DNA from: Octopus sinensis | Taxonomy: Eukaryota | Direction: 5' to 3' | Assembly (NCBI RefSeq): GCF_006345805.1 | Contig: NC_043026.1 | Coordinates: 2,480,001 to 2,544,000 of the forward strand | DNA length: 64,000 bases | Shown: positions 1-64,000 of the stretch, piece after piece | How the letters are laid out: every line of letters starts with the position of its first letter | Position numbering within the stretch: the first letter of the stretch is position 1 | The notes under the pieces: model-generated | What the model was told of the DNA's origin: nothing | What the model saw: the letters and a program-made list of their open reading frames with translations, nothing else | The model's database searches: none | Position numbers and translations under genes: made by a program

Positions 1-178
1 GTTTATGGAAGACTACATTATCCTTTCTTCTTAAACAGTTAGATGCCATTTTAGGGAAGCTTGGCTGTTGTTTCTTTTTCAGCAGACTGAGTGATTAAAT
101 AAAACTTCATGTACAAGTGTTAAGGGTGTAGTGTTGTGGTTGTGTTATATCAATAACACACACACACACACACGCATT

Positions 179-215
<37 letters not shown>

Positions 216-1279
216 ACTCATACACTTATGTATGCACATACACACACATAGGCACACACACATACACACATAACATACACACATACACACATGCACATAC
301 ACACATGCCCACACACATGCACACATAACATACACATGCACACACACACACACACACACAAGCACACACACACACACACAGAGGTTGAGTTCTGAGATGA
401 GAAGTTAAGCCAGCCCTCTTCCTTCCAATCAATTCATCACAACACATTTTTTTCTCTCCCCATTTTTTCCCCTCTCAATCCTTCTTGTGGAAGAGCAGAG
501 GCACAAAACATCAAAGACATTTTCAGTCTTCCTGGGCATCAAACTAATACACCTGATTGCTGTTCCTTCACCTGTCTTTGTCTTTTGCTTTCTATAAATT
601 TGAACCACACACACATACTCTCTCACTCTCTCTCTCTCTATTTCACCCTCGCCCTCCTTCCCTTCTCCATCTCCTTCCCTATCTCTCTCTCCCTCGCTCT
701 TTCTCCCCCCTCTCTCTGTGCCACATAAAAAACATCCAGGCCTCACTGTGAAGTGGTTGGCATTTGGAAGGGCATCCAGCTGAAAATCCATGTCAAAAAT
801 ACCTCACCTGTACTGGTGCCATGTAAAGAACTTTCAGTTCACTCTATGCCATAAAAACCCTGCCAAAACAGACACAGTAGCCTGGTGTAGTCTTCTGCCT
901 GGTTGGTTCCTGTCAAACCATTCAACCCATATCAGCATGGAAGACAGATGTTAAATGATGATGATGATATATATATACACACACATAGATAGATAGATTT
1001 TTTTAGGAAGTTGATTGTTATGGCTGGTCAGAGGGTAACCATTGGTTTCACACCTATAAAGTGCTTGGCTGTATAGGTGACTCGTCACACTCAAATGGCT
1101 GAAGGCACATAGTCTTTGTAGAACCGGAGGAAGGAAGACATCATGGTCAGTTAGGTTTGTAAACAAAAAACATACAACTAAAAAGGCCATGCAGTAGGTG
1201 TTTTCAGACAGGACAGGGTTATACCAGTTACATCAGTTCCAATCGTTGTGATATTCAAAGTTGTTGTTGTGGCTCAATT

Positions 1280-1590
1280 TGGTGAATGAGGAATTCCATG
1301 CTTGTAACAGAAAATGTGTCAGATGAGAACGTTGACTAAATACCTCTTTCCTGGAGTTTAAAAAGGCTCCAGGTTGAGTAAGTTTTTTGTAGGATTCTTG
1401 CTCTCTCTCTGCCAAGCAAAGCTGACATCATTTGCTCCCATTTATATATGTCCCCGGTTCAAGGAACTTCCATTTTATTATGTGTAGGGTGCCCTCTTCT
1501 AAGCCCCATATGTGGCTGGCCAGGGGCATGATGTTGCACCTGTATTACTGCTCTGATGTTTTATAGTGCTTCTTTTATGGATATATGAAC
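1280..1590 (-). mobile_element. Degraded Penelope-like GIY-YIG C-terminal fragment
   Basis: PLASHIWGL..IKWKFL....YINGSK*CQLCLAERE...FLNSRKEVFSQRSHLTHFLLQAW aligns by eye with the end of the 15555 ORF (LSNHIWSL..IQWKIL..YTNGSGRCGLC.MER..LNTRTELFGSCPHVTKFLL). Confidence 0.75.
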
Positions 1591-1694
1591 TACTGATGAT
1601 AGATAAGGGTTAGGGTTACATACAGACATACATACATGCACACACATACACACACACTCACACACACACACACACACACAGACACACACACACA

Positions 1695-1735
<41 letters not shown>

Positions 1736-2037
1736 AAAAATAGCAAAAGATTAAAGGGCAATATTTTTTGTTTCCTATAAAAAAAAATTTTTTTATTCAT
1801 TTCAGTTTTAATATAAATAAAAAGAAAAAAAATCGTTTTTTCTTATTCTTGTTGTTGTTGTTGGCTGTTGTCTGTTATTAAAATGAAAATAAAAACAAAG
1901 TTCAATATGAATAATAAAAACTCTTTCAACTGTTCAGCTGTTGTCATAATTATTGTTGTTGTTGTTGTTCTTTAGTCAGTTGGTCATCTCTGATCTGGGA
2001 GGACTCTAATGAAGGCCTCCGACTTATGACTCTCCCT

Positions 2038-2454
2038 TACTCTCTTACTCTTTTACTTGTTTCAGTCAGATGACTGCGGCCATGCTGGAGCACCGCCTTT
2101 AGTCGAGCAACTCGACCCCGGGACTTATTCTTTGTAAGCCCAGTACTTATTCTATCGGTCTTTTTTGCCGAACCGCTAAGTGACGGGGACGTAAACACAC
2201 CAGCATCGGTTGTCAAGCAATGCTAGGGGGACAAACACAGACACACAAACATACACGCACACACACATACAAACATAACGATATATACATATATACGACG
2301 GGCTTCTTTCAGTTTCCGTCTACCAAATCCACTCACAAGGCTTTGGTCAGCTCGAGGCTATAGTAGAAGACACTTGCCCAAGGTGCCACGCAGTGGGACT
2401 GAACCCAGAACCATGAGGTTGGTAAGCAAGCTACTTACCACACAGCCACTCCTG
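2038..2454 (-). mobile_element. tRNA-derived SINE, family 1
   Basis: Head with A box tggctgtgtgg and B box ggttcagtccc, internal (TA/TG)n, tail aaacaagtaaaagagt. At least 15 copies in the window. Confidence 0.9.
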
Positions 2455-2747
2455 ACTGTTTCAGTTTATTTTCAGATTTGATTAATCCAGTACAACATTA
2501 ATATATAATGAACTTAGTTAATTTTTTGGCTCAAAAATCAAAGAGCAAGGCCATGTAGGGGGACATGAAGTTATGTACAGGGTGGTGTTCATGTAAAGAG
2601 TTCAGGCCACTTGTGGTCAAGGGAGACTTTGAACCGAGCGGTCGTCGGCATCTTCACCATCTCGTCCGGCAGCTTACTTGTTGTATACAGTGCTCAGGTG
2701 CTGCACTACAACTCATCAGTAAAAGTAAACAAAACTGCAAGAACAGT

Positions 2748-3152
2748 GCATAGTAGCTTGCTAACCAACCACATGGTTCTGGGTTCAGTCCCACTGCGTG
2801 GCATCTTGGGCAAGTGTCTTCTGCTATAGCCCCGGGCCGACCAATGCCTTGTGAGTGGATTTGGTAGACGGAAACTGAAAGAAGCCTGTCGTATATATGT
2901 ATATATATATACATATATATATATATATGTATGTGTGTGTGTATGCTTGTGTGTCTGTGTTTGTCCCCCTAGCATTGCTTGACAACCGATGCTGGTGTGT
3001 TTGCATCCCCGTCACTTAGCAGTTCGGCAAAAGAGACCGATAGAATAAGTACTGGGCTTACAAAGAATAAGTTCCAGGGTCGATTTGCTCGACTAAAGGC
3101 GGTGCTCCAGCATGGCCGCAGTCAAATGACTGAAACAAGTAAAAGAGTAAAA
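2748..3152 (+). mobile_element. SINE family 1 (inverted relative to the 2038 copy)
   Basis: Same consensus, 5' end clipped. Confidence 0.88.
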
Positions 3153-3209
3153 TAGTAGGAAGTGAAGAGTGAATAGGTCTTTAAAAAAAACTGGGGAGTC
3201 AATGGCCTT

Positions 3210-3440
3210 AGGTATTCTGTTAGTGAATTTCAGGAAACATGGAAATTTTGAAGGATGTAGTGTCTCGGCAGCCAACAACTGATGTGGGTAGTTTATTCCA
3301 TGCTTCGGCAATTATGAATGTGATAAATGTTCCCCAAAGGTCATTGGAACTGTGTTGTTGTTTTGATTTCGTAGCATGTCCATGAGAGATAGACACATGG
3401 AATTCAAAAAGATGCCCAAGGTTGTTGGAAAGATTATCAA
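3210..3440 (-). mobile_element. Older copy of the same CR1 3' fragment
   Basis: IAEAWNKLPTSVVGCRDTTSFK. Confidence 0.7.
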
Positions 3441-3734
3441 ATGTGTTTCATCTATTCTAAGACAGCAAAGAGTGATTTTGGGAGGAATTTAGCTGCTATT
3501 TCTAGTGGACTGATCAACCACGTAGAGGTTCTCAGATATTCAGAAAGCAAGAAAGAGAGAGAGAGAGAGTATGTGTCAATGTGTTTATTATTACTAATAC
3601 CATTTTGTGCTGTACTGTACTGCAGAGGTCCCCAACCATGGGCTATGGGTCACTTGCATCCATGGGCCATGGATCATTTGGTACTGGGCTGCACAGAAAG
3701 AATAAATTTTAAAATATTATTTCTATTTTATTGA

Positions 3735-4150
3735 CAGGAATGGCTGTGTGATAAGAAGCTTGCTTCCCAACCACATGATTCTGAGTTCCATTCCACTGCA
3801 TGGCACATTGGGCAAGTGTCTTCTACTATAGCCTCTGGCCAACCAAAGCCTTGTCAGTGGATTTGGTAGACAGAAACTGAAAGAAGCCCAGTGTATATAG
3901 ATAGACAGATAGATAGATATGTATATATATCTGTGTGTGTGTCTATGTTTGTCCTCCTGCCATCACTTGACAACCGATGCTGGTGTGTTTACATCCCTAT
4001 AACTTAGCCATTCAGCCAAAGAGACTGATAGAATAAGTACTAGGCTTATAAAGAATAAGTCTTGGGTTCGATTTCTTCAGCTAAAACCCTTTGAAGCAGT
4101 ACTCCAGCATGGCCACAGTCAAATGACTGAAACAAGTAAGAGAATAAAAG
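3735..4150 (+). mobile_element. SINE family 1
   Basis: Same consensus. Confidence 0.85.
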
Positions 4151-4612
4151 AACCGAACAACCACAGTGTGTGGAGTGTTACATTTTGGAAAGTCCCCACT
4201 TCTGCCATTGCCTGTGACTTGTCTAAATCTCAGTTTTTTCCTCAACTGATAAATTGAGCCAACAAGTTAACTGTGACAATCTAACAACACTGCTACATTT
4301 CTTTATATATATTACAATGTAATGATTGTAGAGACAAAGAGCATAATATACAATGTCATAATTACGTTGGCAATTAATATATGTAGTAATTAAGGTGGTG
4401 AGTTGGTAGAATTGATAGAATGCCAAGCAAAATGCTTAGCAGTGTTTTGTCTGTCTTTACATTCTGAGTTCAAATTCCACCAAGGTCAACTTTAACTTTC
4501 ATCGTCATGAGGTCAATAAAGTCAATACCAGTCATTAGACTGGGCTCGATGTAACTGACTCATCTCCTTCCCTGAAGTTTCTGGCCAAGTGCCAGAATTT
4601 AAAACCAATATA

Positions 4613-4843
4613 TTACTCTTCACTCTTTTACTTGTTTCAGTCATTTGACTGAGGCCATGCTGGAGCACCACCTTAAGTCGAGCAAATCGACCCCAGGACT
4701 TATTCTTTGTAAGCCTAATATTTATTCTATCGGTCACTTTTACCGAACCGCTAAGTTACGGGGACGTAAACACACCAGCATCGGTTGTCAAGCGGTGTTG
4801 GTCGGACAAACACAGACACACAAACATACACACACATATACAT

Positions 4844-4909
<66 letters not shown>

Positions 4910-5061
4910 GAATGGCTTCTTTCAGTTTCCGTCTACCAAATCCACTAGGCTTTGGTCGGCCCGAGGCTATGGTAGAAGACACTTGTCCAAGGTGCCATGC
5001 AGTAGGACTGAACCCGGAACCGTGTGGTTGGTAAGCAAGCTACTTACCACACATCCACTCC
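4613..5061 (-). mobile_element. SINE family 1
   Basis: Same consensus. Confidence 0.87.
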
Positions 5062-5344
5062 AATATGTCATTATTAAATTATGTATTATATGTGTTTTAT
5101 GTGCATGGTCTCCCAGACAGGAAAACAATTTTCTTGCATGAATCCAGTTCATACTGCAAAAATTGTTGGGGATTACTGCTCCACTGCACTGCATACCATC
5201 CTTGGATGGCATTTAGTGGCATACCAGGGGTTTTTTCTATGAGATAAGGTTGCTGGCCACTCATTCAATCATTCTATATTTCTGGAGAAAGGGATACGAT
5301 TAGTGGTCTCCCACAGCCTTTCTCACAGGGCAATATATAAGGTA

Positions 5345-5703
5345 TATGTATGCCTGTCTTTGTGGTAAGAAGCTTGTTTTCCAACCAAATGGTTCTGGTT
5401 TCAATTCCACTGCATGGCACCTTGGACATATCTCTTCTCCTATTGCCTTGAATCGACCAAAGCCTTGTGAGTGGATTTGGTAGACAGAAACAGAAAGAAG
5501 CTCATCATATGTGTGTGTGTGTGTGTGTGTCTTTGTGTCTGTGTTTGTCCCTCACTAACAGTTCGGCAAAAGAGACTGATAGAATAAGTACCAAGTTGAA
5601 AAATAAATAAGTCCTGGGGGCGGGGATTGATTCATTTGACTAAAAATTCTTCACGGTGGTGCCCCAGCATGGCCACATTCTAATGACTGAAACAAATAAA
5701 AGA
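5345..5703 (+). mobile_element. SINE family 1, diverged
   Basis: Same consensus with an internal deletion. Confidence 0.78.
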
Positions 5704-7744
5704 ATATATATGTATATTCTTTTATTTTTTAGTCATTAGACTGTGGCCATGCTGGGGCACCACCTTAAAGGGTTTGGTCAAACAAATTGATCCCAGTGCT
5801 AATTTTTAAGCCTGGTATTTATTTTAGCAGTCTCTTTTAGCCAAACCGCTAAGTCATGGGGATATAAACAAACCAACACCACTTGGTCAAACTGGGGCAA
5901 GGGAAGTGGGGGGGGGGCTACCATTATGATTGCATTTAAGACAAAAATCCAAAGATATTTTTTTTACATTTGTTACTTTTCATTGAATATTTATATTTTA
6001 AACGAAAATAGGTTTGGGAGTAATAAATTGGTTTTGAAACATGATTCAACTTCAATGTAGTCTACCAACATAAACAGTTTTACTTCAACTGACTTAGATG
6101 TAGTATCCATCCATGACCCTCTTTCAGGGCTTCCAACCCTAAAGGGAGGAAATAATTGTCTGACCCCAGCATCTGACTTAAATGCTTGCAAGAGAGAAGA
6201 TTCTTATAGAAGCATCCAAAGTACCTCACATTGGGCTTGAAACCCAATCAATGTAATAATGAACTGGGCCGGTGCTAGGAAGTGCAGGACCCATTTAGAA
6301 AATTGTTATTGGGCACCCCCTCTATTCTACAAAAGCTAAAGATCAATGTTTTATGCTTTGTGTAGTATGCCAAACCTAACCAAAAAATGTTAAGGGCTTA
6401 AGACCCCACCATTAGCCATAATGATTTACTAAAAATTGAAAGCTCATATGAAAGTTTTAATGTTTTATTACAAGTCAAGATAAGAAAATTGTATTGAATT
6501 TGTAAATGTTTCAAAGATACAATTTCAAGTTCTCAAGTCGTGTTTTACTGAAGAGTCTAGGATAAGGGTGAAATAGCACTATCTACAACTACAGGAATGT
6601 CTAATAAAGGGATTTTATGGGAAAATGGAAGCACTCTATTTGTTGTTGTTTGTTCCTTCTTGAGCCATGCCTGGCTCATAAGGGCCAGTTTCCCAGTTTC
6701 ATTGGATGGGACACTGGTCCGTCACAGGTGAGCTGCTACATGCAGGAGGAAAAAGTAAGAGAAAGTTGTGACGAAAGAGTCAACAGAAGTTCACCATTAC
6801 CTTCTCCTGGAGCCACATGGAGCTTAGGTGTTTCACTCATAAACACACACATTGCCTGGTTTGAGATTCGAACCTACGATCCCTTGACCACAACTCTGCT
6901 GCTCTGACCACTAGGCCATGTGCCTCCACCAAACAACCTATACTCTTTCCCTAATAGGAAAAAGACCTCTCAAGACAAAGAAAAAGCACACACACACAAA
7001 GAAAGAGATAAGATACAAACCCTAAAACATTTCTCCCTCCTTAAGGAGAATTCTCATGCTCTCTGTCCCCTTACAGCAATCTCTCTCTCTCTTTCTATGG
7101 TCATCAGGCAAGTCACCCTGTGTTTGTGAAGAGGCCTTCTATAAACATACATTTCTGGCTGTCAAAGGGTTTTAGTTCACCAAAGCATCTTCTGCTCAAA
7201 GCCCAGTTTGAACAAACCTCTCCAATTGGCTTAAAACCAGCCTTAGTCGTGAATTCCTTAACCATACAGCCATATCAGTGGCCAGGTTTTATTGTCAAAT
7301 CATGGAAACTCTTCACCTCACCTGCAATTGTAAGAAACACCTGCCAAATCCCCCTCACATCACTGACTGCCTGAGAGTCGGGAAGGACACATTGGTCAAT
7401 GTAGTCCTCGAAAGACTTGGCATAATCACATTGGAATGCTGGTGCTAAGCTGGCAGAATCATTCATCATCATTGTTCGACCGTGATCGAGACAATGGAAT
7501 TTACCATGCTACGCCAGACTTCAAGGTCCATCATAGCATTACGGAGGTCCTGTTGCTGGATGCCATCCTATTGGAGCAAGAAGACCACAGATGACAAAGT
7601 AAACAGCGTAAGATGAAAGATTTTGCGATTCCCTGTGATAGCAGAATCGATGCCAAAGAAATGGTAAAACATTGAGAAATACGAGGAAAGAGCTGGAGAG
7701 GTGGGGAGAGTGTGGAAGACCAACACAATAATTATTCCTCATCC

Positions 7745-7932
7745 TCATTGTTCGACCGTAGTCGAGACAATGGAATTTACTATGTTGCGCCAGACCTCAC
7801 GGTCCATCATGGCATTACGGAGGTCCTGTTGCTGGATGCCTGTATCCCTGGAGATTACATCAGGGTAGGAGAGTGTGCGCCCTCTGGTATTGCGAGCAGA
7901 TGGCTTCCAGAGGAGGAGAGTAGAGTACCATA
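7745..7932 (-). mobile_element. 3' end of a second RTE-like LINE family (copies also at 7462-7567 and 49323-49482)
   Basis: LLLWKPSARNTRGRTLSYPDVISRDTG...AMMDREVWR; near-identical copies ending in (GAT)n. Confidence 0.72.
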
Positions 7933-8348
7933 GCATGCTAGGCAAAAGGCTTAGCAGCATTTCGTCTGTCTCTAAGTTCAAATTCCACTGAGGTTCACTT
8001 TGCCTTTCATCCTTTTGGGGTCGATGTGATTAACAAGACCCTCCCCTAAAAAAATTTCAAGTCTTGTGTCTGTTGTAGATAGGATTATAGACCTGCTCAT
8101 ATGAGGTTGACCTGATTCTTTTATTCTTTTACATGTTTCAGTCATTTGACTATGGCCATGCTGGAGCACCACCTTAAAGAGTTTTAGTCAAAGAAATTGA
8201 GCCCAGGACTAATTCTTTGTCAGTCTAGTACTTATTCTATCAGTCTCTTTTGCCAAACTGCTTAGTTACAGGGCCATAAACATACCAGCACCAGTTGTCA
8301 AGTGGTGATAGGGGAACAAACACAGACACACACACACACAAATATATA

Positions 8349-8720
8349 GGCACAGGCATGGTTGTGTGGAAAGAAGTTTGCTTCCCAACCACATGGTTCT
8401 GGGTTCAGTCCTACTGCATGGCACCTTGGGCAAGCATCTTCTGTCCCAGGCCAACCAAAGCCTTGTGAGTGGATTTTGTAGATGGAAACTGAAGGAAGCC
8501 TGCTGTATTTATATAAATGCATTTGTGTGTGTCTGTGTTTGTCCCCCAACCATTGCTTGACGACTGATGTTTGTGTGTTTGTGTCCCTGTAACTTAGCAG
8601 TTTGGCAAAAAGTGACTGATAGAATAATTACTAGGCTTAAAAAATAACTCCTGGATCGATTTGTTCAACTAAAGACCCTTCAAGACAGTGCTCCAGCATA
8701 GCCACAGTCAAATGACTGAA
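8349..8720 (+). mobile_element. SINE family 1 (abuts a partial inverted copy at 8120-8340)
   Basis: Same consensus. Confidence 0.82.
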
Positions 8721-9140
8721 GCGAGAGAGAGAAAGAGAGTGAAAGAGAGAGAGAAAGAAATTACATAAACATACAAACAGAAAGCAAAGGAGAGAGAGAG
8801 AGAGAGAAATAGAAGACCGTTTCAACGTTTGGCATCAGATAATTAAGTGTTGGATGAGCAACAGCAAAAGAGCAGAGCCAGAAGTCGAGTTCTTCACTCA
8901 GCTGTAGAAATGATTTGTGATGATGTCACTGGTGCGAAGATGTATTGGATAACATCAGTGGCATGAAGAGAGGAGAGGCTGGTGTGCGTGGGTGACTGCT
9001 GGTCTTCCATGAACAACCTTACCCTTGACTTGTGCCTTGCAGGGGAACTTTCTAGGTGCAATTCTGGATCAAAGAGGGTCTTTCTACTTTAATAATAATA
9101 ATAGTAATAATAATAATAATAATAATAACAATAATAATAA

Positions 9141-10320
9141 GGGTGAAGATGGTGTTGAAATCCAGCCTGAATGCCAAAAACTTGATTACCGCAATGAATA
9201 TCTGGGCAGATGCGATGGTCAGATATAATGCGTCCATCCTCAAATGGACGAAGGAGGAAACATCAACACTGGATCGATGGACGAGAAAGTTGATGACACT
9301 GCATGGGGTGCTGCACCCTAAAGTAAATGTAAACAGAAAAGAAAGAATGGTGGCAGAGGACTAATTAGTAGAGACCATTGTATAAGGAGTGAAAGGAGAA
9401 CGCTTGCTGAGTATTTGATGAATAGTGATGAAGACCTGCTGCAAAATGCTGCAAAAGATATGGGTGTAAATGCAGATGAAATGATGGACAAGGAAGAGTT
9501 TAACCAAAAGGCTGAATTGAAGAGAAAAGAAGAACTTCTTGAAATGAGAAAGCAGGGACTGTTTGAAAGGAATACACAAGACGTTAAGGATAATACAGCA
9601 TCGCGGCCATGGCTTGAGCGAGGTGATGTGAAGCGTACCACCAAAAGCCTGATCATTGCTGCACAAGACCAGGCTCTCGCTACCAATTCAGTGAAGTATA
9701 ACATCGATAAAATCTTCTGACACCCAGAAATGCAGACTCTGTGGAAAGAGGGTGGAAAATGTGACCCACTTGATCAGTGGATGTGAGAGCCTTGCACGAA
9801 AAGAATACAAATGGTGCCATGATAAAGTGTGTGTGTATCTTCATTGGCTGTTGTGACGTAAATACCAATATGAAGTAACAGAGAACTGGTATGAGCATGT
9901 ACCCAGAAAAGTTATGCAGGGGGATGGGCAAGTATTCTGGGTCTCGGCCAGATATTGTCATATTGAATAAGAGAGACAAATACTGTCAGATCATTGATGT
10001 GGCCACACCAAATGACATGAATGTTGCAAGTAAAGAGGTTGCAAAAGTCACCAAATACTCTGAATTCAAAGTGGAAATGGCAAGACTGTATGGAATGCGA
10101 GAGGGTAAGGTAAAAGTGATACCAGTGGTGATCGGAGTGTTGGGATCAATCCCATTGAAACTTCAAGACTTCTTAAGGCAACTGGAAATCCCATGCAAGA
10201 TTGATTTCTTGCAAAAAGCAGCCTTATTAGGAAAAGCGCACATCTTAACAAAAGTATTATCTATCTGAGGTCCTTGTTGTGACTTGACAGATGACTAAAG
10301 ACTACACTGTGTTACAAAGG
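9141..10320 (+). mobile_element. 5'-truncated R4/Dong-clade non-LTR retrotransposon (restriction-like endonuclease) in (TAA)n
   Basis: RKLMTLHGVLHPK, IIAAQDQALATN, CRLC..H..SGC zinc knuckle, RPDIVIL..IIDVA.PND..K..KY and VIPVVIGVLG. (AAT)n on both sides. Frameshifted. Confidence 0.88.
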
Positions 10321-11064
10321 AATCATCATCATCATAATAATAACAATAATAATAACAATAATAATAAAAATAATAATAATAATAAGAAGAAGAAGAAGAA
10401 GAACAACAACAACAATGACAACAAAAGACGTGTGGTTTATAATAAAGTTGTGTCATTTTATTTACTTCAAAAATATGAGATTTTGGTACTTGACAATCTT
10501 CTGTTAAAGAATTATAAATTTTGAGACTCCTTCATTTCCCATTTTTTTCTGTATTTATAAGGACGGCTTTTCAATTATATATCACCAACTAAGGCACTGT
10601 GAAAGAGAATACAAAAAAATAGCATTTTCTATACGTATGTATATATACACACATGTATATAGACAAACACACACACATATATATATACACACACACACAC
10701 ACACATATATCTATACACACACATATATACACATACATATATATGTGTGTATGTACATATGTATTTTTGTATATGTGTGTGTGTGTGTGTGTATACTTTA
10801 TTTGTGTATTAAGGCTACCATTGGTTTCTTGTGAAAAAAAATCTCAACAATTTTCCGAGCCAGTCACGTGGAAAAATTGGTGCTTTAATCCATTGTGGAT
10901 TAGAACTTAATCAGCATGAATAGTTGTTGAGGTTTCCCTTTGCATGAAACCAACGGTAGACTTAATACAAAAATCTTTATCCACCAATGTGGTGTTGAAC
11001 ACTCATTCCCATTGTTCAATACACACATACACACACACACACATATATATATATATGTATATAT

Positions 11065-12340
11065 ACACAGACATGCAGAAAGTAAATAGACACCTTGAAT
11101 TTTCAAGATTTCTGATCTAAGAGTCTTAACAAGTCTTCAGTGGTATAGAATTTGTAATGTAATTATTCATTGTCATTCCTGGTTCCATTATATTAAACAT
11201 TTCCAAAGAGTAACCATGCCACACACAAAATTTCAGCAGAACTGTCAGATTTTCAAAGAGGTCGTATTGTTGGGCAATCTGAGGCTGGTCTTCGCTAGTG
11301 AAAAAATTGCTGAAAATCTTCCAATTCTTCTTGCTACTCTTAATAGAATTATAGTGCAATTCAAAAGCCAAGGGAAAGAATCAACAGATTCTCGTCCTGG
11401 CCGACCTGGGCCCTTGGAAAAGAAGCTTTGCTGTTTGAAGAGAATTGTGGAAAATGAACCCCGTTTGAAGGCTTCTGGCATTGCAAGACAGCTAGAAGTT
11501 AAACCAAGAATGTGTGTTACATATCTGCATAAGCTTGGGTATTATGGATGATCAGCTAGAAGAAAATCTCTCCTTCAACCAATTAATATGATGAAGAGAA
11601 AGAAATGGGCTAAGGAGATGCCAGAAAAATCCAGTTCATTTTGGGATAGAGTGATTTTCTCAGATGAATCCAGATTTGCATTATTTTCAGACAGCGGACG
11701 TGTTTGTGTCTGGAGGCTTCCCAACTAAGAATTCGATTTGAAACGACTCCAACCGATGGTGAAACATGGTGGTATCTCTGTAATGGTATGGGGGGGGGGG
11801 CTGTCACCAGCAATGGTTGTTCTGAGCTGATCGAATGTGTTGGAACCATAAACTCTGAAAAATACATCGAAATACTTAAGCAAGGAGTACTTCCGATGTA
11901 TTCACATGATAACATACCGAAAAATGTGTTTATATTCATGGAAGATGGGGCTCCATGCCACACAGCGAAACGGAATCAACAATGGTTGACTGAAAATGGG
12001 ATCAAAAGGCTTCCTTGGCCGAGCCAATCTCCTGACATGAACCCAATTGAAAATCTTTGGAGCATACTAGATAGAAGCTATACGAAAAACTCGACAGAAA
12101 CCTAAATCTAAAGATGTTTCGATTGTTGTGTGAAAAGTGGGCAGGAATTCCACAAGAGACAATCACAAAGCTCATCAGTTCAATGCCAAAAAGAGTTTCT
12201 GAATTAAAAACTGCTGAGGGAATGTCAACTAAATACCAAAGTATGTAGTCCTACCTATCGATTACATTTCAATTGTTTGCTTTGCGTATTAATTAAAGAT
12301 TTTGATAATTAAAGGTGTCTACTTCCTGCATGTGTGTGTG
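11065..12340 (+). mobile_element. Tc1-family DNA transposon, degraded
   Basis: VIFSDES, FMEDGAPCH and WPSQSPDMNPIENLW motifs. Imperfect TIRs acatgcagaaagt..agacacctt (11071) and aaggtgtctacttcctgcatgt (12312-12333). Confidence 0.92.
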
Positions 12341-12525
12341 TATATAAATATAAATGTATGTATGTGTGTATATGCATCTATACAGACACACACACATACA
12401 TACATACAAACACACCTCACATCCCTTCATTGTGTCCCGGCAGTAAGTCACGTTAAAAAATTACAAACTTCAAAAATGGTTCAGTTTGAGAAGACGGTAG
12501 AAAAGGCTGCATGAGTGAGGCTCTG

Positions 12526-12660
12526 CTACTTAAAGGTGAGCCACTTCTTGGGATTTTCAATCAATATTTTGTTGATGACATCTTCACTGATCTGCCTGGT
12601 TTTCATCATTGGGACTATGTTCAGGAGGATGTGGGAAAATCCATGACCACCATACTTCAT
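12526..12660 (-). CDS. PTER: PTER terminal coding exon
   Basis: atttcag|ATG AAG TAT GGT GGT CAT... Translates [44 protein letters not shown] then TAG, the typical PTER C-terminus. Phase 0 joins the 25774 exon across a 13.1 kb intron. Confidence 0.96.
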
Positions 12661-13212
12661 CTGAAATGATAACAAAACACATATTTATAGAGAGACAGAG
12701 GGAGAGGTTTATATATGTAAGTTTATGTGTGTATGTTATTGCATGTGTGTGTGTGTGTGTGTTCAACAAATAACATCCTAAATATTAGGGATGAAACCTT
12801 CTCTCTCTGCACACATAAGCAATAATTCACACTTAAACACTTCAAAAAGGAACCACCACCCACACCGTTAACCCCACCAAGACTGTTTCTTTCCATGAAC
12901 GTGAACATTGAATATATATACAACACACAAACTCCACACACAGAAGACACATGCCCCCATGACGACCGACCTCAGCACACAGATATATGAACATCATATA
13001 CCTAGAATATAATATAATATATAAAGCAAACGAATTTACCACCCAACATGATTGTTTCCCACCAAAAGTCACATTCGAGGGAGATAACCACTCAAAAGAG
13101 TATAGCGACCCTTGATTTATTGTTTTCTATACGAGACATTCTGTGAATACATGAGACTTTGTGTTTTCATCCAAAATAGAGATAGAGATGAATACCATTC
13201 TTCCATGTGATC

Positions 13213-13270
13213 AGCCCGAAAAATTGTTAAGATAGTAAGATATTTTCTTAACATGAAACCAATGGTAACC
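13213..13270 (+). ncRNA. Degenerate hammerhead-like motif (related copy 10813-10861, -, inside the inverted repeat 10801-10973)
   Basis: CCGAAAA..uguuaaga...ucuuaaca u GAAAC caaug GUA. The core is damaged. Confidence 0.4.
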
Positions 13271-13379
13271 TTAATACACAAATACAGAAATTTTATCCAC
13301 CAATTTCAGCACTTATTCTCATTGTTCAACATTTACATGTATGTATGCATATGTACACACACATATTTTTTAATATATT

Positions 13380-13742
13380 TCATCTGTTACAGGTATTTGA
13401 TTGTGGCCATGCTGGGGCACCACCTTGAACTTTTTTAGCCAAATGAATCGACCTCAGTACACTTATATTTTTTTTTAGCATGGTACTTATTCTAACAGTC
13501 TTTTTTTGCCAAACCGCTAAGTTATGGGAGTGTAAAGAAACCAACACAAGTTGTCAAGAGGCAGTGGGGGACAAACACAGACACAAAACAAAGATACACA
13601 CACACACATTCATATATATATGATGGGCTTCTTGTAGTTTCCATCTACTAAATTCACAAGCAAAGCATTGGTCAGCCAGAGGTTGTAGTAGAACCCTGAA
13701 CCCAGAACCATGTGGTTGGGAAGCAAACTTCTTACCACACAG

Positions 13743-13743
<1 letters not shown>
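13380..13743 (-). mobile_element. SINE family 1, diverged
   Basis: Same consensus. Confidence 0.78.
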
Positions 13744-13790
<47 letters not shown>

Positions 13791-14519
13791 ATATATATAT
13801 ATATAGGATATAGGAAAAAGCTCTTTCTCAAGTCACTTAACTCATAAGGGCCGGTTTCCTGAATTCCTTAGTGCATATATTCCCCCACTGGAAAGGACAC
13901 TGGTCGGTCACAATCTTAATTTGCCAGCTGAATAGACTGGAACAATATGAAAGGAAGTGTCTTGCTCAAGAGCGCAATGCATTGCTTGACCTTGGAATTG
14001 GAACCACAATCTAATGATCACGAGTCCAACAAACTAACCATTAAACCACATGCCTCAAGGTTCCCATGCCAAGTCTTAATCAGTAAGCTCACTTCAGGGA
14101 AGCAAAAGACCATGGGCTTGCCCTCCTTGAAGATACAAGGACCAACTCAAAGCAACCCTGAAAGCCACTGGAATTGAACCTAAATCATTTGAAACACAAG
14201 CCTGAGACCATACCAAGTGGCGGTGTTTCATCACCATTGGAACCACAAACTTCAAAGCCACCAGAAGAGAAAAAGAAGAAATCAAAGGACAGGAGAGAAA
14301 GGCTCGAAAAAAACATCAACCTCATCCTCCATCAACATTGCCATGCAGTCAAAGCCATCGATTCTTCTAAGCAAGAATTGGTTGACTGAGTCATCAATGG
14401 CATCACCATAAAAGGAAGCGTTCAGAAAAGAAGAAAATAATTCTCAGATACAAGATAAAGCCACCACGGTCAATTACATATATATACACACACACAAATA
14501 TATATATATATATATGAAG

Positions 14520-14805
14520 TGTTTAATGCCACCTAAACATGGCTGTGCCTTAGGAACTGACGTTACTGTTTACTTTTCTATATATTGTGAGCTATATTTA
14601 GCAGACGAGTATGAGCAAGGATGACCATAAGGAGGTTGAAACCATACAGTTTGATGGTCTTGAAGCTAGGATAGTAGAGAGTTCTCTCCCTGTTTTCAAT
14701 ATAAATCGAGTGCAGAGTGCAGTGTGTAACCAGCTGGAGGAGGGGTTCAAATGGCAGTATCATCAGTTCCTAAGGAACAGCCGTGTTTAGGGGGCATTAA
14801 ACACG
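14520..14805. mobile_element. Small inverted pLTR-like element, structurally related to the 21730 and 35650 families
   Basis: 14520-14568 is inverted relative to 14755-14804. Carries the CCAGCUGG...GGGGUU...CAGUA motif and a hammerhead remnant with a deleted 5' core (gaccat...GAAAC...atggtc). Confidence 0.6.
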
Positions 14806-15061
14806 ACTCATCAGTGTAAAAACTGCTTTTGTATCTTACAGAGATTTTCTTAAGAAGCTAGTTTGCTTTTTTGTGTATATATGTATATACATGTATGTAT
14901 GTATGTATGTATACATATATATATGTATGTGTGTGTGTGTGTATGTAGGCATGCATGTATGTATTATGTATGTGTGTGTGTGTGTGTGTGTATACATACA
15001 TACATACATGCATGCATACATATGTATCTTATTTTTTAACATATATATATGCATACATATA

Positions 15062-15105
<44 letters not shown>

Positions 15106-15132
15106 ATAATATGTTACATTACTCGGTAGTCA

Positions 15133-15195
15133 AGATAAAACTTTGAGTTTCAGATGCCGAAGTGGAAATCCACAACACCATCTCTTCGGTTATCT
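15133..15195 (-). ncRNA. Hammerhead-like motif in the inverted 5' pLTR, CCGAAGA core
   Basis: Reverse-complement copy of 17292-17354. Confidence 0.7.
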
Positions 15196-17291
15196 GGCTA
15201 TTTGAAAACGCTATGAAAAAATACCGTTAAATAATTAAATAATTAATCCCAGGATTAAAGGCTTGGAAGATTTCGAAGCGGACCTGCTGAAAATTATGAG
15301 CAAAATAAAATTTCGTAAGTCTTTTAACGATTTCCAACATAAATTGAAAAAAGATATTAAACATAGAAAAAGCTCCAAGAAAAAAGCACTTTTTTGGATA
15401 AAACCAAGAACTTATACCAGGTAGATAACAGCAAATACACACAACTCTTACACAACAGCATCATTAATCATTAATAATTATACTAAGGCTAGGGCACAGA
15501 TATATAACGAAATTAATAATGAAGCTAGCGTCATCGCCGCTAAACTTAAATTAGATGAAAAAAATAGAAGCCCTCCCCCAAAAAGAGGCCTTTATTACTA
15601 TTAAAGATCACAAAGAAAACTTCCTTTCCAACCCTAAATGTAGGCTTATCAACCCAGCCAAGTCAGAACTAGGGATTATTAGCAAAGAAATTTTAGATAA
15701 AATAAATGCGAAAATTAAGAACGCTACTAGGCTAGTACAATGGTCCAATAGTATAGAAGTCGTAGACTGGTTTAAAGCTATTAAGAATAAGAAAAAAGCG
15801 AGGTTTACACAATTCGATATTGTTGATTTTTATGCCTCTATCTCTAAAGAACTGCTAGATAAAGCCCTCATCTTCGCTAGCGACTTCATAGAAATTAGTA
15901 CCAATGATAAGGACATAATCTACCATGCTATAAAGATATTACTTTTCAGTAAGAACGCAAAGTGGGTAAAAAACACCGACACAGAGGGCGCTTTCGATGT
16001 GAGCATGGGTTCATATGATGGGGCAGGCATCTGTGATCTAATTGGACTTTTTCTCCTAGATACCTTAGGTAAGACATTCCCTAACGTACATTTCGCCATC
16101 TACAAAGATGATGCCCTCGGACTTAGTATAACTATAGATACTAACCTGACAGTTGTCAATTTCTTAGACGTTTCCTTAGATCTTAATAAGAATATTTATA
16201 AGCCTTATAGGAAGCCCAATGATAGACTTAGTTATATTAATGTAGGTTCATGCCATCCCCCTATAGTATTCAAAAATTTAGTTAAAAATATTAGTAAGAG
16301 GATTTCTAGCCTCTCCTCTGATGAGGACATCTTCAATAGCATTGCCCAAGTTTATTATAAGGCTTTAAAAGATAGAGGTCTTAGCGAAAAAATAAAATAT
16401 ACACCTATCACCAGCCCAACAATAAGGAAAAGGAATAATAGAAATAGGAAGGTCATCTGGTTTACGCCCCCTTACTCACCCGAGGTGGCCTTCAATATAG
16501 GTAAATATTTCCTAGCACTGATAGATAGACATTTTCCAGTTAACCATGCTTATAGGAAACTCTTCAATAGACACAATTTAAAAACCAATTTTAAAAACAT
16601 AATCAAACATAACATACAAAAAACACAACAAGAAAACAGCTGTTCATGCAGGAATAAAGAATTGTGCCTGCTAAATGGAGCTTGCATGTCCAAGACCATC
16701 ATATATGAAGCTACCGTAAACTCTATAATGACTAAAGACACCGTTTCGACGAAGAAATACGTGGGCCTTACAGAGGGTAATTTCAAGGCCAGGTTCAATA
16801 ACCACACTTTGAGCTTTAGGCACTGGAACAAAAGAAAAGCGACACAATTATCTAATCATATTTGGTCTTTAAGAGATAAAGGTGTCGATTATAACATACA
16901 ATGGAAGATTTTGGCCAGATGTAAGCCCTATACTAACGGCAGCGGAAGGTGCGGTCTATGCGACATGGAGAGATGGCTTATCTGGAAAAGCAGCTTAGAC
17001 CCTACTACATGTCTAAATACAAGGACAGAGCTTTTCGGATCATGCCCACATGTGACTAAATTTCTGTTACGTTTTTGGTCCCCTAAAGAAAACAGATAGA
17101 ACATGCTTTTTATGTTATGTCCCAAGAAGAATTTATATATTTTTATATATTTTTATATATTTTTTATGTATTTTTATATAATTTTTATGACGAAAAATGC
17201 GAGCAATGTATAAGTACGCAGGCAAGCAGAGTTATAACAGAGTAATTTCCCTTTATTTAACGGTATTTTTTCATAGCGTTTTCAAATAGCC

Positions 17292-17354
17292 AGATAACCG
17301 AAGAGATGGTGTTGTGGATTTCCACTTCGGCATCTGAAACTCAGAGTTTTATCT
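17292..17354 (+). ncRNA. Type I hammerhead-like motif in the PLE 3' pLTR, CCGAAGA core
   Basis: agauaa CCGAAGA gaug...cauc u GAAAC ucaga GUU uuaucu. Stem I agauaa/uuaucu. Confidence 0.72.
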
Positions 17355-17681
17355 TGACTACCGAGTAATGTAACATATTATTGTATAGATAAATTTCCTC
17401 TATTTACATAATATTGAGGTCTCTTTCTTTCTTTTGTTATCTTACCGTTTTACCAATATATATATATATATGTATATATATATATGTAATATACATATGC
17501 ACATATACACACATACATTATTACATCTATACATGCATACACACACACAAACACACATATACAAACACATACACATATATATGCATGTATATATATATAT
17601 AATATATATATATATATATAATATATATATATATATAATATACATACATATACACACACATATCTATGTATGTATATACAT

Positions 17682-17736
<55 letters not shown>

Positions 17737-17971
17737 AACATACATACAGATATAAACACAAGTGGAAAGAAATTCGAGAAGAGTGTAACAGCAGGTGGTT
17801 CTCAGAGGAGAAACCCCTTTAGGCAAGTGTTTCAGCCCTTAACTTCTGACACTCTAGTGGGGTCAGGCCACATCCGAGTCATGACTCCCGGATGTCCACC
17901 TGCTGTCCGTTTTAGTACACCTTTGGTGCAACTGGTTCCTCTGGTTTCTACCACTGCTATACTCTCTCTTT

Positions 17972-18191
17972 CTCTTTTACTCTTTTACTTGTTTCAGTCA
18001 TTTGACTGCGGCCATGCTGGAGCAGCGCCTTTAATCGAGCAACTCGACCCCGGGACTTATTCTTTTGTAAGCCCAGTACTTATTCTTTCGGTCTCTTTTG
18101 CCGAACCGCTAAGTGACGGGGGACATAAACACACCAGCATCGGTTGTCAAGCAATGCTATGGGGACAAACACAGACACACAAACACACACA

Positions 18192-18229
<38 letters not shown>

Positions 18230-18396
18230 CATACGACGGGCTTCTTTCAGTTCCCGTCTACCAAATCCACTCACAAGGCTTTGGTTGGCCCAAGGCTATA
18301 GCAGAAGACACTTGCCCAAGGTGCCACGCAGTGGGACTGAACCCGGAACCGTGTGGTTTGTAGACAGGCTACTTACCACACAGCCACTCCTGCGCC
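17972..18396 (-). mobile_element. SINE family 1, full length
   Basis: Starts ggcgcaggagtggctgtgtgg on the minus strand. Confidence 0.9.
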
Positions 18397-18427
18397 TACT
18401 GCTATGTATACTGTAACCACGCACACA

Positions 18428-18482
<55 letters not shown>

Positions 18483-19214
18483 ATTTTGCACGAAAAATAT
18501 TCCTTGTATTTTAAAACACACAATCAAGTTATTTTGCACATTTCTCACAGCCGGCTGCAGTATGTGTGGTATGCCTGATTAATATATATAGGACACCAGC
18601 ACCCACTCACTTTCATACATAAGCACACATACTCAATGGGTGTATATTGAGTGAGAGCTAGCAGTGTGTTGTATACATGTTGCTATTTATGCTGCATGCT
18701 TCTATACACTGCTCACATACACAGGATACTCTCACTTAAACATCAGCCATGCAAAATATTTCTGCTACTGTTTTGCTAGTTTTACGTTTGTGCAATGGTT
18801 TTCTAAGTGTGTGTGTGGGTGTGTGTTTGTGCACATGTGTGCGCAATATAAATATATATAACACAAAGTAAGATAGGGGTTATGGGTGCAACCCACTAAG
18901 GGATAGGATTTATCCAATATACTGTTTGTAAAGTACCCAGATTCTTAATACATAAATGTTTTTTTAATTGCAATGCAATTAACTCATTTATTGTATTAAA
19001 CAGGTGAAGGTAAAGAAATATTTTCACTGTAAATTTATAATACAAATAAGAAAATGCTTTTTATCATTTGTATTCTTATGTTATATGTATTGAATTATAA
19101 GGTATATATATTTGCTATTAAGGTTCTCATTTTGCTAAATGAATAAATAATCCAACATTCTAATATCCAAAAGTTGATGAACAAACTAAATTTGTTGCTC
19201 CATTTTCTTATTTG

Positions 19215-19250
<36 letters not shown>

Positions 19251-19339
19251 AGGAAGTTTACGTAAAAAACAAAAGATGAAGACAGGTGGTGTACAAAACA
19301 AACAGATGTATTAGTATAATGCTCAGGAATAGAAAAAGT

Positions 19340-19375
19340 CTTTTACGTTTCGAGCCTATGCTCTTCTACAGAAAG
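19340..19375 (-). ncRNA. Minimal hammerhead-like motif with a mutated core position (CUGUAGA)
   Basis: cuuu CUGUAGA a gagc auag gcuc GAAA cg UA aaag, the minimal PLE-type layout. Confidence 0.6.
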
Positions 19376-19589
19376 GGACACAGAAAAAACAAGGAGAGAA
19401 AAAAATGTGTGTAGTGGCTAACAATCTATACATATATATATGTGTGTGTGTCTGTGTGTGTGTGTGTAAGTGTGTGTAAGTGTTTTATCTTATATTTAAT
19501 CTTTCTATAATATTCAATTTTTCTATAATATATAATTTAATTTTTCATTATTGAATTGATAAAAGGTGTTTTTTTTAAATTTATATATA

Positions 19590-19690
19590 TATTATATTTT
19601 GTGGAATTTGATTTAGTATTTCTAAATTGAATTTTTCCCTGTAAGTTTGGAATAATATTCCCTCATATTAATATTATTATTATTATATAC

Positions 19691-19733
<43 letters not shown>

Positions 19734-19831
19734 CATACTGCGATATGAACATTTAACGTGGTTTTATAGTCAGAATTTCGACTGCTATTTCGGCATGTTG
19801 GTGTCTTTTAGACACCCTCATTTTTAATTGT

Positions 19832-19866
<35 letters not shown>

Positions 19867-21360
19867 GATTACACATGTACATATACATACATGGTATTCT
19901 ATATAAGGCTGACAAGGTGATGTAGGTTGTTTAACCCTCAGCAAAGAAGTAATGGGTTACTGATAAACAATGATTAAATCTGAAATCAGTGCTGATATGA
20001 CTCCATCTCCCTTGTCGGCCATTAGTAAAGTGCTCTCACGTGGCTAAGAGATGTTTTCACTCTTATTTCTAGCAATGCTGGTGCTTACTAGCACCCTACA
20101 TCACTTTAATAACAACTATACTTGTATGTGTGTGTGTATATATATATATACTCTTTTTATTCTTTTACTTGTTTCATCCACTTAACTGTGGCTATGCTGG
20201 AGCACCGCCTTTAGTCAAGCAAATCGACTCCAGGACTTATTCTTTGTAAGCCTAGTACTTATTCTATCAGTCTCTTTTGCCAAACTACTAAGTTACAGGG
20301 ACGTAAACACACCAACACACCAGCATCAGTTGTCAAGCGATGTGAGGGGGACAAACACAGACATACAAACATATACACACACATTAAATATATATATATA
20401 TACATATATATACGATGGGCTTCTTTCAGTTTCCATCTACCAAATCCACTCACAATGCTTTGGTAGGCCTGAGGCTATTGTAGAAGACACTTGCCCAAGT
20501 TGCCACGCAGTGGGACTGAACCTGGAACCATGTGGTTGGTAAGCAAACTACTTATCACACAGCCGCTCCTACGCCTATATATATATATATATATATATAT
20601 ATACCAGCGATGTGTAGCAACATCTGATAGCCTGGTCAGTCACGGTGTTATATTATATATATATTATATTAAAATTATATTAAAATTATATTAAAATTTA
20701 TATATATATATATATTATATTTTGTGGAATTTGATTTAGTATTTCTAAATTGAATTTTTCCCTGTAAGTTTGGAATAATATTCCCTCATATTAATATTAT
20801 TATTATTATATACATATATATATATACATATATATATATATATGATTACACATGTACATATACATACATGGTATTCTATATAGGCTGACAAGGTGATGTA
20901 GGTTGTTTAACCTCAGCAAAGAAGTAATGGGTTACTGATGAAGAATGATTAAATCTGAAATCAGTGCTGATATGACTCCATCTCCCTTGTCGGCCATTAG
21001 TAAAGTGCTCTCACGTGGCTAAGAGATGTTTTCACTCTTATTTCTAGCAATGCTGGTGCTTACTAGCACCCTACATCACTTTAATAACAACTATACTTGT
21101 ATGTGTGTGTGTATATATATATAATCTTTTTATTCTTTTACTTGTTTCATCCACTTAACTGTGGCCATGCTGGAGCACCGCCTTTAGTCAAGCAAATCGA
21201 CTCCAGGACTTATTCTTTGTACACCTAGTACTTATTTTATCAGTCTCTTTTGCCAAACTGCTAAGTTACAGGGACGTAAACACACCAACACACCAGTATC
21301 AGTTGTCAAGCGATGTAGTGGGGACAAACACAGACACACAAACATATACACACACATTAA

Positions 21361-21391
<31 letters not shown>

Positions 21392-21556
21392 TATACGATG
21401 GGCTTCTTTCAGTTTCCATCTACCAAATCCACTCACAATGCTTTGGTAGGCCTGAGGCTATTGTAGAAGACACTTGCCCAAGTTGCCACGCAGTGGGACT
21501 GAACCCGGAACCATGTGGTTGGTAAGCAAGCTACTTATCACACAGCCACTCCTACG

Positions 21557-21597
<41 letters not shown>

Positions 21598-21682
21598 GTA
21601 TGTATATATATATAATATATATATATTATATATATATACCAGCGATGTGTAGCAACATCTGATAGCCTGGTCAGTCACGGTG

Positions 21683-21690
<8 letters not shown>
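19590..21690. repeat. Tandem duplication of about 1 kb (19590-20660 and 20713-21690); each unit holds a structured element and a SINE
   Basis: The same blocks occur in the same order with scattered substitutions. Confidence 0.9.
20929..20978 (+). ncRNA. Type I hammerhead ribozyme motif, canonical core (degenerate duplicate at 19954-20003)
   Basis: ggguua CUGAUGA aga...ucu GAAA ucag ug cuga UA ugacuc. 6-bp stem I with G-U pairs and an extended stem III. Confidence 0.78.
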
Positions 21691-21727
<37 letters not shown>

Positions 21728-21729
21728 CA

Positions 21730-22293
21730 ATAAAAAATCTCTGAACGAGATGTAAACAGTAACTGCACGACAGTGTGAGGTATACTAGCCATCTCAATAT
21801 GGCTAACCACTAAGGGTCGGTGTTACTGTAGCTTTTAGCCCCAGGAGAACATCGTCTCCAGCTGGCTTTAGGCACACTTTCTGTGCCCTTATGGTATTTG
21901 CAAAGGGAACTCATCCCTCTCTCGTAAACCTAAGTGATACACAAGGACTGCAGTTTCTAGGTATTTGCCTGTCTTCGGCATACGGCAATCACCGGTTTTC
22001 GATGAAGGGAGTCCATTTGCAAATCCTTATATATCGTTTTTCCAGTAACTTTTCGTCACTGATTTCAAAAACCGGTGATTGCCGTACGTTGACAAGAGGC
22101 AAATACCCAGAAACTGCAGTCCATGCGTATCACTTAGGTTGACGAGGGAAGGATGACCTCCCTTTGCAAATACCATAAGGGCACAGAAAGTGTGCCAAAA
22201 GCCAGCCAGAGACGATGATCTCCTGGGGCTAAAAGCTACAGTAACACCCACCCTTAGTGGTTAGCCATATTGAGATGGCAAGTATACCTTACA
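21730..22293. mobile_element. Inverted pair of PLE-type pseudo-LTRs carrying hammerheads (non-coding)
   Basis: Arms 21774-21999 and 22067-22293 are diverged reverse complements, with a hammerhead motif in each arm and (TA)n flanks. Confidence 0.8.
21934..21992 (-). ncRNA. Type I hammerhead-like motif, CCGAAGA core (decayed mirror copy at 22075-22133, +)
   Basis: gugau..cguaug CCGAAGA c agg caaaua ccu a GAAAC ugca GUC cuugugu aucac. Palindromic ACUGCAGU stem III. Confidence 0.72.
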
Positions 22294-22509
22294 TTATATA
22301 TATATACTTGTATGTATATATATATATAAATATCTATGCCAGCAGGAAGGCAGACATTAAACGATGATGATGATGATGATGATATGTATATGAAACATGA
22401 GAGAAAGAAGTTATTATTCGCTACAATTGCTACCAGCCCCTTGGTGGGCTAGATGTTATATAAACAGTTATTGTGCATCGAAGGTGCAGATGTGATCTTA
22501 TCAAGTTAC

Positions 22510-22663
22510 CTGTCAAAAGGTTCTCCATTCTGAAGTTTGTCTTTCACTTGTTCCCATGGCAACACATTTTGGTAATTGTAGTGCATTTCTTTCTCTCCTC
22601 TTTTATAAACTCTATGCACCCAAAGGAAGTTCTGAAGAAAATTCCCTGGCCCATATCTCCATA
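22510..22663 (-). CDS. Unassigned candidate exon inside the last PTER intron
   Basis: ttaacag|...AG|gtaact. One frame is open throughout: WRYGPGNFLQNFLWVHRVYKRGEKEMHYNYQNVLPWEQVKDKLQNGEPFD. Unique, protein-like sequence with no similarity to PTER that I recognise. Confidence 0.35.
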
Positions 22664-23241
22664 CTGTTAATGACATCAGGTAGCTGAATGCTCTGAACAA
22701 GCATTAAATGGCTCGATATAAGGTGTACACCCAAATTTAAAATTATTACTTCTATATATATATATATATAGATATATATATATTATTTATATATATATAT
22801 TATATATATATATATAATATATATATTATTTATATATATATATTTCTTATTACCCACAAGGAGCTAAACACGGAGGGTACAAACAAGGACAGACAAATGA
22901 ATTAAGTCAATTACATCGACCCCAGTGTGTAACTGGTACTTAATTAATCTATCCCGAAAGGATGAAGGTCGACTTTGGCAGAATTTGAACTCAGAACGTA
23001 ACGGCAAATGCATTTCGCCTGGAGTGCTAAAGGTTCTGCCAGCTCGCCACCCCTATATTACTTCTATATATTTTTTATTGTTGCAAGTCTGTCTGTGTGG
23101 TACAAAGCTTACTTCCCAACTACGTTGTTCCGGGGTTCAGCCCCGCTGCATGATACCTTGGGCAAGCATCTTCTACCATAGAGTCAGGCCAACCCAAACC
23201 TTGTCAGTGGATCTGATAGTCAGAAACTGAAAGAAGCCTAT

Positions 23242-23336
<95 letters not shown>

Positions 23337-23634
23337 AAAATGAATAAAAGAATGGAGTCGAACGAGGATTTTAACACAATTCCTTTAATTTCAACACATG
23401 TTTCGAAGACTCCATATTCTTAATTCTGAAGGAATAAAGTGCATTATGCCGTCTTCTCATTATTCATTTTAAATATTACACAAATTACCACACAAGAACA
23501 CGGAGTTTCTACCCTTGGCATGTAGCTTCAACCGTGTTTTCTGACGTGAATTTGCTACCCAGGTATCGGTTAACCGAATTATCAATACTAGGATAATTCA
23601 TTCACCTACTTATATATATATATATATATACACA

Positions 23635-23805
23635 CAAAAATGAGCAACAAGAATGGCTCCGGTAGTTTGGTACAATTGTTTCACACTACAACATTTTATT
23701 AAAAGTTGTAATAAATCTGCTGTAATACTTACAACTTTTAATAAAATGTTGTAGTGTGAAACAATTGTACCAAACTACCGGATTCATTCTTGTTGCTCAT
23801 TTTTG
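23635..23805. repeat. Short fold-back with 77-bp arms containing the 3' half of a hammerhead (GAAAC AAUU GUA)
   Basis: 23635-23711 versus 23729-23805, 17-nt spacer, next to (TA)n. Confidence 0.8.
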
Positions 23806-23904
23806 ATTATAATCACCCCACAAATTTTTATGGATAATACCATACAAAATTCTGGTGCATCTAAAGTAATTACCATATTCATTTGAATCTAAATTGTTGC
23901 TGAA

Positions 23905-23983
<79 letters not shown>

Positions 23984-24099
23984 TTGAGTACAGAAATTCG
24001 GGGTGAGTACTTGATAAATGTAAGCACCTGTATATACCGTTAGGTGGTGTAGGTGGTGGAGTAAATTGATCAAAATAAAAACATGATGCCAAGGATTCA

Positions 24100-24175
24100 G
24101 CGGTACATATGTTTCGGGCCTTATTAGACAGATTTATAACAATGCATAAGTATGTCTGTGGCCTTCTTCAGCCGC
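24100..24175 (-). ncRNA. Type I hammerhead ribozyme motif (mirror copy, same sense as the PTER pre-mRNA)
   Basis: Reverse complement of 24578-24655 with the core intact. Confidence 0.85.
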
Positions 24176-24577
24176 GCACAACAACTTCTTCCACAAGGAC
24201 ATGTGTTACATCAAGAATTCTTGGTTGGGGATGCAAATCCTCTCATTCGCGTACGACATAATGCGGCAACAGCATAGAAGTGAAGCGTCCATCTCGTTCT
24301 TCTCTCAATGTAGAATGAGGAAATTTGGATGTTGAAGTAATGTAAATAAATTAATAAATAAATTTATTTACATTAATTTATTAATTTATTTACATAAATT
24401 AATTTATTTACATTACTTCAACATCCAAATTTCCTCATTCTACATTGAGAGAAGAACGAGATGGACGCTTCACTTCTATGCTGTTGCCGCATTATGTCGT
24501 ACGCGAATGAGAGGATTTGCATCCCCAACCAAGAATTCTTGATGTAACACATGTCCTTGTGGAAGAAGTTGTTGTGC

Positions 24578-24655
24578 GCGGCTGAAGAAGGCCACAGACA
24601 TACATTATGCATTGTTATAAATCTGTCTAATAAAGGCCCGAAACATATGTACCGC
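24578..24655 (+). ncRNA. Type I hammerhead ribozyme motif, canonical core
   Basis: gcgg CUGAAGA a-ggcc-acaga...ucugu..ggcc-c GAAAC auau GUA ccgc. Stem I gcgg/ccgc, palindromic minimal stem III, predicted cleavage after 24651. Confidence 0.85.
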
Positions 24656-24691
24656 TGAATCCTTGGCATCATGTTTTTATTTTGATCAATT

Positions 24692-24724
<33 letters not shown>

Positions 24725-25146
24725 GAGTGTATTTTACCTTGTTAACAATTAACACGGATAAATAAATGAATAGTTACCAGGGCAGCAAAAATCTCACATA
24801 TGACAAAGGCAAGAAATTCTGTCTTCTCTGCAATTCTGAGCTATTTTTCATTATTTTTTCTAAAAATACTCTAGTAAACACGGTTATAGAACGAGCATAC
24901 AGATGTAAGCATTGGCAGAAACATACTTTTAGTGCATATAAGTAGTCTCTATCATTATATATAGTTTAGACTTTAATTTCCTTTATATTTAACATTCACT
25001 ATTAATATCCCTACTCTTTCTGTTAGCTACTTATGACGTTATATCATATAACGTTTTTTTAAACAATATTAATAGCGTTCTGTCTATCGCTATACGAATC
25101 CATCATTTTTTGCTAAAATGTCTTATTGATGAGTTTCGTTTTTTTC

Positions 25147-25233
25147 ACTTTCCCGAAGAGAAGATTGCATTGTTTATATCTTTTGCTCTTTTGAATAAGT
25201 ATCAGTGGAATTTTTGAAACATATGTAGAAAGT
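25147..25233 (+). ncRNA. Type I hammerhead-like motif, CCGAAGA core
   Basis: acuuuc CCGAAGA gaagauu...aauuuuu GAAAC auau GUA gaaagu. Perfect 6-bp stem I. Confidence 0.72.
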
Positions 25234-25773
25234 AAAAATACTTGTTTAAACCTGCGTTAACTCAATTTTTTATTCATATATATATATATATAGATGTATA
25301 TCGAATGGATGTCTTACAAAACTATTCCAAAAAGTTATAAAGTGTCTAAATAGAGCAAATGTAGATCGAGATACAGGCATCCCAGACAGACAGACAGAAT
25401 TCCACTTTTATTAATATAGATATATATAGACATCCCAAAATAGTCACCATTTTTTTTTCAAAGATTTATTTCTAGAAACCGAATGTCATTTGAAGAATTT
25501 GAATATTTAATCTAGTATTTAGTACACATACTTTGGCAAGTTTTTAATTTAACCTGTTCGGGCATTGTACTAACACGTAAAGTCTGCAAGGAGAAAACGG
25601 TATAAAGAGAAGTGTCTATTTACTTTTGAGATGTTCATGTATATTCATGTAGCATTCACTCACATGTAACTTCAATGGAAAATAAGATAATGCAAAAATA
25701 CGTCAATAAAAGCTCGAAATAAAATTAGAAAAGAAAAGAAGAGGTAAATAAAATCCAAGAAGAAATGACTCAC

Positions 25774-25991
25774 CAATCGGTGTTTAGTATGTATGTCATG
25801 TGATATAGTGATTTTGTCCTGGAAGCCAGCATCAATGAGCCATCCGATCCTCTCTATGCGCTGGGCATCACTGGGCATATCGATGTTCTCTTCCTGTTGG
25901 TAGTGAGAGGTTTCGATTCCAAACAGATCAAACTCACAATAAGACTTCATCTCAGCAAACTCGAGAATCGATTCTTTGTCGAGGAGAGTTC
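25774..25991 (-). CDS. PTER: PTER coding exon
   Basis: aactag|...|gtgagt. Translates (R)TLLDKESILEFAEMKSYCEFDLFGIETSHYQQEENIDMPSDAQRIERIGWLIDAGFQDKITISHDIHTKHRL, with the E.DLFG, DMP.D and HDIHTK motifs. Confidence 0.96.
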
Positions 25992-27741
25992 CTAGTTTAA
26001 CATTAAGATAGAGATATTGTCATCAACATCATCATCATCATCATCATGAACAGCTGCAGGATGACTAGCCACAGTTATCCTCACCATAATCATCATCCTT
26101 TTGACAAGCCCCTTAATCTCTTGGGGGTTGTTGGGGGCACTGCAGCCATGCAGCATATATCTAGGGTGAGAAAGCCTGACAGAAACCCTTCCTCCCCAGG
26201 CTAAACTCATTTCTACGGCCGAGTGGACTGGAGCAACATGAAGTGCTTTGCTCCAGAACACAATGGCTCACCCAGCCCAGGGATTGAAACCACAATCTTA
26301 CAGCTGTGAGTCCAACACCCTAACCACTAAGCAACGTGCCTCCACTAGTGGTGGTCATTTCTATAGCTGAGTAGACTGGAGCAACAAAACACAAGACATT
26401 TCTCGGTCCAGGAATCGAAATGACAATCTTGCCCTAACCACTAAGCCATTACTACCATTGTTATTGTGACTAAGGAAGCAATCTGGCAGGATTGTTGGTC
26501 AGCTAGAAGAAAAGCTCAGCAGTACTTCATTCCTTTTTACATTCTGAGTTCAAATTCTGCCAAGGTTGACTTTGTTTTTATCCTTTTGGGGTGGGGGTGG
26601 GAAATATTGCAAACCGATGTTCATATTAATTTTATTTATATATACACACATATAGTTATGTTTTTGAAGTCTGTGTTGCGGTGTGTTGACAGGCTTGCAG
26701 TTAAAATTCTCATGTTTTTAATCAAAACTTGTTAGTTACTATGGTGACAACACTAGCTATCTATCTCATTTTTACACAAACAAACAAACACACACTCTTT
26801 CTCTCCCAACAACAACTTTTTCTCCTCCCCTTCTTCCCACCTTGTAAATATACATTGCAACAGGGGTTTTGTCCTCTCTTTTCTCCCCCTTCTTTTCCCT
26901 CCTACATAGATGTGACAAATAGAGATCAACTTCTCTTTTATAATGTAAGATTATATACTGACTCTTCTCAATGGACTCATAACTCATTGCTCTTCAATGA
27001 GGGGATACAGCCCCTGTCACAGCATATATTTACATGGAGGGAAGAAGGGGAGAAAGAAAGGTTAAGTTGCTGTTGAGAGAAATACAGTGAGAGAGAGAGA
27101 GAGAGAGAGGTAGTATTGCAACCATGGTAACTAACAAGTTGAATCTGTATCTTATGAAACAGACAAGAAACTGATATTTTCAAACGCAGTATTGCCATTG
27201 AAACAGCAGAAATAATGGGAAATATTACCCTTACATGGTGGAAAAAGTTGTCAACAAACAGCCATGGGAGTTGAACCCACATCCCCTAAGACACTGGCTT
27301 TACCATTAAGCTAAACTACCTGCTGACAACATTTCCACCGATTTTAAACGCTAAATAGATAGCTTATAGAAATGTAACAACCACATGTGTATATAAACTA
27401 ACATTTGTTTTTTTTTAGAAGCGTTGAATGTGTATTGTACAATACAGACAAGAAAGTGATATTCGTGAATGGAGTATCACCATTAAAACACCCGAAAAGG
27501 CGGAATCCTATGGTTGTTTGTTGATAACTTTTTCTGCCTTGTAAGAGAAATAATATCCAATTTTTCTGCTGTTTTAACAACAAAACTGTGTATGAAATGA
27601 AGTGTTTTGCTCAAGAACACACACCACCCAGTTCAAGAATTGAATCCACGATCATCAAATTTCAAGTGCAACACCCTAGCCATTAGGCCACATGCCTTCA
27701 TACTGAATCCAGTAAGGGAAATTAAAAGAAACTATACTTAC

Positions 27742-27906
27742 TGTCCAGATGGGATATTACAATCTGGTCAGCTTTCGCTCCTGCTTCCGTCAAAATCCTC
27801 AGAATCTCAGCAGGTGATTTGGGATTCCTCCCTGGGTGAATAATTATTGGACATCCTGTGTGTTCTTGCGCCATTCCTGCAGCTCTCAGTACCTTACGTT
27901 CACTGT
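27742..27906 (-). CDS. PTER: PTER coding exon
   Basis: ttgcag|...|gtaagt. Translates (D)SERKVLRAAGMAQEHTGCPIIIHPGRNPKSPAEILRILTEAGAKADQIVISHLD, with the metal-binding HPGR and SHLD histidines. Confidence 0.96.
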
Positions 27907-28008
27907 CTGCAATTGGAGATTTGGTAGGATCACACACAGAATTTTATAAAATCAATAAAGAAATATATCTTCTCAGGTTAATAACACATCTTATATGTAA
28001 AACAATTA

Positions 28009-28330
28009 GGTACAGGTGTGGTTGTGTGGTAAGAAGCTTGCTTCCCAACCACATGGTTCCAGGTTCATCCCCACTGCATGGCATCTTGGGCAAGTGTCTT
28101 CCACTATAGCCTCGGGCCAATGGAAGCATTGTCAATGGATTTGGTAAATGGAAACTGTAAGAAGCTTGTCATATATGTGTGTGTGTGTGTGTGTTTGTTT
28201 GTCTGCCCACCATTGCTTGGCAACTGATGTTGGTGTTTCCATCCCCATAACTTACCGGTTCAGCTAAGAGACTGATAGAATAAGTACTAGGGTTAGAAAC
28301 AATAAGTTCTGGGATCGATTTGTTCAACAG
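28009..28330 (+). mobile_element. SINE family 1
   Basis: Same consensus. Confidence 0.82.
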
Positions 28331-28412
28331 AAACTCTTTTCATCACAGTATATATATATATATATATATAAAGATATGAAATCCGAATAAGCAACAGGAT
28401 ATCCAGAGGTGA

Positions 28413-28498
28413 TGCAGTACGACTGTTTCAAGTGGCTCCATTTAATTGAACAATGCAATCATTACATCAATTTAAATGCAGTGCCATCTTCAGCTGCA
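28413..28498 (-). ncRNA. Type I hammerhead ribozyme motif, canonical core, sense in a PTER intron
   Basis: ugcag CUGAAGA uggc...gcca cuu GAAAC aguc GUA cugca. Perfect 5-bp stem I, long stem II with an imperfect base. Confidence 0.8.
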
Positions 28499-30264
28499 CA
28501 AATAAATAAATAGAATTTTAACAAGTAGGACACATTATATATATACTACGTCCCCTAAGAATCAAAACCACTGGGAATTGCTAGTTAAGTTCTAGCTGTT
28601 GATGATAAATTCATTAATGTCCCAAACCCCTGATTCACAATGGCTATAAACTCCCTATGACCACAAAAGAAATAAGTCTGAGAAGAAGTCAGTAAGATAG
28701 TAGTATATACCCAGAAAGAGGGTGGGTAGGGGTGACATAAACTATTTTATTATTATCAGCTAAAAGTGGACTAAAATAGAAAACAAAGGAGGTCACAATG
28801 AGATCTGGAACGTAAGTGATGTATGTTCCCAGCATAAACAAAATTGGATGAAAAATATTGATTTTAAGGGGGATAAAAAAAAAGGCCTGTACACACACAC
28901 CTTCCCCCACCTCACACATCCATTACCTATCCACTTTCAAAAAGTTAAAACCTCCCAATGTTTCACTTTCGTCTGATGTTTCATGAATGCGTAGAATTGA
29001 ACTGAAATAGAAGACATAAAAATACCAGACCACTACCAGAAAACCCGACATGCTAGAAACAACAGGTAAATGACATTATTTCAGAAGAAACTTCCCCACT
29101 TTTCAAAAAGCTAAAAGTGAGTCTTTAGCTTTTTGAAAGTAGTGAAGTGATGGGTAGATTTTTGAGAAGGAGCTTTTAGTGTTTCTTTTAAAAAAAAGGA
29201 AGAAGAAAATTCTTCAAGATTCATTCTGTCTTTTTTTCCATGGATTACCAAGAAAAAGATTTGGAAAAAAGTAAAAATGAAGAAAATTAAAATATTGAGA
29301 ATGTGTTTTATGGGTGAAATCCTAATCTCCTGTAGCGAAAACATAGGAATCAGAAGCCATTTAGGAAAAAATAAGGTGGGGCACAAATGTCACACCTTGG
29401 ACATGCAAGAAACAACAGGGAAAGGATTTCTGGAAAAACTTCCTTCTAAATTTGTATCGAAGATCAGGTTTTTAAACTGGATTTGAACTGTAATTTTGTA
29501 CATGCATACAGCAAGAAATAACATAATTCATGCAGAAGTTTTACCTAGAGTGTGTGTGTGTGTGTGTACCAAAGGAAGTTATTTTATGGTATTCTTTCAT
29601 TTGAAGCAGCAAAGTTGTCAATTCAATCATATAGGATCATATGATTGTTCGTTCATTTCTGCAAAATTTTTTATTTCTTTATGTTTTGAAGAAAGCAGAA
29701 ATTGAAAGAGAGGAGAAAGTGAAAAAATTGACAATTGCTTTGAAGTGAGGGCAGAAAGTGAAATATGTATGTATGTGTATATGAAATGGATGTGTGTGTC
29801 TTTGTGCATGAGAGAGAGTGTGAGTGAAGGTGTGGGATGCCATGCATGTATGTGTAAGTGATACTCACTCTCTCTCTCTTTCTCACACACGCTTATATAC
29901 ACATACACAAATACATATGTGTGTATGTATGCATGTGAGAGTGTGAGTGAGTGATCGTATTTCCTCATAACATATAGAGAAATGGATGTCTGTTAATGAA
30001 ATTCTTTTGGTTGTGGCTTATTTTAATCCAATATTTATGTAATGCAAGAAACAGCCAGGTTTCTTTCTCCAACATTTTACATAGTTCAACCTACACTATT
30101 GTTTGTGTGAAAAACAAAATTTAGAATTTAGAAGGAAGTTTCTATAAAACTAGTTTTTAAACATCGGATGGCTTAAAGGGATCCACCAGAATAAAATATT
30201 AATTAAAGGGGTCCATAGATAAAAAAACAAAATGGTTGAGAACCCCTGGTTTAAAAGGGATTAC

Positions 30265-30420
30265 CTGTGAGGGGCCACGAACAGCCAATTTCTCCAATAA
30301 CCCCACAATGTATTCCAGAGGTGCCAACACCAGATATTATATCATGTTCCATTAGTGACGCCAGTTTCTCAGCAGGGGTTTTACGAGTTTCATCGCTATG
30401 AGTTATGTCGACATAAAAAC
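30265..30420 (-). CDS. PTER: PTER coding exon
   Basis: tttacag|...|gtaatc. Translates (G)FYVDITHSDETRKTPAEKLASLMEHDIISGVGTSGIHCGVIGEIGCSWPLT, containing the PTER GFY and CG.IGEIGCSWPLT motifs. Phase 1 to 1, compatible with both neighbours. Confidence 0.96.
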
Positions 30421-30636
30421 CTGTAAAGTGAGATGAGGATTAAGAAATTAAGGATTAACTTTTGTAGCCATGAACAGATTTAAGTGAGGGATGTTTATAC
30501 ACTAATACATTCAAATGGATGCTAATATACAGGAGTCATATATGGTTACAGGTAGGTGGGTTTGTGTGTGTGTGTGTGTGTATTTATGTCTAGATATGTA
30601 TGTGTGCATGCACACACACACACACATACACACACA

Positions 30637-30690
<54 letters not shown>

Positions 30691-30694
<4 letters not shown>

Positions 30695-30912
30695 AGGGTT
30701 TGCTGAAAAGTTCCTGGCTTTGGGTTAAAGAAAATACAAGAGGATCAGTTAATTATGATTTTATTCAACATGTTCCCTTTTCAGATTTACACCCTTCTTG
30801 CAGCGCAGTCCTTCAGTTTTTCTGAGCCCTGCAAAAGAACTCAGAAGGTTGGGCCTCCACCCAGGCTTTTCATGATACCCTTAAAGCCAGGAACTTTTCA
30901 GCACCCCTCATG
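30691..30912. mobile_element. Mariner-derived MITE
   Basis: TIRs catgaggg.tgctgaaaagttcctggcttt and aaagccaggaacttttcagcacccctcatg, followed by TA. Confidence 0.82.
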
Positions 30913-31499
30913 TATAGTTTTATATATAATATATATGAGCGTACAATATATAGGAAGGATCTGGAAATAATTACAAGGCAGCTAAATGTTGCTTAAGTGT
31001 CCTTGGAAACAACAGACACACTTGTGTGGGATTTGAATCTGAGGAGGAGCAAGACGTGTTTAGGAGGAAAAAGGAAAAATAGAAAAAGGGGACAGAAAAG
31101 GTCATGTGTATAATATGCATATGCAAACACATACACATACACACAACATGTATTTAGATAAACATACATAGTTTTTACTAATATTACATATATACATATA
31201 AACACACACATTGATATATACATATGCACATATATATATATATATATACATGCATAAGCAAACCTATATTTATATATATATATATATATATACACTCACT
31301 TACATACGTACAAGTGTACATATAAATGAAGTCATATACATCTATTGATGTTAGCATATATGTATATATGTATGTATTGTGAGTATATGAATGTGTGTAG
31401 ATGTGTTTGTATGTACAAGTGGATGTGTGTATGTATATGTGTATATATATATATATATGTGTGTGTATATACATGTGTATGTATGTATGTATAGTGGCT

Positions 31500-32460
31500 T
31501 CCCTCCCCTCACATCCATGACACTAACCCTGCTCTTTGTCTTTTCAACTCCTTCTCCTTCCCTCCTGGCCCTTCTAATCTTCTCTTCACTCTTGATATCG
31601 AGAGTCTATATATGGTGATCCCACACCACGAAGAACTTCCTACACCTTCAACCCAACCGCCAACCTGCCATGTCCACATTTCTGCATTCGGCCAAACTTG
31701 ACCTCTCCCTCAACTGATTCTTGTTTGTGGGGGAGTTTTAGCAACAGGTCTCGAGAGTGGCTATGGGAATGAGAATCGGCCCCAACTATGCGAACCTGTT
31801 CATTGGCTATATTGAGGCCCAAATATTTTCAAGATCCACTGGTCCCACTTCCGAACTATATGGTCGTTATATTGATGACAGTATCGGTGTGGCCTCGCTC
31901 TTGCATGAACAATGAGACTCCTTCCTCTTTTTTGTCCAATCCTTCCATCCTGCCCTTAAATTCTCCTGCACCATTTCCAACAAATGAGCCCACAATCTAT
32001 GTGACCTCCTGGTCCACAGTTTCTTTCCTAACCCCACCTCCCAACCTTGCTCATTCCCCTGCTCCCGCCCATGCTGCTGCACTTGCCCCTACCTCTCCAA
32101 CACCACTATCCTCACAGTCATCATCATCCCTATCATATCACTGACTCTTTTTACCTGCACTTCTAGCAACATCATTTACTGCATCTCCTTCTCTTTCTGT
32201 CCTTCTCTATATATCGGTCAAACAGGACGCCACTTGGCTGAACTGTTCCTGGAGTACCTCTGAGATATTAGACTCAGCAATGACACCCTGGTCTCATACC
32301 ATTTCCACTCTACCGGTCATTCATTATAACACCTGTCTGTGTTCGGATTGTCTTTGCACAGGAGCCATCCGGATTCCTGCCTTTGCCATGAACAGGAATT
32401 AATTTTCTCTCTTCACTCCGTTACAGTACGTTGACTCAGCTCCTCTCCCCTCCCCACTTC
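31500..32460 (+). mobile_element. Degraded Penelope-like element of a different family (Neptune-like), RT plus GIY-YIG, internally deleted
   Basis: Manual translation gives VAMGMRIGPNYANLFIGYIE...YGRYIDD...FHPALKF (PLE RT) and FTCTSSNIIYCISFSFCPSLYIGQTGR (GIY-YIG), with stop codons. Confidence 0.85.
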
Positions 32461-33177
32461 ATCTGACTCCTACTTCCTCTCTTCACTCCCACCCACCTTC
32501 TCCCTTCATTGATACTCCTTCCATCCACCCACCCCCCTCTGTCACTATTCATTGACACTCCTACTATTGCTCATGTAGGGGTGAGAGTAATAGGCATAGA
32601 GAAGGTAGTAGATTGACCATTGTGATGGTAATGGGGTGATAGGAATAGTATGAGTTGTAGTTGTGATAGAGGTGGAGGCGATGGTGATGATGGTGGTGGT
32701 GGTGGTAGCTGAAGCAGTCAGGAACAACAGTGATAGTAAGTGATGTGAAAGACAGTAGCAATAGTGGTGGAGGGGAAGGCAGCAAAGTCAAAGGTATTGA
32801 TGGTGGTGGCGTGAGAAGTCTGAATGGTGTGTGTATGGCAGTTGTGGTGGCGATGGTGGTGGTACTGGTGGTGGTGGTTGAAAACAATCAACAGAAAGAG
32901 AGAGAAAGACAGAGAGAGAGAGACAGAGAGGGAAAGAGAAAGAGAAGAGGTTAGACAGAAAAAAAAAGATTGTACTGAACCCTGAATGGGAAGACAAAAA
33001 AGTGTTGTTTATTTTGCAGTTTTGCAATAAGTTCCATCTCGACAAATTATATCATTGTTTTGATGGAAATTGTTGATTGCTTGGAAAATATTGGTCGAGT
33101 TTAATAAAATTTAATATGAAGTGTATCATTGTTGGGCCCAAGGCCTAATGAAGAGCCACCCAGTGGCTTTTAAGCTA

Positions 33178-33259
<82 letters not shown>

Positions 33260-33522
33260 ATATATAACATAATAAATAAATAAAACATATGCATATATAC
33301 ATACATATATGTACGTACCTACCTCTACATGTATATATACATGCACATATGGGTACAGGACACCAAAAAAACGTCGAACACAATGAGAAACGAAAACATA
33401 AACACAAAACCAAGGAAATGGACATTTTTCTTAAACAACGAAAAAATAGAGTACAGGACATACAAAACAAGGAAAATTCCCCTTCTTCAGTCGCCTTAGA
33501 TTCATCTACTCCACGTTTCGAA

Positions 33523-33568
<46 letters not shown>

Positions 33569-33916
33569 GTGTATATGTATATATATGTACATATTGTGTT
33601 CTTCTATACATGTGTATATGTTTGTATGTATGTGTATGTGTGTACGTATATAAATATAAAAATTTATATATATAGTTGGAATTTACAAAAAACAAACGAC
33701 GAAGACAGGTGTGTGCAGGTATGTATGTGTGTATGTATACATCAATATGTGTGTGTGTGTGTGTGTTTGTATGTAAATATGTAATATTAGTAAAAAAATA
33801 TATATGTTTATCTAAGCACGTTGTGTGTATGTGTACATGTTTGCATATGCATATATATACATGACATTTTCTGGGGCTTCATATATCTGTTAAAATGTCT
33901 GTGTGTTGAGTACTGA

Positions 33917-34008
33917 TATCCTCCCTGAAGAGATTCATGCATTGCTAAACATTATTCATCCTGTCAGATATATTTTGGATGCATCCATCGAAACATGTGT
34001 AGGAGATA
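33917..34008 (+). ncRNA. Type I hammerhead ribozyme motif, canonical core
   Basis: uauc-cucc CUGAAGA gau..augcau...augcau..auc GAAAC augu GUA ggag-aua. Confidence 0.82.
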
Positions 34009-34066
34009 AGAAGACATAAATGATTTAATAACATCTTGAGCATTTGTCTCCCCTTTCTATTTTTCC

Positions 34067-34113
<47 letters not shown>

Positions 34114-34114
34114 C

Positions 34115-34500
34115 CTTTACTCTTTTACTTGTTTCAGTCATTTGACTGCGGCCATGCTGCAGCACTGCCGGGGCTTATTCCTTTGTAAGCCCAGTACTTA
34201 TTCTATTGGTCTCTTTTTTGCCGAACCGCTAAGTAACGGGGACATAAACACACCAGCATCGGTTGTCAAGCAATGCTAGGGGGACAAACACAGACACACA
34301 AACACACACACGCATATATATATATACATATATACGACGGGCTTCTTTCAGTTTCCGTCTACCAAATCCACTCACAAGGCTTTGGTCGGCCCAGGCTATA
34401 GTAGAAGACACTTGCCTAAGGTGCCACGCAGTGGGACTGAACCCGGAACCATGTGGTTGGTAAACAAGCTACTTACCACACAAAGCCCCCTCCTTGCGCC
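34115..34500 (-). mobile_element. SINE family 1
   Basis: Same consensus. Confidence 0.88.
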
Positions 34501-34583
<83 letters not shown>

Positions 34584-35515
34584 ATATATAATATATATAT
34601 AGTATATTTATATATATATATATATATAGATATATATATATATATATATTATAATATATATATACATATATATAATATATAAAATATTATATATATAAAT
34701 AATATATATATATATTATATATAATATATATATATATATAATATATATGTTATATATATATATACATATATATAATGAATTAAAAGCATTGGTGATGTTG
34801 TAAATTATTATCAACTCAGTGAATGTGTTTTTGCTCGTTTACAGTATAGTGCATTGTGGACGACTCCTTCATAGCATCATCATCATCATCATCATCATCG
34901 TTTAACGTCTGCTTTCCATGCTGGTATGGGTTGGACGGTTTGACTAGGGGTTGGCAAGCCAGAAGGCTGTACCAGTGGGTATCATAGACACATGACACAG
35001 CTCATCTCCAATCCCATTCAGGAGTGATGGATACAGATATTTACCATTTTGGAGGTTTATCAACATCATGTACCTGAATCGAACCTGGGATGAACTTTAT
35101 ACAAAGAAGAGTCAAATGCATTTATGGCCTCTGTGTGTGCGTGTGAGTGCATGTGTGTGTGTGTGTGTGTGTGTGAACTTGTGTTTGTAAGGCCACAACA
35201 TTGGTCAGTGTCTGCTCAGTCAACCTAGTACTGAACTGGACCTTTGTTCATCAACCCAAAAAGTATGCAAAGTTGACCTCAGTGAAATTTGAACTCAGAA
35301 CAGAATGCCACTCAGCATTTTCTCCAGCATGCTAACAATTCTGCCAGTTCCCCATCTTGAATGGTAAAAAGCTGTAAAAAGGATGGAAAAGGAAACAGAA
35401 ACCCATAAATGAGAAACAAACAACAACATCAAAAAATGCTGCGCCATTCATTATGGGTACCTGACAAGATTTTAAAAAAAGGGAGAGAAACTAAAGCCAT
35501 AAATAAGTATGTTAC

Positions 35516-35627
35516 CTGTGCCTGCAATGATATTCACACCTGACTGTTCAGAGACTTTCTTCAAGAATTCAACATTTGGATTTAATCCAATCACAGTGTT
35601 GTCTACAATAGACGATCCACCATTTGC
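35516..35627 (-). CDS. PTER: Phosphotriesterase-related protein, first coding exon found (internal exon)
   Basis: ttcttcag|...|gtaaca splice sites. Translates ANGGSSIVDNTVIGLNPNVEFLKKVSEQSGVNIIAGT(G), matching the PTER segment ANGG..IV.NT..G......LK...E.SGV.II.G.G. Phase 0 to 1. Confidence 0.95.
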
Positions 35628-35649
35628 CTGAAGAACAGATTTCATATTT

Positions 35650-36515
35650 GGAGAAAAACAACTTATTTTAAATCTCTGAGTGAGAGATTATACAGTAACA
35701 GTACCAAACAGTAATACATATATATAAGCCAACTGAATGTGGCAGTCCTATAAAGGACAGTGTTACTGTTGTTATAGCCCCAGGAAAACCTCTTTTCTAG
35801 CTGGCTATCAACAGACAGTTTGTGTCTGTATAGCATTTGTGAGGGAGGTCATCGCTCCCATCTCTAGCCTTATGTGATACTCACAGCCCCAGGTTTCTAG
35901 GTGCTTACCTGTCCTCAGTGTAAGACAATCACAGGCTAGTCACAAAAGCTTTCTCCACTCACAAATGCTAGATATTTTTTAAGCAACAAACAGTCGCTGT
36001 TCTTGTAGAGAGAAAAACAACTTGTTTTAAATCTTAGAATGAGAGATATATAGTAACAGTACCAAATAGTAATGTTTATATCCTAACAGAATGTGGCAGT
36101 CCTATAAAGGACGGTGTTACTATTGTTATAGCCCCAGGAAAACATCAGTAACATCGTCCTCTATAGGACTGCCACATTCTGTTGGCATATAAGCATTACT
36201 ATTCGGTACTGCTACAGTATATCTCTCTCAAGTTGTTTTTCTCTCTACAAGTTCAGCGACTGTGTGTCACTTAGAAAATAGATAACATTTGTGAGTGGAG
36301 AAAGTTTTTGTCACTCGCCTGTGATTGCCTCACAATGAAACCCAGGGCTGTGAGTATCATGTAAGGCTAGAGATAGGAGCAATGACCTCCCTTGTGAATG
36401 CTATACGGACACAAACTGTGTGTCAACAGCCAGCTGGAAAAGAGGTTTTCCTGGGGCTATGACAACAGTAACAACGTCCTTTATAGGACTGCCACATTCT
36501 GTTGGCATATAAAGC
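35650..36515. mobile_element. Tandem plus inverted array of PLE-type pseudo-LTR copies
   Basis: Unit 35650-36005, partial direct copy 36008-36145, then inverted copies 36146-36250 and 36250-36512. Shares motifs with the 21730-22293 family. Confidence 0.8.
35874..35932 (-). ncRNA. Hammerhead-like motif with non-canonical cleavage triplet (GGC)
   Basis: gugau..cuuaca CUGAGGA c aggu aagc accu a GAAAC cugg GGC ugugag u aucac. Same architecture as 21934-21992. Confidence 0.6.
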
Positions 36516-37519
36516 TTTCATATATATATATATATATATATCATTATTAATATATCAGGGGCAAATTCATTATAAATATTAACCTTACTAATTAATTTAA
36601 TCACAAATCATAATGGGAAACTTTTGTTATACCCATTCTTGAAATTTGATGGCAGGTGTCCTGAAATAACAAAGCACACCCCACAACATATTGTATCATA
36701 AGATGGTACCATGAGTATCGTAGGATAATGGGAAAACTACAAAAAATTAACGGTGAAGAGTGCTTTGACAGCAGAGTTGCAGGTTCGTTTTCGTGGTGAG
36801 AAGTTGTATGTTTAAATTAATTTAAAATTCCTGAACTAAAACTAATTTTTTTTTACAATAATTTTTTTCTTAGAATATCATCATAAAAACTTTGATCTTA
36901 ATTTGTTTTCAAAACTAAATAATACACTTTTAGAATTCAGAACCAAAACTTAAGTCGGGTCTAATTCTGGCATTGTTAGTGCACCAAACACTACAAGTTT
37001 GGGTAAAGTCAGCAGTTTTGTCATTCGATGTGAAAGGTGGTGCATTAATATTTTGCTCAGTGAATTTTGTGATTCTTTCTAGTTTTATGCTTAGGTATTT
37101 TAATTAAAATTTAATTAGTGTTGATTTTAAACATCTGTTCACATTTTGAATAGAAATACACAGCTTGTCTGCCTAATTTGAGTAATACTAATGTCAGCAT
37201 GGTGAGTGTGGCAGCACACCCAATGACCACCACCACCATACGCCACTGACACATATATGCATATGTGTCTATATATGTATATATATGTATATTGGTTTCA
37301 AATTCTGGCACAAGGCTTGTAAGTTCAAGGGAAGAGGTAAGATGATAACAGCGACCCCTAGTGCTCAACTGGTCCTTATTTTATCAACCCTGAAGGGATG
37401 AAAAGCAAAGTTGGCCTCAGTGGAATTTGAACTTGGAACCTGAAGGCAGGTGAAATGCTGCCAAGCATTTTGCCCACCCGGCTAATGATTCTGCTTAACG
37501 AATCATTAATAGTCTTTTA

Positions 37520-38045
37520 GTCTTTTACCTGCTCCAGTCATTTGACTGGCCATAATGGAGCACTGCTTAAAGGGTTTTAGTCAAAGAAGTCAACCCCAGG
37601 ACTTATTCATTTTAAGCCTAGTACTTATTCTATCAGTCTCTTTTGCTGAACCACTAAGTTACAGGGACAAACACACCAACATCATTTGTCAAGCAATGGT
37701 GGTGGACAAACACAGACACACACACAGAAACACAAATATACACACACACACATATGATGGGCTTCTCTCAGTTTCCACCTACCAAATCCACTCGCAGAGG
37801 CTTTGGTTGGTCTGAGGGTATAATAGAAGACACTTGCCCATGGTGCCACCCGGAACCATGTGGTTGGGAAGCAAGCTTCTTATCACACAGCCACTCCTGC
37901 GCCATATGATGGGCTTCTTTCAGTTTCCGCCTACCAAATCCACTCCCAAAGGCTTTGGTTGGTCTGAGGGTATAATAGAAGACACTTGCCCACGGTGCCA
38001 CCCGGAACCATGTGGTTGGGAAGCAAGCTTCTTATCACACAGCCT
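37520..38045 (-). mobile_element. SINE family 1 with a tandemly duplicated head of about 150 bp
   Basis: 37751-37900 is repeated at 37903-38044. Confidence 0.82.
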
Positions 38046-38346
38046 CTACCTATATATTAGAGACAGTGTGATCTGAAAAGAACTCGCCACAGGAAGTCGA
38101 TAAGCATCAAACACGTACACAACTTGTATACCTGACTAAAAGAGGATTATACACGATCAGCAAAGTTTATCAATTGTCGTATGTTATATACTTCATCCCA
38201 TATTGTGACAGAAAGTACAAGGTGAAAATTAGCAATTAAAAGTGCTAATTATGCAAATAGAGATCAAAGAGTGTAGAGAATAGAAAAGCCAAGTGAAGAC
38301 TACATATATTTCCAATCTACACTTAACATGTAACATATAAAGATAG

Positions 38347-38760
38347 GGGCAGGCATGGCTGTTTGGTAAGACACTTGCTTCCCAACCACATGGTTCCAGG
38401 TTCAGTCCCACTGTGTGGCACCTTGGGCAACTGTCTTCTACTATAGTCTTGGGTCAACCAAAGCCTTGTGAGTGGATTTGGTAGATGGAAAACTGAAAGA
38501 AGCCCAGTGTGTGTGTGTGTGTGTGTGAGAGTGTGTGTGTGTGTGTGTTTGTGTCTGTCCACCTCACCACCACTGCTTGACAACCAATGTTGGTGTGTTT
38601 ATGTCCTTGTAACTTAGCAGTTCGGCAAAAAAGACTGATAGAATAAGTACTTGGCTTACAAAGAATAAGTCCCAGGGTCAATTTGTTCGACTAAAACCCC
38701 CCATAAGGTGATGCTCCAGCATGGCCACGGTCAAATGACCAAAACAAGTAAAGGAATGAA
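38347..38760 (+). mobile_element. SINE family 1
   Basis: Same consensus. Confidence 0.85.
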
Positions 38761-39857
38761 AGAAAATACCATTGACCTTTTGGTCAGGTCTAATTACCAT
38801 CAGTTGCTCGCATCATTGCAAAGGTAAAAGTGAATGTGTTTTAACATAGGGATGAATATGTAAAAGCAGCCAGCACACACTCTGTAATGTGGTTGGCATG
38901 TTAGGAAGGGCATCCAGCCGTAGAAACCTTGCCAAACCAGGCTGGAGTCTGGTGCAGCTCCTCAGCTTCCCAGCTCTGGTCAAACCATCCAACCCATGCC
39001 AGCATGGACAATGGACATTGAATGATGACATTGTGCTGAGATAATGATTTTATTAACGAATGAAAAAAATTGCCATAATTCCAGGATGAAACGTGAAATA
39101 GTAAACTGCAATTCCAGTTGTCCATTATGTAAATGAATGATAGGTAATCGATCAGCATCCAATGATAAAGAAGTCTGTGTTCTTAGTGATGAGAGTACAT
39201 ATGACTGTGCAGTCCAAAGCTGGAAGCACACTGGCACCCACAGATGTCGCAGCAACGGTCAGTTGACTGGATTGAAGCAGATGTTCCCTGTGACATCCTT
39301 CTTTTGCAGCAGTGAGACACTGCAGCCAGTCCTCTTCCAATGAATGAATAAAACAACTAAAATAAGCAACCCCGTGGTGGGAAAGAAGAGATTCATAAAA
39401 TGAGTGAATGTACAGAAAATGTCACCCGACGGAGTCAATAAAGTGTCACATGCTGACTGGATGAATAAGATTAAAAGCTAAGTGATGTGGGAAAACGTGA
39501 CATGATTGGATGAATAAAATAGAAAGCTTAGGAAGAATGTTTTGTGTGAAGACGACTGAAGTTGCCTCAGAATGATTCCCTGATTTAGCCACAGAAAAAT
39601 GCTTGGTGGAGGTGGCCAGATGGAATGACCGATGAGATTCAGGCTCACCAGGCAAACAACACTTGAGAAGAAAAAGGGCCAGGGTGTGTTTATAGATGAC
39701 AACTAAGACAGAAAGAATATGGGTATCTTTTTTGTATATCTTTTACTTGTTTCAGTCATTAGACTGCGACCATGCTGGGGCAGTGCCTTGGAGAATCTTT
39801 AGTCAAATGAATCTACTCCAGGACTTTGGGTCTTAAAACCTGGTACTTTTGCTGAAA

Positions 39858-39894
<37 letters not shown>

Positions 39895-41569
39895 TGTGTG
39901 TGTGTACGTGTGTTTACTCTCTCTCTTGTGAAACTGGTGACCATATATCTATGTTTTAACCAATTTTAGTTTTGAAACGCTTCTTTCACTTTATGCAGTT
40001 GTTACAGGTTTTGCTATGTAAATCCTTGAAGCAATAAAAACATTAGCAAATGTTCAATTCAGCATGGGGCCCTCCGCTGTGTCTTTTTGATTAATTTCTC
40101 AAGTAGAATACTATATTTTCTGGCATACAAGTTGAAAAGCCAGAAAAAGATCGGTCAACTTACACACCAAGATGACTTTGGAGGACCAAAAATTCCAAAA
40201 GCAGGTATCTTATAGTCGTGATTCATATCGAGCCCTTCTGGGTATTTGCACGTGTCTACGATGATAAAAAAATTTACCATCATATTTTCGCATTTTTAAT
40301 GCATTTTTTGCTCGGTTTATATAAGGGAAGTAACTCTCTAAAAATGCTTATATAGTTATTTCCCTTACAAACCCGAGCAACGCTGGGCGATACTGCTAGT
40401 ACTACATACAATGACTTGCATACTGGAAAATATGCTATTCTAATATCTAAAAGGCTGTGGGCCTGGCTGAGTCATTAGCATACCAGGCAAAATGCTCAGT
40501 GTCATTTTGTCCATCTTTACATTCTGAGTTCGAATCCTCCCAGACAAAATGCTTAGCGTTTGTACTCTGCGTGTGTTTGTCCTATTAATATATAATATCT
40601 CTATATTTATACTTGAATATTCTTTGTCTGAAAATCTTCAGCCTCTGCTTTTTCTCTGGTAGTAACAAACGTTTATCAACAACATGTGAAGGGGTCAGGG
40701 TTTACTGGTTTCATTATTCGGTCGTGACTTCAATTTCCGTATATCAAAGGGTCAGCTAATGTGTGTGTGTCTGTCTGTGTGTGTGTGTGTGTGTGTCCCC
40801 GTGTCTGTGTGTGTGCGCGCGCGCGCGCGTGTGTGTGTGTGTCCGTGTATGTGTCTGTGTGTGTGCGTGCGCCTGTGTATTCTATATGAAATAACAGATC
40901 GTTCATATTTTCAGCCATTTCTCGTGAAATACGTATTTATCGTTATTGTATAGACTTAATGTTGGAAGGGAGGCAATTTTTGTAGGCTTATCAAAGGTGA
41001 TAACATATTTATCTCCCTTGAATAATTCAAGCGCGGATAACTTTTGCAATGACCCTCAGTTCCACAACGGGTGAATTTTCCTCAAATCCCACACTACCGT
41101 TAAAAAAAAGGAAAAAGAAACAAAACGTGAGGAACGGAACATACATAATGTAGTCCTAAGCCCTAGTTATAGACTCTCTGGTCGTCAGCAGACACTTGTA
41201 GCGAGTGTTTCAGCCTCCTCGTTCTGATGACAGCGAATGGAGCCGGTGCTTGAGGTGACTGTCCAGCCCAAGGGGGGATTAGAAGAGCCGGGGGAGTTCA
41301 GGGATGAGAAATTGAGAATCAATCTTTGCATCTTCGACTTCTGGTCTCTGCTTCTTCACGTCTGTTATTTTCAATCAGGTCCGTTCATGCAAAACTCTAT
41401 GTAGAGTCCTTTCGACAGTGGACAAATGGACAAACAAAGAATTTTAGCTTCCGAATAACTCTGGTATGGCGAAAGTTGAAAACCACCACAGTAATTATTG
41501 CTTTTGTATCGTTATCCCTATTTTTCGGACGCGTAGTTTCCTTATAATGCTTATGTCCATCTCAAAGGA

Positions 41570-41830
41570 AATCTGCGTAATTTAATGTTACCAACGATGT
41601 TCCACAGTTCTTCTTCGAAATACGCCAGGCGTGGATTGTTGGGTAGGTTTTTGCGAGATTTAAATCCAAGCCTTGGGTTCCCCTTTTATTGCCGACTTAC
41701 TCATCACTATCATCAACTTTATCGAAATGATAGGTCCTATATCTTATACGTTGTATATAGTAATGATTTTTTTTTTCAGGGAGATTAACTCAGCCGACGA
41801 TGTTCTTCGGAACACATCCAAGTAAAGTTT
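41570..41830 (-). mobile_element. Degraded N-terminal fragment of a Penelope-like ORF
   Basis: LGFKSRKNLPNNPRLAYFEEELWNIVGNIKLR resembles the frameshifted N-terminus at about 15245-15320 (PRIKGLEDFEADLLKIMSKIKFR). Confidence 0.5.
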
Positions 41831-41834
41831 GATT

Positions 41835-42258
41835 TAATAATAATAATAATAATGAAATTATTGTATACAGTGCTCAGGTGCACCACAACTTGTCAGAGTA
41901 TATGCAGTAATGTAGAAATGTCTGGAAAGCGAACAATGCATGAGTCAGGTACATGCTTGTGTGTGTATGGAGGGGAAAAAATCAGGAGTAGTGTTGGCGA
42001 ATCTCAGGAAGTTTTGAAGGATGCAGTTCTCCGATAACTAACAACGGATGCCGGCAGTTTGTTCCATGCTTCAGCAACTCTCAGCGTGAAAAAATGTTTC
42101 CTGAAGTCATGGGAGCTGTGCTGTTTTCTGACTTTGTAAATATGTCCACGGGTGTTAGATGGGTGGAGTTTGAAAAGGTGCTCAGAGTTATTGTTGGTAC
42201 GATGGTTGATAATTTTATGGGTGTCTGCCAAGTCAGCTGCCAGACGTCGGAGTTTCAA
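41835..42258 (-). mobile_element. CR1-type LINE 3' end with (ATT)n tail
   Basis: TRGHIYKVRK..FRKHFFTLRVAEAWNKLP..VV C-terminus; tail at 41835-41853. Confidence 0.85.
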
Positions 42259-44513
42259 TGTACAAATTAATATTCAAGGAAAAGCTATAAAGAAAAACAC
42301 GTATGGGAATATCTCGAGTTCGAATCTGCAAAGCGATCCGTACCACATTGCAAGAAACTTCCCCTGCTATTATTTCTCTCGCTGCCTAATTTCCCTTTCT
42401 CAGACAAACGATCGCATATTGTTCTCTGAAGCAGATTTGAAGCATTCGTTCAGGGAAGAAGAGAGATGAGAAAGGAAAGGAAAGAAAAGGGAAGACAAAA
42501 GAAAAAAAGAAGAAGAAAAAGAAAAAGGGGGCAAAGCAGCGGAAGTCGTAGGGGGAGGTGTGATGGTCTACGTCCCCCAGAACAAATTATGTGCTAAGCT
42601 GCGCCCCGCGGTAATGACAGCGATGGCGTTGCCAGGGAGGATGACCGGGCGACACACGTTGGTTCCACATTGAAACATTCATCGAACGTGAAGGCACATC
42701 CATAGAGTAATCGCTATAGAAGTAGAAAAAGCTGCACCAAATGCTTAGCATTTCGTCCTTTGCGTTCTGAGTTCAAATTCCGCCTTTCCTTCCTTTCGGA
42801 GTCGATAAATTAAGTACCAGTGAAACACTGAGGTCAATGTAATCGACTAGGCCCCTCCCCCAAAATTTCAGGCCTTGTGCCTCAAGTAGAAAGGATTATT
42901 TATAGATTCTAGTCAGGCAGCGAACTGGCAGAATGTTTAGCGGCATTTCGGCCGTCTTTACGTTCTGAGTTCAAAGTCCGATAAAATCAGTCAGCTACTA
43001 GGGTCGAAGTAATCGACTTCCATAAACAATCTCGATTGTTCACAAATAGGATAGGAACTATAACAAGTCCACTGCTACTTCAGTTTTTCAACCCTTGAAG
43101 AACTGATTGTAAAAATGAATAAATTCAACGGGATTTGAACGCAAAACGTTCACAGTATATTGCATTCTCATCAAACCAGATTTCTTTAATAACCTTGAAT
43201 GGCTGTTGATTAGATTCGTCAAAAAATTCTTGAAATTACGTCATGAAGGTTGACGGCAGACATTATGACGTTGGATTCCTAAAGAAACAAACTGAAGGTT
43301 TTTCTCACTTCTACTTGGCTTTCTTTAGAATTGGTGCTTCAAGTTAGTCACGGGTTGATTTATTATATTTCTTATTGGTTCATTGGCTTTGAGTTAATCC
43401 CTGTCTTATCTTCATAATTTAACTGATAACTTAATCAACCAACTCTCTTTTCCTTTCTTTTCTCCTTTCGTCTTAAAGACTTTCCTTTCTCTATTTCCGT
43501 CTTTAACACTACTTCTCTTTGTATTTTTGCCTGCTTCATTTGGTCATTAATAACCGACTGATTCAAATATAACGTTTATCATTCATTTTATTACAATTGA
43601 ATTCACTGCCTTTATACAATGTCTCCTTTGCTTCTCTCTCTCTCTCTCCCTACCTTCCTTTCTCTGCATTTAAATATTTGGTTGATTGATTTCTAATTAA
43701 TCAAACAACAAATTAGAATTATTTCTATTTAATTTACTGATATCATTATCAATCAATTCTTTCTTTCTCTTTCTATTTTCCTTTCGATTGTAAGTTTACC
43801 TGTTTGATTAATTGTTTAATTACCTGTCTGGGCTTTTGCTTGTTTTGTTTTTAATCAATCTATTTCTTTTCACTTTAATTAAATAAGTAAAAGCGGCGAC
43901 CAGGCAGAACCGTCGGCACGCCGGACAATAGTGCTCAGCGTGACTACTTCTTCTTCTTTGCTCTTTCTCGAGTCACGCCTGGCTCATAAGGGCCGGTTTC
44001 CCGGTTTCCTTGGCGTATAGGTTCCCCACCTGGACGGGACACCGGTCCATCGCAGTTGAGCTGCAAGATGCAGGAGGAAAGAGTGAGAGAAAGTCGTGGC
44101 GAAAGAGTCAGCAGAAGTTTGCCATTAAGAAAAAAATTCTGAAAATTCCTAAAAATAAAAACATTATGGCGGCTTATGTGGGGTCATAAACCAGAATTCC
44201 AATTTTTTATTTTCTTTTTTATTTGCTTTTCATTATTTATTTATTTGATTCCATTAATTCTTGTATTTTAGGGTTTTTAAGCGAATAAATTGATGTCTTC
44301 ATTGTTGTCAACAGGTACTGAGAGAACGTGTGACCTGCTTCATTTCCCCGGCAACACTTTCTTTAACCAAGTTCTTCACAGAGTAAACTCTGTCAGACTT
44401 CATTCCAATTTCACAGATGAAGCACCGCTTCAACGTTTTCCTTGTAAGAAATATCCCTTGATAAGCTACCCAAGCAATTCACTTTGAACGAACTTTTCGC
44501 AGAGGTGGTGAAT

Positions 44514-45061
44514 ATGAGTCATGAAGATGAATTAGGGAAGGACGAAACTATGGTGCAGGTGATAGATGAATTAAAAAGGAGGAAAAGCAGATATCACAGG
44601 AGTTGAAGGAACTGAAGGAACTGGAAAAACAGATGAATAAAGATCTAAAGGCAGGTATGAGCAAGTTAGAAGAGTTGGAAATACCCGAGCTAAAGGAACT
44701 GGAAACTCTGGAGCTGAAAGAACCTGAAGATCTGGCGATAGCTGAATTGGATGATCTAGAAGAACTGGAAGAACTGGAAGAAATGGAGATACCTGAGCTG
44801 AAGGAACTGAAGGAAGATTTAGAGGCAAGTGAGATGAAGGAACTAGATCTCGAAATACCGGAGCTAAAGGAGCTGGAAGATCTGGAGATAAATGAGTTGA
44901 AAGATCTGGATGATCTGGAGATAAATGAGTTGAAAGACCTGGATGATCTGGAGATACCTGAGCTGAAAGAACTGGAAGATTTGAAGATAATGGATGACAC
45001 CGAACTGAATAAAGAGATAGAAGACTTGGAGTGTTTGAAGAATTGGCGGCTCCACTGTTGA
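44514..45061 (+). CDS. Candidate acidic Leu/Glu-rich repeat protein (LEIPELKELED-like 11-aa units); one-base frameshift in an A5 run near the start
   Basis: Open frame 44576-45061 with repeats that vary largely at synonymous positions. The ATG at 44514 follows a cttttcgcag acceptor-like site and joins the repeat frame if one A is added at 44573-44577 (182 aa). Confidence 0.5.
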
Positions 45062-45357
45062 AAAAGAAATGTCAAATCTGTTTAAGTTTGCAATGGCAGT
45101 GTTAAAGTAATATCTTTGGTTTCATCCAAAGATTGGTTTCGTCAGAAAATATAATTCGGAATGTGAAAGTATATTCATTGTTCAAGATGTATTTCAGTCG
45201 ATATAAAAGTTATAAAGATTAGATTTGCGCATAGCTGTTTGCTTATCATTTGCTATCATAACATATTATCTTTTTAACACACGTCATATGAATGTTTCTC
45301 ACATGTATTTATAGACATTAGCTTAAATAATTTTGCAATTATTTGATTTCACTCCAA

Positions 45358-45515
45358 GGCGGCGAGCTGGCAGAATCGTTAGCACACCGGACAAAATGCT
45401 TAACCGTACTTCGTCCGTCTTTACAGTCTGAGTTCAAATTCCACTGAGGTACACTTTGCCTTCGACTTAACCCCTCCTCACGAACTTACTAACCTTTTGC
45501 CAAAGTTTGAAACCG
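45358..45515 (+). mobile_element. SINE family 2 (ggcggcgagctggcagaatcgttagc...gagttcaaattcc)
   Basis: Pol III A/B boxes. Further copies at about 4393-4610 +, 7935-8090 +, 22860-23050 -, 35250-35355 -, 37290-37495 -, 42740-42900 + and 42916-43020 +. Confidence 0.8.
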
Positions 45516-46015
45516 TTATTTTATTTCACTTTGCGGCATGTACTGAAGATCGAATCAGTATTATTTCTGTAAGTATAAACTAAAGGAGAAATGGAGGTGC
45601 AAAACAGATAACAACTGATGGCTTTATTAAGCTACATCAGACCTCTTTCCTCCACGCTAAATATTAGCATGGAGTTAACAGTGCATAGGAATGTCTGGAA
45701 ATTAGTAGCTAATAGGGAACCTATTTCGTTACTAGCAACTCGATATAAACAAGAGTGCATTTTGCACCAAAATCCAGCTTGAGCGTTTCTCTCACGTTAT
45801 CTGCCGCAGTATAGTTTGTTCTAACAGAACATCAATATCTAAGCAGAAATAAATATTATTTCTCAGTACAAATACTGCCTCTGTCGCTTATACACACACA
45901 CACATATATATATATATAGGTACTTAACTCATATAATATACATACATACATAACTATATATATATACATATACATATATGTGTGTGTGTGTGTGTATTTG
46001 TATTTATGTGTGTAT

Positions 46016-46067
<52 letters not shown>

Positions 46068-46314
46068 CATAGCTTTACAGGCTCTAGCTACCATACTACA
46101 TTATAAAAATTACCGTAGATGTAATGCCATACTAAGACTTACGGATTATGTACTTCATGGTACATATGTACACAATGTCACTGTTTACCTTCCATATCAA
46201 TTTACACATAAGGCAAGGTCTCGTTGCAAACTACATATATCAACTAAACAAGGTCTAGCTACAATATTAAACGAATCAACTAGGTAAAGTATAACTAACA
46301 TAATACATAACTGA

Positions 46315-46709
46315 GATCTTCCAATGGATGTTATCGTTGACACCTTACTGGATAATTTGGTTGTTTTTCTTTTTTCCCAGTGTCTGAAACTGAAGGTGTG
46401 ATTGTTGAACCTGGCTTTGAAATTCCCCTCTGTGAGACCCACATATTTATTTGATGAAACAATGTCCTTAGTGGTTGTAGAGACTACAGTGGCTTCATAA
46501 ATGATGGTCTCGGACATGCAGGCTCCATTTTCGCGGGCACAAATTTTTATCCCTGCATGAACAGCTGGTGGTCATTGTTGTTTTTATGTGTTGTGTGCAA
46601 TTATATTTTTAAAATTAGTAATTGAGCTAAAACTAATTTTTAAGTTATGCCTATTAAAGAGCTTTCTGTAATTATGATTGATTGGAAAATGCCTATCTAT
46701 AAGTGATAA
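46315..46709 (-). mobile_element. Penelope-like fragment related to the 15555 element
   Basis: LSLIDRHFPINHNYRKLFNRHNLK and MSETIIYEATV..KYVGLTEGNFKARFNNHTFSFRHW are nearly identical to segments of ORF 15555-17099. Confidence 0.9.
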
Positions 46710-48078
46710 CGGTTGAAAAAAGAACAAAATAATTAAAAATGACAGAGAATACTGGAAGTATTTAATATTTAGCTTCAATCACACTCTGACATCTTCGACT
46801 GCATGGGGAAATTAAATTTTCAATTTCTTGCTGTGTGATCTTATTCCATTCTTCCCGAAGGGCATTCCATAATTGCTCGGTTATTGTAGGATTTCTGGCA
46901 TTCGAACGTTCTCCTAGAATATTCCACACATTTTTAATAGAATTGAGATCTGGGCTTTGAGCAGACCAATCCATAGCAATAACTTTTTCAGCCTTGAGGA
47001 AGTTCATGACCACCTTAGCCTTGTGACATGGGGCATTGTCCTGCATGAATATGGGTGGTCGCTTAGTTGAATTTCTTAGCACAGGCAAGACATGATCTTT
47101 TACAAGTTGTTTATAAACTCCTGCGTTTACCTTTCCATGTAATCGCACCAAAGGGCCCACAACATCTCCAGATATCATCCCCCAAACCATGACACTTCCT
47201 CCACCAAATTTAACACTAGTCTTAAGGCATTTAGGCGACAATTTTTCACCTACTTTTCTACGAACGTACCTTTTCCCATCTGAGCCAAATTACATAAACT
47301 TAGATTCATCACTGAAATGCACCGTTTGCCATTTTTCTTGAAACCACAACACATGTTCGGTTGCAAAGGTAAGGCAACACTTTTTATTCTTGGAGCTGAT
47401 CAGTGGCTACACTGCAGGTGCTCTTGCTTGTAGGTCATGTTCAACTAAACAACGAGACACAGTTTTTCGAGATAAAGTTTTCTTCAATACAATGCTCATT
47501 TTCCGAGAAACAGCAGCAGCAGTTTTAAATCTGTCCTTTTTAACCAACTTTACCATAGCACGATCTTCTCTCTTGGTCGTTTTTCTTGGCCTACCTGTAG
47601 ACTTTCTTGCTTCACACGAATACCATGAACAACATTTTTTGACTTGTTAACAATCTTTGCAATAGACCCAATACTTAAATTATCCTTCTTTCGAAGCTTA
47701 ATAATCTGCTGACGAATTAGTAACGGAGTAAGTGGCATTATATTAAAGTGCACTGCAGATATTCTTACTAATGTTTAGTAAACGAACCGTCACGTAAACA
47801 AATTCAAAACATTTGAGTTCGCCGGTTAAATATACTAAAACACGGAGTAAAAGCAACCGTTCTGATCATTTTGGCTGCCATGGGTTTTGCAGTAAATCAC
47901 TAAATCATCCATAACTTTTGTATTATCCTCTCAAATTACACCAAAATCGCAGACAATAACAAATAATGTCGTATTTATTGTCTGTGAAAATTATAGAAGA
48001 TAAAACAACTTTGATAAGAAATTATACTTACTTTTCTGATGAAAACAATGCCGTTCTGAACATTTTGACCGTAACTGT
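46710..48078 (-). mobile_element. Tc1-family DNA transposon, degraded, 3' end truncated
   Basis: KFGGGSVMVWG, FMQDNAPCH and WSAQSPDLNSIKNVW motifs. Terminus CAGT/TA at 48078, with an internal repeat of the terminal motif at about 47857-47880 (IR/DR-like). Confidence 0.92.
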
Positions 48079-48084
48079 ATATAC

Positions 48085-48115
<31 letters not shown>

Positions 48116-49494
48116 GCCATGCTGAAGCACCGCCTCGAAAGGGTTAAGTCGAACAAATTGAGCTCAGTACTTTTTTAAGCCTGGTACATATTCTCTCAGT
48201 CTCTTTTGCCGAACCGCTAAGCCCGGTTTCACCCGGTCGGTTTGGATGATGTGGTTGTAAAACCTGCTCTGTGTAAGCATTCGACTTGCTTGGGCACGCT
48301 TACGTTAAAAAATCAATTTTAGAATGACTTTTTGTTTTGTCAAAACGCTAAAAATAACTGACCAACAAAAAACAACCAAGATTCACCGAAATCAAAAAAA
48401 TAAACCCAAATACTAAGCGAACAAAGATGCAAAACAACAGAAACAAACATAAAAAAATAAAACAAAAATTAAAAGAAATAAAAAAATAAGTAAAGAAATC
48501 TTTTAAATTTTCAAAGGTCAAAAATCAACAAAAAAAATAATAACTGAAAAACATTAAATACCGCAAACTCAATGCGAAATATTACACAAAATTTAAAACG
48601 AAAAGAAAAAAACCCATTTGAAACTGAAAACCAAATAACTGAAACACTACAAAGGAAAACTTCACAAAAAATCCCCCCCCACACACACACACATTCACAT
48701 ACCCCCCTTTTACATACACACATATATTCACACAGAGTTGAAACGCTGTTTGATTTATTTTTCCAGCGTACAATTTTCATCCTCCCACTACCAAGTGTCA
48801 CATCACCCCTTCCTTCCTTATTCATCTATCACTCCTTCCTTTCTCATTCATAAACGCAAGAGTATTATTATAGTAGATTATCTCAGTAACCATGGGAGCT
48901 ATGAAAAAATACAAAGCCCAGCAACACCACCTGATCTTTCTACACATCGATGAGTAATTTTTCGCGCAATTCCACCCAGCCGTTTGACCGTGAATCCCAA
49001 GACAAGAAAGAATCGCCCATGTCAAATTATATGTATAGATTTTTAAACTATCATACAAAATACATCCACATCATATCTCAGGCCGTTTGACCCAGTGCAG
49101 GTTTCCTTACAGGTATTGTGCTTTTGTTCACATCGGTGTTGTTACTAATATCAGCCATGATCGTGCTAGCGGAATAGCACATGGTGTAAGATATATTTCT
49201 TTCAATTCGATCTGAACACCCTCATTTATAACTGAAGAAATAAGTCAGTTACTGACTTGGGCAGGAAGAATTGGCATAATCGTAGAAGAAAACGTTCAAA
49301 GTGGCAATTCGAACATTTCCTTTCATCATCATCATTGTTCGACCGTGGTCGAGACAATGGAATTTACTATGTTACGCCAGACCTCACGGTCCATCATAGC
49401 ATTACGGAGGTCCTGTTGCTGGATGCCTGTATCCCTGGAGATTACATCAGGGTAGGAGAGGGTGCACCCTCTGGTATCGCAAGCAATTGCTTCT

Positions 49495-50600
49495 GACAGA
49501 GCGACTTCTCAAACATCTTTCCAAGACATTTAATCAGATTTTCCTCTGTTGATGGTATGGCTTCTCCTTGCACTTGTAGCTTAATTTTGTTTGTTACTTT
49601 ACCTCCTCTGGTTACCATACCCCTATATTTGGGAGGCTTAAACTTCTTTCTAACGAATATTACCATGTGTTCAAATGAGGTCAGCACCATTTCTGCCTCC
49701 ACATGGGTTGTAGTTGTTACCGTGATATCATCCATGAAACCCCTTATTGGCTGCTGACAGCTGCCTGATTCCATTGTTGGTCCTTGGCCTTCATTTTCAG
49801 CAGCTGACACGAGGAGATTCATAGCCATGATGAAAAGAATGAGGGAGATTGTGCAACCAGTTATGATTCCTTTCTCAAGGTCTTGCCACTGACTTGTGAA
49901 GTGGGCTGTTCTGAAACATAACTCGATGCCTCCAAAGTGATTGCTGATTATTCCCTCAACAGGTGAGGAATATGGTAACAGTCAAGGGCTGCATATATGA
50001 GGCTGTGAGGAATTGATCCACATGCATTTTCCAGATCCAGCCAAACCACTGTCATGTCACCTTTACTTCTTTTGGCCTCCCGAATCAGCTGGTTGTGTTC
50101 CAGACAGCCCGAGAAACCCGAGACCCTCACCTTTCTGGATAGAGGTGTTTATATACTCATTGTATGAGGTCACCCTTTTTTGGTCAGTACAGAAGGTTTT
50201 TTCCCTCAACACTCAGGAAGGAGAATGGTCCTGAATTTGTGAATGGCTGATGAGTTTTCTTCCTTTGGCAGCACAAAACTTCCTTTCGGTGGAATGATAC
50301 CATTTGTTCAGATCTTTCAGAATAGTGTCCACAGCCTCTGAAGGAGCCATGGGCTTTTCTTGTATACTTTATAAGGTACACCACTTGGACAGGAGCTGAT
50401 CCTGATCTGGCCCCTTTCACAACTACTCGTCCCACTTCTTTCCAGAATGGACAACTGACGTTGAACTCATTTCCTGGTATTTCAGCTCTACAGACTTTTG
50501 GGTTAACATTAGGAGCTTGATTCTGAGGTTATGGGTAGATCTCTCCCCCTCCACCCAGAAAAGCTTCTACCTCTCTCTGGAGCTGGTCCATTTCCCTGAT
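49495..50600 (-). mobile_element. Degraded non-LTR RT fragment (Hero/R2-group-like)
   Basis: GFSGCLEH, VVWLDLENACGSIPH, GIITGCTISLILF, GFMDDITVTT and FKPPK.R motifs, with frameshifts. Confidence 0.82.
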
Positions 50601-50722
50601 TTGGTCCTCCATGTCCCAACACTGTTCGGGTCAGCCTGAAAGAGTCACCTGTCATGTGCGTGTATATGTATGCGTTTGTGTATGTGTGCATGCGTTGTGT
50701 GTGTGTATGTGTTTGTCTACAG

Positions 50723-50942
50723 ACGAGGGAGTATTGAAATGTTTCTGGCTTCAGGTAAAACAAAATAGAGACGAATCACTTCATTAGCATTCTATTCAAC
50801 ATATTCTCCCCTCTCACATTCACACACTTGTTGCAGTGGCCCTTCAGTTTTTCTAAGCCCTGGGAAAAAGAACACAGCTGGTTCGGTCTCCAGCCAGTCC
50901 TCTGCAGCAGTGGTCATGCCGGGTACTTTTCATCAACCCCTG
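50723..50942. mobile_element. Diverged copy of the same MITE
   Basis: Shares internal sequence (tattcaacat..ccttcagtttttct.agccctg) and decayed TIRs with 30691-30912. Confidence 0.65.
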
Positions 50943-51301
50943 TATACACATACCTACCCACCTAACTACACACACGGATGGATTAACGCAGAGACATTCA
51001 ACTAAAGGGAGATAACCATTCATATACCATTAACAGAAAATTAGCTCGGTCAAGACAGCATATATACACACACACACACACAGACAGACAGATAGATGGA
51101 TAGAGAGAGAGAGACAGATAGATATATCGATAGATAAATAGACTATTTGTAATGATGTACAGATTTTATGCTTTAAAGAAAGGAGTCTGTGAGAATTTTG
51201 GATAATTCGTTATTAGTGTTTACATCTCATTCATTGGAACTTGTCAGATTTGAGTTTTACAGGAAACTTTGTCTTTTGTTGAAATCTGTTTTGCTTTGTT
51301 A

Positions 51302-51372
<71 letters not shown>

Positions 51373-51559
51373 AGAAAAAGAGAAAAGATGCGATGAGAGA
51401 AGGTAAGAGAGAAAGAAGAGAAAAGAGAAAAAAAGGGATAAAGAAAGGAAGAAGGGAGATAGAGAGACAAGCGATCTTTTTTCTTGTTTTGTTTAGTTTT
51501 TTTCTGTAAGATGGCTTTCATTTTAATATTCGGATGGTTTGCTGTTTGTAGTTTTTCCC

Positions 51560-52143
51560 ACGGGGCCAATTTCCAGATGCCAGTTTTATGATTTTAAAAG
51601 ATGTGGCGGAGGAATAAAGGGCAAAACCACCAATGGAGAGTGCTTTGCCAACTTCCTGAGGCAGTTGTGGAATGCTCTCAAGACCAAACGCCAAGGAAAA
51701 CTGAAGAAAGATGGGAATGTTTCATCAAGACAATGCTCCAGCACACAAGTCCTTCGTTTCAATGGTTGCCGTGCGTGACTGTGGCTTTGAACAGGTTAAT
51801 CGCCCTCCCTATTCCGGATTTGGCCCCTCTGATCCCCAACATGAAGTAACATTTGGCTGGGAACTAGTATCGCAGTGATGATGATTCTTCAGCAAACGGA
51901 GCCAAGCACTGCAACACCAAAGGGATGAGAGAAGGTAAGAGAGAGAAAGAAAAGAGAAAAAAAAAGGGATAAAGAAAGGAAGAAGGGAGACAGAGAGAAA
52001 AGTGATCTTTTTTCTTGTTTTGTTTAGAAGAAATGTGGGGACTTCAAGGGGGGGGGGGGACTATATCGGAAAATAAACCCCATTTGGTCACCTTCCGTGA
52101 GAGAATCTTGGTCAGCCTATGGACCTTTCAGCCGACCCCCGTA
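51560..52143 (+). mobile_element. Mariner transposase C-terminal remnant with 3' TIR
   Basis: KGKTTNGECFANFLRQL..ALKTKRQGKL, FHQDNAPAH and a RPPYS motif. Ends ...ttcagccgacccccgTA. Confidence 0.78.
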
Positions 52144-53817
52144 AAAGGCATTCTATAAAAATACTTTTTACATATATGGTTTCATATAATGCCGGAAATA
52201 ACAGCTAAGTCGTCACAATTTGTGTTGTTCTCCCCCTTATGCAATATTTAGATGGCGAAACACATAATCTCTCTCTTCTCTCTCCCTCCCGACTTTACTC
52301 CACCTCTCTTGCTTTTTCTCACTCTCTTTATCATAGCTCTCTCTCTCTCTCAGCTTTTCTCTCTCTTTTACTAAACATTTTTCTTTCATCTTATGTCCCT
52401 CCCCCTCTCGCTATCCCTCTCGGACATATTTTTCTTTTCCCTCTCTTCTTCCCTCCCACCACGAATGTTACACACACACACACACACACACACAAAGCAG
52501 CCCCTACCGCCCAGTCAAAAATCTCGTAGATCCAAGGGAGGCTACAACTGTCTTCGAAAGGTATAGAATTACCTCCCTTCAAACAGTTATAAATTTGGAT
52601 TCGAAAGAAAAATTAATTAATTTTGTAGTTCATAATTCATATAATTAAATACTGTGGGTATTGAACAAGAATTTAAGAAAGATTTACGGAAAGAAATTCG
52701 CGACATGTGATTTTGCGTTACGCTACGAATAACAGTCAAGTACCCTGAAATTTGCGTTGATTTTAATACAAATTGGAGGACACCTTAAGAAGTTGTGCCA
52801 TATATGGTCATTCTTCATGCTAGACTACATTAAGCAAGAGCCTTCAAATTGGTTTCGATTTCTAGTATGAAAATAGGACACTTAACCATTTCTAAAATAT
52901 AATGAACAATATATGGGTCCCCATATTGCGAGAAATAGCAACCACATGGCCTTAAATCTGTGATGTGCGGTGTATAAAAATTGAAGGACACTTGAGGACG
53001 AAGCATCTGTAAGAATATTGTACTAAGGTGGGGTCTCACATCATGGTAGACATAACAAACAAGAACCTTTCAATTTCCGTGTAGTGTTTATGTGTATAAA
53101 TATGAAGGAAACTTTTAGAATTAATATAAAATATTATCCTATAAGTAGACTCACATCATGCTAGAAACAAAACTAAATACCCACAGAAATGCAGGTTTCT
53201 CCTATGAAACAAACTGTCTTTCCGTCTCTTAACAAACATGTTATTCCGGGGCTTCTTTTGTTATTCCTATCCTAAATGTTGAGGGCCGGGAAACAAGGAC
53301 GCGTGAACCCTCCATCGGTTCCTACCTACCCGCGCTAGAAAGAGTAGCCAAGTGCCTTGAAGCCTAGTAAAAGGCTGAGGAAAAAAATAATCTTTCAGTG
53401 GTCAGGCGGATTTGGCGAACACTTACATTGCTCCATCATATATTACTGCCTGACCGTTGTGCCTCGCCTCATTTCAAGTCTAACCGACCTGGAGCGTTGC
53501 CATTCCGCTCTCTGTGCGATGGATGCATTCCACTGGCCAAGCGCTGCATTTGGTGTCAACACCTGCTCAACGAACGACTGGACATGCTGTAGCTGATTAC
53601 ACGCAGGTATGCACTGAGGCTGCGACCTTCTCCATCGATTCCTTGACGGTGAACATGTGTGGTCGCTGTTTCCCCCAGTTTCTCTCAATCGGAGGCCGAA
53701 ACAGCTGGAATATGGTCCGCCCTGGCGATCCTCTACCAGTGGGATAATGTAGCTGTTGGAAGTTCTATATTGGATTTTGACAGAGGATTTGTGGTAAAAT
53801 GCATAGCAACATGTAGT

Positions 53818-53917
53818 NNNNNNNNNNNNNNNNNNNNNNNNNNNNNNNNNNNNNNNNNNNNNNNNNNNNNNNNNNNNNNNNNNNNNNNNNNNNNNNNNNN
53901 NNNNNNNNNNNNNNNNN
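53818..53917. other. Assembly gap
   Basis: 100 N. Confidence 1.
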
Positions 53918-54651
53918 TGGACAGTTCTATGTCGGTTGTTCCAGAGTTGGCCATCCAGACAACTTATTAATCTATGTGCTGAAGGAAAAAACTAAAATCG
54001 TTGTCAACAAAGCAGGCCTACAGTAGTTATTCTTCCTCATGCATTCTTCACATTTATGCCAAACGGTAGCCGTTAGCAACCAGACTCCCTGCAAGCATTC
54101 CATTGATATTTTGCTTGATTTCTCTGATTTCTGTTAATAGTAAGATACCTTCCATGACCCTTCTTACTTCACGCCCACTGTCCGCTCATAAGCATGCTCT
54201 GACGTTTATCTTTGTACATGCCATTATTCTATTTGCATGTTTGCTATAAAGGTTTGCTTTTCTTTATCATACATGGCTTTCATTGAAACAAAGCTTCAAT
54301 GCGGTTGTGTCAGGCATTTCGAGAAAACTCAGTACAGGATATAAAACGCTTCAAGTAAGATAGAGGATCTCCAATGCTTACGGATATTGCGATCCCATTT
54401 CTTGGACTTTCATTTATTACTCACTGCCAAATTTGTGTTGAGAGGAAATTTATTCATTCCCTAAGTTCCTTAATACCTTTTGAGAAACTGCTAACGAAAA
54501 TGGTAATTTTACATATTACACTTATTAATGTGAAACAACTTCTAATTGTGGGCTAATTCAAATCAAACCATCCAAAGGAATGCATCATTATAATAAATTA
54601 CACCGTCCATAGGAGGGGTGCATTTCTTTTATATATACATATATATATTCT

Positions 54652-55497
54652 CCGATGGGTGTGTAATGCTCCAGTATGCTCCGATGGATGTGTAATGTCA
54701 GTGTTCATACCCGACAGAGTGTAAGTACCTTGAGAGAAAAATTGGACCTAAGAATCATCAGTTGTGGTGAGCAAGAGAGACGTCACTGCTGGTATGGTCA
54801 CGTGGTGAGAATGGATGAAGATAGGTCTGTGAAAAAGTACCACACCCTAGCAGTTGAGGGAACCTGTGGAAGAGGTAGACCCAGGAAGACCTGGGACAAG
54901 GTGGTGAAGCACGACCTTTGGAAGTATGCTGTGCGTGATAAGACCGGGCAGGACAGGTGAGGCCATAACCCGTGACCTCTACCTTGGACTTAGTCAGTCT
55001 ACCTGTGCATACCTTTCATTCATGGGACACAAAATTCTATTTGTGAAGACCTGTTGAGGCAAGTGAAAATCAAAATCGAAATTGATCAACATCAATGGAA
55101 TTTGTAGTTGTGATACCAGTGCCAGATGGCATGTAAGAGAACCATCCGAACGTGGCCGTAGCCAGCACCGCCCTAACTAGCCTCCGCGCTGGTGGCATGT
55201 AACAAACATCATCCAATCGTGGCCGTTGCCAGCCACGCCTGGCCTGCGTGCCAAAGGCACGTAAAAAGCACCATCCGAGCGTGGCCGTTTGCCAGCCTCG
55301 TCTGGTACCTGTGTCGGTGGCACGTAAAAAGCACCCACTACACTCAGGGAGTGGTTGGTGTTAGGAAGAGCATCAAGCTGTAGAAACACTGCCAGATCAG
55401 ACTGGGCCTGGTGCAGCCTTCTGGCTTCCCAGACCACACTTGAACTGTCCAACACATGCTAGCATGGAAAGCGGACGATAAATGATGATAATGATGA
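54652..55497 (+). mobile_element. RTE-clade LINE 3' end
   Basis: MLRWMC..WYGHVVRMDEDR..GRGRPRKTW, a long 3' UTR and a (GAT)n tail. Confidence 0.88.
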
Positions 55498-55577
55498 TAT
55501 GTATATATATATATTTATATATATATATATTATATTATATTAAATTAGAGATAAAACCAATTATATATATATATATA

Positions 55578-55975
55578 TACTCTTTTACTCTTTTATTGTT
55601 TCAGTCATTTGGCTGCGGCCATGCTGGAGCACCGCCTTTAGTCGAGCAAATCGACCCCGGGACTTATTCTTTGTAAGCCCAGTACTTATTCTATCGGTCT
55701 CTTTTGCCGAACGCTAAGTGACGGGGACGTAAGCATACCAGCATTGGTTGTCAAGCAATGCTAGGGGAACAAACACAGACACACACACACCATATATATA
55801 TATACATATATATACGACAGGCTTCTTTCAGTTCCGTCTACCAAATCCACTCACAAGGCTTTGGTCGGCCCGGGGCTATAGCAGAAGACACTGCCCAAGA
55901 TGCCACGCAGTGGGACTGAACCCGGAACCATGTGGTTGGTTAGCAAGCTACTTACCACACAGCCACTCCTGCGCC
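55578..55975 (-). mobile_element. SINE family 1, full length
   Basis: Same consensus. Confidence 0.9.
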
Positions 55976-56000
55976 TATATATATATTATATATAATATAT

Positions 56001-56037
<37 letters not shown>

Positions 56038-56117
56038 TATATTAAATTAGAGATAAAAACACTTATATATATATGTATATATATATGTATATATATTTAT
56101 TTATATAATATATATAC

Positions 56118-56157
<40 letters not shown>

Positions 56158-56163
56158 TATATG

Positions 56164-56227
<64 letters not shown>

Positions 56228-56297
56228 TACACATATATATATACATATATATACATGTATATATACATATATTTAATTATGTATATATGTATATATG

Positions 56298-56328
<31 letters not shown>

Positions 56329-56331
56329 TAG

Positions 56332-57157
56332 ATCATCATCATCATCATCATCGTTTAACGTCCGTTCTCCATGCTAGCAGGGTTGGACGGTTCGACCGGG
56401 AATCTGGGAAGCCAGAAGGCTGCACCAGGCTCAGGTCTTATCTGGCAAAGTTTTTACAGCTGGATGCCCTTCCTAAAGCCAACCACTCCGTGAGTGTAGT
56501 GGGTGCTTTTTACGTGCCACCCGCACTGGTGCCAGGCGAGGCTGGAATCGGCCACGGATGGATTTGTTCATTTTACGTGCCACCGGTACAGGAATCCAGT
56601 CGTGGCGGCACTGGCTTCGGCTACGATTCGGATGGTGCTTTTTACGTGCCACCGACACGGAAGCCAGTCGAGGCGGCACTGGCATCGGCCATAATTCGGA
56701 TAGTGCTTTTCACGTACCTCCAGTCCCAGGACCCCGGCATCTGCCGGGTGCCAGTCATAGGATTGGTTCAATTTCGATTCCGATTTCGATTTCACTTGCC
56801 TCAACAGGTCTTCGCAAGCAGAGGGGGTTGGAATAGGTGCCTGTCGTCGGATGAGGTTCGATATCGACTTCGCTTGTCTCAACAGGTCTTTGTGTGTCCA
56901 AGGGAGGAAAGGCATGCATAAGTGGGCTGGACTCACTTGTCCTGCCTGGTCTTCTCACGCACAGCATATTTCCAAAGGTCTCGGTCGCTGGTCATTTCCT
57001 CAGTGAGACCTAAGGTTCGAAGGTCGTGCTTCACCACCTCGTCCCAGGTTTTCCTGGGTCTACCTCTTCCATGGGTTCCCTCAACCGCTAGGGATTGGCA
57101 CTTTTTCACACACCTATCTTCATCCATTCTCGCCACATGACCATACCAGCGCAATCA
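56332..57157 (-). mobile_element. RTE-clade LINE 3' end
   Basis: LRWYGHVARMDEDRCVKKC..GRGRPRKTWDEVV..DRDLWK; (GAT)n tail at 56332-56351. Confidence 0.9.
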
Positions 57158-57662
57158 TCTCTATATGTTTAAATTTGTTGTGCAAGATTTTTATGTGAAG
57201 TCGTGTGTTGAAACAGATATTGTTATATTTCGGAATGGTCATATTGCCAGTTTCCCAATAAAAACACACGCACTATATATTTGGTGTTACTTTGCTTCAG
57301 TGTTATTTATTTTTTACATTAATCTTAATCTTATTTCGGCCAGAGTTCTTTCGTCACACTCCTGTGACTGCATCAGTGGTCCTTTGTTTTCTTCTTTCTT
57401 ATTTGTGTCTCTCCTTACTAACCATCAGCCATTTTGTATTTCTATTGTATGTCTTCATTTGCGCATGCTTATATCTCTATGTGCGTCTATGTTTATTTAG
57501 TGTGTGTGTGTGGGGGGATGCCTGTAATATTTGTATCTTCTGTTTATATATGTTCACCATTATCATTACATATGCTTGTATGTATGTATGTATAATAACA
57601 ATACTAGTAACAATAATAATAAATCGAATCGAAACAAAATATATATATATATATATATATAC

Positions 57663-58796
57663 TGTTACGAGGGGGGACCTCCGATTCGAACTGTTACGGA
57701 ATCCCTCACACCCGGGCCCGTTCGATGCAGTGAAAATTTTCACTACGGAAACTCGTCGGAGAGAGGAGAGAGAGATACAACAACAACAACAGCAGCAGCA
57801 GCACAGAGGCAACCGAGAGAGACACAATGAGGCACACACAACTGGCTTACATTTAACAACTAGTTTATATGACTATTACAATTGTTACAACAACAAATAC
57901 ATTTCAGATACATTTAAAAGAGGACATGCAAGTAACAACTCAATACATCATACAGGTATACCACAGATCAAAGCATTTAAACATGCAAGTAACAATATAA
58001 CCGTCCGGTAACAACACATCAAGGTCAATACATCAGCATTTCAAAGGTACACGTCCGAAGACACAGTTCTATTTCAAAACACATCAACAAGTCATATACA
58101 GTTCAAAGGACATTACAGGCCTAACAGTTCAATGTTCATTACACAATGTTCAAATCACAACACTGTACACAATGTCTTTACACAATTCACATTGTTCTTT
58201 AATTTCCTTTTTACTGTCTCATTTCTTTTTTTCTTTTACAGTCTCTTTACACAATTCACGTACCTTACATTAGCCAACGCCTCATATTGTACCTCATCTC
58301 CATCGCCACCTATTCCTCTGTATATATCTCTCTCTGTCCCAATACTCCAAGACCGCCGATGCTTAAATTCCAACCACTTGCCTCGACTCCCAAAAACGAC
58401 TGCTCACTTTGACGACCGAATGCCGACTGTCCTCTATCACTACCCTCAATCTGTCTCTGCACACTAATATCCTCTCTATCTGCTCTCAGCCCTATCTGCC
58501 TATCTATATCGATCGACGCTGTCACTGTCATTCTCTCATGAAGCTCTCAGATCCCTACTACTGTCTTTCTCACTACTTTCTTCTTCCTCTTCTTCACTGT
58601 CACTAGATTCTTCCTTACTCTATCTTCCTCAGCCCTCACATCTCTCTGACCCCTAATTGACGACACACAAGGCCAAAGGTCCCTCCAAAAGCACATTACA
58701 TTCCAGTAAAAAGGGCTGTAGCTTTTTATTCCAGACTTTCCGTCTCACCTCTCAACAAAGTAGGTCAGGATATACTGTGCCGGCCGAACCACAACA
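57663..58796. mobile_element. Probable solo LTR inserted in (TA)n
   Basis: 1.13-kb unique block bounded by TGTT...AACA with TA microsatellite on both sides. No credible ORF. TSD imperfect (atac/atat). Confidence 0.55.
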
Positions 58797-58912
58797 ATAT
58801 ATATATATATATAATATATATATTATATATATATATATAGTTATTTATGACGATAGAGGATCCTGAAAACATAATAAATACACAGATAAATAAACAAATA
58901 GAAATAAATAAC

Positions 58913-58956
<44 letters not shown>

Positions 58957-59227
58957 TATATATATATATATATATTATTTTGTTTCGATTCGATTTATTT
59001 TATTGTTACCAGTATTGTTGTTATACATACATACAAGCATATGTAATGATAATGGTGAACATATATAAACAGAAGATACAAATATTACAGGCATCCCCCC
59101 ACACACACACTAAATAAACATAGACACACATAGAGATATAAGCATGCGCAAATGAAGACATACAATAGAAATACAAAATGGCTGACGGTTAGTAAGGAGA
59201 GACACAAATAAGAAAGAATAAAACAAA

Positions 59228-59272
59228 GGACCACTGATGCGGTCACAGGAGTGTGACGAAAGAACTCTGGCC
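59228..59272 (+). ncRNA. Minimal hammerhead-like motif, CUGAUGCG core (further copies 57338-57382 -, 62745-62789 -, 63560-63604 +)
   Basis: gg-a-cca CUGAUGCG gucac aggagu gugac GAAAG aa CUC ugg-cc, located in the pLTR downstream of the GIY-YIG stop codon. Confidence 0.68.
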
Positions 59273-59699
59273 GAAATAAGATTAAGATTAATGTAAAAAA
59301 TAAATAACACTGAAGCAAAGTAACACCAAATATATAGTGCGTGTGTTTTTATTGGCTAAACTGGCAATATGACCATTCCGAAATACAGAACGTTTGAGAG
59401 CCAAAAATACACATGTACATATATGCACCCACATACACACACAATAAATATATATACACATATACAAATATATATACGTACATTAAAACAAATAGATACA
59501 TACATTCATATACACTCATACACACAAATAAATGTATACATACACGTATACACACAAATACATATATGCACACATACATACACTCATATAAACAAGTAGA
59601 TACATACGTACACACACACACATATATACCCACATATACACAAACATGAAGCTAGAAAGAAGTGCTGCTGGTGCATTTCAAGATGGGAAACACACAAAT

Positions 59700-60370
59700 A
59701 CTTCTTTATTCTTAATTGATACATTTAATCAATAAAATATTTCTTCCCATTATTGATAAAATAATCTCATCTGTTTTGGCAATTGTCGACCCCTTCATGA
59801 TAGAAAATACCTTCAACATTCCATCAAACACAAAGCACAACTCTTTTTTAGTCCGAGACACCACCTTGGGAATGGATTGTCTATATTTATCGGATGCTAT
59901 GCCTTGTCGTTCTTGTTGGAAATGATGACAGAGGACCCGCTTTTCAACAGTTGCAATGATTCTACCAAAGAAAGTTTTGATAACAAGTCTACTCTTCAAT
60001 GAAGCTGAGAAACAGTCACATGATGAGGGACCCACGCTCTGAATTCAAACACTTTTCCCAGTTCATGAAGGTGTTTTATGATCGAACTAGGACTAAAGTT
60101 GAACTGCCTTGCTTAATCTTTTGAGGTTTGCTTTGAATTTTGCTCGGCTCTGTTTGTTCGATATTGATAGAATTCGATCAGCTAGATCAAGGGAAATCTT
60201 TAGGAGAAATCTTTCTGGGCGAAAAACTGGTCAAACCATAGCTGGAATGTCCAGGCAACTGACAGATTGTTTCCATGGACAGAACAACAAATATTTCTTG
60301 CTGCTTCCATTGCTAAGGGACCCCTTTTCTATTCGTACAACATGAAGCGTCTAATAAACGAAGTCTGATC
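59700..60370 (-). mobile_element. Degraded mariner transposase
   Basis: Manual translation gives EAARNICCSVHG..WFDQF and ARQFNFSPSSIIKHLHELGKVFEFRAWVPH (WVPHEL-like), with many stops. Confidence 0.8.
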
Positions 60371-60936
60371 TAAACTCATTTTAAAAGATTAAAATCGATA
60401 CAAATTTAACGTTTAAGGTTAAAGTAATCCGCAAATAAAATATTAGAATGTAAAAGAAATATTTATTTAAAATATTGAAAAGACCGTGGTCATGTGAAAA
60501 ATGAGGTCATGTGAAAAATGAGGTCATGTGAAAAATGCAGAGGACAGTTCCCAACCTATTATACCTCATTACCCCAGCACGCCGTAGTCTGATGACTGAG
60601 TCAACTAAAAGAATAAAAGAGCAAAAAATTATATCTAAATAAATACAAAATATAATATGAGGTAGTAATTATTTTCTGGGAAACAAAACATATCCTCAAA
60701 ATAATGACTGAAGTGAATAATTAGAGTTTAAAGCTGCACTAATGAGTCATCCTTATTCCTCTAACGATCTCCATACGATAACATTTTTCTGTATTCACCA
60801 TCCACACGCATTTCTACCTGTAAACATTCAGTGAAGCTCTGCAGAGCGACGAAAGCTTACCTGCAGCTCTTTCTAGCAATGATAGTAATTCATGTTCCCC
60901 TGAAACGTAAATATATATATATATATATATATATAG

Positions 60937-61700
60937 AAGCATCAGATGTGGTGTGGAAGAGAGACGACTGCACTGGTATGGTCATGTGGTGAGAGTAGAT
61001 GAGGACAGCTGTGTGAAAAAGTGCCACACCCTAGCAGTTGAGTGAATCTGTGGAAGAGGTAGACCCAAGATGACCTGGGATAAAGTGGTGAAGGACGACC
61101 TTCAAACTTTAGGCGTCACCGAGGCAATGACTAGTGACCAAGACTTTTGGAAATATGCTGTGTTTGAGAAGACCTGGCAAGCCAAATGAGACCATAACCT
61201 CGTGGCCTATGCCAGGGGCGTAACCAGCCCACTTATGCGTAACTTTTCCTTCTTTGGTCACTAAACTCTGCTTGTGAAATCAAAATCAAATTCGATGTCA
61301 GGCATCCGTGCTACCGAGGTGGAAAGAGCACCATCCGAGTGTGATCGTTGACAGAGCAGCTAACCGGCTTCCATGCCAGTGGCATGTAAAAGGCACCATT
61401 CGATTGTGATCATCAACAGCATCGCCTTACTGGCACCTGTGCCATTGGCATGTGTATAAAGATTTGTGCAAGGTCGTTACCAGTACCGCCTGACTGGCCC
61501 CCATGCCGATTGGCATGTAAAAGCACACACTACACACTCGGAGTGGTTGTCGTTAGGAAGGGCATCCAGCTGTAGAAACTCTGCCAGATCAAGATTGGAG
61601 CCTGGTGCAGCCATCTGGTTCACCAGCCCTCAGTCAAATCATCCAACCCATGCTAGCATGGAAAGAGGACATTAAATGATGATGATGATGATGATGATGA
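60937..61700 (+). mobile_element. RTE-clade LINE 3' end
   Basis: Same family as 54652 and 56332; (GAT)n tail. Confidence 0.85.
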
Positions 61701-62049
61701 TTTTGCTTGCCCACTCAGTTGTATCTATCAATTTATCTTTGTGTGTGTGTGTGTGTGTATACATATATATACATATATATATATAGAGAGAGAAAGATTT
61801 CGTAGACAGAAACTGAAAGAAATCAATCGTATATTTATGTATGTATATATGTAAATAGGTGTGTGTCTTTGTCTCTGTTTTTCGTCCTCATCACTGCATC
61901 ACAACTGCTGTTTGTTTATTTACATCTCCATAACTTACTGGTTTCACTTGAAGAAACTAATAGAATAAGTACCAGGCATATCAACATAAAAAAGCACTAG
62001 GCTCTGTCTCATATTTTTGTTTGCCCTAGCAGTTGTTTCTATCAATTTT

Positions 62050-62160
62050 TCTTGTATGTGTGTGTATGTGTGTGTGTATATATATATATATATACTTACA
62101 TATATACATATATAATATATATTATATATATATATAATATAATATATATATATATATATA

Positions 62161-62205
<45 letters not shown>

Positions 62206-62279
62206 TTATATATACTTACATATATACATATATATATATATATAATATATATATAATATAATATATATATATATATATA

Positions 62280-62316
<37 letters not shown>

Positions 62317-62376
62317 ATATATATATATAATACATATATATATATATTATATATATATATATTATATATAATACAT

Positions 62377-62440
<64 letters not shown>

Positions 62441-62485
62441 TTACATATAACATATATATATATAATACATATAATACATATATAT

Positions 62486-62524
<39 letters not shown>

Positions 62525-62570
62525 CTGTATATATATATATAATACATATAATACATATATATAATAGTAC
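62050..62570. repeat. Long degenerate (TA)n microsatellite
   Basis: Direct inspection. Similar tracts at 34500-34775 and 55976-56330; (CA)n tracts at 155-380 and 1620-1733. Confidence 0.95.
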
Positions 62571-62571
62571 G

Positions 62572-63780
62572 TTTATATATTTGTTGTGCAAGATTTTTTA
62601 TGTGAAGTCGTGTGTTGAAACAGATATTGTTATATTTCGGAATGGTCATTTTGCCAGTTTAGCCAATAAAAACACACGCACTATATATTTGGTGTTACTT
62701 TGCTTCAGTGTTATTTATTTTTTACATTAATCTTAATCTTATTCGGCCAGAGTTCTTTCGTCACACTCCTGTGACCGCATCAGTGGTCCTTTGTTTTATT
62801 CTTACTTATTTGTGTCTCTCCTTACTAACCATCAGCCATTTTGTATTTCTATTGTATGTCTTCATTTGCGCATAAGATGTATAGAGGGACGATGCAGTAA
62901 CAAGACAACGACATACGTAGGGGAAAGGGCAAGAAGCATAGGAGAGCGGGTAAACAAACATTGGAGAGAACTCAAGGAAGGTAAAAGCTCATCGATTCTG
63001 TACCAACACACCGAACAGGAACACAGGGGATCAATCAACAACATAGAAATTTAAGTATTGTCCACACATAGAACAGATGCAACAATCAGACAAATTACAG
63101 AAGCTACACACATAATAGAAAATAAACCTAGCCTGAATAGGAAACTGGAATGGAACACTAGCACACACCACAACATATGACGGTAGAGGATCCCGAAAAC
63201 ATAATAAATGCACAGATAAATAAACAAATAGAAATAAATAACTATATGAGTTTTTTTTTTATTATTATTGCTAGTATTGTTGTTATACATACATACATAC
63301 AAGCAATGTAATGATAATAATAAGTGGTTGTAAACATGAACAAAATAAGAATAAACAAAAACAACAAAAACAAAATACAAATTACAAGAATGTATATAAC
63401 CAGAAGATACAAATTTTACAGGCATCCCCCCCACACACACACTAAATAAACATAGACGCACATAGAGATATAAGCATGCGCAAATGAAGACATACAATAG
63501 AAATACAAAATGGCTGACGGTTAGTAAGGAGAGACACAAGTAAGTGAGAAGAAAACAAAGGACCACTGATGCGGTCACAGGAGTGTGACGAAAGAACTTT
63601 GGCCGAAATAAGATTAAGATTAATGTAAATAATAAATATCACTGAAGCAAAATAACACCAAATATATAGTGCGTGTGTTTTTATTGGCTAAACTGGCAAA
63701 ATGACCATTCCGAAATATAACAATATCTGTTTCAACACATGACTTCACATAAAAAATCTTGCACAACAAATATATAAACG
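62572..63780 (+). mobile_element. 5'-truncated Penelope-like element: inverted pLTR, GIY-YIG C-terminus, 3' pLTR
   Basis: 62875-63180 translates YVGERARSIGERVNKH..SSILYQHTEQEH..DATIRQITEATHI..KPSLNRKLEWN. 62572-62872 is the reverse complement of about 63475-63780. (TA)n flanks. Confidence 0.88.
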
Positions 63781-63800
63781 ATATATATATATATATATGT

Positions 63801-64000
63801 ATCATCATCATCATCATCATTTAACGTCCGCTTTCCATGCTGGCATGGGTTGGACGGTTCAACTTCGGTCTGGGAAGCCGGAAGGCTGCACCAGGCCAAG
63901 TCTGATCTGGCAGTATTTCTATAGCTGGATGCCCTTCCTAATGCCAACCACTCCGTGAGTGTTAGTGGGTGCTTTTTACGTGCCACCGGCACGGGGACCA
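63801..64000 (-). mobile_element. RTE 3' UTR fragment running off the window
   Basis: Matches 56332-56520. Other UTR-only pieces lie at about 750-968, 34876-34975 and 38870-39030. Confidence 0.8.

Follow-up and report, generated by a model that had tools for sequence, protein, structure and literature searches.

A stretch of 64,000 nt from Octopus sinensis (the window) carries on its forward strand a short, non-coding repeat unit in which a hammerhead ribozyme motif is enclosed by two long-range complementarities, P1 and P2, that cross each other (Table 1). On the best reading, the unit is a solo, decayed member of a hammerhead repeat that derives from a Penelope element, with P1 as a real clamp on stem I and P2 as a possible pseudoknot limited to a subfamily; we put this forward tentatively, at a little under an even chance. 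The unit belongs to a multi-copy repeat family. The repeat probably arose from a terminal repeat of a Penelope-like retroelement (PLE). P2 is likely a secondary lock confined to a subfamily and not something that the whole family requires.

The repeat unit and its setting

The window is AT-rich animal DNA with many TA microsatellites and short interspersed repeats. The unit itself is about 215 nt long, has stops in all three forward frames and, with a G+C content of 40%, is both non-coding and below the 45% G+C used to recognize retrozymes. TA-rich microsatellites lie on both sides of it (the arrays include 20807-20843), and the unit thus shares the insertion into (TA)n by which pseudo-LTR hammerheads of PLEs are recognized, although this carries little weight here because TA arrays are frequent across the whole window. 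The hairpin that was originally predicted to precede the last strand, ugcuggu/acuagca, is present (hairpin 2), while hairpin 1 overlaps the segment at about 21026-21057 that is common to most contigs of the family and forms their depth peak.

Table 1. Features of the hammerhead repeat unit and related places in the window (positions counted from the first base of the window)
Feature	Position	Strand	Basis or remark
Hammerhead repeat unit, solo decayed copy, non-coding	20883..21100	+	Zero contig depth upstream; no ORF
P1 5' strand (A)	20883..20893	+	Complementarity; mean pair probability 0.99 in nested ensemble
P2 5' strand (B)	20890..20902	+	Runs on from A without a gap; overlap up to 4 nt
Variable linker	20903..20926	+	8 variable positions in 20914-20925; 1-nt insertions at 20910-20915
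Type I hammerhead, Penelope-type form	20927..20981	+	Sequence and folding
P1 3' strand (C)	20985..20995	+	Complementarity; family letter A at 20992 strengthens pair
Hairpin 1	21020..21040	+	Pairs regained with the majority letters at 21026 and 21033
Hairpin 2, ugcuggu/acuagca	21051..21068	+	21051-57/21062-68, 7 bp, one G-U
P2 3' strand (D)	21070..21082	+	Complementarity; centre differs in sister subfamilies
Unit duplicate	19907..20119	+	Part of a tandem duplication of ~1 kb (975 nt), about 19574-20669 / 20697-21705
Crossing pair	~21.9-22.1 kb	-	Inverted repeat
Crossing pair	~26.9-27.1 kb	-	Purine/pyrimidine tract

Several other repeats are found in the neighborhood. A SINE-like repeat with 20 further matches within the window lies immediately 3' of the unit, at 21112-21570, and a weak tRNA-like match at 27256-27320 on the reverse strand (29.7 bits) is likely a SINE head. 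Long inverted repeats at 21774-22293 (229 bp at 90%), 23635-23805 (77 bp at 97%) and 24062-24693 (206 bp at 100%) are probably MITE-like or foldback elements.

The hammerhead ribozyme

The original prediction placed a canonical hammerhead at 20929-20978, inside the enclosing helices. A hammerhead does lie there, but its span is somewhat wider (about 20927-20981), its stem II contains an A-A mismatch, and the Rfam hammerhead models gave no match to the unit, either at the gathering score or at E ≤ 10. The weak miRNA matches returned by Rfam were rejected, since they are the TA repeats. Stem I (20927-34/20973-81, with one bulge) is joined to the core at 20935-41, followed by an extra A at 20942, the pair G20943-C20955, stem II, GAAA at 20957-60, the palindromic stem and loop III at 20960-71 and U20971-A20972, with the cut predicted to fall after A20972. 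The unit has the CUGANGA, GAAA and UH elements of the type I core, whereas its duplicate reads CUGAUAA in place of CUGANGA, and the unit folds into three stems with its ends in stem I, the stem II mismatch being repaired by the majority letter of the family. A U precedes the GAA and the order of the core elements is that of an ordinary type I hammerhead, on which ground a non-circularly permuted form such as that described in PMC10085705 was rejected.

Penelope-type hammerheads have been described as having an extra nucleotide after A9, a G10.1-C11.1 pair and a palindromic helix III (PMC4209133), and hammerheads of the same form are listed for the Hydra clade in the supplement of PMC8557442. 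All three features are found in the unit, as A20942, G20943-C20955 and the palindrome at 20960-71.

This palindrome forms a self-duplex of -15.0 kcal/mol, or -19.5 kcal/mol with the majority letter (all energies are nearest-neighbor estimates that include no pseudoknot or tertiary terms). The first five bases of the core (20935-20939) recur in the 3' strand of stem III (20967-20971). The 5' strand of stem III (20960-20964) can pair with either copy, which suggests that an off state is built into the monomer. Indeed, in the lowest-energy monomer the core bases 20935-39 are paired to 20960-64, and the active fold lies 5.6-6.8 kcal/mol higher. When two molecules with the majority letters are folded together, the result is exactly a double hammerhead, at -38.7 compared with -30.4 for two monomers. 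The dimer of the window copy is also favored (-27.0 vs. -20.6 for the monomers) but does not adopt the active shape, so the window copy is probably a poor cutter. In these models, a single hammerhead molecule is expected to be inactive and the dimer active.

The crossing helices

Two adjacent 5' segments had been predicted to pair with crossing 3' partners, and the pairing is as described. P1 connects 20883-20893 to 20985-20995 by 11 bp with a sole G-U (20886/20992), and P2 connects 20893-20902 to 21070-21079 by ten Watson-Crick pairs out of ten; judged by sequence pairing, the two helices cross and enclose the hammerhead. The crossing persists under any circular permutation of the unit. P2 can be extended to 13 bp with one G-U (20890-20902/21070-21082), in which case it competes with P1 for 20890-20893. 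Since G20893 is used by both helices, at most 10 + 10 bp can form simultaneously.

P1 (-19.1 kcal/mol) and extended P2 (-17.8) are by a wide margin the two strongest uninterrupted helices of the unit, the next being -8.5. Dinucleotide shuffling of the 213-nt unit, repeated 1,500 times, never gave a crossing pair of equal strength, compared by its weaker helix. By pairing and by shuffles, the crossing complementarity expected of a functional pseudoknot is thus above chance. In the window as a whole, with alternating repeats masked, the two copies of the unit rank at the top of the forward strand among 151 crossing pairs, while crossing pairs of equal or greater strength occur at two other places on the reverse strand (Table 1). 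The pattern is rare, but not unique, in the window.

P2 is less striking once P1 and the leader are taken as given. With the leader fixed and the 3' part shuffled, a helix of the strength of P2 arose in 100 of 20,000 cases (p ~0.005), and a perfect 10-mer or longer in 512 of 100,000. P1 could be real while P2 has no function in RNA and is either a chance match or an inverted copy, made by template switching and inherited by the subfamily. For a feature chosen out of a large scan, a p value of this size is modest, and P2 has a pair probability of 0.00-0.09 in the nested ensembles. The overlap of A and B, AAG(G), is such as a microhomology junction would leave. PLE insertions typically carry inverted copies of their 5' part, as described in PMC8557442, and one such copy is found in the window at 15093-15234. 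On the other hand, B begins exactly at the end of A; 69 of the 100 helices of P2 strength among the shuffles, or 69 of 20,000 overall, began no more than 2 nt from P1. On balance, a P2 devoid of RNA function is unlikely, although it deserves to be taken seriously, and it is considered again below with the evidence from the family.

The duplicate copy

The duplicate of the unit is 98.4% identical to it over 253 nt and is part of a tandem duplication that is bounded by TA repeats and also includes a SINE-like repeat with matches in other parts of the window. No further copies of the unit are present within the 64 kb. The core of the duplicate reads CUGAUAA, the result of a G8-to-A change at 19965, and its hammerhead is likely inactive, by analogy with a Schistosoma candidate with a CUGANAA core that has been reported as likely inactive (PMC8490949). 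Both helices were predicted to persist in this copy, and they do, with P1 starting at 19907 and P2 ending at 20104. However, the duplicate is no independent evidence for conservation, because it is a 98% identical local tandem duplication with a dead core, and it was rejected as such. The persistence of the helices in it points to no more than recent common descent.

The repeat family

Parts of the stretch were matched in 12 of the 24 sequencing runs listed, under four organism labels, and contigs of the family were found in all four runs that were aligned (11, 1343, 919 and 663 contigs). In all four, the contig cover is zero at 20866-20881 and begins at 20882. No contig spanning the whole unit was found among the pieces listed for the four runs. 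The 5' leader is supported by few contigs (four in run X3 and five in run X6 at 20915-20920), the hammerhead by tens and the segment 21026-21057 by far the most. The summed contig depth of this ~30-nt segment is about 20 times that of the hammerhead in three runs. Judged by depth, this segment appears to be what members of a larger superfamily share most widely, and it is a candidate for a signal recognized by the reverse transcriptase (RT).

The letters of the family were taken as one per position at 31 positions, with their shares in X3, from the 40 rows listed in unlinked variant tables (nine minor rows were dropped). Downstream of 20925, seven letters among the rows listed make up more than 75% of the X3 depth. 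Five of these fall at paired positions, and all five improve the pairing: a G-U in stem I becomes G-C, the stem II mismatch becomes U-A, the G-U in P1 becomes U-A and two changes lie in the hairpin at 21020-21040. The remaining two consist of one that perfects the palindrome at 20960-20971 and one that is unpaired. Because the majority letters improve pairing, the window copy is taken to be a decayed member of a structured family. The P1 change, an A at 20992 in 91% of the X3 depth, is one-sided, and a G at 20985 in 50% of the X3 depth breaks the terminal P1 pair. Several minority letters, taken singly, break hairpins 1 and 2.

For at least four contigs of X3 and at least five of X6, the alignment starts at 20882/3 and takes in the whole of C, although some 110 nt contain 16-18 other letters. 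Since these diverged contigs span both strands of P1, A and C travel together. In hairpin 2, three contigs of run X1 have equal depth sums at 21053 U and 21066 A, from which a linked, compensatory change from C-G to U-A is likely. For P2, no compensatory change is seen among the variant rows listed, the sole visible change being one at 21070 that yields a G-U (9%). In the abundant sister subfamilies, D differs at three central positions (in a loose-end consensus among those listed, with an agreement of 0.56-0.65). Directly after D, these subfamilies have a GTGAC stretch with which a local hairpin of 5 bp could be closed. This divergence of D is what one would expect if P2 had no function in RNA. 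However, the A-B leader is common to several diverged contigs in three runs while the adjoining linker varies, its eight variable positions all being unpaired in the model, and the window copy lacks the local hairpin partner exactly where the long-range partner is present. Both points argue for some role of P2, as in the preferred reading of a P2 limited to a subfamily.

A few other observations concern the contigs. In one X1 contig, the 3' part repeats with a 342-nt period, and the hammerhead is not seen in that contig. Among the runs listed with a match to the stretch, none is recorded as RNA. Another X1 contig, 207 nt long and with a depth of 2.7, spans 20887-21091 without substitutions; X1 is only guessed to be RNA, and the contig is not counted as evidence of expression. 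Five pattern scans for family members in viral, metagenome and prokaryote genome contigs gave no matches.

Clamp, pseudoknot or switch

The helices were originally suggested to hold the cleavage products together. For P1, the computed energies support this idea. In the nested fold, P1 forms a long continuation of stem I by which the hammerhead domain is closed, with a pair probability of 0.99 in the window copy and 0.90 with the majority letters. The predicted binding of the cleavage products is -20.6 kcal/mol in the window copy and -18.3 kcal/mol with the majority letters when P1 is present, compared with -2.1 and -5.5, respectively, for stem I alone. P1 thus takes the binding in the window copy from about -2 to about -20 kcal/mol, and it is kept by the family. 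For P2, whose 3' strand differs in the abundant sister subfamilies, no covariation was seen among the variant rows listed.

A stronger proposal is that P1 and P2 together make up an obligatory, family-wide pseudoknot in which the 20-nt 5' strand splints D to the start of C and forms a platform for a partner RT or ligase. There is no spacer between A and B and, because the 5' strand is continuous, the 3' end of D would abut the start of C in the manner of a splint. The pseudoknot loops, at 82 and 74 nt, are long enough by inspection, and the contig cover indicates that the repeat copy starts at the first base of P1. The stacked helices come to -64.3 kcal/mol vs. -59.9 for the nested fold in the window copy and to -70.2 vs. 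-62.3 with the majority letters, a margin of 4.4-7.9 kcal/mol before the pseudoknot penalty and any coaxial bonus. However, the penalty for forming a pseudoknot is roughly 7-10 kcal/mol, and this would remove the margin, leaving the energies in favor of neither fold. The lack of visible compensatory changes in P2 also speaks against an obligatory pseudoknot, as does the fact that the most widely shared segment is 21026-21057 and not D. Furthermore, among the 15 of 22 joints listed, none returns to the cut site at 20973, and the back-joints span 102, 87, 82 or 45 nt, whereas the splint register predicts 94 nt. We therefore regard this proposal as improbable. Equally doubtful is the related idea that a nicked 20-bp helix keeps the cleaved RNA closed and offers a Penelope-type (telomerase-related) RT a platform for recognition and priming, with the sister subfamilies using the local hairpin instead.

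The helices had also been suggested to switch the ribozyme on and off, and the folding models lend this no support. P1 and P2 have 4 nt in common, and the P1-only and P2-only folds are only 0.6 kcal/mol apart with the majority letters and 3.4 kcal/mol apart in the window copy, as might be expected if they were mutually exclusive folds that exchange via the shared AAGG toehold and thereby switch the state of the ribozyme or the template. However, the overlap is just 1-4 nt, so that exclusion is not forced by the sequence. Moreover, imposing the hammerhead fold costs about the same with P1 as with P2 (-56.7 vs. -55.2), so that an exchange between the helices would not gate cleavage. An exchange of this kind is the least probable of the alternatives, and in the folding models neither helix blocks the ribozyme fold. 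The candidate for on/off control would instead be the pairing of the core with the stem III strand, set against the palindromic dimer.

On the preferred reading, that of a decayed solo copy with a real P1 clamp and a P2 limited to a subfamily, the following course of events may be envisaged. The letters of the family suggest that its members maintained hairpin 1, P1 and both stems I and II, all of which have decayed in the window copy. In a single molecule, the core at 20935-39 would fold onto the 5' strand of stem III at 20960-64, leaving the ribozyme off. Two molecules would then pair through the 12-nt palindrome to form a double hammerhead that cuts after A20972. P1 would hold the nicked RNA together and thereby favor re-ligation, or closure of a circle in tandem transcripts, while P2 could add 10 bp in line with P1 on the continuous 20-nt 5' strand. 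Presumably, the RNA would be copied back into TA repeats by a Penelope-type RT/endonuclease supplied in trans.

Penelope-like elements as possible partners

A broken, Hydra-like Penelope element with 142-nt inverted ends is located at 15093-17394. Its ORF (15555-17099) comprises an RT and an endonuclease, in which the frame is broken near the start and the DD motif is followed by an in-frame gap, and resembles, by eye, Hydra-1_Obim of the PMC8557442 supplement. A Pfam search of the element gave no match, and no relative was found in a collection of viral sequences. The element has its own hammerhead at about 17290-17358, with a CCGAAGA core and a palindromic stem III. As a partner for the unit, this element was rejected, since its hammerhead differs and has no enclosing helices. 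Fragments of the same PLE protein family are found at 1290-1523 (reverse), 46326-46709 (reverse), 24796-24942 (forward) and about 41575-41759 (reverse). Hammerheads of PLE pseudo-LTRs are recognized in part by lying next to, or resembling the end of, an ORF for RT and a GIY-YIG endonuclease; around the unit, the interval from 17.1 to 24.7 kb contains no match to PLE proteins. A second place with hammerhead-like core spacing, a candidate only, is found at 45108-45145 on the reverse strand, adjoining an ORF at 44548-45075.

Nine PLE loci (L001-L009) were also compared, comprising Penelope-type ORFs from prokaryote genome bins, where they are likely contamination from the host animals. The unit has no similarity to any of these nine, and no autonomous partner for it was found within the window or among these loci. 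A pattern search found hammerheads in three of the nine loci, at seven sites. Around these seven sites and two of the window PLE, no crossing pair comparable to that of the unit was found (best -8.3 vs. -14.7), and a crossing pair as a general feature of PLE ends was rejected. Since none of the nine sites is comparable, the enclosing-helix architecture is not general to these PLE ends, which is also in keeping with a P2 that has no function in RNA.

Significance

Hammerheads are common in Penelope-derived repeats, but their role is unsettled, and cleavage was found to be dispensable for insertion in vitro in the work described in PMC11167929. A natural, long clamp around a hammerhead offers a small RNA with which to ask whether such elements act as nicked, re-ligating RNAs or as cutters that release their products. 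Covariation in P2 would indicate that a telomerase-related family of reverse transcriptases has an RNA signal here. Without such covariation, the unit would amount to an ordinary retrozyme-like copy, decayed and distinguished by a long extension of its stem I.

Comparison with known systems

No report of an enclosing pseudoknot around such a hammerhead was found in the parts of the literature available to us. The word pseudoknot does not occur in the main text of PMC7229834, on animal retrozymes, and neither hammerhead nor ribozyme occurs in that of the Octopus repeat paper PMC13282606.

The pelamoviroids PLMVd and CChMVd, as described in PMC11722881, resemble the unit in that their hammerheads are inactive in the stable fold and in having long-range tertiary pairings. 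They are circular RNAs that form both pseudoknots and kissing loops. They differ from the unit in being infectious RNAs of plants and in that their pseudoknots occupy a separate, branched domain and leave stem I unclamped. The PAc Poseidon element of Anolis (PMC11167929) is like the unit in having a weak, assisted hammerhead in its pseudo-LTR and structured RNA downstream, where the RT starts; hammerhead cleavage was unnecessary for its insertion in vitro. However, the start site of its RT is an AC-rich stem loop within the ORF, and the available part of that paper describes no pseudoknot.

The unit also resembles the type I hammerheads of PLE pseudo-LTRs, including those of the Hydra clade (PMC4209133, PMC8557442). 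Like the unit, these have a pyrimidine before GAA, an additional nucleotide following A9 and the G10.1-C11.1 pair. Their helix III is likewise short, palindromic and fit for dimerization, most of them are solo copies, and they are set among TA repeats. The unit differs from them by having no attached ORF, by a helix III that is one pair longer than in the Hydra examples listed there and by its crossing enclosing helices, which were absent from the nine PLE sites.

The non-LTR retrozymes of animals (PMC7229834) likewise have a type I hammerhead, are non-coding with less than 45% G+C and occur as solo copies, and at least one contig of the present family has a tandem period of about 342 nt, within the size range of the mussel retrozymes described there. 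Retrozymes are recognized by tandem units of about 150-400 nt, each of which carries a hammerhead, and by their expression as circular RNA. In contrast, the unit is a solo piece of about 215 nt, known here from its sequence, in a DNA-level duplication with one dead core. Animal retrozymes have been described as derived from the terminal repeats of PLEs, with solo monomers among them (preprint 10.64898/2026.07.22.740005); because of these solo monomers, the unit fits such an origin.

Follow-up and report, generated by a model that had tools for sequence, protein, structure and literature searches.

The window analysed here, a 64,000-nt stretch of the Octopus sinensis genome (contig NC_043026.1, positions 2,480,001 to 2,544,000), contained three hammerhead-bearing elements designated E1, E2 and E3, a decayed fourth copy of their 3' module, and a Penelope-like element with a reverse transcriptase (RT) reading frame. 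The features are as follows (positions in the window; strand in brackets):

21726-22293 (no strand): element E1 (family F1), an inverted pair of ~355-nt non-coding units with (TA)n flanks
21946-21978 (-): type I hammerhead core of the E1 left arm, U4C variant, with palindromic helix III tetraloop
21896-22024 (-): long stem around the E1 hammerhead, its base formed by 22016-22024 with 21896-21904
21871-21888 (-): hairpin P0 of E1, immediately 5' of the module
21837-21868 (-): P1/P2 hairpin of E1, with closing stem, AG/G bulge, C-G, U·U, G-C, G-C core and covarying upper stem
21822-21829 (-): 5' strand of the long-range helix P3 of E1 (the CAGUA stretch)
21788-21821 (-): hairpins P4 (variable) and P5 (GCCA-N8-UGGC) of E1
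21766-21777 (-): tetraloop hairpin P5b of E1, with site 1 at its stem-loop boundary
21756-21763 (-): 3' strand of P3 of E1, within the tail
21726-21751 (-): terminal hairpin P6 of E1 (21737-21751) and the insertion end site 2 at 21726
22089-22293 (+): E1 right arm, tailless, its hammerhead (22089-22121) decayed and its module (22199-22293) truncated at site 1
35666-35918 (-): left arm of E2 (family F2), with full module (35666-35808) and hammerhead (35886-35918) with mutated cleavage triplet
36025-36514: further E2 piece, comprising internal partial copies at 36025-36147 (-) and 36139-36229 (+) and the right-arm module at 36426-36514 (+), cut near site 1
14518-14851 (+): E3 (family F3), with an inverted 5'-truncated piece (14518-14570, -), hammerhead (14602-14659) and module plus tail (14726-14851)
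45807-45890 (+): fourth copy, weak and decayed, extending from P3 to the tail only (E 0.007, 18.8 bits)
15110-17457: Hydra-clade Penelope-like element, with an internally deleted 514-aa frame at 15555-17099

The arms of E1 (229 nt) were 90% complementary, the left one terminating at site 2 and the right one at site 1; E2 and E3 form nests of a similar sort. The region 14500-36500 recurred at 98-100% identity on the same contig (G000:C30:2597000-2617000 and 2032000), reflecting either a recent segmental duplication or a duplication in the assembly. The window also possessed a perfect inverted repeat whose 206-nt arms flank a spacer of 42 nt (24150-24603) and, all on the minus strand, relics of two further Hydra families, a DDE transposase and an RT fragment (46320-46709, 1296-1523, 46765-47289 and 49445-49981).

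A preliminary description of the window had proposed that E1, E2 and E3 share a conserved, covarying RNA module 3' of the hammerhead. All five stretches that it named were present at their positions and on their strands, and a covariance model built from other copies scored them at 46.9-132.3 bits, while the next background match reached 18.8 bits. The long stem described as enclosing the hammerhead also proved real. The module extends further than had been thought, since ~55 nt at its 3' side, comprising the tetraloop hairpin, one strand of P3 and the terminal hairpin, had been missed.

In the revised fold P1 is followed by a bulge, the core, the upper stem and an A-rich linker; P3 then encloses P4, P5 and P5b, and P6 terminates the structure. 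The core of C-G, U·U, G-C and G-C was invariant in all 12 families and lies beside the bulge, which is AG in 11 families and UAU in F12 and faces a G. The AGCU motif, held to be invariant and unpaired, was thus kept in 11 of 12 families (UAUCU in F12), nor is all of it unpaired, since its C forms a pair with G and its U lies opposite U. This bulged core with its U·U pair is the probable protein contact or hinge. The covariation previously noticed in the closing stem is real, with G-C in eight and A-U in three of 12 family majorities, as is that of the inner stem, where four positions showed changes on both sides; the copy at 14728 has suffered an 11-nt deletion in the inner stem compared with its family.

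The main correction concerns CAGUA, which had been considered unpaired and invariant. It forms the 5' strand of P3 and pairs with the tail of the element ~60 nt downstream (in E1, 21822-21829 with 21756-21763 on the minus strand), and it varies together with its partner, as UAGUA/UACUA in F4 and F10 and as CAGCA/UGCUG in F5. Among the family majorities 95 of 108 P3 cells were Watson-Crick, compared with 82.0±3.1 when partners were swapped (1 of 10,000), and in 19 natural copies P3 was 94.7% paired, with five of seven pairs changed on both sides. When the module was folded alone, the central pair of P3 had a probability of at least 0.8 in nine of 12 family majorities and of 0.02-0.29 in the other three; in the natural full F6 unit its predicted probability was 0.93-0.95. 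The remaining hairpins were more uneven. P4, the first hairpin of the earlier fold, is variable, being absent from F4 and F7 and weak in F6 and F12. P5b is a 4-bp tetraloop hairpin with 39 of 48 cells paired and F4 off register by one. P5, the second hairpin, is conserved in sequence as GCCA-N8-UGGC, as is P6 in its own sequence, but as no two-sided change occurred in either among the family majorities, the pairing of P5 is not demonstrated by covariation; conservation and folding support both.

Covariation was scored on a MAFFT alignment of 19 family-level natural copies (44-90% identity). Paired cells made up 87.2%, as against 80.4±0.7 in shuffled and 31-46% in slid controls, and 18 of 36 pairs showed two-sided changes, as against 11.1±1.9 in shuffled alignments (0 of 500) and 4-13 in slid ones; the fold has an advantage over the slid control, having been derived from the very sequences on which it was scored. 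Because relatives share changes, switches were also counted on a tree inferred from the unpaired columns, which gave at least 41 between Watson-Crick pairs, 13 of them in P3. RNAalifold, applied to the first MAFFT alignment, recovered P1/P2 alone, because the other helices were out of register there. In all 15 family pairs compared, conservation was higher in the module than in the hammerhead region preceding it, with a peak exactly around the tail.

It might be argued that the structure is selected in single-stranded cDNA, or that it is passively inherited, with template switching inside inverted copies preserving its pairing. It is indeed common for copies to be inverted or to fold back at the CCAGCTGG palindrome, and helix energy is similar on either strand in several families. 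We regard this as improbable in view of the double substitutions, which are found among families at 44-90% identity and extend to the long-range P3. Moreover, G·U cells outnumbered A·C cells (34 versus 21), and this excess, together with the invariant U·U pair, favours a structure on the ribozyme-sense strand.

Another possibility is that CCAGCUGG, a perfect palindrome of 8 nt in 11 of 12 family majorities, serves as a self-complementary dimerisation signal joining two RNAs for dimeric hammerhead cleavage or for a dimeric RT. The palindromic helix III loops of seven families, discussed below, make the use of dimers likely. Dimerisation through this site is nevertheless very unlikely, as the palindrome is buried within P1/P2, and F12, abundant among the first matches of the 7,982-match pattern described below, lacks it yet keeps the C-G/U·U/G-C core.

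The module forms the 3' end of hammerhead-bearing non-coding elements that comprise at least 12 families and thousands of copies in the genome. First-look searches of the whole 2.72-Gb genome gave 2,509 candidates for E1, 2,403 for E2 and 296 for E3. A first pattern derived from the module matched 606 times, with three matches for the reversed-pattern control, and a second one 7,982 times (overlapping duplicates included), with nine for its control. At 23 of 25 distinct loci, taken from the first 30 matches of the second pattern, the covariance model confirmed the module, three of the 23 being in its training set. From 137 distinct full-length modules we defined 12 families of 3-21 copies each; 50 clusters were merged or dropped as decayed singletons, and seven singletons were retained in the alignment. 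At tandem loci the unit measured 353-358 nt (~355), with 358 nt in F6 and a spacing of 353 nt at L383/L384. No recurring open reading frame was found in these units, which are thus non-coding, and a search by eye for internal Pol III boxes gave none that was convincing. Words of F1 were present in the datasets of four organisms. Among viral contigs the module was found in none of 120 by profile, and the covariance model gave at best 17 bits on 80 of them, i.e. chance matches; in metagenome contigs a tight pattern had no matches and a loose one reached at best 21 bits by covariance model on 80 of 118. These contig searches say nothing about other animals.

Among 256 copies with 190 nt of upstream sequence, 88 retained the GAAAC-loop-GUC motif of the hammerhead, and in 68 of these the motif precedes the module by 75-80 nt; no such motif was recovered in F5. 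The cores of motif-bearing copies were canonical or one-base variants, mostly U4C in F1 (25 of 36) and C3U in F6 (7 of 7), and none of the five hammerheads in the window had a fully canonical core, all being variant or damaged. Non-canonical cores occur in young and successful families, namely U4C in F1 and in the Penelope-like family Hydra-1, C3U in F6 and U3-A8 in S117. The variant cores suggest that such changes are tolerated or that cleavage is assisted by protein. Helix III, which is longer in F3, F4 and F7, ends in palindromic tetraloops that differ across seven families: UGCA in F1 (34 of 36), UAUA in F6 (7 of 7), and CUAG, UCGA, CAUG and CGCG elsewhere. Palindromic loops at this position typify hammerheads in which cleavage takes place in the dimer (Cervera and de la Pena 2014, PMC4209133), so dimeric hammerheads are probably used here.

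The ends of the insertions proved to be informative. Mapped against natural tandem references, 75 copies of F1, F2 and F6 ended 36 times at site 1 and 21 times at site 2, while 13 read through into a tandem unit and five ended earlier; not one ended within the 38 nt between the two sites. For F1, retrieved with a query that did not require the tail, the numbers were 23, 11, 5 and 1 (40 copies); for F6 they were 4, 3, 1 and 1 and for F2 9, 7, 7 and 3, samples partly chosen by tail-containing queries (in F2 the query included the tail). Site 1 falls within the P3 junction, at the point where the stem of P5b meets its loop; site 2 is located beyond P6, at +45 to +49 in F1 and F6 and at +45 to +60 in F2. 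The ends are blurred by A+T microhomology of 1-3 nt and scatter from -2 to +4. Clustering at site 1 was also seen, with more noise, in F3, F5, F7, F8, F12 and F13. Thus 57 of 75 copies ended at one of two fixed points bounding an optional tail, as is characteristic of Penelope-like elements.

These ends also bear on the suggestion in the preliminary description that the module might be a second catalytic domain, which found no support. The invariant internal loop, the conserved unpaired A and G and the U·U pair, as well as the location in a ribozyme-bearing element, would suit a second self-cleaving ribozyme. The ends, though, are spread over several positions and do not mark a single bond, and read-through occurred in 13 of 75 copies; furthermore, conserved unpaired bases are few and no pseudoknot partner was seen. 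Rfam matched no ribozyme family, which weighs little because the hammerheads were missed by Rfam as well. Altogether a second ribozyme appears extremely unlikely.

A parallel is offered by the Poseidon element of Anolis carolinensis, whose genomic tail is bounded by two internal sites, both used as starts by the RT and one of them located in a stem-loop (Frangieh 2024, PMC11167929). In the experiments reported there a minimal RNA around the start sites was needed and sufficient, and hammerhead cleavage was dispensable in vitro. Because the ends of the Poseidon tail are RT starts (PMC11167929), we infer by analogy that sites 1 and 2 are RT start sites framed by the module. The likeness goes further: in Poseidon and other Penelope-like elements an optional tail, delimited by two insertion ends, lies downstream of a hammerhead, copies are inverted and 5'-truncated, targets are A+T-rich and a start site lies in a stem-loop (PMC11167929, PMC8557442). 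In contrast to those elements, as these papers present them, ours lack an open reading frame and have a tail of ~48-60 nt compared with 30-40, and their tail pairs back to form a junction.

The class of elements to which the module belongs is already known. Inverted 5'-truncated copies, partial tandems and A+T-rich or (TA)n targets occurred among the insertions; among the 21 F1 loci processed, four had target-site duplications of 10-16 bp and seven had (TA)n flanks, as raw counts without a chance control. Partial tandems, inverted 5'-truncated copies and A+T-rich targets make up the Penelope-like pattern (Craig 2021, PMC8557442). We therefore assign the elements, with a hammerhead in each unit, to the non-autonomous Penelope-like elements and, among these, to the non-LTR retrozymes. 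Like the non-LTR retrozymes of animals they have non-coding units of 350-360 nt, a type I hammerhead and tandem copies (PMC7229834; bioRxiv 10.64898/2026.07.22.740005), and they agree with that group in carrying one type I hammerhead per unit and a non-coding unit of ~170-400 nt that is found in tandem. Penelope-like elements have been proposed to mobilise animal non-LTR retrozymes (PMC7229834; Li, Clavereau and Pollet, bioRxiv 10.64898/2026.07.22.740005). The differences are that most copies in the octopus are scattered monomers, partial tandems or inverted pairs and have two fixed ends, long tandem arrays being absent from the loci examined; that several young families have variant cores (U4C, C3U), unlike animal non-LTR retrozymes; and that they possess a conserved, covarying 3' domain, of which the consulted sections of these two papers describe no counterpart in non-LTR retrozymes.

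No Rfam family reached its gathering threshold over the module in the window (E<=1) or at eight loci (E<=10), in keeping with the preliminary description, which could match it to no RNA family; sub-threshold miRNA and snoRNA matches came from microsatellites and inverted repeats. Our literature search returned no description of the domain, though Repbase or Dfam entries or the supplements of papers could hold these families, and in passages of a paper on O. vulgaris repeats the words hammerhead and ribozyme do not occur (PMC13282606). The view that this is an undescribed, covarying cis-acting structure is upheld: the domain is a real, undescribed structured RNA within a known kind of element.

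What does the fold do? Of the functions first proposed, RT recognition or priming fits best, since the fold has two fixed points at which insertions end. Our explanation, which we consider probable rather than established, is that the module serves as an RNA platform, bringing in a Penelope-type RT in trans and determining where that enzyme starts. Tandem transcripts would be cut by hammerheads, probably as dimers, and the cut RNAs might be circularised, as retrozymes suggest. A Penelope-type RT-endonuclease supplied in trans would then bind the module, nick A+T-rich DNA and, from one or other of the internal sites 1 and 2, begin target-primed reverse transcription. Site 1 would be kept in position by P3 together with the tail, and template jumps would yield tandem and inverted copies. 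Holding site 1 in this way would explain why the tail is conserved even though about half of the insertions lack it: an insertion at site 1 loses half of P3, so that only tandem or site-2 copies could regenerate the whole fold, which would place the tail under selection.

Alternatively, the fold may serve the RNA before reverse transcription, through binding of host proteins, stability, ligation of circles, export or restraint of the hammerhead, its loops attracting the ends merely by being accessible. This is rather unlikely in our opinion, but it would agree with the lack of the module in the autonomous elements checked and with the biology of animal retrozymes, which are abundant circles ligated by host enzymes and in which something beyond self-pairing has been argued to block the hammerhead (Cervera and de la Pena 2020, PMC7229834). 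Accessibility, on the other hand, does not account for ends that use a particular 4-nt loop and a single position beyond the final hairpin and ignore the larger loops of P2, P4 and P5, nor does such a function account for a conservation peak that coincides with the tail.

A functional likeness to the RT-recruiting platform that we favour is found in the eel LINE UnaL2, whose tail stem contains a bulge and a U-U mismatch, both required for retrotransposition (Nomura 2006, PMC1636434). Both systems have a 3'-terminal RNA stem with these features that is shared by non-autonomous elements (SINEs in the eel) and lies near the start of reverse transcription (PMC1636434). UnaL2 is an L2-clade LINE with a single hairpin, short terminal repeats and a known autonomous partner (PMC1636434), whereas the octopus elements possess a multi-helix domain and internal start sites. 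No terminal repeat unit of the L2/UnaL2 type was present at their ends, and the likeness is functional only.

The main weakness of the RT-platform explanation is the missing partner. Non-autonomous elements usually share their 3' end with an autonomous partner. The preliminary description envisaged a cognate Penelope-like RT, a role that the Hydra-clade element of the window does not appear to fill. Its reading frame was recognised by CxCX5C, CxxC and CxH motifs. The element is very young (21,322 candidates in the genome), has its own hammerhead with a U4C core, carries an inverted 5' copy and ends at two 3' positions separated by ~70 nt; the module is absent from its 3' end, where there is a ~70-nt tail of different sequence. 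This tail can pair with sequence upstream of its hammerhead, and Hydra-2 has the same tail hairpin layout. The labels Hydra, Neptune-like and Poseidon are presumptive clade assignments from motifs.

The module was likewise absent from the 3' ends of the Neptune-like family, Hydra-1, Hydra-2, a second GIY-YIG family and the Poseidon loci, which were partly covered as they extend to the 3' end in some cases only, and the 3' ends of the autonomous families sampled share no sequence with the short elements. Queries with a GIY-YIG family, the Hydra endonuclease of the window, the second GIY-YIG family, a divergent Hydra and the Poseidon RT motif returned 150 loci, in searches limited to the 150 top-scoring of thousands of candidates. 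Module matches in these (DNA profile) were isolated insertions of the known short families or unrelated single matches, and the covariance model, run on 100 of these and related loci, likewise gave no partner-linked module. No recurring open reading frame lay upstream of the module in 209 copies with at least 1 kb of upstream sequence; a co-oriented Penelope-like fragment occurred at five of them, three as separate insertions (the other two being L094 and L287). One apparent partner was a Helitron-like element with a captured piece. Since the searches scored no more than the top 150 among thousands of candidates, there may be further families and the partner may lie outside the sample, or the short elements may exploit an RT whose 3' end they do not have in common.

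Several observations were made along the way. A non-autonomous Helitron-like element (L461-L468, L021) has spread a captured F1 mini-insertion, composed of an inverted tail piece and a P3-to-site-1 piece flanked by a 10-bp duplication, with 27 exact pattern matches. Four further Penelope-like families were found (L364-L380, L105-L130, L281-L310 and L431-L460): Hydra-2 (727 aa), which is young, as is a Neptune-like family (781 aa) with a U3-A8 hammerhead; a GIY-YIG family in which no hammerhead was seen and whose 3' UTR is rich in microsatellites; and a Poseidon family that has decayed. The intact Hydra-1 protein has 717 aa. Another inverted non-coding element (L587:1290-1910) has ends resembling site 2 of F1 and is without the module.

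The results give a name to a large repeat class in the octopus genome, whose exact-pattern copies number several thousand and may be listed in annotation as unknown or as SINEs. They also address the route by which animal retrozymes return to DNA and the choice of internal starts by RTs of the Penelope type, which form the sister group of telomerase; a covariation-supported structure with a dozen natural variants and two mapped putative start points makes both questions testable. It is conceivable, though doubtful, that the ribozyme circles have evolved a multi-helix RNA adaptor, absent from autonomous Penelope-like elements, which captures a telomerase-related RT in trans and positions the template in the manner of telomerase RNA; if true, this would be a portable, protein-free 'copy me from here' tag. 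If it is portable, the domain would provide a compact tag for targeted reverse transcription. As insertions end at two set positions in the fold, the latter probably shows a borrowed reverse transcriptase its binding site and the place to begin copying.

What the first reader, a model, noticed from the sequence alone, without database searches (positions are those of the whole stretch)
45596..45835. Orphan multi-hairpin element with the same crossing-helix topology but no recognisable hammerhead
Seen: ggugcaaaa (45596-45604) pairs with uuuugcacc (45760-45768), and the directly adjacent cagauaac (45605-45612) pairs with guuaucug (45796-45803), a pseudoknot like that at 20883. Inside are hairpins cugaug..caucag, cuccacgcuaa/uagcauggag and uaguagc-aauagg/ccuauu-guuacua. 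After the first helix come CCAGCU-ugag/cuca, CAGUA and a uguucu/agaaca hairpin, echoing the module at 22200 and 36428. It lies close to (TA)n and a PLE fragment. Inference: a distant member of the same structural class in which the hammerhead is replaced by another domain, possibly an unknown self-cleaving RNA.
Basis: partly seen in the sequence, partly recalled or inferred. Interest (0 to 1): 0.7.

Follow-up and report, generated by a model that had tools for sequence, protein, structure and literature searches.

The report
Ribozyme-less relative of Penelope-type retrozymes
This tightly folding 356-base stretch is one copy of an abundant non-coding repeat that carries no recognisable hammerhead, although it likely shares its tail structure with hammerhead-bearing repeats nearby; it is probably a passenger copied by a Penelope-type retrotransposon enzyme, and a new self-cutting RNA is possible but unsupported.

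Summary
The helices are at the stated coordinates, and the fold beats 200 of 200 shuffles (z -3.9). The element runs about 45533-45888. Its 3' 150 nt belong to a high-copy family: 893-1388 contigs per run in 4 of 4 DNA runs, with inverted and tandem joints. It resembles a hammerhead-remnant element at 14656 (E 1e-4) and, more weakly, the type I hammerhead elements at 22200 and 36428. All share a 3' module whose CAGUA strand closes a helix with the tail (3 of 7 pairs change on both sides). It has no similarity to the 20883 element. No hammerhead of any block order fits the + strand, and Rfam finds no ribozyme, though both tests miss decayed hammerheads. The pseudoknot is shown only in this copy: most relatives differ at 2 of 8 bases of its second helix, and their 5' half could not be read. 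Helix a may also be the end of an eroded inverted arm. Best reading: a non-autonomous, Penelope-mobilised, retrozyme-like unit whose lineage lost the hammerhead core. An unknown ribozyme gets about 10%.

The parts
45533..45888 (+). Whole unit, about 356 nt; same size and landmark order as the 360-nt hammerhead unit at 35690-36049
   Evidence: (z -4.4 for 45530-45888); the 5' limit is inferred from the fold
45535..45604 (+). 5' strand complementary, with gaps, to 45760-45879: outer rod of the RNA or an eroded inverted arm
   Evidence: 1 of 500 shuffles, 0 of 695 window tiles as good
45596..45604 (+). Helix a, 5' strand; likely counterpart of the long helix that encloses the hammerhead in elements A and B
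   Evidence: (pair probability 0.75-0.90)
45605..45612 (+). Helix b, 5' strand (crossing helix; shown only in this copy)
45615..45640 (+). Hairpin 1 (CUGAUG/CAUCAG); holds a 6-of-7 match to the hammerhead C block, sequestered in the stem
45650..45674 (+). Hairpin 2 (10 of 11 pairs)
45675..45702 (+). Segment at the position of the hammerhead GAAAC and cleavage strand of relatives; UUAAC instead of GAAAC, GUC at 45693-45695; possible fossil
   Evidence: inference
45703..45734 (+). Hairpin 4; most relatives have a different sequence here that also forms a stem with the same 3' end
   Evidence: (loose ends)
45760..45768 (+). Helix a, 3' strand; inside the high-copy part
45769..45803 (+). Shared module: CCA, 3-nt bulge, hairpin, then the helix b 3' strand (45796-45803). 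Most relatives restore CCA/UGG and a longer hairpin
45806..45812 (+). CAGUA strand of the closing helix
45817..45831 (+). Hairpin UGUUCU/AGAACA, in the deepest-covered part of the family (45806-45831)
45845..45863 (+). 3' hairpin (8 pairs); pair 45848-45860 is A-U here and G-C in the loose-end consensus of relatives
45872..45878 (+). Tail strand of the closing helix
45890..46067 (.). (CA)n/(TA)n microsatellite at the 3' end, the likely target site
45354..45515 (+). Internally deleted SINE with a 15-nt flanking duplication; separate insertion just 5' of the unit
14575..14840 (+). Relative C: main arm with hammerhead remnants (GAAAC 14638-14642, GUC 14657-14659); short inverted arm at 14516-14570 (minus); (TA)n on both sides
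21738..22293 (.). Relative A: two inverted arms, decayed type I hammerhead (21978-21946, minus), shared 3' module
35690..36516 (.). Relative B: 360-nt tandem unit with inverted arms, type I hammerhead (35918-35886, minus), shared 3' module

Best explanation
45533-45888 is one unit of a high-copy non-coding repeat that carries no recognisable hammerhead and is likely a retrozyme-like passenger of a Penelope-type reverse transcriptase/endonuclease. Shown: the fold, the multicopy 3' part, inverted and tandem joints in relatives, the microsatellite at the 3' end, and the lack of a hammerhead in this copy. Inferred mechanism: a read-through or tandem transcript folds its 3' 120 nt into a module (bulged CCA stem, then a CAGUA helix closing two hairpins and the tail). 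A Penelope-type protein would bind this module, nick a (TA)n target and start reverse transcription at one of two internal sites near the tail, which gives back-to-back arms with and without the tail. The long helix a closes the domain that holds the hammerhead in sister families. In this lineage the core was lost and the space filled with stable hairpins, so the RNA would be copied uncut. Helix b is most likely a lineage-specific loop-to-loop brace or a chance match, not a catalytic pseudoknot.
For: High copy: 893-1388 contigs per run lay on 45741-45888 at 80% likeness or more in 4 of 4 runs. Of the 15 joints listed, 8 change strand and 5 go back 72-147 nt. Homology: this unit finds C at E 1.1e-4; the best of 40 shuffled queries was E 0.13. 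C finds it back at E 1.2e-3 and A at 0.023. Adding this unit to an A+B profile lifts C from undetected to E 6.6e-7. Same size and landmark order as unit B. Closing helix: 36 of 40 cells paired, 3 of 7 pairs change on both sides, covariation score reached by 1 of 500 shuffles. The short arms of A, B (36400) and C stop before the tail and the long arms keep it, as described for PLE insertions (PMC11167929; PMC8557442 Fig. 2 legend). In the Anolis PLE, hammerhead mutants did not impair insertion in vitro (PMC11167929), so a cleavage-less passenger is feasible. No hammerhead arrangement on the + strand with up to 2 core mismatches in any of six block orders.
Against: The direct link to A and B is weak: the A+B profile does not find this unit, A+B+C finds it at E 1, covariance model R1 scores it 9.6 bits, E 2, rank 16 of 41, and model R2 misses it. 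The covariation count rests on 6 related rows from 4 elements and a helix chosen from them. The 5' 210 nt match no high-copy relative, so the family at large may well carry a hammerhead. My hammerhead search also missed the decayed hammerheads of A and B, and Rfam missed B's. There is no (TA)n and no tail-less arm on the 5' side. No partner PLE was identified.
Confidence: 0.5

Rival explanations
1. The copy is a rearranged dead insertion. 45535-45604 is an eroded inverted arm, so helix a and the outer stems reflect DNA duplication. Helix b is a template-switch piece or chance. The family proper is an ordinary hammerhead retrozyme.
For: 45535-45604 aligns collinearly with the reverse complement of 45760-45879. 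It matches this copy's own letters rather than the majority's at 45773, 45865, 45869 and 45870, and in one register at 45834 and 45836. Relatives show strand-changing joints. The contig of organism D lacks 16 nt at about 45597-45615, which removes most of both 5' strands. C keeps GAAAC and GUC at the homologous place.
Against: The putative arm needs several gaps totalling about 50 nt, while relatives align to the main arm over 100 nt with few or no gaps. It includes the tail, which the short arms of A, B and C lack. The inner region 45613-45759 folds at z -4.5 on its own. A and B have a long helix in the position of helix a.
Confidence: 0.25
2. The domain between b and a', braced by the a/b pseudoknot, is a self-cleaving RNA of an unknown class that replaced the hammerhead.
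For: It sits where sister units have their hammerhead. Its hairpins are nearly perfect. Adjacent crossing helices arose in 3 of 1000 shuffles. The same zero-linker topology surrounds the hammerhead at 20883. Tandem relatives would gain from a cutting step.
Against: No conserved unpaired motif can be shown. Most relatives differ at 2 of 8 bases of helix b, and minority letters occur at 45797, 45798 and 45800. C has lost the b' segment. No Rfam ribozyme at E up to 10. CAGUA is paired.
Confidence: 0.1
3. It is the solo 3' end (pseudo-LTR) of an autonomous Penelope-like element, not a protein-free unit.
For: Retrozymes resemble pLTRs, and most PLE insertions are 5'-truncated (10.64898/2026.07.22.740005). 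Naiads lack a canonical hammerhead and target (TA)n (PMC8557442).
Against: No ORF piece adjoins the unit. Short go-back joints in relatives and the 360-nt tandem unit of B fit small units. Six short motifs searched in the Naiad/Hydra supplement gave only scattered hits, none with the module's layout (9 passages shown of 16 occurrences; line breaks can hide matches).
Confidence: 0.1
4. It is a worn, non-circularly permuted hammerhead in G-C-S order: 45582-45593 as G block, helix b plus CUGAUG as C block, 45784-45803 as S block.
For: CUGAUG lies 2 nt after helix b. 45585-45593 pairs with 45784-45792. Permuted hammerheads exist (PMC10085705) and were noted elsewhere in this genome.
Against: It needs three core changes (G12, A9, A15.1), a C-C first pair in stem II and two mismatches next to the core, in a copy whose other helices are intact. 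CUGAUG is locked in a hairpin. Not found by the all-order search. The Naiad split-core layout seen in the supplement has a different strand order.
Confidence: 0.05

Closest known systems
Metazoan non-LTR retrozymes (Cervera and de la Pena 2020, PMC7229834; Li, Clavereau and Pollet 2026, 10.64898/2026.07.22.740005)
   Same: Non-coding unit of 150-450 nt, low GC, highly self-paired, dispersed and tandem copies, co-occurring with PLEs
   Different: No type I hammerhead in this copy, and that is the defining feature. RNA circles not shown. Crossing helices and a conserved 3' module are not described in the parts I read.
Pseudo-LTR and tail of EN+ Penelope-like elements (PMC8557442; PMC11167929; PMC4209133)
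   Same: (TA)n target, inverted and tandem arms in relatives, tail present on one arm only in A, B and C
   Different: No ORF, no hammerhead; this copy has no microsatellite or tail-less arm on its 5' side
Type-SGC and other non-circularly permuted hammerheads (Eckert et al. 2023, PMC10085705)
   Same: Crossing helices; a CUGAUG hexamer next to one helix
   Different: No arrangement of the three blocks fits on the + strand with up to 2 core mismatches
Elements A (21738-22293), B (35690-36516) and C (14516-14840) of this window
   Same: 3' module, closing helix, tail, landmark order and spacing
   Different: They keep GAAAC 92-93 nt before CCAGCU and a type I hammerhead (A, B) or its remnants (C); none shows helix b

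Membership tests
Non-LTR retrozyme | Type I hammerhead in each unit | tested here: not met
   for this copy; the tests miss decayed hammerheads; the family's 5' half was not readable
Non-LTR retrozyme | Non-coding unit of about 150-450 nt, self-paired | tested here: met
   356 nt, z -4.4; no ORF of 150 codons or more overlaps it
Non-LTR retrozyme | Tandem and dispersed copies | tested here: met
   893-1388 contigs per run; 5 go-back joints among the 15 listed; this copy itself is a monomer
Non-LTR retrozyme | Expressed as linear and circular monomer RNA; self-cleaves | not testable with these tools
   only contigs of runs guessed to be RNA were available
PLE-mobilised insertion | Microsatellite target | tested here: inconclusive
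   present on the 3' side, absent on the 5' side
PLE-mobilised insertion | Inverted 5'-truncated arms and optional tail | tested here: met
   8 strand-changing joints among the 15 listed in relatives; tail pattern in A, B, C; unclear for this copy
Autonomous PLE | RT and GIY-YIG ORF adjoining the repeat | tested here: not met
   the nearest PLE fragment is a separate insertion beyond the microsatellite
Permuted hammerhead (SGC, CSG, GCS) | Intact C, G and S blocks with three stems in any order | tested here: not met
   0 on the + strand; 4 two-mismatch fits on the - strand, the level also seen as spurious fits in controls
HDV-like, pistol, twister, hatchet, hairpin ribozymes | Match to the Rfam model or the recalled strand order | tested here: not met
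   two chance hits only (SNORA16 E 0.63, nos_TCE E 4.4); strand orders compared by eye from recall; sensitivity is low
Conserved pseudoknot | Covariation in helix b among copies | not testable with these tools
   only the 3' strand of relatives is visible; no genome is held

The most novel reading that the evidence does not exclude
A lineage of Penelope-mobilised retrozymes swapped its hammerhead for a self-cleaving RNA of a new class, built from the zero-linker a/b pseudoknot and the hairpins it encloses, while keeping the 3' module that the Penelope enzyme recognises.
Probability: 0.1. Interest if true: 0.85.

Novelty: new variant of a known kind. Interest (0 to 1): 0.38.

Why it matters
How protein-free retrozymes are recognised by Penelope-type enzymes is open; the 2026 preprint says the mechanism remains to be elucidated. 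A 3' module kept across four diverged elements, with a covarying helix that locks onto the tail, is a concrete candidate for the recognition and start site and can be tested with a purified PLE protein. A unit that spread without a hammerhead would show the ribozyme is dispensable, and would be missed by retrozyme screens, which require the hammerhead. If it cleaves itself, it would be a new ribozyme class in an animal genome.

Tried and rejected
Whole-genome search: no genome is held. BLASTN of the window found no second copy; only nhmmer found C. Pattern scans: 7 viral loci and 1 metagenome locus matched only the 18-24-nt seed; gapped patterns and prokaryote genomes gave 0. Earlier findings by sequence or place: nothing. 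Rfam over the window gave only microsatellite and palindrome look-alikes. RNA: no RNA holder on record. Two runs guessed to be RNA held only pieces of the family's 3' part (longest listed 45780-45832, 5 differences) and nothing over 45543-45716; I count this as no evidence either way. Young-subfamily idea rejected: the raised depth of the 5' part extends equally over the flank 45050-45339 (140 against 130 in X1, 172 against 149 in X2), so the whole region is duplicated. CAGUA as a cleavage site rejected (paired). A type I skeleton (UUUCC/GGAAA as stem I) has pair probability 0.01 and no C block; kept only as a possible fossil. The count of 4 helices joining the two halves (3 of 1000 shuffles, 4 of 298 tiles) is not independent support, because 3 of the 4 fall in the possible inverted arm. 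Four short motifs in full text gave only unrelated papers. Resemblances to pistol, hairpin, HDV, group I and RNase P strand orders were recalled, checked by eye and dropped.

Full report
1. Observation. Helix a (45596-45604 with 45760-45768, 9 Watson-Crick pairs) and helix b (45605-45612 with 45796-45803, 8 pairs) are in the sequence, adjacent and crossing, and the named hairpins are present. 45590-45840 folds at z -3.88 on the + strand and -3.67 on the - strand, with 0 of 200 shuffles as good. Of 46 non-microsatellite 250-nt tiles of the window, only one, inside element B, went below -2.2. Two crossing helices of this size arose in 15 of 1000 shuffles, adjacent ones in 3 of 1000. The structured stretch is longer than reported: 45530-45888 folds at z -4.4, and the inner 45613-45759 alone at z -4.5.

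2. It is a repeat. No genome is held, so I laid contigs of four DNA runs on 45520-45890 at 80% likeness (4 of the 24 runs listed). 893-1388 contigs lay per run, nearly all on 45741-45888. Summed depth peaked at 45806-45818 at about 380-830 times that of the locus's own contig. The tool warns that this is no copy number, but it implies a large family. Of the 15 joints listed (8 more not shown), 8 change strand, 5 go back 72-147 nt and 2 skip, so relatives occur inverted and in tandem. 45520-45727 was covered by one contig per run. Its raised depth extends equally over the flank 45050-45339, so it reflects duplication of the region and not a young subfamily. In organism D the contig lacks 16 nt at about 45597-45615, which removes most of both 5' strands.

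3. What relatives say about the structure (40 of 142 variant rows shown). Most read G at 45773, AUA at 45777-45779, A at 45784, U at 45795, G at 45797 and A at 45803. This restores a local CCA/UGG stem and a longer hairpin, and changes 2 of 8 bases of the 3' strand of helix b. Their partner strand cannot be seen, so covariation of the pseudoknot is untested. Two local signs favour conserved structure. The hairpin before 45741 has a different sequence in relatives but still forms a stem with the same 3' end. Pair 45848-45860 is A-U here and G-C in the loose-end consensus.

4. Relatives in the window. CCAGCY..CAGUA occurs 6 times against 1.36 expected. Four matches are the arms of elements A (21738-22293) and B (35690-36516). 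Read by eye, both carry a decayed type I hammerhead: in B, stem I UUACA/UGUGA, CUGAGGA, stem II AGGU/ACCU, GAAAC and a 4-nt stem III loop. This is the architecture described for metazoan hammerheads in PMC4209133. The fifth match is element C (14575-14840). The target finds C at E 1.1e-4, while the best of 40 shuffled queries reached E 0.13. C finds the target at E 1.2e-3 and A at 0.023, and a profile of A, B and the target finds C at E 6.6e-7, which A and B alone did not find at E 10. Against this, the target is not found by the A+B profile, only at E 1 by A+B+C, at E 2 by covariance model R1 (rank 16 of 41), and not by model R2. The link to A and B is therefore indirect, through C and through structure. 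The target and unit B have the same size (356 and 360 nt) and landmark order. There is no similarity to the 20883 element.

5. The shared module. All share CCA, a 3-nt bulge and a hairpin, then CAGUA, hairpins and a tail. CAGUA is the 5' strand of a helix closed by the tail: 36 of 40 cells pair, 3 of 7 pairs change on both sides, and the covariation score was reached by 1 of 500 shuffles and by no slid register (6 related rows from 4 elements, helix chosen from them). In the target alone this helix has low ensemble probability (0.07) because other pairings compete. The short arms of A, B (36400) and C stop before the tail and the long arms keep it. That is the signature traced to two internal reverse-transcription start sites in PMC11167929.

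6. No hammerhead here. A, B and C have GAAAC 92-93 nt before CCAGCU; the target has UUAAC at 99 and GUC at 81, and the pairwise alignment with C starts at that GUC. No C block precedes it in register. A search over all six block orders with up to 2 core mismatches gave 0 fits on the + strand and 4 two-mismatch fits on the - strand. It found the 20883 hammerhead but missed the decayed ones of A and B. Rfam gave two chance hits in 371 nt and also missed B's hammerhead. So the copy has no intact hammerhead; a fossil one cannot be excluded, and the family at large may have one.

7. A complication. 45535-45604 aligns collinearly, with gaps, to the reverse complement of 45760-45879 (1 of 500 shuffles, 0 of 695 tiles) and follows this copy's own letters. 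Helix a may thus be the inner end of an eroded inverted arm. Against that are the one-sided gaps of about 50 nt, the included tail, the missing microsatellite on the left, and the long helix at the same position in A (9 pairs) and B (13 pairs). I leave this unresolved.

8. Mechanism. Shown: fold, multicopy 3' part, inverted and tandem relatives, 3' microsatellite, covarying closing helix, no hammerhead in this copy. Inferred: the 3' module is the binding and start site for a Penelope-type protein that nicks (TA)n and copies the RNA; the hammerhead is dispensable, as in the Anolis element in vitro; helix b is a lineage-specific brace or chance. Confidence 0.5. Rivals: rearranged dead copy of an ordinary hammerhead retrozyme 0.25, unknown ribozyme 0.1, solo end of an autonomous PLE 0.1, worn G-C-S hammerhead 0.05.

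9. Comparison and novelty. It works most like a non-LTR retrozyme or PLE pseudo-LTR, but it fails the defining hammerhead test, so I do not file it as a retrozyme. I found no description of this family, of the module or of hammerhead-less units in searches; subscription papers and repeat databases were not searchable. Papers seen: PMC8557442 (passages, section 11, three supplement searches), PMC10085705 (part 3 of 8), 10.64898/2026.07.22.740005 (parts 1-3 of 5; its supplements are closed and may list related families), PMC11167929 (parts 1-2 of 4), PMC7229834 (part 2 of 6 and passages), PMC4209133 (part 1 of 4), PMC6765202 (passages). Hammerhead numbering and the strand orders of other ribozymes are partly recalled. 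That the host is an octopus comes from earlier notes and recall of the SINE; I did not test it. Earlier notes already report many hammerhead retrozyme families in this genome; none shown describes a hammerhead-less one. Verdict: real, a new variant of a known kind, interest 0.38.

Noticed in passing
window 15093-17460: Hydra-clade Penelope-like element: 514-codon frame with a CxCX5C linker (the motif given in PMC8557442 section 11), inverted arms 15093-15234 and 17253-17394, and a hammerhead-like motif near 17290-17345. No Pfam hit at E 0.01. A 75% identical fragment lies at 46351-46708 (minus).
   Followed up: partly
window 14516-14880: Element C: previously unmarked relative with a short inverted arm, (TA)n on both sides and hammerhead remnants; it bridges this unit and elements A and B.
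   Followed up: yes
window 20884-21090: Intact type I hammerhead (core at 20935, AUA triplet) inside two crossing helices with no linker; no sequence similarity to the target.
   Followed up: partly
window 44570-45061: Acidic repeat frame (ELKELEDLEI-type repeats, 163 codons); no Pfam family above cut-off and no Atlas neighbour. The adjoining 45050-45740 region has raised depth in DNA runs, so it is probably duplicated.
   Followed up: partly
window 24150-24603: Perfect 206-nt inverted arms with a CUGAAGA..GAAAC hammerhead core just outside on each side: a very young insertion.
   Followed up: no
window 46762-47289 (minus): Tc1/mariner DDE_3 transposase fragment (Pfam E 6e-9).
   Followed up: no
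window 36048-36124 (minus): A partial copy of unit B has a compensatory C-G to U-A change in the CAGUA closing helix.
   Followed up: yes
window 35510-35625 (minus): Exon-like stretch that reads like a phosphotriesterase-related protein (by recall, not tested); unit B ends next to it.
   Followed up: no
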